DNA of 29,108 bases from Archangiaceae bacterium (GCA_043750125.1 JAYVCD010000284.1:1-29108), one strand, 5' to 3'; numbered from the stretch's first letter, positions 1 to 29,108 are shown. Made by a program: numbers and translations. Notes: generated by a model from the letters alone, not told the origin.

Positions 1-480
1 GGCTGCGCGGGCGTTCTCAATTGCGGTGGCACAGATTTCGGTGATGATTTCGGGCTCCCGCTGCAGATCCCGACCGATGATCTTCGCGGCGATCTTGCAT
101 GCCAGCTCGATGATGTCTTTTTCCGAGTCGGCGAGGATCTGGCCCGCCTGCATCTTGGCGCGGGCAATTTCTTCCGAAGCCTTGGCCATCACGTCGGCCC
201 TTGCGTCTTCGGTTGCCTTGGCGAAAACCTTGTCCTTCTCGCGGTGGGCTTCTGCGACGAGCTCCTCAGCCCGCTTGTGCGCGTCAGCGACGATGTCCTT
301 CGCGGTGGTGCGGGCCTCGTATTCTTCGGCGTTCACGACTCCGGCCCGAGGAGGCGGCCTCAAGATCGGCTTTTCGTACTGGGGCCCGTCGGGGGTCGCC
401 GCATCGCCCCGGATCACCTTGTTCAATCGGGGGCCCTGTCCGGAATTGGGGCCCGCGGGGCGTCGCTCAGAGTCGTCCAT
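1..480 (-). CDS. sctL: FliH/SctL family T3SS stator protein (partial; continues past left edge)
   Basis: Not in the ORF track; translated by hand from ATG at 480: MDDSERRPAG...NKVIRGD...PILRPPPRAGVVNAEEYEARTTAKDIVADAHKRAEELVAEAHREKDKVFAKA...AKMQAGQILADSEKDIIELACKIAAKIIGRDLQREPEIITEICATAIENARAA. A coiled coil followed by the 'IIELAxxIAxKII' segment is typical of FliH/SctL; it lies downstream of sctJ and the FliG-like gene. Confidence 0.85.
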   Translation of the reverse strand, partial: MDDSERRPAGPNSGQGPRLNKVIRGDAATPDGPQYEKPILRPPPRAGVVNAEEYEARTTAKDIVADAHKRAEELVAEAHREKDKVFAKATEDARADVMAKASEEIARAKMQAGQILADSEKDIIELACKIAAKIIGRDLQREPEIITEICATAIENARAA

Positions 481-493
481 GAATTCAAGAAGT

Positions 494-1960
494 TTAGCTC
501 GAACCGCGCCCGGGTCCACGACCCGAGCCATTGGTCAGGCCCGCGCCCCGCACAACCGGGGAGGACGTGCCAGTGGTGGGTGGACTCTTGCGTTTGGGAA
601 TTTCCTGCAGCGCAGGCGAGGTCGCCGCGCGCCCGGGTTGGCCCTTCGAGGGCACGGACCGTCTGAGCTCTTTTCCATCGCGCATGATCTTCCCGCTTCG
701 AATGCCGGGATCGGTTCCCGGCCGCTGCGTCCTGGGCTGCGATGGAACGTGGGCCGGAGCCCGGGGACCTGGGTAGCTGCTGGCAGCCCCCGCCTTCCGC
801 GCCTCGCGCTCGGCCATGAAATCGCGGCGCACTTCCTGCTCTCCTCGTCTGCCCGGCGGGGGCGCGGCGGGAACTGCCGCCACAGAGCGCGAGCGATCGG
901 CAAGCGCAACGCGTTTGTCGGGCGGAGGACTCAACCGTTTGTCGGCTGGGCGAGGGGCGACCAATTGACCGCCCGGCATGACCCCCGAAGGGTGAGGCGG
1001 TCGAAGGGACGGGGGAGGCAGACGCATCGGTCGATCGATGACACCGCGCTGAGCGAGCCTTTCCATCTGTTCCACGATGTCCATTCGGCCGCCGTCACCG
1101 CGGACGGGCTTGTTGCGCTCTTCGCGGGTCCAACGCACGAGCAGCTTTCCGAACTCGCCGGGGTTGCGCTCGATCAACCGTGCGGCCATGTCCGGAGACT
1201 GGGCCAACGCAGCGCGGGCCAGGCGCTGGGCCCCAGCGCTGCGCATCCCCATCGACGGCTCTTTGAGCGCGTGGTGCATCTCGAGCACAGTGCGGGCATC
1301 TTCGTCGGTCAGCTTGCGCGCCTTCCCGGCATCGCTGGCCCGCTGTGCCAGCGAGCGTTGGTCGGGCGGCAGTGCAGCGAGGAAAGCGTCACGGTCGCCG
1401 TCCGGCAGCCCGGCGATTGCCGTGGCCAGCGCACGGGCCCCCATGCGATCTGCGATCGTCAGCAGCTCGCGCGACTGCAAGGTGATCAAGTCTGAGAACT
1501 TGAAGAGGCCCGCTCCTTTCGGAGCCGACTGGCGAATCGCTTCTTCGAGCTTCCAGCGAATGATCGAAAGCACATCGGGCCGAACTTCCCGCTGCAGCTT
1601 CACCGGCTGGCCGCGAACTTCTTTGCGAACGGAGTCAGCCAGTTGCGAGGGAAGAGCGCGCAGCACCACTTCGACCAAAGCCAAACGTTCTTTGCCGAGA
1701 ACCGCAGCGAGCCGAGCAGGGTCGACCGAGGCGAGCTGGCGCCGGCGCGCGGTGACCAGGCGCTTGATTTCCTGGACCAGAAACGGAATTCGCTTGTCGC
1801 GGGGAATCTGGAGCAGCTCGAGGGCCCGATGCTTGAGAAGCTCGGCCTCTTCATCGGGCAGGTGATCGAAAGCCTCGACGCAGTTCGCCCCACCGAATGT
1901 GACCGCGGTCAGCAGCAGCATCGTCTGCCGCTTCGAGAGGGAGGCAAAATACTGTTCCAC
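494..1960 (-). CDS. FliG-like protein in the SctK position of a T3SS cluster, with Pro/Arg-rich C-terminal tail
   Basis: 488 aa, GTG start. PARLAAVLGKERLALVEVVLRALP resembles the FliG middle domain; FKFSDLITLQSRELLTIADRMGARALATAIAG resembles the FliG-C ARM; KPVR...DIVEQMERLAQRGVI resembles the FliG C-terminal end. Lies between sctJ and sctL. Confidence 0.7.
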   Translation of the reverse strand: MEQYFASLSKRQTMLLLTAVTFGGANCVEAFDHLPDEEAELLKHRALELLQIPRDKRIPFLVQEIKRLVTARRRQLASVDPARLAAVLGKERLALVEVVLRALPSQLADSVRKEVRGQPVKLQREVRPDVLSIIRWKLEEAIRQSAPKGAGLFKFSDLITLQSRELLTIADRMGARALATAIAGLPDGDRDAFLAALPPDQRSLAQRASDAGKARKLTDEDARTVLEMHHALKEPSMGMRSAGAQRLARAALAQSPDMAARLIERNPGEFGKLLVRWTREERNKPVRGDGGRMDIVEQMERLAQRGVIDRPMRLPPPSLRPPHPSGVMPGGQLVAPRPADKRLSPPPDKRVALADRSRSVAAVPAAPPPGRRGEQEVRRDFMAEREARKAGAASSYPGPRAPAHVPSQPRTQRPGTDPGIRSGKIMRDGKELRRSVPSKGQPGRAATSPALQEIPKRKSPPTTGTSSPVVRGAGLTNGSGRGPGRGSS

Positions 1961-1980
1961 GGCACCGCCTTAGGACTGCG

Positions 1981-2802
1981 TCAGCCCTCTCGCTCAGCGC
2001 CCGTGCCCGTCTTGGTGCGGGGGCGGGTTCCGGTTCCGGTTCCGTTGCCGCTCGGCTTCCGGATGAAGGCAAAGGCCGTCAGGCCGCCCATGGCCAGCAC
2101 GAGCAGGGCCCCGAGGCCTACCATCGCCTTGAATTGGTCGGCGCTCTGTTTGGGCATTCGCAGACCCATCACAGTCTGGTTCCGGTCGGTCTGTTCGGCT
2201 TCGACCGCACCGGCTTTCTTCATCAAGACGGTGACCGCTTCTTTGCGCAGCTCGGGAACCGCGGTGGCGACGAACTCTTTGACTTCGGCGTCGGAAATCG
2301 GAGCCTTATCGTCGAGCGTGGGCCGATATTTGATGAATACCGAAACCGAAGGCATCGGCTTTTTTTCGGGCTGGGTCAGATCGTTGGTCTCGGGGATCAT
2401 GACGATCACCCGAGCCTCGAGGACCCCAGGAATGCGATTCAGCGAGTTCGAGATTTCGCCCCCGAGCGCTTCGATGAACATCGCGCGCTCTTCGGTCTGG
2501 GTGGGGATCATTCCCTTCATCTTCTTGAAGACGCTCAGCCCGTCGACGTACGGCCGAGGCAAGGCGTAATCGCGCAGCAGCTGGGCGGCATCGGCTACGT
2601 CCTGCTTGCCGACGCTGATGATGTATTTGGGAACGTTGCCGCCCTCTTCCTTCAGCTTCTTGGCTTCGATTCCGTTGCGCTGAAGCAGCACGTAGATGTC
2701 ATTGGCGTCATCTTCCGTGAGGTCGTGCTGAAGCTCGACGCTGCAACCAGAAAACAGCATCCCCAAGAGGACGCCCCACCATCGCATCGGTCGAAATGAC
2801 AT
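1981..2802 (-). CDS. sctJ: Type III secretion inner-membrane ring lipoprotein (YscJ/HrcJ/PrgK family)
   Basis: Lipobox LFSG-C followed by SVELQHDLTEDDANDIYVLL; IPTQTEERA...LGGEISNSLNRIPGVLEARVIV; PSVSVFIKY; C-terminal TM helix then basic residues. Start at ATG 2802 or 2787; the ORF-track start at 2835 is unlikely. Far shorter than FliF. Confidence 0.93.
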   Translation of the reverse strand: MSFRPMRWWGVLLGMLFSGCSVELQHDLTEDDANDIYVLLQRNGIEAKKLKEEGGNVPKYIISVGKQDVADAAQLLRDYALPRPYVDGLSVFKKMKGMIPTQTEERAMFIEALGGEISNSLNRIPGVLEARVIVMIPETNDLTQPEKKPMPSVSVFIKYRPTLDDKAPISDAEVKEFVATAVPELRKEAVTVLMKKAGAVEAEQTDRNQTVMGLRMPKQSADQFKAMVGLGALLVLAMGGLTAFAFIRKPSGNGTGTGTRPRTKTGTGAEREG

Positions 2803-2841
2803 CAGGGGTCGAAGGCTACTACGGGCGCAGCACACGCACCT

Positions 2842-2881
2842 AACGAAACGGGCGGCTCTCCATCGCTGGATGAGCCGCCCG
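2842..2881 (-). terminator. Intrinsic terminator-like hairpin after the sctI-like gene
   Basis: Perfect 10-bp arms CGGGCGGCTC (2849-2858) and GAGCCGCCCG (2872-2881); on the minus strand the stem is followed by TTTCGTT; 20 nt after the stop at 2902. Confidence 0.7.
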
Positions 2882-2901
2882 CGAAAAAAGGGAAGAGAGC
2901 T

Positions 2902-3441
2902 TTAGACCTGGGTCTTGAGGGTGTCCTTCAAGCCACTGGTGGCCTTCTCGACGATCTTGCTGGTGAGGTCGAGCTCCTGCGAATACTTGTACATTCCGGC
3001 CTGGAGCGAGAGCAGCTCGGCGTTGGAAAAAGTCTTTCCGCTTGCGGCCCCGTTGATCAACTTGTCGAGCGACGCCTGGCCCTTTTCCATGTTGCCCATC
3101 ATTCCCATCAGGGCGCTGGAAGTCTTGCTCACGTCGGCCTTCTGAGCGACGGGGTCCATCGCCTTGGCAGTCAGCTTGTTGTCGTTGGTGGAATTGCCAA
3201 CCTTGTTGAGGTTCGCCTTTTCCATCTTGTTGACCTGCTCGACCTGCCGGGCGACGTCGACCTTATGGGCGGCCTGAGCGTGGTTGACTCCCTGTGCTTT
3301 CTGGGAAGGGTCAACGCCCTGCGATTTCATCGCTTGGTCGAACTTGCTGGGGGCCTGCTTGGCTACCTGATTGGCGCCCTGATCCTGCACCTTCTGCTGG
3401 GCGATTTGTGCTGCCGAGATTCCTGCCAGTGGTCCCGCCAT
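2902..3441 (-). CDS. SctI-like (YscI/HrpB2-type) inner rod protein
   Basis: ATG 3441 preceded by AAGGAG RBS; 179 aa, Gln/Ala/Lys-rich N-terminus; C-terminus SNAELLSLQAGMYKYSQELDLTSKIVEKATSGLKDTLKTQV fits the YscI/HrpB2 C-terminal helix pattern; immediately upstream of sctJ. Confidence 0.75.
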   Translation of the reverse strand: MAGPLAGISAAQIAQQKVQDQGANQVAKQAPSKFDQAMKSQGVDPSQKAQGVNHAQAAHKVDVARQVEQVNKMEKANLNKVGNSTNDNKLTAKAMDPVAQKADVSKTSSALMGMMGNMEKGQASLDKLINGAASGKTFSNAELLSLQAGMYKYSQELDLTSKIVEKATSGLKDTLKTQV

Positions 3442-4150
3442 TTTTGCTTCTCCTTGATTCATCTTCGGAAGAATCTTCTTCTTCGAGCAGTACCTTCAAC
3501 CTTTCGACTGCCCTTGCGTGAAGCCGTGAGGCCCAACTCTTCGACTGCCCGATTTCTGCGCCGGCTTCTTCGAGCGTCTTCGACTGAAAGTAGTATCCGT
3601 TCAACAGCTTGCGTTCTTTCTCTGGCAGCTTCTCGATCGCCGACCTGACCCGCCCTTTCATCTGTTCCAGTTCCAGCTTTTCGTCTGCGGGTACCGCCTC
3701 TTCGTCGGACAGTTGAAGCCCTTCAGCTCCTTCAAGGCTGGTGGCGAAAACCATCGCCAGGCCGGTCACCGCACTGGAAATCTCTCTGACATCATCGGCG
3801 ACAGTGCTGCCATGGTTGCTTCCCTGGTCTCGGTCGGCCAAGTTGCCCATGTAGGCGTTGGAGCGATCAGCCATTCCAAAGGACCGCGATTCCGGGCCCT
3901 TGAGAATTCCCATCTTCCGCAAACCATCGAAAATCGCGCCCTTGATGCGGTAGTGGGCAAAGGTCAGGAAATTGGCGCCGACCTTGGGATCAAAGCGTTC
4001 TGCCGCCTCGAGCAGGCCCATCTGCCCGTAAGACATCAGCTCATCCATCTCGATTTGAGAGTTGAACTGCTTGCGAACCGTGGCCGCGAGGCTGCGCACG
4101 TACGGGCCGTATTTTTCGAGGATTACTTTTCCTTCTTCCCCGAGAGCCAC
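3311..4150 (-). CDS. FliA/WhiG-family (sigma28-like) RNA polymerase sigma factor
   Basis: GTG 4150, 7 nt after the upstream stop. Region 2: DELMSYGQMGLLEAAERFDPKVGANFLTFAHYRIKGAIFDGLRK. Region 4: AIEKLPEKERKLLNGYYFQSKTLEEAGAEIGQSKSWASRLHARAVERLK. Region 3 is diverged. The low-complexity tail overlaps the next gene by 131 nt. Confidence 0.9.
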   Translation of the reverse strand: MALGEEGKVILEKYGPYVRSLAATVRKQFNSQIEMDELMSYGQMGLLEAAERFDPKVGANFLTFAHYRIKGAIFDGLRKMGILKGPESRSFGMADRSNAYMGNLADRDQGSNHGSTVADDVREISSAVTGLAMVFATSLEGAEGLQLSDEEAVPADEKLELEQMKGRVRSAIEKLPEKERKLLNGYYFQSKTLEEAGAEIGQSKSWASRLHARAVERLKVLLEEEDSSEDESRRSKNGGTTGRNLGSTNRPAEGAGSGRQSGSQAGPQQVRPSDEIAGR

Positions 4151-4157
4151 TTTCCGC

Positions 4158-4535
4158 TCACTCCGCCTTGGACCACAAGCGCTCGAGCGCCTGGCTGATG
4201 CGGGGGTCATTCTGAAGCTGATCTGAAATCTTCTGGGTCAGGGCCTTGGACTGCAGGCGCACCTTCTCTCGGAGGATGTCGGCCACGAGCTTCTTGGTGG
4301 CCTCTTCCTTTGATTTGATCTGGCCCGACTTGAGCTGCCGGGCAATGTCCAACGCCTGCGCGGTGACCGGGTCGGTGGCCTGAACGTTGGAACTGGCCAC
4401 GAGGCCCGAGGGCGCAACCAGCGACTCGGCTTTGTCGACTTTGGCTCCGAACGCTTTTCCGGCCTTGGCAACGCCGCCGGCGCCGCTGCCTCCGCGAACT
4501 GCTCCTGCCCCGCCTTTCTTGCTGCCGACCTTCAT
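4158..4535 (-). CDS. Hypothetical T3SS-cluster protein; possible FlgM-like anti-sigma factor
   Basis: 125 aa; Gly/Lys-rich, probably disordered N-half; helical C-half (ALDIARQLKSGQIKSKEEATKKLVADIL); directly upstream of the sigma gene. The ORF is well supported, the function is inferred. Confidence 0.6.
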   Translation of the reverse strand: MKVGSKKGGAGAVRGGSGAGGVAKAGKAFGAKVDKAESLVAPSGLVASSNVQATDPVTAQALDIARQLKSGQIKSKEEATKKLVADILREKVRLQSKALTQKISDQLQNDPRISQALERLWSKAE

Positions 4536-4555
4536 GGACTCTCGCTTGGCTTAGG

Positions 4556-5005
4556 CTACTTGCCTTTGGCTTCCTTCTTCGGAGGCGGCAACGCGCCAGC
4601 CTCTTTCGCTTCGATCAACGCCTGCGCCAGCCGCGCGCCTTCACCGTCGGGCTCTACATCCAGGGCGGCCTTCAATTCCTTCATCGCCTCATTGACCTTC
4701 CCGAGGAAGAGCAGGGCCTCGCCGGCATGAGCGCGGGGGAGGCCGGACTTCGGCGCCAGCCGCTGGGCGGATCGATAAGCCTGAAGGGCTTTGTCGTGTT
4801 TGCCTTGAACGAACTCGAGCGTTCCCAGGGCCAGCTGCGGAACCTCGCTCTTGGGCATCAGCGCAGCGGCACCCTGAAGAAGATCGCGGGCGTCATCGAA
4901 CTTGCCCATGTCCATCCACAAGTAGCCCGCTTCCAGCATCACCATTGCCTGCTGGCGGGTCACTGGAATCAGGCTGCCCGCCACGTCTGTTTTCTGCTCG
5001 GCCAT
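4556..5005 (-). CDS. TPR protein, probable T3SS chaperone (SctG/CdsG- or SycD/LcrH-like)
   Basis: 149 aa, about three TPR repeats (EAGYLWMDMGKFDDARDLLQGA; LALGTLEFVQGKHDKALQAYRSA; AHAGEALLFLGKVNEAMKELKAAL); AAAGGA RBS; no signal peptide. Confidence 0.75.
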   Translation of the reverse strand: MAEQKTDVAGSLIPVTRQQAMVMLEAGYLWMDMGKFDDARDLLQGAAALMPKSEVPQLALGTLEFVQGKHDKALQAYRSAQRLAPKSGLPRAHAGEALLFLGKVNEAMKELKAALDVEPDGEGARLAQALIEAKEAGALPPPKKEAKGK

Positions 5006-5050
5006 GAAATTCCTTTCGCGAGGGAAGCGAGGAGATTCTTGGTCTTATAA

Positions 5051-5082
5051 CACGAAGGGCGGCCCCATCGGCCGCCCACGTG
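5051..5082 (-). terminator. Stem-loop (weak terminator or mRNA-stabilising hairpin) after the filament-like gene
   Basis: GGGCGGCC (5057-5064) and GGCCGCCC (5070-5077), extendable by CACG/CGTG; the minus-strand tail TTCGTGTT is only partly U-rich. Confidence 0.5.
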
Positions 5083-5103
5083 GACTGCAAACCGTCTGAA
5101 ATC

Positions 5104-5688
5104 TTAGCGGATGTTGCCGATCGAGTTCTTCACGGTGTCGTGGCGGGTCTTGAGGACGTTGGAGACCGAGGTGAAGACCTGGTTCTCGCGCTGCATCGCC
5201 ATCTGAACCTGGAGCAGCTTGGAGTTCTCAGAGCTCGCCTGGACGAGGTCGGAGTTCATCTGACCGACCGCGCCGCCGCTGGAGCCGCCGGTGGTTCCCA
5301 GGGCGTTGGGCGAGCCGTTCACGGTCGAGCCGATGCCGGGCATGTTGGTGACCGGGTTGCCGCAGCCTGCGCCGATGGTGGTGTTGACGCCGCCGCTGCC
5401 GCCGCCGATGTTGACCACGCCGGTCGAAGCGTAGGCTGCGCTGGCTGCGCCCCCCCCCGGAGTGCTGTGGCCGCCCAGCTGGCCGACCGACGAGACGGCG
5501 GCGGAAAGGATCGCTCCGCCGGGAACGAGGCCGCCAACGACGGAGGCGCCGTTCTGGAGCATGCCGCCTGCGGTGTCGAGGCCTGCCTTCATCCGATCGC
5601 CGAAGTCGCGCTTGGGGGTCTGGCGCTCGATCGTCATGTTGGTTGAGAGGCGCGCCGGGGTGCTGTCGATGCGGATGGGACCAGTCAT
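5104..5688 (-). CDS. Gly-rich hypothetical protein with needle/filament-like (SctF/Bsp22-type) C-terminal helix
   Basis: 194 aa, strong TAAGGAG RBS, no Sec signal; ends LLQVQMAMQRENQVFTSVSNVLKTRHDTVKNSIGNIR. Confidence 0.6.
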   Translation of the reverse strand: MTGPIRIDSTPARLSTNMTIERQTPKRDFGDRMKAGLDTAGGMLQNGASVVGGLVPGGAILSAAVSSVGQLGGHSTPGGGAASAAYASTGVVNIGGGSGGVNTTIGAGCGNPVTNMPGIGSTVNGSPNALGTTGGSSGGAVGQMNSDLVQASSENSKLLQVQMAMQRENQVFTSVSNVLKTRHDTVKNSIGNIR

Positions 5689-5781
5689 TTTTTTGAACTC
5701 CTTAGAAAAGGTGCTGCGAAAGCTGTGGAACTTCTTGAGGGCTGCTGCGCCGCCGGACTCTTCCGGGGGTGCCCATTCCAG

Positions 5782-5808
5782 TTATCGCGACCTCTATCGG
5801 TTTGTTGC
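5782..5808 (-). promoter_or_regulatory. Candidate sigma28-like promoter GCAAC-N16-CGATAA
   Basis: Minus strand reads GCAAC AAACCGATAGAGGTCG CGATAA; the -10 resembles the FliA consensus GCCGATAA; about 94 nt upstream of ATG 5688. Confidence 0.5.
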
Positions 5809-5854
5809 CTGCCGGGCGGAGGACCCGAAATGGAAACCCATTGTACCGAATCGA

Positions 5855-6151
5855 CTAGCGACCCGATGCGGGCTTCGCTTTCCGCTCGGCTTCAAGCCTT
5901 TCACGCACTTGCAACAGGTGGGACAACAGCTCTTCGGTCTTCTGAATGGCTTTGCCCACCTTCTTCCCTTGATCTGCCCGGGGTCCTTTCAGCGCGCTGA
6001 GTCCCTCTTTCAGCGGGCTGAAGAGCTCGGCAATCTCTTCAGAAGTCGCGCGTTCGATGAAGCCTTCGATCGCGGGGTACAGGGGCTCGTTCTCGGAAGG
6101 GGCGGGAGCAGGCGGGGTCTTGGCGGTTTTTTTGGCGGGCATGGTGGGCAT
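5855..6151 (-). CDS. Small helical hypothetical protein at the head of the T3SS cluster
   Basis: Likely start ATG 6151 or 6142 (MPTMPAKKTAK...); amphipathic helices LYPAIEGFIERAT...IQKTEELLSHLLQVRERLEAERK. Confidence 0.65.
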   Translation of the reverse strand: MPTMPAKKTAKTPPAPAPSENEPLYPAIEGFIERATSEEIAELFSPLKEGLSALKGPRADQGKKVGKAIQKTEELLSHLLQVRERLEAERKAKPASGR

Positions 6152-6254
6152 CAGGGAATCGCTTTTGATCGGGGCCACGCAGACGGCCCCCCGGGGGCGG
6201 CGGACGCTAGAGGAAACGTCCCCCCCCTTCAAGGATCGTAGACGAAAGTCAGGG

Positions 6255-6283
6255 TTGACTACCTGGGCACGCCTGGGTAGCCA
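6255..6283 (+). promoter_or_regulatory. Candidate sigma70-type promoter of padR with overlapping inverted repeat
   Basis: TTGACT (6255-6260)-N17-TAGCCA (6278-6283); inverted repeat CTACC-N12-GGTAG (6259-6280); GTG start at 6292 has no clear RBS. Confidence 0.4.
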
Positions 6284-6291
6284 GAAGGCGC

Positions 6292-6855
6292 GTGGATCCT
6301 CGGCTGCTTATTCTCGGTCTGTTGAAGAAGGCTCCGATGCACGGGTACGAAATTCAACAGGTGATGAAGCGGAACCGCTTTGACCTGTGGGCAGGGATCC
6401 TCAAGGGGTCGATTTACCATTCGCTCAAGCAGCTGGGAGCCGAGGGTCTGCTCAAGGCACGGGCCAGTGACTCAGGGCGAGGTCGGGTCAAAGTGGTTTA
6501 TGAAATGACCGCGCGCGGGCGCGCTGAGCTCAAGCGCTTGCTGCGCGGCGCATGGGTTTCGAAGGCGCGAGGGTTTGCTGCGCCCCTTCATGCGGCAGTG
6601 GCCTTCCTCGATGAGCTGCCTGCGGACGAGGTGCTCGAGTTGCTCGAGGTGCAAAATGCCCAGCTGACAAACCAATTGGCCGACTGGCGCAAGCAGCAGC
6701 GGGCCGGGGACCCGTCGCAGCCGATTCCCGCGCATCAGCAGCTGTTGTTCGACAGTGCCTGCCAGCACCTCGAAACCCAATTGCGCCTGACCCAGAACCT
6801 GAAGCTGCTGCTGGGTGCTTACGGGGCTCGGAAGTCCGGGTTGGGTCAACTTTGA
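6292..6855 (+). CDS. PadR-family transcriptional regulator
   Basis: LLILGLLKKAPMHGYEIQQ...GSIYHSLKQLGAEGLL...VYEMTARGRAEL winged-HTH signature plus C-terminal helical domain. Confidence 0.92.
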   Translation: MDPRLLILGLLKKAPMHGYEIQQVMKRNRFDLWAGILKGSIYHSLKQLGAEGLLKARASDSGRGRVKVVYEMTARGRAELKRLLRGAWVSKARGFAAPLHAAVAFLDELPADEVLELLEVQNAQLTNQLADWRKQQRAGDPSQPIPAHQQLLFDSACQHLETQLRLTQNLKLLLGAYGARKSGLGQL

Positions 6856-6944
6856 CCAACTGGGAAAGGGCTTCCAGAAATTCCGCGTGCGTCGCCCCTC
6901 GTCCTGCATTACCTAGCAGCGGTCCAGAAGGGAGATGACTGAAA

Positions 6945-7694
6945 ATGGCCGCGATCGTTTCGATTCGAGAAGTGGTGAAAGAGTACAACCTGGGCAAGGT
7001 GGTCGTGCCCGCCCTGCGAGGGGTTTCGCTGGATGTCGACAAGGGCGAATTCATCTCGATCGCGGGACCGTCCGGAAGCGGCAAGACGACCCTGCTGAAT
7101 CTGATCGGCTGCGTGGACACCGCAACGCGCGGCACCGTCGAGGTCGCAGGTCGAAACACCAGCAGCTTGAGCGAACGTCAGCTCACTTCTCTTCGGCTGG
7201 ACACGATCGGGTTCATCTTCCAGAGCTTCAATCTGGTCTCGGTCTTGACCGTCTTTCAAAACGTCGAGTTCCCGTTGCTGCTTCAGAACCGGCTGTCGAA
7301 GGGTGAACGGAAAGCGCGGGTGATGCAGTTGCTCGATCAGGTGGGGCTGGCGACGCATGCCAAGCACCGACCCAATGAGTTGTCGGGAGGACAGCGACAG
7401 CGCGTGGCCGTGGCGCGGGCGCTGGTGACCGAGCCGCAGATCGTGCTCGCCGACGAGCCGACCGCGAACCTCGACTCAGTGACGGGCCAGGCGATCATCG
7501 ATCTGATGCGGTCTCTGAACGAGAAGAAGGGCACGACCTTCATCTTCTCGACCCACGACTACAAGGTGATGCAGCACGCGAATGCGGTGGTTCAACTCGA
7601 GGACGGGAAGATCACAGGACGTGAGACTCCAGATCACGCAGCTGCTGCCATGGCCGCCCGTGGGGCGAAGCCGATTCAGGCTGCGGTGTCATGA
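6945..7694 (+). CDS. ABC transporter ATP-binding protein (LolD/MacB-type)
   Basis: Walker A GPSGSGKT, IGFIFQSFNL, signature LSGGQRQRVAVARAL, Walker B/D-loop LADEPTANLD, H-loop STHD. Confidence 0.96.
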   Translation: MAAIVSIREVVKEYNLGKVVVPALRGVSLDVDKGEFISIAGPSGSGKTTLLNLIGCVDTATRGTVEVAGRNTSSLSERQLTSLRLDTIGFIFQSFNLVSVLTVFQNVEFPLLLQNRLSKGERKARVMQLLDQVGLATHAKHRPNELSGGQRQRVAVARALVTEPQIVLADEPTANLDSVTGQAIIDLMRSLNEKKGTTFIFSTHDYKVMQHANAVVQLEDGKITGRETPDHAAAAMAARGAKPIQAAVS

Positions 7695-9820
7695 TTACCC
7701 AGGCGGTGATGCTGGTTCAGATTTCGCTGCGCAACCTGCTCGCGAGCAAGATCAACCTGCTGATCGGCGGGCTGCTGTTGTTGGGTACGTTCTTCTTCGT
7801 CCTGTTTGGAGCACTGCTCGACACCCTTTCCGACTCGATGAGCAAGAGCGTGGTGGGCTCGGTCGCGGGCCACATTCAGATCTACTCCTCGAAATCGAAG
7901 GACGAGTTGTCCTTGTACGGAAGCATGGGCGGAGACCCGGACCTGGGGGCGATCACCGAGTTTCCGAAGATCAAACAAGCGCTCGAAACGCTGCCCAACG
8001 TAAAGACGGTGGTTCCGATGGGAACCTCGGGAGCCCTGATCACCGCGGGCAATACGGTAGACCTGACGCTCGAAAAGCTTCGCGAGCTGTACAAACAGCG
8101 CGATGGAAAATCGACCAACCCCGCCACCGTGAAGCTGACCGGTGCAGAACTCGCGGCCCAGATTGAGAGTCAGAAAAGCCACGTGCGGCAGATTGTGAAG
8201 GTGTTGCAAGGCGACACTGAGAAGGCCGGGGCGATGTTGGACGTGACGAAGACCGACGCCGAAGCCCGTCAGGCGCTCGAACGGGTGTCCGGTGACGACT
8301 TCTGGAAGAACTTCGATGTCGACCCCTACGCCTCGATGGAATTTCTCGAGAACAAGATCGCGCCCCAGGTAACCGATGGGAACCTGATGTTCATTCGGTA
8401 TGTGGGAACGGATCTCAATACGTTTCAGAAGTCGTTTGACCGAATGCAAATCGTCGACGGCCAGCCTGTGCCCGAGGGTCACCGGGGCTTCTTGATCGCC
8501 AAGTTCTTCTACGAAGAATTCATGAAGCTCAAAAACGCTCGACGGTTGGACAAGATCAAGGAAGGGCTTGCGACCGGCAGCAAGACGATTGCCGCTGACC
8601 CCGACCTGCAGCGGTACGTGAAAGAGAATTCCCAGCAGACCCGCGAGCTGGTGCTGCAGATGGACGCGATCAAGACGCGCGCGGCGGCAGAAAAGCTGCA
8701 GGCGTTCCTGGGTGACAAAGACAGTGACCTGACCACCCTGCTCTCTCGCTTCTTTACGATGACGGACGAAAACTTCGCGGTGCGCTACGCGTTTTTCTAC
8801 GCCGAGCTTGCTCCCCTGCTCGAGCTGTACCGGGTTCGCGTGGGAGACACGCTGACGATCAAAGCCTTCACCAAAGCGGGCTACGTGAAGTCGGTGAACG
8901 TCAAGGTTTACGGAACTTTCAGCTTCACCGGAATCGAGAAGTCACCCCTGGCCGGGCAGATCAGCTTGATGGATTTGATGAGCTTCCGCGATCTCTACGG
9001 CTACCTCACCAGCGACAACACCGACGAGCTGAAGCAGCTGAAGGCGAGCACCGCCGCGAAGGAAATCACCCGAGATGGTGCGGAAGAATCGCTGTTCGGC
9101 GAAGGCAACAACGTGGTTGCCGAGGCCACGGCGGGAGTCATCGACGAGAAGAAAGAACTCTCGGGCGTGGCCAAGACGCTGCGAAGGGAAGATTTGATTC
9201 GCCGGGTCTACAACCAGAGCGAGATCGAAGGAGGCGTGGTGCTGAACGCCGCGGTGATCTTGAAGGACGGCAAGACCATCGACGCGACCATCGCGCAAAT
9301 CAATGCGCTGTCCGAAAGCCAGGGCTTGAACATCAAGGCGATCAGCTGGCAGCAGGCGGCAGGAATTCTGGGGCAGGTGATCAACTTCATCAAAGGCCTG
9401 CTGTTGGGGTTCGTGGCGATCTTGTTCCTGCTGGCGATGATCGTGATCAACAACGCTGTCATGATGGCCACGCTGCAGCGCACCCAGACCTTCGGAACGC
9501 TGCGGGCGATCGGCGCGCAGCGGCCCTTCGTGTTGTTGATGGTCTTGATTGAATCGGTGGTGCTCGGTCTGGTCTTCGGCTCGATCGGAATGGTGCTGGG
9601 TTCGGTAGCGGTGGCGATCGTCGGGAAGGTGGGAATTCCCGCCTTTAACGACTACCTCTATTTCTTTTTCTCGGGCCCGAAGCTGTTGCCTGTGTTGAAC
9701 ATCTGGAACCTCTTGATCGCGATCGTGCTGGTGCTGGTGGCCACCACGGTGTCGACCTTGATTCCCGCTCTCAACGCCACCCGCGTGTCTCCGCTGGCAG
9801 CGATGCAGGCCGACGAGTGA
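7691..9820 (+). CDS. FtsX/LolC-E-type ABC permease with enlarged periplasmic domain
   Basis: N-terminal TM, very large periplasmic region, C-terminal 3 TM with RTQTFGTLRAIGA and 'RVSPLAAM' end; ATGA overlap with the ATPase gene. Confidence 0.9.
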   Translation: MITQAVMLVQISLRNLLASKINLLIGGLLLLGTFFFVLFGALLDTLSDSMSKSVVGSVAGHIQIYSSKSKDELSLYGSMGGDPDLGAITEFPKIKQALETLPNVKTVVPMGTSGALITAGNTVDLTLEKLRELYKQRDGKSTNPATVKLTGAELAAQIESQKSHVRQIVKVLQGDTEKAGAMLDVTKTDAEARQALERVSGDDFWKNFDVDPYASMEFLENKIAPQVTDGNLMFIRYVGTDLNTFQKSFDRMQIVDGQPVPEGHRGFLIAKFFYEEFMKLKNARRLDKIKEGLATGSKTIAADPDLQRYVKENSQQTRELVLQMDAIKTRAAAEKLQAFLGDKDSDLTTLLSRFFTMTDENFAVRYAFFYAELAPLLELYRVRVGDTLTIKAFTKAGYVKSVNVKVYGTFSFTGIEKSPLAGQISLMDLMSFRDLYGYLTSDNTDELKQLKASTAAKEITRDGAEESLFGEGNNVVAEATAGVIDEKKELSGVAKTLRREDLIRRVYNQSEIEGGVVLNAAVILKDGKTIDATIAQINALSESQGLNIKAISWQQAAGILGQVINFIKGLLLGFVAILFLLAMIVINNAVMMATLQRTQTFGTLRAIGAQRPFVLLMVLIESVVLGLVFGSIGMVLGSVAVAIVGKVGIPAFNDYLYFFFSGPKLLPVLNIWNLLIAIVLVLVATTVSTLIPALNATRVSPLAAMQADE

Positions 9821-9824
9821 GCCC

Positions 9825-11126
9825 ATGAGCCAACTGTTCTTGATTGCCTTCCGCAGCCTGCTGCAACACCGCACCCGCTCAGCGGTTCTGGGAGGGGCGA
9901 TCGCGATGGTGACTGCGCTGCTGATTTGTTTGACGGGTGTATACACCGGGATGCGCGACACGCTGCTGGTGTCGGCCACGACGCTGATGAGTGGCCACGT
10001 GAATGTGGGCGGGTTCTACAAAGTGACGGCCGGCCAGTCGGCGCCGGTGGTCACGGGGTACAAGAAGGTGATCGAGCTGGTGAAGAAGGAAGTCCCTGAG
10101 CTCGACTACCTGACTCAGCGGGGTCGGGGGTGGGCCAAGCTCGTGAGCGACACCGGCTCGATGCAGGTGGGCATTGGCGGCATCGACATCACCGGAGAAT
10201 CGGGGTTCGTGAAAGTCGTGGTGGTGAAGTCCGGCAACCTCGACGACCTGAAGAAGACCGATTCGCTGATGCTGTTCGAAGAGCAGGCGAAAAAGCTCGA
10301 GGTGAAGGTAGGAGATCGGCTGACGATCTCGGCGCCTACGTTCAAAGGAACGAACAACACCATCGACGTGACCCTGGTCGCGATTGCCCAGAACGTGGGG
10401 ATGCTCAGCTCGTGGAATGTCTACATGAGCGACACCGGATTGCGGCAGCTGTACGCGCTGAATCAGGACACCACCGGCGCCGTACTGATCTACCTCAAAG
10501 ATTTGAAGGCGGTGCCGACGGTGCAAAAGCGATTGCGTGAGGCCTTCGCCCGGGAAGGTTGGCTGATGATGGAACCGAACGCCAACCCGTTCTGGATGAA
10601 GTTCGACTCGGTGAACCGCGAGAGTTGGACAGGGCAGAAGCTCGACATCACCAACTGGGAAGACGAGACCGCGTTCGTAAAGTGGTTCTTGACGCTGTTC
10701 TCATTTGCGTCGGTGGTCGTCATATTTGTAGCGATCGTGATCATCGCCGTGGGGATGATGAACGTGATGTGGATTTCGATTCGAGAGCGCACCCGAGAGA
10801 TCGGGACTCTGCGGGCGATTGGAATGCAGCGGATGCGGGTGTTGGTGATGTTCGTGACCGAAGGCTTCCTGCTCGGGCTGTTCGGGACGTCGGTGGGTGT
10901 GATTCTGGGGTTGTTGCTCGCAGTCGGTCTCACCAAAGCGGACATCGGGCTCAAAGGCGGGGCGCAGTTGGTGATGATGACCGACCACCTGGTGATTACT
11001 CCGACGTTGTTCTGGGCGGCTTTCGCAGTGATTTTTCTGACCGCGGCGATCACGCTGATCTCTGTGGTGCCCTCTTTCCTGGCGGCCCGGCTCAAGCCGG
11101 TGACCGCGATGTCGCACGTCGGATGA
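9825..11126 (+). CDS. FtsX/LolC-E-type ABC permease
   Basis: IAFRSLLQHRTRS N-terminus, ERTREIGTLRAIGM motif, AARLKPVTAM end; 1+3 TM topology. Confidence 0.93.
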   Translation: MSQLFLIAFRSLLQHRTRSAVLGGAIAMVTALLICLTGVYTGMRDTLLVSATTLMSGHVNVGGFYKVTAGQSAPVVTGYKKVIELVKKEVPELDYLTQRGRGWAKLVSDTGSMQVGIGGIDITGESGFVKVVVVKSGNLDDLKKTDSLMLFEEQAKKLEVKVGDRLTISAPTFKGTNNTIDVTLVAIAQNVGMLSSWNVYMSDTGLRQLYALNQDTTGAVLIYLKDLKAVPTVQKRLREAFAREGWLMMEPNANPFWMKFDSVNRESWTGQKLDITNWEDETAFVKWFLTLFSFASVVVIFVAIVIIAVGMMNVMWISIRERTREIGTLRAIGMQRMRVLVMFVTEGFLLGLFGTSVGVILGLLLAVGLTKADIGLKGGAQLVMMTDHLVITPTLFWAAFAVIFLTAAITLISVVPSFLAARLKPVTAMSHVG

Positions 11127-11908
11127 ACTCAATGAAACTGAGCCTCGCGCTGACTCTCTCGTTGTTTGCTGCAGCAGCCCCTGCGCTTGCGGCGGACATG
11201 TCGAAGGAAGACATGGTCAAGCTGCTGAAGGTCATCGACGATCGCCAGCGCAACAATGGCGACTTCAAGACGCTCGTGTACCTGGAACAAAAAGAGAAGG
11301 ACAAGGCCGAGATCGTTCGCGAGGTTCTCGTCTATCGGCGCGACACCGACGACAAGTTGATGCTGCTGTTCAGCAAGCCCAAGAGCGAAGAGGGCAAGGG
11401 CTACCTTCGGCTGGAAAAAAACCTCTGGTCGTATGATCCCAACACCGGCAAATGGGATCGCACCACCGAGCGCGAACGCATTGGCGGCACCAATTCTCGC
11501 AGACAGGACTTCGACGAATCGCGGCTGGCCGAAGAATACGACCCGACCTACGAAGGTGAAGAGAGCCTCGGAAAATTCCCGGTGATTCGACTCTCGCTCA
11601 AGGCCAAAGAAGGGGTCGACGTTGCCTTTCCGGTCGTGAAGCTCTGGTTGGACAAGACCACCCAAAACATTCTCAAGCGCCAGGAGTTCGCGCTGTCGGG
11701 TCGCGTGCTTCGCACCGCCTACTACCCGAAGTGGCAGAAGCTCTTCAGCGAGTCGAAGGGGTCGGACGTTTGGTTTCCGGGGGAGATCCGGATCTTCGAT
11801 GAAGTGGAAAAGCAGAACTCCACGATGATGCTTTTCAAGTCGGTCGATCTCTCGAAGCTGGACGCGAACCTGTTCACCAAGGCCTGGCTCGAGAGCAAGA
11901 GTCGATGA
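11123..11908 (+). CDS. Outer-membrane lipoprotein-sorting (LolA-like) periplasmic protein
   Basis: True start ATG 11123 (ATGA overlap) or 11132, not 10559; signal peptide ending APALA-A; LLFSKPKSEEGKGYLRLEKNLWSYDP, IGGTNSRRQDF and C-terminal LDANLFTKAWLE are typical of this family. Confidence 0.85.
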   Translation: MNSMKLSLALTLSLFAAAAPALAADMSKEDMVKLLKVIDDRQRNNGDFKTLVYLEQKEKDKAEIVREVLVYRRDTDDKLMLLFSKPKSEEGKGYLRLEKNLWSYDPNTGKWDRTTERERIGGTNSRRQDFDESRLAEEYDPTYEGEESLGKFPVIRLSLKAKEGVDVAFPVVKLWLDKTTQNILKRQEFALSGRVLRTAYYPKWQKLFSESKGSDVWFPGEIRIFDEVEKQNSTMMLFKSVDLSKLDANLFTKAWLESKSR

Positions 11909-13365
11909 GCGCTGGAAGCCGGGCCTGGTTGGCCTTGCTGCTCGTGCCGACGTTGGGTTTCGCGCAAGAGCGCGATGAGAACGCGCTTTTCGGCGGCGAC
12001 GAGACGTCCACGGATGCCGGGACGGCGACGCGTCCGGGTGAAGCTGCGCTGTTGGGCAGTGGGCCCACGTTCTCAGATGCCGGAGCGGACTTGCCCTCGC
12101 GCGATTCCGATCAGCTGTCGGGACCTGCGGGACAAAACCAGTTCGATACCGGAGGGCAAACGGCAGATCCTCTGCAGATTGGCGGCACGCTCTACCTGCG
12201 GTACCAGGCGAACTTCGTTCTGGACCAGCCGCTTGAGAAGACCGGGTTTGCAGCGCCTTCGCTGTTGGATTTCTATCTGGACGCGCGGCCCAGCGATCGG
12301 GTGCGGGCGTTCGCGCTCGGACGGCTTCGGTATGACCCCACGCTTCCATCGACGGGGGCCTCATCGTTTCTGCCGGGGGTGGGTGCCCAGACGGGGAGCA
12401 ACCCGTCGGGCGCGCTGGACCAGCTGTGGCTGCGCTTTGATGTGGCGCGGAAGGTCTACTTCACGATTGGCCGGCAAAAGGTGAAGTGGGGAGTGGGCCG
12501 GCTGTGGAACCCCAGCGACTTCCTCAATGCGCAGAAAAGAGACCCGTTGGCGCCGTTCGATCTGCGGTTGGGGATCAACGCCGTGAAGGTGCACCTGCCG
12601 ATCGAATCGCTGGGCTGGAACTTCTACGCCTTCGGCCTGCTCGACAACAATGGACCCGCGGGAACGTTTGGTCAGTTGGGAGGAGCGCTGCGCGGCGAAG
12701 TCCTGCTCGGACCCGCGGAGGTGACCTTCTCGGGTGCCTGGGGCGCGGGCCGACGACCGAGGTATGCGATAGACGCGTCGACTCCGATTGGGCCGTTCGA
12801 TGTGTACGCCGAAGTGGCTTTCCGCGATGGCCGCGACTTCACTCAGTACCGCGAGCCGACCGCCACCGAGCCGCCGGTGGCCAGCCCGGCCGACTTCCCC
12901 AGCTACCGACTCGAGGGCATTCAGGTGCCCACCACTGCAGGCGTGTCGTACAGCTTCAACTACACCGACTCGACCACCTTGGTGATGGGCGCCGAGTATT
13001 TCTACAACCCGGCGGGCGCATCGAAGGCCCTGTTGCTCGTTCCGTCGGTGTTGGCGGGGACCTTCACTCCGTTCTACGCAGGGGTGCACTACGTAGGGGT
13101 GTTCGTGCTCGCGCCCGGGTTGCCGAACCTGCCGTGGATCACGTTGTCGCTGAACAACCTGGTGAACATTTCAGATCCGTCCGGAATCGCGCGGGCCGAT
13201 GCGTTTTTTCGAGTGATGAGCTTCCTTCAGATCGAGATGTTCGTTTCGGTCAATTACGGCCTCGGCGAGTTCCGCTTCGGTGGAACAATCGAGCTCCCTT
13301 CGGGACCCGTGACGCTACCAATTCCGGTCGCCTCAACCGGAATTGGCCTGCGCGTCAGCATCTGA
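11905..13365 (+). CDS. Putative outer-membrane beta-barrel protein
   Basis: Signal peptide (LGFA-Q), 'ENALFGG' acidic N-terminus, alternating beta-strand patterns (FTIGRQKVKWGVGRLWNPSDFLN; GIGLRVSI at the C-terminus); ATGA overlap with the LolA-like gene. Confidence 0.75.
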   Translation: MSAGSRAWLALLLVPTLGFAQERDENALFGGDETSTDAGTATRPGEAALLGSGPTFSDAGADLPSRDSDQLSGPAGQNQFDTGGQTADPLQIGGTLYLRYQANFVLDQPLEKTGFAAPSLLDFYLDARPSDRVRAFALGRLRYDPTLPSTGASSFLPGVGAQTGSNPSGALDQLWLRFDVARKVYFTIGRQKVKWGVGRLWNPSDFLNAQKRDPLAPFDLRLGINAVKVHLPIESLGWNFYAFGLLDNNGPAGTFGQLGGALRGEVLLGPAEVTFSGAWGAGRRPRYAIDASTPIGPFDVYAEVAFRDGRDFTQYREPTATEPPVASPADFPSYRLEGIQVPTTAGVSYSFNYTDSTTLVMGAEYFYNPAGASKALLLVPSVLAGTFTPFYAGVHYVGVFVLAPGLPNLPWITLSLNNLVNISDPSGIARADAFFRVMSFLQIEMFVSVNYGLGEFRFGGTIELPSGPVTLPIPVASTGIGLRVSI

Positions 13366-13372
13366 ACAGAGG

Positions 13373-14311
13373 TCAGTGCCCCGCCGGGTCAGGCGCCGAC
13401 ACGGCGGCGGGTTGAACTTTCCACCGTCGGTGCAGCCACAGCCATTGATCGGGGTACTGCCGAATCACCTTTTCGAGGATCGCGGTCAAAGTCGCAGTGT
13501 GAGCGGTGAGATCGGCCTCGCGGTCTCCGGTCGTCGGTAAGGCAACCGGCCCTTCGACGAACATCTTCAGACGGGTCCCCTGGCGGGCGGCGAGGACGAC
13601 GTAGACCGGAGCGCCCGTGCGCAAGGCCGCCAGCGACAGCGAGGGCGTCGTCGACGCCAGGCGGCCAAAAAAAGGAACGAACACCGCGTGGCGAGCGGGC
13701 AAGGACTGATCGATCAGCTGCACGACTGCCCTGCCCCGTTTCAGCGCGGCAAAGATTCCTTTCATTGCCCCCCGTTGAAGAATGAGCTCGACGCCGGCCT
13801 GCTCGCGGGCTGCGACCACCCGAGCATTGAATGCTCCGACCAGCGGCCGGACAACGGCGCTGAAGGCGAACTTTCGGCGGGCCATGATCTCGGCGAAGGA
13901 TTCCCAACTTCCAAAATGGGCGGAGGCCACCAGCACCGGCTGTCGAGCGGACATGCGGGCCTGCAGGGTTGCCCAGCCTTCCCCTTCGCTTCCTCGCACC
14001 GAGGCCTCGAGCTGGGCGTCGGTCAGCAGGTCCGAACAGATCGACTCGACTGCAGCGAGCGCCATGTTGGAGTACGTGGCGCGGGCGATCTGTTCGCGCT
14101 CACTTGCCGATTTTTCAGGAAACGCACAGGCGAGGTTGTCGAGAGTGACGCGCCGACGAATTCCAAGAATCCAGGCACAGCGACCCACCCCCCGAGCCAG
14201 CGCAACACGAGCCCAGCCCGGCAACGCGCGCAAAAGGCCAAGGCCCCCCCAGGCGACGGCAGAGGCAAGCGGACTTCCCGCAGTGACCGCGGGCTTCAAA
14301 ACTGCGCTCAC
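13373..14311 (-). CDS. Lipid A biosynthesis acyltransferase-like (LpxL/HtrB, lysophospholipid acyltransferase family)
   Basis: NLACAFPE, catalytic ASAHFGSWE, LIDQ, VPFFG, YPDQWLWLHRRWK. Confidence 0.9.
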   Translation of the reverse strand: MSAVLKPAVTAGSPLASAVAWGGLGLLRALPGWARVALARGVGRCAWILGIRRRVTLDNLACAFPEKSASEREQIARATYSNMALAAVESICSDLLTDAQLEASVRGSEGEGWATLQARMSARQPVLVASAHFGSWESFAEIMARRKFAFSAVVRPLVGAFNARVVAAREQAGVELILQRGAMKGIFAALKRGRAVVQLIDQSLPARHAVFVPFFGRLASTTPSLSLAALRTGAPVYVVLAARQGTRLKMFVEGPVALPTTGDREADLTAHTATLTAILEKVIRQYPDQWLWLHRRWKVQPAAVSAPDPAGH

Positions 14312-14320
14312 AGGCTCAAC

Positions 14321-16030
14321 TCAAGGATCGAGCTGCGGAGGCAGAGCGGCATTCTTGCAACGCGCCAGGCCTTCTTGCGCCGGGACAATCCGGGGGTTGA
14401 GCTTGAGGACTTCTCGGAAGCTGGCCGTGGCTGCGTCGCAGTTGCCGGCGGCCACCGCGCCCTGCCCTCGCTTCACCTTGTCTCGAATCTGCTCGATCTT
14501 CAGCTGCAGCGAGTCGGCGCCGGGTCGAGATTGGGTCCCGGGCGGCACGGACTTCAAGAAGATCTCAGCCTCGTCGAGGTTCCCCACTTCGAACGGGGCC
14601 ATCGCGCGGGCCAGCGCATCGCGTCCGCGATTGTTGGTGGCTTCATCGATGGCATTCGGATCCACGGCTTTCACCGCCACCACGATGGGTTCGGGCGGCT
14701 TCTCGACCCTCAGCTCGGGGACCTTGGTCTGAACTGGAAGCGGGTCGACCGCGGGACTGCGATTGAACATCGCCCAGGCGCCAAGTCCGCCGACCAGCAC
14801 CAGTGCCAGCAACCCCACGACGACCATCGGGGTCCGAGAGCGCGGAATGATGAGCTCGCTTTGATCTCTGACCGGGTCTGCGTGAAGGGTCGGCGACCCT
14901 GCTCGCAATGGTTTGGCGAGGATGTTGGTGGCTGGTCTGCCCTCGGGGTGTTGAATCTGAGTCCCCGTGCGGACGAACGTCGCCTGCATCGTCGAGACTT
15001 CGTTGCTGCCGCGAGCAGGAACGGGGGTCTCGTTGCCGTTGCTCATCCCCGCCCAGACGCCGGTACCGGGTTTGCCTGCCTGGGTGGGCATCGCCTGGGC
15101 GATCTGATGAGCGAAAGCCATCATGTCGGGGAAGCGCTCGTCACGGTTCTTGGCGCAGGCCTTCTGCAGCACCGCCTCGACCTCGGCATTGTCGAGCTCT
15201 GCTGAAATCGAAGCGAGCCGAGGCATCGGCTGAACCACCTGGTTGCGCAGGATTTCGGTAATCGTGGTCCCATCAAAAGGCTGAACGCCGGTAATCATCT
15301 CGAAGAGAAGAATGCCTACCGCGTAGATGTCGGCCCGATGATCCACGTCGTCGCGGCCTTCGACCTGCTCGGGGGCCATGTAGCGGGGGGTCCCGGCGAT
15401 CGCGCCCTGCATCGTGAGCTTGGTGCCTTCATTCATCAGCCGAGCGATGCCGAAGTCGAGGACCTTGACGTGAAGTCCCCGCATTCCCTTTCGGAGCATG
15501 ATGTTTTCGGGCTTCAGGTCGCGATGGACCACGTGCTTGCTGTGGGCGTTGCCCAGCACGTCGGCGATCTGAAGAATGATGTCGATCGCTTCCCCGAGCG
15601 GAATTCGCTTTTGCTCGAGAAGAATCTTCTTCAGGTCGACGCCTTCGCAATACTCCATTGCGATGAAGAGGTTGCCCTCTTCGTCCTGACCGAAGTCATG
15701 AAGGGTGACGGCGTTGGGGTGGGCGACCCGGGCGTACGACTTTGCTTCGTTGAGAAAACGGCGCGCGATCTCGGCATCTTCCGAGAATTCGGACTTGAGG
15801 AACTTGAGGGCCACCCGGTGACCGATGCCCAGCTGTTCGGCCAGGTACACCGCGCCCATGCCTCCCTGGCCCAGCTTCCGGACAATCTTGTATTTGCCCT
15901 TGATGACCTTCTCGAGCATCCGATCTGCGGACTGCTTGAGCTGAATTGTTTCCGAAACTCCGCAGTGCGGGCATTTGCCGCTCCAGCTTGAGTGCTCTGA
16001 ACCGCAGCCCTGACAGATGAAGACCGGCAT
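14321..16030 (-). CDS. Membrane-anchored Hanks-type Ser/Thr protein kinase with N-terminal zinc ribbon
   Basis: N-terminal CQGCG...GKCPHCG; LGQGGMG, VALK, HRDLKPEN, DFG and GTPRYMAPEQ all intact; TM helix MVVVGLLALVLVGGLGAWAMF; C-terminal TPR-like helices. Confidence 0.95.
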   Translation of the reverse strand: MPVFICQGCGSEHSSWSGKCPHCGVSETIQLKQSADRMLEKVIKGKYKIVRKLGQGGMGAVYLAEQLGIGHRVALKFLKSEFSEDAEIARRFLNEAKSYARVAHPNAVTLHDFGQDEEGNLFIAMEYCEGVDLKKILLEQKRIPLGEAIDIILQIADVLGNAHSKHVVHRDLKPENIMLRKGMRGLHVKVLDFGIARLMNEGTKLTMQGAIAGTPRYMAPEQVEGRDDVDHRADIYAVGILLFEMITGVQPFDGTTITEILRNQVVQPMPRLASISAELDNAEVEAVLQKACAKNRDERFPDMMAFAHQIAQAMPTQAGKPGTGVWAGMSNGNETPVPARGSNEVSTMQATFVRTGTQIQHPEGRPATNILAKPLRAGSPTLHADPVRDQSELIIPRSRTPMVVVGLLALVLVGGLGAWAMFNRSPAVDPLPVQTKVPELRVEKPPEPIVVAVKAVDPNAIDEATNNRGRDALARAMAPFEVGNLDEAEIFLKSVPPGTQSRPGADSLQLKIEQIRDKVKRGQGAVAAGNCDAATASFREVLKLNPRIVPAQEGLARCKNAALPPQLDP

Positions 16031-16050
16031 CTTCCCTTCGAAAAGAAGCG

Positions 16051-17019
16051 CTACTTCTCGGGAGGGTAGCGCGTGGTGAACAACATCCGCTCGAGCTCTG
16101 CGGCCCCATCGTCGGGAGAATTGCCGAGTGCGAGCGCGGCACGCAATACCCGCGTCCGGGGATCATCTTTCAGCCGGCTCTCGAGGACCTTGAGCGCTCC
16201 TGCCCGGTCGCCGCCCTGCACCAGCGCGAGACCCTGGTAGAAGACGTATTCGGCATTGGACGGGTCGGAACGGGCGGCTTCGGAAAACAGCTGTTCGGCC
16301 TTCTTGAAATCTTTTTCCTGCAGGGAAGCCAGGCCGTCGAGAAACGCGGTTCTGGCCTTTTGGTCTGGAGGCGACGCGCTGACATCGGAGGCGACCTGGT
16401 ACAGCGGCCGGGCCGCGCGCAGCCGTTCGAGGCTCATCTTCTCGTTCGCCAGAGCCGCCTTGTGAATCTCGTCAGCCTTGGCCAGTGCGGCGGCGCCGAG
16501 CTTGGCTGCCATGTCTCCCAGATCGGGGCTGAGGTACCCGTCTTTGACCAGCGTGGTCAGCTGCTCGTTGGCTCCACCCGAGCCGACGACCAACTCCTGA
16601 TCGAGGGCGGCGTAGAAGCTGGCGCGGGTTTCGACATATTTCTGACTCAGATCGGCCGGCTGATTTTTGGCCGTCTTCACCTGTCGCTCGCATTGCTCGC
16701 TCTCGGCCTGGGCTTTCTTGCGCTCGGGCGACTCGTTCGCCGCCTTCAGGTAGACGCGATAGACGTAACAGGCACGCAGCACCTGCTTGGCGGCCAGAAG
16801 AGAACGCGCCAGCTGCAGGTAGGTGGGCAGCGTCGAAGGGTTGGCGCGGTTGGCGGTGAGAAACACCTCGGCGGCCTTGGCGTATTTCTTCTGGTTGTAG
16901 AGCTTGGTGCCTTCAGAGACGAGGCTATCGGCGTTGCCGACGCCGGGCCCGACGAGCGAAGTGCTCGCGGCGAGTGCAGAACCCGAACTCAACAGCAGAA
17001 TGAGGAGTTTAGAACGCAT
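16051..17019 (-). CDS. Exported TPR-repeat protein
   Basis: Signal peptide MRSKLLILLLSSGSALA-A; TPR-like repeats (EGTKLYNQKKYAKAAEVF; YVFYQGLALVQGGDRAGALKVL). Confidence 0.8.
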   Translation of the reverse strand: MRSKLLILLLSSGSALAASTSLVGPGVGNADSLVSEGTKLYNQKKYAKAAEVFLTANRANPSTLPTYLQLARSLLAAKQVLRACYVYRVYLKAANESPERKKAQAESEQCERQVKTAKNQPADLSQKYVETRASFYAALDQELVVGSGGANEQLTTLVKDGYLSPDLGDMAAKLGAAALAKADEIHKAALANEKMSLERLRAARPLYQVASDVSASPPDQKARTAFLDGLASLQEKDFKKAEQLFSEAARSDPSNAEYVFYQGLALVQGGDRAGALKVLESRLKDDPRTRVLRAALALGNSPDDGAAELERMLFTTRYPPEK

Positions 17020-18625
17020 AGCCCAACCCCCCGTTAATCCCCATCGAGCCGGCCGACTTCACCAGCGCCTGGGTTTCCTCTCCGACGACGAACCAAGTGA
17101 AGTTGTACTGGGCGAAGATGAAGAAGCCTTCGTAGATGTAGAAGCGAACGTTGATCTTGGCTGAAGCGAGCAGATCCAGAACGAGAAAACCGTCGTTGAA
17201 CTTGGCGGGGGCGGTCGCTTCGGTGATGTGACCCAGCCGGAACTCGAAGCCCGCCTGAAGTCCGAACTGAAATTTCCAGGCGTTCATTCGAAATTGCGGC
17301 TGAATCGCTCGCACGGTGACGAGGCTGGCTCGAACCGGCCCGATGGTTGCTGGAAAAGTGCCATCGGTGGCGGCCTCGGGCGACGCGTCTTTTTGGACTC
17401 CGATGCTCAAGGTCAGAGGATCAGGGTTGGTCAAGAAGCTGACCCCAATCACGGTGAGGCCGATGTACCGGCCGAAGACGCCGTACTCCGCGGCGGCGCC
17501 GGCGAAGGTCCGGCTGGGAGAGGTGATGAGCTCGGTTCGGGCGCTGCCGGCGTTGCCGAACCTTCGACCCACGAGCCGGTTGCTTTCGTATTGGGCCCCT
17601 TCGAAAGAGACATGGAAGTAGGCGCCCCGGCCGTAGGTCAGCTCGGTCTCGGTCGGAGGGGGCGGGGGGGGAATGGGTGCCGGAGCAATGACGTCGGTCT
17701 TGATTGCGACCGTGCCCTTCTTCGGATCGGCGCTGGCCAGCCCGGGAATGGGCTCGAGTGTCTTATCGAGCTGGTACTGCTCTTCGGCCTTGACGGTAAT
17801 CGACTGCTCGAAATCTTTGTGGCCCTCGGCGGTGAGCCGAATGGTGTGTTGGCCGGGGAGGATGCCGCGGTCGACTTTGTCCTTCCCGAGCATCTGACCG
17901 TCGACGCTGATCGAGGTTCCGGCCGGAGAAGCCGTGATCACGATTCGGGCTGCAACTTTTTGCAAAGCCTTCTCGAGGCTGGCGGCTCCGCGAACGGGAA
18001 TCACGAGCGTCTCTTCGACGGGCTGATGCAGTTTCAGATCGAGGCGAATGAGGCGTTCGCCGGGAAGGACCTGGGTGGAAAGCGGCGTCAGGCCGACTTT
18101 CACGTCATCGATGTACACGGTGGCGCCTGCAGGGGTGGTCTTCACTTCCAGGCTGGAGGCGACCGGGACGACCTTCGCCACAGCTCCGAGCAGCGCTTTT
18201 TCCAGAATTGCGTTGCTGGCTGTGGCGGGCGTGACTTCCTTGTTCGCGGGCCGGTAGCTGACGACCCGGTACTTGAACCCCGCCTCGTCTTGCCCGCCCT
18301 GGATCAGCACCACCCGATCGAAGCCCAAGGAGGCGACGAACGGATCAATGGGGTCGCTGCAGCGAGAGTCCGAGGACAAACAGGGAAGCTCGGCGAGGAC
18401 CTTGCCTTTGAGGCTGGCCGAGAGCTCCTTCATTCCGATGATTTCTTTGCTGCGATCAACTGCGGGGATCAGCTTGTCGAGTGCTTTTTCGGTGCGCTCG
18501 ACGAGCGCTTCCTGTCCCGGGTACAGGGGACGAACGAGCCAAAGCGTGCGTTCAGCGGAAGCGGTGAACCCGACGAAGAGCGCCAAGCAGATGGCGAATC
18601 GCCCGAGCAGGCGCAGGACGAACAT
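17009..18625 (-). CDS. PEGA-domain protein with C-terminal outer-membrane beta-barrel
   Basis: Signal peptide; two PEGA repeats (LEVKTTPAGATVYIDDVKVGLTPL; ITASPAGTSISVDG); Pro-rich linker; beta-strand region ending in GGLGYAF (terminal Phe). Confidence 0.85.
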   Translation of the reverse strand: MFVLRLLGRFAICLALFVGFTASAERTLWLVRPLYPGQEALVERTEKALDKLIPAVDRSKEIIGMKELSASLKGKVLAELPCLSSDSRCSDPIDPFVASLGFDRVVLIQGGQDEAGFKYRVVSYRPANKEVTPATASNAILEKALLGAVAKVVPVASSLEVKTTPAGATVYIDDVKVGLTPLSTQVLPGERLIRLDLKLHQPVEETLVIPVRGAASLEKALQKVAARIVITASPAGTSISVDGQMLGKDKVDRGILPGQHTIRLTAEGHKDFEQSITVKAEEQYQLDKTLEPIPGLASADPKKGTVAIKTDVIAPAPIPPPPPPTETELTYGRGAYFHVSFEGAQYESNRLVGRRFGNAGSARTELITSPSRTFAGAAAEYGVFGRYIGLTVIGVSFLTNPDPLTLSIGVQKDASPEAATDGTFPATIGPVRASLVTVRAIQPQFRMNAWKFQFGLQAGFEFRLGHITEATAPAKFNDGFLVLDLLASAKINVRFYIYEGFFIFAQYNFTWFVVGEETQALVKSAGSMGINGGLGYAF

Positions 18626-18637
18626 AGGGTCCGGAAA

Positions 18638-19552
18638 CTACCCTGAGGAGGTACGGGAGGCCACATATTCCTCCAGTTCTTCCAGCGTCTTAGGCCAGTC
18701 CTCTTTCAGCAATCGAGACAAGGAACGGTCGGCGAGCAGCTTGCCACCGGTCTGACAGGTCGAGCAGTAGTTGGTTTCGTTGTCGGCGTGAACGATGCGT
18801 TGCACCGGCGAGCCACAGACGGGGCACGGCTCTTTGTACCTCCCATGGACGGCCATCTTCGGGCGAAAAGCGGTGACCTTTTCGGGCCATTGATCGCCAA
18901 CTTCGTCTTGAAGACGCTGCGTCCAGGTGGTGAGGCTGGTGCGAATCGCCTCGAAGAGCCGAGCGATTTCCTCACCGCTCATCGCCCGGGTCAGCTTCAC
19001 CGGTGAGAGTTTTGCGCGGTGCAGAATCTCGTCGCTGTAGGCGTTGCCGATCGCGGAAAACAGGCGCGGGTCGGTGAGCGCCCGTTTGAGGGTGTGATTT
19101 TCGCTGCGCAGCCGCTCGGCAAACTGGTCGAGGTGAATCGAAAAAATCTCCAGGCCACCCCGGTCAAAAGCCTTCAAGGCGTGCTCCCCATGAACGAGAT
19201 GAAGCGAAGCGCGCTTTTTGGTGCTGACTTCGGTGAGCACCAGAGTTCCCGAATCAAAATCGAACCCCGCGAGGCCTGCCCGCCCCGGGAGCCTGGCTCC
19301 TTTGGGCTTCCACTGCAGCCGTCCCGCGATCATCAGATGGATGACCAGGAACAGCTGTTGCTCGAGGGCGAGGACCAGGCGCTTGCCTATGCGCGACAAG
19401 CCAATGACTTTTTTTCCATTCACCGAAGAGAGGGGCGGCTCGACTGAACGAAGGACAAAAGGGCTGCCCAGCCGGACGCGTTCCAGGGTGTGTCCCACCA
19501 CACGCGACTGCAGCGAGTGCAGGTAAACGGTGAGGTCCGGGTACTCGGGCAC
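18638..19552 (-). CDS. Fpg/Nei-family DNA glycosylase/AP lyase (MutM-like)
   Basis: N-terminal MPEYPD (catalytic Pro2/Glu3), RIGKRL, HLMIAGRL, H2TH IGNAYSDEILHRAKLSP, zinc finger CPVCG...YCSTCQ. Confidence 0.93.
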   Translation of the reverse strand: MPEYPDLTVYLHSLQSRVVGHTLERVRLGSPFVLRSVEPPLSSVNGKKVIGLSRIGKRLVLALEQQLFLVIHLMIAGRLQWKPKGARLPGRAGLAGFDFDSGTLVLTEVSTKKRASLHLVHGEHALKAFDRGGLEIFSIHLDQFAERLRSENHTLKRALTDPRLFSAIGNAYSDEILHRAKLSPVKLTRAMSGEEIARLFEAIRTSLTTWTQRLQDEVGDQWPEKVTAFRPKMAVHGRYKEPCPVCGSPVQRIVHADNETNYCSTCQTGGKLLADRSLSRLLKEDWPKTLEELEEYVASRTSSG

Positions 19553-19737
19553 GTGACAGCATAACGGCGCGCACGGAATTTTCGCGGCAGGGCATTTCGA
19601 GACTTCGAATCCTCACCCCCAGCGGAATAAATTCCTGTCGCCGTTGATCGTCGAACCCCGAAGCCCGTTTTCACTGCGCCAGGTGAATTTCTTCGCCGGC
19701 CGACCGTGTTCACGCCAGGTGCCAAAGGGGTTTTCCA

Positions 19738-20604
19738 ATGATCAACAAACAGTCGGTATGGGTCGTGGGTTTCGCTGTCCTGCTCACGGCGCTTCCAGCG
19801 CAGGCGCGGTTTGGAAAGAAGAGTCCGCCGTCGAAAGAAGAGGCGAAGTCCCACCACGAGGCGCAGCCGGTCGAGACCCGCAACGCCGATGGGTACAATG
19901 GGTTTTCTTCGGGGTCGGCTCAGTACGCAGGCGGTTCATCGCGGCGGTACTACGGCCCGCGTTACCGCTACGGTTATTGGTCGGGCGCCTTCATTCCCGG
20001 GTTTGGGTACGCGTACGCGGCCCCGAGATCTCGGGTGATCCTCACTCAACCGGTCGAAGAGGAGCCCCAGGCGCAACCCGAGCCGGCAGGAGTCCAGTTG
20101 AGCGCCGGGGTCGAGGGTCAGGGTTTCCGCGGAGGGTTCACCCTGGGCGCCTTGATTTCATTGGAAGGCGAGCGATGGGGCTTTGCGGCCAGTGGTCAGA
20201 ACATCGCCGTTCGCGCGGACAATGGGACTGACCGCATGGACCATTTGCAGGTGGCGACGGCGCATCTGACCTACGCGTTTCTGGCCGGACCCTATGGGCG
20301 GCTGCGATTGGAAGGAGGCGCAGATGCCGCATTCGCGCCGAACCTGATCGTGATTGGGCCGACGGGAGGCTTTTCGGGCACGGTGTGGATTGGGGGCCCT
20401 TTCGCGATTGAAGGCTCGGTCATGGTGACCCCGTGGCCGTATCGACAGTTCGACGGGAAGATTGGCGTCGCGCTCGGGCTGGGCCCGGTCGGTCTTCGAG
20501 CCGGATTTCGCACCCAGGTTCTGGATGATCGCGGGCTGGTCGATGGGGTCGTGCACCAGGACGCCTTCATCGGTCCGTACGTTGGTTTGGCTTTGGTGTT
20601 CTGA
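19738..20604 (+). CDS. Exported hypothetical protein, probable small OM beta-barrel
   Basis: Signal peptide (PAQA-R), disordered Tyr/Gly-rich N-terminal part, amphipathic beta-strands, C-terminal YVGLALVF. Confidence 0.75.
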   Translation: MINKQSVWVVGFAVLLTALPAQARFGKKSPPSKEEAKSHHEAQPVETRNADGYNGFSSGSAQYAGGSSRRYYGPRYRYGYWSGAFIPGFGYAYAAPRSRVILTQPVEEEPQAQPEPAGVQLSAGVEGQGFRGGFTLGALISLEGERWGFAASGQNIAVRADNGTDRMDHLQVATAHLTYAFLAGPYGRLRLEGGADAAFAPNLIVIGPTGGFSGTVWIGGPFAIEGSVMVTPWPYRQFDGKIGVALGLGPVGLRAGFRTQVLDDRGLVDGVVHQDAFIGPYVGLALVF

Positions 20605-20631
20605 GCCGCAGCACGGGTTAAGTGAAGCCGC

Positions 20632-21044
20632 ATGGCGATTGTCGAACGCGATTTCATCATGCGGCTCGTGAAGCAGTTGGCTGAGCTGCTCGCGCGCGCA
20701 ATGAAGCTGAAGGCGGCCAAGAGAGACGACGAAGCCATCGAAGTCATCGAAGTCATCGAGTCGGGTTGCCTGTCCCTGCTGGGCATCGACTGGAAGACGC
20801 TGGCCTGGGTCGATTCGGCGTCCGCGGCGCAGCTGCTCAAGGAGCCCGCGCGATTCGAGCGTTCGCAGCCCTGCTCGAACAACGGGCCCGATTTCACGCC
20901 GAAGCGGGCGAGCAAGCTGAAGCCCGATCGAAAAATCAGCACGCGTTCGAGATGTATCGGGAAGCGGGTGATGACAAGGAATCGGTGGCCGGAGCCCAGC
21001 GCACGGGAGCGCTGATCGACGTGGTCTTGTTCCCTCTTGGGTGA
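20632..21044 (+). pseudogene. Frameshifted small helical protein gene (DUF6483-like N-terminus); pseudogene or sequencing error
   Basis: Frame of 20632 reads MAIVERDFIMRLVKQLAELLARA...QLLKEPAR and then loses protein-like character; the -1 frame continues IRAFAALLEQRARFHAEAGEQAEARSKNQHAFEMYREA...LFPLG* to 21044. One base appears to be missing near 20853. Confidence 0.7.
20736..20760 (+). repeat. Short in-frame tandem repeat CATCGAAGT x2 plus partial copy
   Basis: CATCGAAGT CATCGAAGT CATCGAG, giving EAIEVIEVIES. Confidence 0.8.
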
Positions 21045-21047
21045 ACG

Positions 21048-22136
21048 CTAGGTCGCGGCCTCGATCCCCACCCGCGCGGCAAGCTCGGGGCGACGCAGCT
21101 TCCAGATCACGCCGTCGAGCCAGTAGTGCGAGAGCGTGAGGCTGACCCAGATTACCCCGCCCCAAGTGTAGGCGTCCCAGCCCTTGCCTCGGGTCACGAA
21201 GGCCCCGGCATAGATGATTCCGTAAACGCACCCGGCAAGCGCGAGCAAGAACGCAAAGTAGAGCGCACCGCGCAGGTAGCCCGGTTGCCCCAGCCAGCTG
21301 ACGATCTTCGCGTCGGGATCCACGCCGGCCTTCCAGGTGGTCCGGTGGTAGTGGCGGACGATGCCCAGGTATTGAAAGCCATGCCAGCAGGCGGCAGCCG
21401 CAAAGGCCGAAGTGTCGTCGGTGGTGATGAAGTGGAAGGGGACGAAAAACCCGACCGCCGCGCAGCCCAGAAAGGCCGCCCGCAGGTACGCCGCTTTGGC
21501 CCACCGTTCGTTGCGGGTTCGGAAGCGTTGGACGGTGTAGAGCCCGAGTAGAAACAAGACGGGGCCGAGCAGGCCGTTGACCACTGCTTGCGGAAGCGGG
21601 ATCCAGAAGACTTCGTAGCCGAACAGAACGCGGGGGCCGATGTAGATCCGGTGAAGCAGGCACCAGAGGACGAACAACATCAGCATCGGCTTTTCGACCC
21701 GCATCGCAATCGACGACTCAGGCTCGCCGGACTTGCGCTGATAGATGCGGAGGATCCCCCAGTTTTGAGCCACGAAGTGCCAGGTCGCCCAATAGAGGAT
21801 GGCTGAGTTGAGAATCCGGGTCCCCGTCGTTTTGAGGACGACGTTCGCGAAGACGACAAACGCAACGATCATCAACGGGACGACGACGAGCAAGAAGGGC
21901 TGCCGCTTCCATTCGCGCGAATCGAAGTAGACGCGGGTCCAGGTCGAGATCAGGTGGGGCCCGTTCGAGACCACCGCGACCGTGGCGAGAATATAAAAGC
22001 CGTCGACCTTGAAGACCGAGGCCGCAAGCCAGGCCAGCACCACCACCGAGACACTCAAGAAGAAGAACAGAAAGTCTTTGGTGGGGGATGCGATGAACAG
22101 CGAGCGGGGGGCGATGCCGATGTCAGCGGTACTCAT
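21048..22136 (-). CDS. Polytopic membrane protein with His motifs, function unknown
   Basis: 362 aa, many hydrophobic helices; motifs NGPHLISTWTRVY, WATWHFVAQNWGILRIY, WHGFQYLGIV, SHYWLDGVIWKLR. Confidence 0.8.
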   Translation of the reverse strand: MSTADIGIAPRSLFIASPTKDFLFFFLSVSVVVLAWLAASVFKVDGFYILATVAVVSNGPHLISTWTRVYFDSREWKRQPFLLVVVPLMIVAFVVFANVVLKTTGTRILNSAILYWATWHFVAQNWGILRIYQRKSGEPESSIAMRVEKPMLMLFVLWCLLHRIYIGPRVLFGYEVFWIPLPQAVVNGLLGPVLFLLGLYTVQRFRTRNERWAKAAYLRAAFLGCAAVGFFVPFHFITTDDTSAFAAAACWHGFQYLGIVRHYHRTTWKAGVDPDAKIVSWLGQPGYLRGALYFAFLLALAGCVYGIIYAGAFVTRGKGWDAYTWGGVIWVSLTLSHYWLDGVIWKLRRPELAARVGIEAAT

Positions 22137-22167
22137 GGAGTGGGCGCACGTCTATACCAGCGCTGTC

Positions 22168-22884
22168 ATGATTCCCATTCGGCTGGTCTTCCTGCGCCCG
22201 CGCAACGCCGACAACCTCGGCGCGATCGCCCGCGCCATGAAAAATTTCGGCCTCTCCGATTGGGTGGTGGTCTCACCCAACCCGGAATTGCTCGAAGAAC
22301 CGGGGACCCTGCGCCTGGCGGTGAAGTCGGCCGACCTGCTCGATTCGGTGCGGTGCGTCGACACGCTGGCCGAGGCGGTCTCGGACTGCACCTGGGTGGT
22401 GGGGACGACGATGCGCCAGGTCGATGGACGCCGTCGGCTGTACCCCGAAGAGGTGGCCCGGGAAGGCCTCGAGCGGGGCGAGAAATTCGCGGTGGTGTTC
22501 GGCGACGAACGCAGTGGTCTGACCAACGAGGATCTTTCGCAGTGCCACGCCTTGTCGGTGATTCCCACCGCGGGCGAGCAGCCCTCGCTCAACCTTTCCC
22601 AGGCGGCGGTAATCTACGCGCAGGCGCTCTTCAACGCCGACCGGGTCAACGCGCCGTGGGGAAAGAGGGCCCTGGCCCCAGCGCTCGCCAACGATGGCAC
22701 CCTGCGCGCGTTGCGAGCTGCGCTGGAAGAGGCCCTGACCGCGGGCAACTTTCTTCAGAGCGAAGGAGGCGGTGCGGTCGATGAATTGCTCGCTACGCTG
22801 CTGCGCGCGCGCCCCACTCGGAAGGAAGGGGCGCTCTGGTTGGCGGCGCTGAAGTCGCAAACCAGGGCACTGACGCGACGGTAG
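22168..22884 (+). CDS. SpoU/TrmH-family RNA methyltransferase (TrmJ/LasT-like)
   Basis: Start ATG 22168 (MIPIRLVFLRPRNADNLGAIARAMKNFGL), VFGDERSGLTNEDL, PSLNLSQAAVI; the ORF-track start at 22009 overlaps the divergent gene. Confidence 0.9.
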   Translation: MIPIRLVFLRPRNADNLGAIARAMKNFGLSDWVVVSPNPELLEEPGTLRLAVKSADLLDSVRCVDTLAEAVSDCTWVVGTTMRQVDGRRRLYPEEVAREGLERGEKFAVVFGDERSGLTNEDLSQCHALSVIPTAGEQPSLNLSQAAVIYAQALFNADRVNAPWGKRALAPALANDGTLRALRAALEEALTAGNFLQSEGGGAVDELLATLLRARPTRKEGALWLAALKSQTRALTRR

Positions 22885-22921
22885 CGCCTCATCGCTTTGC
22901 CAGCGCACATCGGAAAGCCCG

Positions 22922-25900
22922 ATGATGTCGCCCGTGCGTCTACAGCTCTGGGTTGTCGCGTGGGTGGCGTTGTTGGGTGCCGGCTGCACCTGCCATGGCG
23001 GGGGTGAGCTCGATGGCGGTTCGGGCGGTGGCACCGGGGGGGGCGGAGGAGGAACGGGCACCGGCGGAGGATCGCCCAGTGGACGGTGCGAGACCGAGCT
23101 CGAGCGATTCAAGTCGACGGCCACCGGCACCCTGAAGCTCAAGCAGGTCGAAGGGCCGGCGGACCTGATCGGCGGCCCGACCGCGGCGGGGAAGGTCGGC
23201 GACTACCTGCTGCAAAACGAAAAGATCAAAGTCATCGTTCAGGGCTTCGACCGCCACATCGGCCCACAGCCGTACGGAGGCACGATTCTCGATGCGGATC
23301 TCGTCCGCGCCCCCGGGGTGCCGGGCCAGGACCAATTCGGTGAGACCGGCCTGCTCTACAACTTCGGTCGCACGCTCGACCCCCAAAAGTTCGAGGTGCT
23401 CGCGGACGGCAGCGATGGGCGCGCGGTGGTGTTGGCGGTGAGCGGCCCCGACGCGGCCAACGACTACCTGTCAATTCGCAACCAGCTGCGAAACATGGTC
23501 GGCACTCTTCCGGTCACCGACCCCTATCTCGCGGTGCCTTTGTGGGTGACGAACTACTTCATCCTCAACCCGAACGAGCAGCGGCTGCGCTTCGTCACCG
23601 CGTTCTGCAACACCAGCGCTTCGAAGGAAGTGGTGCTGGCGGTCGGAGATCTCACCGACCCCGGCTACGTGCTCGAGATGTTCAACCCTCAGGCGTGCAC
23701 GTTGGGCTTCGGCACGGGAGGCCTGTGCTTCGGACTCGATCGGATGAACTGGTTCGGGTACCAGGGCCAGGGGGTGGCTTATGGGTACGCCCCGTACAAG
23801 GTGGGATCTGCGCTTCAGCCCGAGCCGCAGAACGCGCTGCTCACCGTCGCCGGAATCACCGGTTCGATCGTGGGCGCTGCGGGTTTGAACGGGCTGTTGA
23901 CCTGGTTCGATGCGAGCCGGACCAGTTGGCAAGGTGAGATGCGAATTCCTCCACAGGGCAATGGAGTTTTTTCGCGCGACTTCGTCATCGGCAAGGACCT
24001 GGGAGAGGTGAACAACCTGATCGAGGCCACCCGGGCCGCGGTGACCGGGGACAGCTCAGGACAAGTCGAAGCGACAGTGACTTCGAACGGGACCCCGCTG
24101 GCCGACGCCCGGGTGGTGTTCGCGAGCAACAATGGAAACGTGGTGTTGATGACGGGCGCTGATGGCAAGGCACACGGCTTGTTGAACCCCCGTCAGTGGA
24201 CGGCCTCGGCCTGGGCGCCGGCGCGCGTTCCTTCCGCCGCGAAGACGGTGATGATCTCGGCGGCAGTTCCCTCAAGCGTGTCGTTCGACCTGATCAGCCC
24301 CCGCAGGCTGACGGTGAATGTTCGGGAAGCCAACGGAGGCCCAATGCCCGCGAAGGTGACCGTGCTCTGCGCCGCGGGCCCCTGCCCTGCCCCGCAGCGA
24401 ACGTTGGTGCCCTACACCGACGCGCACAAAGACCCGATGCCGGACCACGTTCAGGCGGTGGGCTTTGTCGGAGTGTCGGGGACCACGAGCCTGCAGTTGG
24501 CTCCGGGGCAATACCTGGTGCTGGTCAGCCGGGGCCCGGAGTACTCGATTCACCCCAACGGCTATCCGGCGACGCCGGGGACCCCCGTCGACCTGCGCGC
24601 CGCGGACGGAACGGTGAACGCGGTGCTGGCGCGGGTGGTCGACACCACCGGGTGGATGAGCGCCGATACCCACGTGCACGCGGTCAACAGCGTCGACAGC
24701 ATCGTCGACAACGCAACCCGAATCGCAGGCTACGCGGCCGATGGGCTCGACATCATCGTCAGCACCGATCACGACTTCGTGACCGACTTTGCGCCCGTCA
24801 TCGCGGCCGCCGGGCTGGGACCGTTTCTCGCGACGGTGAGCGGCGAAGAAATCTCGACGATGGACTGGGGGCACTACAACCTCTTCCCGCTGGCCGCCGA
24901 CCCTGCCGACAAGATCACGGGGGGCGCGGTCGATTGGGCGGGGGGGCGCGGGCCCACCCTGGGTCCGGTGTTGATGTTTGCCGAGGCGCGCCGGCGGGGG
25001 GTGAAGACCATTCAGGTGAACCACCCGCGCGGATTTCTGGGCGGGCTGACCCACTTGAGAGCCGACACCGACACCTTTGCCACTCACGCGGCTCCCGAGT
25101 CGTTTCGGATCGCGCCGGTGGCCGGGGCGACCTCGAGCGATACCCGGCTGCTGAGCACCGAATTCAACGCGATGGAAGTGCTGAACAACGCCGAAGACGA
25201 GTTCGACGCAGCGGGCCTGTCGGCACGAGGGCGAATGAACGACTGGATGACGTTGCTCTCGCGGGGTTTTCCGATCGCGGGAACTGGAACCAGCGATTCC
25301 CATCACCGCTCGATGACCAGCGGCTGGCGCACGTTCATCGAAATGGGAAGCGATGACCCGAGCCAGTTCGACCCCCAGTTGATGTCGGCCCGGCTCAACG
25401 CGATGAGGGCGGTGGTGACGAACGGGCCGTTCGTGAAGATTTCCGTGTACCGGGTGGACGCCGCGGGAACCCAGGTGACCGCATCGGTCGGGCCGGGAGG
25501 CACGGTGGAGCAGGACAGCCGCGACCTCGGGGTCACCCTCGAGGTGCAGGTGCCTGAGTACCTGGATGTCACCCGGGTCGAGCTCTACCTGCACAAGTCG
25601 CAAGACGACCTCGCGTGCCCGATCGATCCCACTTCGCCCAGGGCGGCGACGACCCGGGTGGCGTGCGATGGAGTGATGAACTCCAACTGGCCGGTGTCGG
25701 GAATCTCGGCGACCCAGGCGGTGGTGCTCAACCCGTCGGATCTGCAGACGGTGACGACCGACTCAGGCGTGATCTACCGCCGCTACCGCAAGACGGTGAA
25801 CTTTCGGCTGCCGGCGCCCACGACCGACAACTGGGTGGTGGCGATGATCTACGGCAGCCGGACGCTGTTCCCCCTGAACTTCAACCGGCCCAGCGGCAGT

Positions 25901-26107
25901 GGAGTGGTGAGCCCGACGGCTCCCTTTGCGCTGACCAACCCGGTGTTCGTCGACGCCAACGGCAACGGGTACGACAAGCCTCCGTTCAAGACCTCGGGCG
26001 CCGCTCCACGCCTGACGCCCCATCACGCCGAAGAGCTTCCGGTGGTGTGGCCGGTTTCGACGGACGAGATGGTGCAGCGCTGGGGCGCCTACTTCAGCGC
26101 CCAGTGA
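22922..26107 (+). CDS. Large lipoprotein with PHP-type (CehA/McbA-like) metallohydrolase domain
   Basis: Lipobox LGAG-C, Gly-rich linker, beta-rich N-terminal domains; PHP motifs DTHVHA, STDHD, GEEIST, GHYN, NHPR, SDSH. Start may be GTG 22934. Confidence 0.85.
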   Translation: MMSPVRLQLWVVAWVALLGAGCTCHGGGELDGGSGGGTGGGGGGTGTGGGSPSGRCETELERFKSTATGTLKLKQVEGPADLIGGPTAAGKVGDYLLQNEKIKVIVQGFDRHIGPQPYGGTILDADLVRAPGVPGQDQFGETGLLYNFGRTLDPQKFEVLADGSDGRAVVLAVSGPDAANDYLSIRNQLRNMVGTLPVTDPYLAVPLWVTNYFILNPNEQRLRFVTAFCNTSASKEVVLAVGDLTDPGYVLEMFNPQACTLGFGTGGLCFGLDRMNWFGYQGQGVAYGYAPYKVGSALQPEPQNALLTVAGITGSIVGAAGLNGLLTWFDASRTSWQGEMRIPPQGNGVFSRDFVIGKDLGEVNNLIEATRAAVTGDSSGQVEATVTSNGTPLADARVVFASNNGNVVLMTGADGKAHGLLNPRQWTASAWAPARVPSAAKTVMISAAVPSSVSFDLISPRRLTVNVREANGGPMPAKVTVLCAAGPCPAPQRTLVPYTDAHKDPMPDHVQAVGFVGVSGTTSLQLAPGQYLVLVSRGPEYSIHPNGYPATPGTPVDLRAADGTVNAVLARVVDTTGWMSADTHVHAVNSVDSIVDNATRIAGYAADGLDIIVSTDHDFVTDFAPVIAAAGLGPFLATVSGEEISTMDWGHYNLFPLAADPADKITGGAVDWAGGRGPTLGPVLMFAEARRRGVKTIQVNHPRGFLGGLTHLRADTDTFATHAAPESFRIAPVAGATSSDTRLLSTEFNAMEVLNNAEDEFDAAGLSARGRMNDWMTLLSRGFPIAGTGTSDSHHRSMTSGWRTFIEMGSDDPSQFDPQLMSARLNAMRAVVTNGPFVKISVYRVDAAGTQVTASVGPGGTVEQDSRDLGVTLEVQVPEYLDVTRVELYLHKSQDDLACPIDPTSPRAATTRVACDGVMNSNWPVSGISATQAVVLNPSDLQTVTTDSGVIYRRYRKTVNFRLPAPTTDNWVVAMIYGSRTLFPLNFNRPSGSGVVSPTAPFALTNPVFVDANGNGYDKPPFKTSGAAPRLTPHHAEELPVVWPVSTDEMVQRWGAYFSAQ

Positions 26108-26209
26108 AGGCGGGGGCAATCGCCTTGCCTTTGCAGCGCGTGTGCGGGATACGCGCGGCTGGTAGTTTTGGCCCTTCGGTGGGCACATAAAGAGGAGGTG
26201 AACAGCTCA

Positions 26210-26404
26210 ATGACGACCATTCGCGTCAAGGACGGCGAGTCGATCGAAGGAGCGCTCAAGCGCTTCAAGAAGGCGACAGAGAAGGCAGGAATTCTCTCCG
26301 AGATTCGCAAGCGTGAGCACTACGAGAAGCCTTCGGTAAAGAAGAAGAAGAAGGCGCTCGCAGCGAAGAAGCGCGCAGTGAAGAAGCTTCGCAAGAACTT
26401 CTAA
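26210..26404 (+). CDS. rpsU: 30S ribosomal protein S21
   Basis: [65 protein letters not shown] upstream of ATG 26210. Confidence 0.98.
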
Positions 26405-26450
26405 GAGACTTGCTCTCGTTCGTCTGATCCAGACGCGCGTCAGTGACCTG

Positions 26451-26488
26451 GGGAGGTTGGCGTCGGTTGCCAGCCTCCCGTTTTGTTT
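26451..26488 (+). terminator. Intrinsic terminator after rpsU
   Basis: Stem GGGAGGTTGGC (26451-26461) / GCCAGCCTCCC (26469-26479) with one G-U pair, followed by GTTTTGTTT. Confidence 0.85.
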
Positions 26489-26515
26489 ACCCGTATACCC
26501 TGGAGAAAAGACCCC

Positions 26516-26971
26516 ATGGCCACCCTCAAAGAGCGCATCGACGCTGACCTGAAAGACGGGATGCGAGCGCGGGACGAGCTGAAGGTTTCGGTGCTGCGGC
26601 TGATGAAGAGCACGATCAAATACAAAGAAGTCGAGCCGGGCGCCTCGCTGCTGGACGACGCGCAGATCCTCGGGCTGCTGGCGACGATGGTGAAGCAGCG
26701 TCGGGAATCGATCGAGCAGTTCCGCGCGGGAAACCGGGTGGATCTGGCGGAAAAAGAAGAAAAGGAAATCGCGGTGATCCAGCTGTACATGCCGCAGCAA
26801 CTGACGGCCGCCGAGCTTTCTGCCGAGGTCGCAAAGGCGATCGTCGAGGCCAAAGCGACGGGCGCGAAGGACATGGGCGCGGTGATGAAGGTCGCGACTC
26901 CTCGGCTGAAGGGAAAGGCGGAAGGCAAGGCGATTTCCGAAGAAGTCAAAGCGCAGCTGGCGAAGCTCTAG
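26516..26971 (+). CDS. yqeY: GatB/YqeY domain protein
   Basis: ATG 26516 after GGAG; LKERIDADLKDGMRARD, VKQRRESIEQFRAGNRVDLAEKEEKEI, YMPQQL, KDMGAVMK. Confidence 0.95.
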   Translation: MATLKERIDADLKDGMRARDELKVSVLRLMKSTIKYKEVEPGASLLDDAQILGLLATMVKQRRESIEQFRAGNRVDLAEKEEKEIAVIQLYMPQQLTAAELSAEVAKAIVEAKATGAKDMGAVMKVATPRLKGKAEGKAISEEVKAQLAKL

Positions 26972-26991
26972 GTCAGAGGTCCAAGCGCCGC

Positions 26992-28755
26992 GTGATTCCC
27001 GATTCCAAGATCGACGAGATCCGCGAACGCATCGATCTGGTCGCCCTGATGGGTCGCCACGGAGTCGAGCTGAAGAAGTCCGGCCGCAGCTTCAAGGGCT
27101 GCTGCCCGTTTCATCAGGAAAAGACGCCCTCGTTCCACGTCTGGCCAGAAGAACGGCGCTTCAAGTGCTTCGGCTGCCAGGCCGGAGGCGACGCGTTCAG
27201 CTTCATGCAGCGGCTGTTCGGCAAGCCCTTCCTCGACACGGTGCGCGACCTCGCGAAGGACGCGGGGGTCGACCTGGACGAGGCGATTGATCCCGGGCTC
27301 AAAGAGAAGGCACAGATCAAAGACGCGACCGACGTGGCCGCAGAACACTTCAAATCGCGGCTGTGGGACCCGGTGGTGGGCGCACGGGCTCGGGAGTACC
27401 TGCTGAGCCGCGGTGTTACTGAGGACGTGGCGCGGGCCTTTGGGCTCGGCTGGGCGCCACTGGCCTGGACGGAATTGGCCGACAAGCTGCGCGAGCGAGG
27501 ACTCATCGCCGCGGCAGAGAAAGCAGGCCTGGTTTCCCCCCGGCAGCGTGGCGATGGCCACTACGACATGTTTCGCGGACGACTGATCATTCCCATTCGC
27601 TCACCTGAGGGGCGCACCATTGCTTTTGGCGGGCGGCTGCTCGAGGGTGACGACGGACCCAAGTACCTCAACTCGCGCGAGTCGAAGCTCTACAACAAGA
27701 GCGAGACGCTCTACGGCCTGGACCAGGCGCGTGACGAGGTGCGCAAGAAGAAGAGCGTGGTGCTGTGCGAGGGGTACTTCGACTGCATCGGGCTGCATCA
27801 GGCGGGGGTGAAGCACGCGGTCGCGCTGTGTTCCACCGCCCTGACCCCCGGGCACATGACGGTGCTCGCGCGCGCTGAGGCCAAAGAGCTGGTGCTGCTG
27901 CTCGATGGGGACGACGCGGGTCGAAAGGCGGTCGAACGGCTGGCGGGGCCGATGCTGGCGGCGGGCGGCTCGGCCCGGGTGGCGGTGCTGCCCGATGGAG
28001 AAGATCCAGACACCTGGGCGCGGAAGGTGGGCGCCGAGGCGGTGCAAAAGCTGATCGAGAAGGCTCCGACGCTGACCCAGTGGCTGTTCAACACCGTGCT
28101 CCCACAGGGACCCACCTCGACGTTCGAGGCCAAGATGGGCGCGCTGGAGCGGATCAAGCCGATTGCCGCAGGGCTCCCGGTCGGATTGATGCGGTCGGCG
28201 TTCTTCGGAGCCCTGTCGGGTCAGATGGGGTTGCCGGCGTCCGAGCTCGAGTCGGCCCTGAAGGGCAAGGTGGGCGCGGCGGTGAAGGCGGTTCCGAAGT
28301 CCGCGCCGGGCCTGGAAGAAAAGGCTCCCGAGCAGTGGGAGGCCCTGTTCGCCGCGGCGGTGCTGCGCGATGTGCGCCTGCTGAGCAAGGACACCTGGCG
28401 GGCGGCGGACGACCTGAAGCACACCGGGTTGAGGACCCTGATCGCGGCGCTGGCTTCGGGCCACTCGCGGGAAGACGCCCTTTACGAAGCAAGCGAGCCG
28501 GTCAAGCGGACGCTAGAAGAACAGGCGCTCCAGAAGTCCCTGCCTGAAGACGACCAGGCCCTGGAGCAGGCGTTCGTCACGGTGTGTCGAAGGCTGAAAT
28601 TGCGGGGAATCGAGGAGCAATTGACCCGAATTGCGAGGGAGCTGGCGCAGTCGGGCGGCTCTGGATCAGATTTGACGGATGAAGCGCGCGAGATGCTTTC
28701 GCAGCAAGGACAGCTGCTCGCGCTCAAGAGGCAGATTCAGGCTCAAAAACCCTGA
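26992..28755 (+). CDS. dnaG: DNA primase
   Basis: Zinc-binding CPFHQEKTPSF...CFGC, FRGRLIIPI, FGGR, PKYLNSRES, TOPRIM EGYFD and LDGDDAG. Confidence 0.98.
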   Translation: MIPDSKIDEIRERIDLVALMGRHGVELKKSGRSFKGCCPFHQEKTPSFHVWPEERRFKCFGCQAGGDAFSFMQRLFGKPFLDTVRDLAKDAGVDLDEAIDPGLKEKAQIKDATDVAAEHFKSRLWDPVVGARAREYLLSRGVTEDVARAFGLGWAPLAWTELADKLRERGLIAAAEKAGLVSPRQRGDGHYDMFRGRLIIPIRSPEGRTIAFGGRLLEGDDGPKYLNSRESKLYNKSETLYGLDQARDEVRKKKSVVLCEGYFDCIGLHQAGVKHAVALCSTALTPGHMTVLARAEAKELVLLLDGDDAGRKAVERLAGPMLAAGGSARVAVLPDGEDPDTWARKVGAEAVQKLIEKAPTLTQWLFNTVLPQGPTSTFEAKMGALERIKPIAAGLPVGLMRSAFFGALSGQMGLPASELESALKGKVGAAVKAVPKSAPGLEEKAPEQWEALFAAAVLRDVRLLSKDTWRAADDLKHTGLRTLIAALASGHSREDALYEASEPVKRTLEEQALQKSLPEDDQALEQAFVTVCRRLKLRGIEEQLTRIARELAQSGGSGSDLTDEAREMLSQQGQLLALKRQIQAQKP

Positions 28756-28851
28756 TGTTCATTGTTTGAACTTTTTGACCGTTGTGGAGTAACAGCCGCG
28801 GTTTCATATTTTGCAGAACCCTCCAGCGACCCATAGGCGGAACTAAGCACC

Positions 28852-29108
28852 ATGCCCACCAAGAGCATTAAGGCGAGCAAGGCTCTCTCCAAGAAGGACA
28901 AGGAGCTGAAGAAAAAGAAGAAGGGCGCGGAGCGCGAGGAGAAGGCGCGCATGAAGGCGCAGAACGACGCGCGTTCGGCGGCCGATGCGAAAGCGTATTC
29001 CGACGCGCAGGAAGCGGCGGCGATCGCGCGCGAGAAGCTCAAGAAGATGGGCAAGGGCAAAGGCGAGGTCGACTCGACCGACATCGAGGAGCAGGCCGAC
29101 GCGGCTGC
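28852..29108 (+). CDS. rpoD: Partial ORF, probably the N-terminal extension of the primary sigma factor RpoD/SigA
   Basis: Open from ATG 28852 to the window edge: MPTKSIKASKALSKKDKELKKKKKGAEREEKARMKAQNDARSAADAK... No sigma motif is visible yet; the call rests on rpsU-dnaG-rpoD synteny. Confidence 0.6.
   Translation, partial: MPTKSIKASKALSKKDKELKKKKKGAEREEKARMKAQNDARSAADAKAYSDAQEAAAIAREKLKKMGKGKGEVDSTDIEEQADAA

Follow-up and report, generated by a model that had tools for sequence, protein, structure and literature searches.

An enlarged needle-family candidate in the needle-gene position of a myxobacterial type III secretion-like cluster

Does a secretion machine that is described as needleless still encode a needle-family subunit? 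This question is raised by a gene that occupies the needle position in a myxobacterial type III secretion (T3SS)-like cluster. In the excerpts of three papers (PMC12075869, PMC10849154, PMC3459982), the T3SS-like system of Myxococcus is described as being without a needle, SctF having been lost in a basal lineage, and no secretin is reported for it. Excerpts among these same sources report no flagellar genes in such clusters and state that the system, T3SS*, is needed for prey lysis. The portion of PMC3459982 concerned proposes a secretin-less axial structure for the ancestor, thought to have been lost in the myxobacteria. In the full-text literature covered, with the original 2022 T3SS* paper outside that scope, no needle or rod gene is reported for the Myxococcus system. 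The protein described here, P0001, is best read as an exported, chaperoned and enlarged axial subunit of the needle family, with putative polymerisation. With modest confidence, we assign it to the SctF needle superfamily, as an oversized member, and regard it as a core component of the T3SS-like machine of myxobacteria.

The window, a stretch of 29,108 nucleotides, is one whole contig of a Myxococcaceae-like MAG (6.2 Mb, 89% complete), distinct from M. xanthus. The genes described on this contig all lie on the minus strand. The gene of P0001 (5104..5688, stop codon included), delimited by its ORF, homology and locus comparison, encodes 194 aa from an ATG that follows a Shine-Dalgarno sequence, AAGGAG (5698..5703), read from the sequence nine bases 5' of the start. 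It is preceded by the gene of P0002 (5855..6151), with 98 aa if translation starts at the ATG at 6151 and 125 aa if it starts at an alternative TTG at 6232. It is followed, after a gap of 98 bases, by the gene of a 149-aa cytoplasmic TPR protein (4556..5005) recognized by Pfam TPR models. The three-TPR protein downstream and the ~98-aa protein upstream that had been noticed earlier are thereby confirmed as ORFs, and the C-terminal string quoted in the earlier note is an exact match to the translation of the 194-aa ORF.

The T3SS context is provided by genes further along the same operon. The 125-aa P0004 (4158..4535), recognized as an ORF, overlaps the start of a gene for a FliA (sigma-28)-like sigma factor (3311..4210; Pfam Sigma70 regions 2 and 4; E=1.9e-20 against PDB FliA chains). 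Then come an SctI-like inner-rod protein of 186 aa (2902..3462; sub-cut-off matches to Pfam T3SS_basalb_I, E=0.0037, and to NCBIfam SctI, E=0.0051) and the inner-membrane ring lipoprotein SctJ (1981..2835; Pfam YscJ_FliF E=4.5e-22), the gene of which is matched in tblastn by plasmid-borne annotated sctJ genes. The SctK position is held by a 488-aa protein with a FliG C-terminal domain (494..1960; Pfam FliG_C E=4.9e-9). A SctL/FliH-like stator protein (1..531; Pfam FliH at E=1.1e-4 and HrpE at E=7.4e-4, neither reaching its cut-off) is cut by the contig end.

The order P0002-P0001-TPR-P0004-(sigma)-SctI-SctJ-K-SctL is colinear with the annotated yscE-F-G-H-I-J-K-L of Yersinia enterocolitica pYVe227, and likewise with the annotated ascE-L of Aeromonas. 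P0001 lies between E-position and TPR G-position genes, ahead of sctI and sctJ in a structural operon, as expected of SctF; the sctF-like flanking claimed in the earlier note is borne out. Neighbours were compared at the loci of the best 80 of 284 relatives, among which the named records include Corallococcus species and not M. xanthus. At 64 of these 80 loci the arrangement is kept. The TPR gene is found at 64, the E-position gene, directly upstream of the P0001 homologue, at 61, SctI at 59 and SctJ at 50, in unchanging order; the H-position gene occurs at 61, the sigma gene at 62 and the SctK-position gene at 47. At those 64 loci the TPR gene, 55-87% identical, adjoins the P0001 homologue; of the 16 loci without it, one stops at the contig end and the others are off-cluster loci. 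The sigma gene is also found downstream of the orthologues of another Myxococcota family (f16, see below). Family models and a PDB sequence search give no match for the H-position protein P0004, and its family reaches only P=0.24 in hhalign against YopR/AscH, a two-sequence target of low power. One guess would be an anti-sigma factor.

A paralogue of P0001, with 34% identity, is encoded in the second T3SS cluster of the same genome. It lies directly 5' of SctI-like and SctJ genes, in the manner of prgI within prgH-I-J-K; no TPR gene accompanies this pairing with sctI. A patatin-like phospholipase gene adjoins this paralogue. The F-slot gene is kept in both cluster types and at nearly all loci.

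The P0001 sequence can be divided in three parts: residues 1-72 (5473..5688), delimited by conservation and hydropathy; a variable Gly/Ser/Thr-rich linker, residues 73-136 (5281..5472), apparent from gaps and length variation in the alignment and from pLDDT; and a needle-type C-terminal helix module, residues 137-194 (5107..5280), outlined by AF2, Pfam and hhalign. Two features claimed earlier hold: a Sec-type N-terminus is absent (the maximal 9-residue Kyte-Doolittle mean is 0.2 for windows starting in residues 1-25), and the middle is rich in glycine (21 of the 68 residues at positions 73-140). The N-terminus is polar and predicted to be disordered, and is followed by a conserved block that closes with a conserved hydrophobic Gly/Ala segment (residues 50-68, 19-residue mean of 1.73). 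Family members share two strongly conserved blocks, one of ~70 aa at the N-terminus and one of ~55 aa at the C-terminus, and differ in the linker between them. All 382 homologues at E<=0.01 are unnamed or 'hypothetical'. PDB sequence searches with P0001 and with its family profile returned nothing, and neither did PHROGs and PADLOC for P0001, its sisters and five off-cluster members, two stray weak matches excepted.

In the AF2 model of P0001 (119-row alignment, pTM 0.22), a single C-terminal helix spans residues 139-193 at a pLDDT of 75-86, accompanied by a low-confidence helix at 28-51; pLDDT values for residues 43-135 are under 50. For a shorter orthologue of 157 aa (57 rows, pTM 0.24), one confident helix is likewise obtained. 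Both runs thus give one long C-terminal helix, at a pLDDT of 75-89, and little else, as would be expected for a subunit that folds upon assembly. With 2.4 times the size of a needle protein, P0001 departs from the SctF hairpin of 70-90 residues with a PxxP-type turn: AF2 predicts a single helix and no hairpin, and no PxxP turn is present in the aligned region. In the C-terminal module, the S, N, K, D, T, I and N columns are invariant, and the protein always ends two residues past the invariant Asn.

Direct comparison with SctF gives weak values. The Pfam needle model (PF09392) scores 15.3 bits on the last 81 residues, under its cut-off of 29.4, and whole P0001 is matched neither by PF09392 nor by the NCBIfam SctF model, so that standard HMMs miss the protein, as the earlier note had supposed they could. 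The family C-terminus reaches only a non-significant P=0.10-0.12 in hhalign against a 21-sequence SctF profile (Ysc family and PrgI), a comparison of low power in which the control, canonical SctI against SctF, itself reaches only P=0.0054. The HMM built from that profile leaves P0001 outside the top 25 of 65,263 ORFs, with P0126 (see below) in first place. Against the myxobacterial SctI-like family, the C-terminus gives P=0.0046. Still, among the 24,736 Pfam models searched, the needle model is the sole family that the last 81 residues match at E<=10 (E=0.023 over positions 13-71 of the 71-position profile; E=0.023-0.029 on the C-terminal module). It is also the commonest over 39 family C-termini, with 11 matches to the runner-up's 4.

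The relationship becomes clearer through bridging sequences. The f16 orthologues, full-length at 144-149 aa, match the P0001 family HMM (E=1.6e-10 to 8e-6, Z=65,263) and align with the family over 142 columns (hhalign P=2.4e-8), the N-terminal block included. On the needle model they score 25.0-28.1 bits per protein and 29.2-30.2 bits in six-frame scoring, where they were counted as over the cut-off. They align with the canonical SctF profile at P=8.2e-5, through the last residue. A second bridge is a family of needle-size proteins (69-73 aa) from the same clusters, which matches the C-terminal 58 residues of P0001 (hhalign P=6e-8 and 1.7e-9). Among the 65,263 ORFs of their own genome, P0001 and the paralogue are the two best matches of the HMM of this needle-size family, in that order (E=3.4e-6 and 4.5e-6, respectively). 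When PrgI (L093) is anchored at its end and aligned without gaps to the P0001 family, its residues S62, N63, K66, D70, I76, N78 and R80 fall on invariant or near-invariant columns. A polar helix closes the protein, as in SctF, with the near-invariant final R at the place of PrgI residue 80.

Genome-wide scans point in the same direction. In a six-frame scan of the genome itself with the needle model, the T3SS clusters hold three of the five best matches, and among 201 Myxococcota genomes a match at E<=0.05 was found in 69. In all ten Myxococcaceae genomes checked, which cover two genera, the best needle match genome-wide is the P0001 orthologue, each with an adjoining TPR gene. Direct tests of SctF membership thus fail and the transitive evidence, drawn from sequence comparison, is good. 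The needle relation put forward in the earlier note appears to stand for the C-terminal helix by way of the bridging sequences, and not by direct tests against SctF.

The C-terminal module is not confined to these clusters. It ends at least 2,982 cluster representatives at E<=1e-3, which are otherwise unrelated small proteins. In the top 150 of them it reaches the last residue in every case, only 10 carry the N-terminal domain of P0001, and 43 look Sec-exported. The helix is not needle-specific, because seven of ten genomes with off-cluster copies have no FHIPEP gene. No T3SS family was found among 59 ORFs neighbouring ten off-cluster loci, and CHAT/TPR genes occur near off-cluster copies at two loci only. 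A polymorphic-toxin reading of the module was tried and rejected, the 15 off-cluster loci having no common neighbour gene.

These observations raise the possibility that the module is a general oligomerisation or partner-binding helix unrelated to needles, the needle matches arising by convergence of polar amphipathic helices and the gene lying in the operon for regulatory reasons. Its occurrence on unrelated N-termini and in genomes lacking FHIPEP would fit, as would the non-significant profile comparison with SctF and the failure of the needle model to match any of 13 off-cluster C-termini. Against this, convergence would have to account for the needle family being the recurring one among all Pfam models, for the bridge from the orthologues to canonical SctF, for the best needle match falling on the P0001 gene in ten of ten genomes, and for the place of this gene in the F slot. 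Among the language-model look-alikes of one off-cluster member, needle clusters are the only ones named (0.83-0.84), and they count as leads only. An origin unrelated to needles is considered improbable.

A different challenge comes from a second needle-like gene. The clusters also hold, adjoining sctV, genes for the 69-73-aa needle-like proteins or an extended form. Upstream of sctV, the needle-size genes are flanked by TPR genes and occur in one to three tandem copies, partly identical; their products have an AP(P/E)E-type turn. Two of the proteins span nearly the whole needle model (E=3e-5 and 4.9e-5; positions 5-70 and 16-70 of 71). As a family they remain below the Pfam threshold, three of seven giving a match (best 24.6 bits) and four nothing at E<=0.1, and they are not significantly similar to our SctF profile (P=0.24). 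In a sister genus, the protein that occupies this slot exceeds the Pfam needle cut-off, with 30.4 bits. In the present genome, the sctV-side protein is P0126, with 212 aa, which is the top genome-wide match of both needle HMMs and also matches Flg_bbr_C (E=0.0013; E=3.8e-4 for its C-terminal 58 residues). Its family is small, with 19 proteins in a word search. P0126 and the Pfam-positive sister-genus protein share a weak N-terminal similarity (E=0.002 in one comparison); they are treated as slot-mates and not as proven orthologues.

The needle proper might then be this other gene, small in some genera and represented by P0126 here. P0001 would be an additional axial component, distal or accessory, that docks on the needle via its needle-type helix and acts, for example, as filament, tip, cap or adaptor. 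EspA or Bsp22 sit in such a way on EscF-type needles. The turn, tandem arrangement and nearly full-length matches of the small proteins, the sister-genus score and the rank of P0126 all agree with this arrangement, and the size of P0001 and its build of N-terminal block, linker and C-terminal helix would suit a decorated filament subunit. However, it is the P0001 gene, and not the small one, that holds the F slot beside sctI and sctJ and is kept in both cluster types and nearly everywhere. The limited P0126 family and the four small proteins without a needle match also speak against it, as does the fact that Yersinia keeps yscX and yscY, and not a needle gene, beside sctV. We regard this arrangement as a serious but unlikely one. 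If P0001 is the axial subunit that we favour, it would probably co-assemble with the second needle-like protein encoded beside sctV.

The neighbours of P0001 suggest how such a subunit might be handled before export. The TPR protein matches many Pfam TPR models (TPR_2 E=2e-11) and, below cut-off in every case, the NCBIfam models LcrH_SycD (1.7e-11), SctY (1.8e-6) and CdsG (1.1e-4). For LcrH/SycD class II, its 44 bits lie well under the cut-off of 104.8. A PDB sequence search returned generic TPR chains only. The E-position protein P0002 is conserved only in its last ~70 residues, with a KGP turn (alignment A5), and is matched by no Pfam or NCBIfam model; it is a candidate co-chaperone. In hhalign, the G-position family gives P=0.21 against YscG/AscG and the E-position family P=0.25 against YscE/AscE, both with low power because the YscE and YscG targets, like that of YopR/AscH, held two sequences each.

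The suggested three-protein complex was modelled with the TPR protein, the E-position protein and residues 125-194 of P0001. The median ipSAE was 0.44 (runs of 0.41, 0.54 and 0.44), compared with 0.00 for the best of three controls, with at least 88% contact agreement between runs and a partner pLDDT of at least 59. In the calibration, 116 of 157 solved complexes pass the ipSAE mark, as do 2 of 215 mismatched pairs; with values of 0.60 or less, only 18 of the 157 solved complexes pass, together with both of those mismatches. The present model departs from that calibration in using its own alignments and a three-chain job. Solved structures of needle-chaperone complexes exist, and the pass may partly reflect memory of them. 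The model thus lends weak support to a chaperone trio, in which the TPR protein is a candidate chaperone of the C-terminal helix. Of the SctE/SctG-type chaperones that the earlier note had proposed, the positions and this weak model support can be retained, without significant similarity to YscE and YscG.

A TPR chaperone could equally serve an exported substrate that does not polymerise, such as a translocator-like or pore-forming protein, a prey-lysis effector or a secreted regulator, the needle-like helix of P0001 then serving solely for chaperone binding or docking. The best named match of the TPR protein is indeed LcrH/SycD, at the sub-cut-off value given above, and the Gly/Ala-rich hydrophobic segment would also suit a membrane-active substrate. 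Prey lysis requires T3SS* according to the excerpts of the papers on it; the phospholipase gene beside the paralogue would suit an effector role, the FliA-like sigma factor suggests the existence of some secreted regulator, and the module works also in Sec-exported proteins. Nevertheless, the gene order in the annotated clusters compared fits a needle gene and not translocators, and the paralogue pairs with sctI without a TPR gene. Invariant polar residues lie on most faces of the helix, which would be more constraint than chaperone binding by itself requires. At E<=10, P0001 has no Pfam match to EspA (PF03433), translocator or effector families, and no translocator family was found in the operon with Pfam. 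A non-polymerising substrate is judged rather improbable.

For an enlarged needle-family subunit, the following course of events can be proposed. A GC-rich stem-loop with eight G-C pairs (5057..5077) lies directly 3' of the P0001 stop codon and is a candidate terminator, attenuator or mRNA-stabilising hairpin. It is conserved: of 45 orthologous intergenic regions, 43 contain a 40-nt window with a folding energy of -21.6 kcal/mol or less, and in 41 the energy is lower than the mean of 20 shuffles by 5 kcal/mol or more. Because of the strong Shine-Dalgarno sequence and this hairpin, P0001 might be made in excess over the products of the downstream genes. The TPR protein, possibly assisted by the small hairpin protein encoded upstream, would hold the C-terminal helix of ~55 residues in the cytoplasm and block its self-association. 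The disordered, signal-less N-terminus would then lead P0001 through the SctRSTUV export gate. Beyond the inner membrane, the helix may pack in needle style atop the SctI-like rod, with the invariant polar residues lining a channel, and the N-terminal hydrophobic block and Gly-rich linker would decorate the exterior. The needle-gene position of P0001 and its needle-related end helix suggest that the 'needleless' machine probably builds a needle-like or rod-like structure. As no secretin is reported, a free needle is less likely as the product than a rod, stub or filament in the periplasm.

In a wider reading, the needle-type helix would be a free-standing self-assembly module, independent of the export route. 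T3SS* would then have a needle-like axial structure spanning the periplasm, built from at least three needle/rod-family proteins (the SctI-like protein, the 194-aa subunit and the small or extended SctF-like protein beside sctV), and this structure could pass lytic cargo on to the Tad/Kil pilus. In phyla without T3SS, thousands of small proteins, Sec-exported or cytoplasmic, would have acquired the helix and would form needle-like fibres with it or cap the needles of predators. Taken jointly, these parts are decidedly unlikely. The more restricted reading that we favour would already have consequences. If P0001 and its small sister are needle-family subunits, the earliest-branching non-flagellar T3SS would have kept an axial structure without a secretin, the model in which Tad pilus tips replace the needle would need revision, and a programme of knockouts, secretion assays and cryo-ET would become possible in a model organism.

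In comparison with known systems, the small upstream protein and the downstream TPR protein flank P0001 as in YscE-YscF-YscG and PscE-F-G, following the annotation of pYVe227 and of the Aeromonas plasmid. The profiles of the flanking proteins are not significantly similar to YscE and YscG, and the TPR protein resembles LcrH/SycD best, followed by SctY and then CdsG. The layout of P0001, conserved at both ends and variable between them, recalls the flagellar rod and hook proteins (Flg_bbr_C), and the cluster has further flagellum-like features in its FliG_C protein, its FliA-like sigma factor and the Flg_bbr_C match of P0126; unlike flagellar axial proteins, P0001 is matched by no flagellar family. 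With the SctI inner rod, encoded next door, it shares the character of a short helical axial protein and the family similarity given above, but each of the two clusters has an SctI-like gene of its own and the Pfam match is to the needle model and not to the rod.

EspA and Bsp22, with ~190-205 aa, are exported by T3SS and are said to polymerise via a C-terminal coiled coil on a short needle. P0001 is like them in size and in coexisting with a smaller needle-like gene, and unlike them in being encoded in the needle slot and not in a translocator operon; the earlier note had already made the filament comparison, and the Pfam search with P0001 gives no EspA match at E<=10. One larger Myxococcota relative gives a weak EspA match (E=0.041). 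From SctF (PrgI, MxiH, YscF; PF09392), P0001 differs in its 194 aa as against 70-90, in AF2 models without PxxP turn or hairpin, in its hydrophobic N-terminal block and Gly-rich linker, in its score below the curated cut-off, and in belonging to a system for which the excerpts cited above report no secretin. It is like SctF in the place of its gene ahead of sctI/sctJ, between the E and G positions, in the weak but recurrent Pfam matches, with orthologues at or near the cut-off, and in an end helix that carries, as in PrgI, the pattern S-N-x-x-K-x-x-[KH]-D-x(5)-I-x-N-x-R.

The window corresponds to one entire contig (C284) of a 6.17-Mb genome, assembled in 460 contigs and 89% complete. The 194-aa ORF P0001 (5688-5104) lies on the minus strand, together with all genes of its operon. 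It is preceded by a small protein at the E position (6151-5855; 98 aa from the ATG, 125 aa from a TTG at 6232) and followed by the 149-aa TPR protein P0003 (5005-4556) and the Gly-rich, 125-aa P0004 (4535-4158), which overlaps the start of a gene for a FliA (sigma-28)-like sigma factor (4210-3311; PDB FliA chains, E=1.9e-20). Next are an SctI-like protein (3462-2902), SctJ (2835-1981), a 488-aa protein with a FliG C-terminal domain (E=4.9e-9) at the SctK position (1960-494) and an SctL/FliH-like protein cut by the contig end (531-1). P0004 has no family match; a secreted FlgM-like anti-sigma factor is conceivable as a guess. The FliG domain at the SctK position is a flagellum-like trait inside a non-flagellar T3SS. 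A divergent PadR-family regulator gene precedes the operon, and then an ABC-transporter/FtsX permease set (6292-11126); an ABC/FtsX (MacB-like) pair is also found near the second T3SS cluster of this genome (L006).

The earlier note had described this three-ORF set and the main features of P0001, and these observations are confirmed. The coordinates are correct, the quoted C-terminal string is exact in the translated ORF, 21 of the 68 residues at 73-140 are Gly, and a Sec-type N-terminus is absent. What had been missed is that residues 50-68 form a conserved, hydrophobic Gly/Ala stretch (Kyte-Doolittle mean of 1.73). A word-indexed search returned 382 homologues at E≤0.01. The named ones are all "hypothetical proteins" of Myxococcota, and none of the 120 listed has a precomputed Pfam domain. 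In alignments of 33 and of 119 sequences, both ends of the family are conserved, ~70 aa at the N-terminus and, very highly, ~55 aa at the C-terminus, while the Gly/Ser/Thr linker between them varies. AlphaFold2 predicts a single confident helix (pLDDT 75-89) in P0001 (residues 139-193; pTM 0.22) and in a 157-aa orthologue (residues 101-156; pTM 0.24), the remainder being of low confidence. P0001 is a real, conserved gene of a myxobacterial T3SS-like cluster.

An AAGGAG motif is located nine bases 5' of the P0001 start codon, and a GC-rich stem-loop with eight G-C pairs follows right after the stop codon (5057-5077, minus strand). Among 45 orthologous spacers between the P0001-type gene and the TPR gene, 43 contain a 40-nt window folding at -21.6 kcal/mol or below, and 41 are more stable than their shuffles by 5 kcal/mol or more. 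The hairpin is conserved in position, with stem sequences that differ between lineages. Together with the strong ribosome-binding site, it would fit a product needed in excess, like a polymer subunit.

Direct tests of needle kinship gave little. Full-length P0001 has no Pfam match at E≤10, and a PDB sequence search returned none either. The needle model is the sole Pfam match of the last 81 residues (E=0.023, covering positions 13-71 of the 71 in the profile), at 15.3 bits against a cut-off of 29.4. P0001 is outside the top 25 of the 65,263 ORFs ranked by a custom SctF HMM, and hhalign of the family C-terminus against a canonical SctF profile (21 sequences) gave P=0.10-0.12. The latter test has little power, since canonical SctI reached no better than P=0.0054 against SctF, and myxobacterial SctI 0.011 against its canonical counterpart. 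When the C-terminal 58 residues were compared with Pfam for 39 family members, the needle model was matched most often (11/39, best E=0.002), the runner-up being found in 4/39. Scanned in six frames, 69 of 201 Myxococcota genomes have a needle-model match at E≤0.05, and four have one above the cut-off. The ten top matches fetched, in frames of ~192-204 aa and from two genera of Myxococcaceae, are all P0001 orthologues with 42-46% identity, each adjacent to a TPR orthologue (71-74%).

A bridge to the canonical needle is provided by f16, another Myxococcota family with P0001 orthologues, which accounts for three of the four genomes above the six-frame cut-off. Its 144-149-aa proteins join a P0001-type N-terminal block to a P0001-type C-terminal block by a short linker, and their genes are followed, as in the window, by a FliA-like sigma gene. 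They match the P0001-family HMM (E=1.6e-10 to 8.2e-6, Z=65,263) and align to this family over 142 columns (hhalign, P=2.4e-8). Against canonical SctF, the alignment reaches the last residue (P=8.2e-5), and on the Pfam needle model they score 25.0-28.1 bits per protein (cut-off 29.4). In an ungapped, end-anchored alignment, S62, N63, K66, D70, I76, N78 and R80 of PrgI (translated from L093) fall on invariant or near-invariant family columns. The annotated neighbours among language-model look-alikes are all needle clusters (scores of 0.83-0.89), which are leads only.

A second needle-like gene is present beside sctV. Contig C132 of the same genome carries, in this order, sctR-T-U, a 159-aa gene, a TPR gene, the 212-aa P0126, two TPR genes and sctV, placing P0126 (L007:8404-9042, minus strand) between sctU and sctV with three flanking TPR genes. 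It is the best genome-wide match of both needle HMMs; its C-terminus matches the needle model at E=0.013 and a flagellar rod C-terminal model at E=0.0013. The P0126 family is small, with 19 proteins retrieved by word search. In a sister genus, this slot holds two tandem 233-aa proteins that exceed the Pfam cut-off, with 30.4 bits when scored per protein and 33 bits in six frames. In other Myxococcaceae genera, it holds one to three tandem, partly identical copies of canonical-size proteins (69-73 aa) with an AP(P/E)E-type turn, encoded between TPR genes upstream of sctV (L119:1539-2651, L118:1462-1677). Three of seven such proteins match the needle model, at E=3e-5 (positions 5-70 of 71), 4.9e-5 and 0.011, the first two spanning nearly the whole model, yet under its cut-off; the other four have no match at E≤0.1. 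The family profile against the SctF profile is not significant (P=0.24). One small-protein query is matched at E≤0.01 by frames of varied length in 54 of 61 Myxococcaceae genomes, a tally including the unpublished genome G201, which contributes to no other result. These clusters thus hold an SctI-like gene and two or more genes of needle-like type, any of which might encode the main polymer. In other Myxococcota, a needle-like helix also forms the C-terminus of proteins of 258-434 aa (L100, L101, L103, L105, L106, L107), which match the needle model at E=7e-5 to 1.4e-3. Hydrophobic stretches rich in Gly and Met occur in some of them, two adjoin TPR genes and one weakly matches EspA (E=0.041); these could be further T3SS substrates docking via this helix.

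The 69-73-aa family aligns to the last 58 residues of P0001 (hhalign, P=6e-8 and 1.7e-9). Among the 65,263 own-genome ORFs, the HMM of this small family places P0001 first (E=3.4e-6), followed by the paralogue P0127 (4.5e-6) and P0126 (0.07). At the sequence level, the indirect evidence for needle kinship is much stronger than the direct tests, and the C-terminal helix of P0001 is very probably homologous to that of the needle subunit. As a whole, P0001 does not pass the curated test of the needle family and departs from it in size and shape.

This helix module is also widespread outside T3SS clusters. Searching 1.84 billion representatives with a profile built on the final 58 residues retrieved 2,982 proteins at E≤1e-3, of which 1,378 also pass E≤1e-10. 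In all top 150 (64-386 aa), the module forms the C-terminal end; only 10 have the P0001-type N-terminal block, and 43 look Sec-exported by a strict heuristic. Many off-cluster proteins start with a Sec-type signal peptide. The 15 off-cluster loci have no neighbour gene in common, and Pfam scans of 59 ORFs adjoining 10 of them found no T3SS family. The FHIPEP (SctV/FlhA) gene was not found in 7/10 genomes with off-cluster copies, which may be incomplete; the two copies with a P0001-type N-terminus fall among the three having it. None of 13 off-cluster C-termini match the needle model. One group comprises small Sec-signal proteins with a coiled-coil middle and the module at the end (L077:5725-6234, L084:5530-6171, L087:5566-6159, L088:3513-4067, L082:2078-2521 and others). 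Their module identity is 80-92% across Acidobacteriota, Bacteroidota, Alpha- and Betaproteobacteria. They have no Pfam, NCBIfam, PHROGs or PADLOC family and no conserved neighbour, and their scanned genomes, which do not include that of L082, are without FHIPEP. Two other off-cluster proteins are surrounded by CHAT-protease/TPR genes (L072:32-9549, L074:717-9976), the latter also by Kelch-repeat genes. The N-terminus therefore seems to determine the export route, and the helix to act without needing a T3SS. This spread weakens the case for P0001 as a needle and is consistent with a helix that self-assembles.

The flanking genes had been proposed to encode SctE/SctG-type chaperones. Both slots are filled, but no similarity was found between P0003 and YscG or between the E-position protein and YscE. 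On NCBIfam, P0003 scores best on LcrH/SycD (1.7e-11), then SctY (1.8e-6) and CdsG (1.1e-4), all below the cut-off. A three-chain model of the TPR protein, the E-position core and P0001 residues 125-194 was classed as "weak support", with ipSAE values of 0.41, 0.54 and 0.44 (median 0.44; best of three controls 0.00), contact agreement of at least 88% and partner pLDDT of at least 59. The ipSAE mark is passed by 116/157 solved complexes and 2/215 mismatches, calibration conditions from which the three-chain job and custom alignments depart. Scores up to 0.60 include only 18/157 solved complexes, yet both passing mismatches. Similar needle-chaperone complexes have already been solved, so structures known to the predictor may contribute to the score. 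By inference, P0001 is likely to be a substrate of the T3SS with a TPR partner of its own.

Two reports describe the Myxococcus xanthus T3SS* (mxan_2434-2464) as devoid of secretin, needle and translocon, and as required for prey lysis (PMC12075869, PMC10849154). According to a further paper, myxobacterial systems have no SctF, SctF "should have been found", and the ancestor probably had an SctF-based periplasmic or extracellular structure (PMC3459982). The Myxococcus literature covered contains no report of needle or inner-rod genes. The earlier reading of P0001 as a needle or filament protein is partly supported, by its slot and by the homology bridged through f16, but not by the curated Pfam cut-off, size or shape. 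There is a high probability that P0001 is an enlarged, homologous member of the needle superfamily in the needle slot. Its polymerization into a rod, needle or filament is plausible, and we lean slightly towards it. P0001 should best be filed as working like or related to SctF, and not as certified SctF. The main complications, which are at once the main new leads, are the second gene of needle-like type next to sctV and the occurrence of the helix module independently of T3SS.

The neighbourhood was counted in the best 80 of 284 relatives, with one genome scanned per species and contig ends accounting for many missing neighbours. A TPR gene directly follows the P0001 relative in 64 of these 80 loci (one of the 16 absences is a contig end, the remainder are off-cluster), and the E-position gene precedes it in 61. 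P0004 is found in 61, the sigma factor in 62, the SctI-like gene in 59, SctJ in 50 and the FliG-like gene in 47, with constant order and strand wherever present. P0127, 34% identical to P0001, belongs to the second T3SS cluster (L006:4763-7101, contig C389), ordered as patatin-like phospholipase, P0127, SctI-like, SctJ, SctQ, SctR and SctT, with the phospholipase as a possible lytic cargo. By gene order, P0001 occupies the needle slot. Among annotated clusters fetched via the SctJ of the window, Yersinia enterocolitica pYVe227 (yscC-D-E-F-G-H(yopR)-I-J-K-L) is colinear with the window over E-F-G-H-I-J-K-L, and an Aeromonas plasmid (ascC-L) has the same E-to-L order, the window differing from both by the inserted sigma factor. 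The second cluster (P0127, SctI-like, SctJ) resembles prgI-J-K in the Salmonella record prgH-I-J-K.
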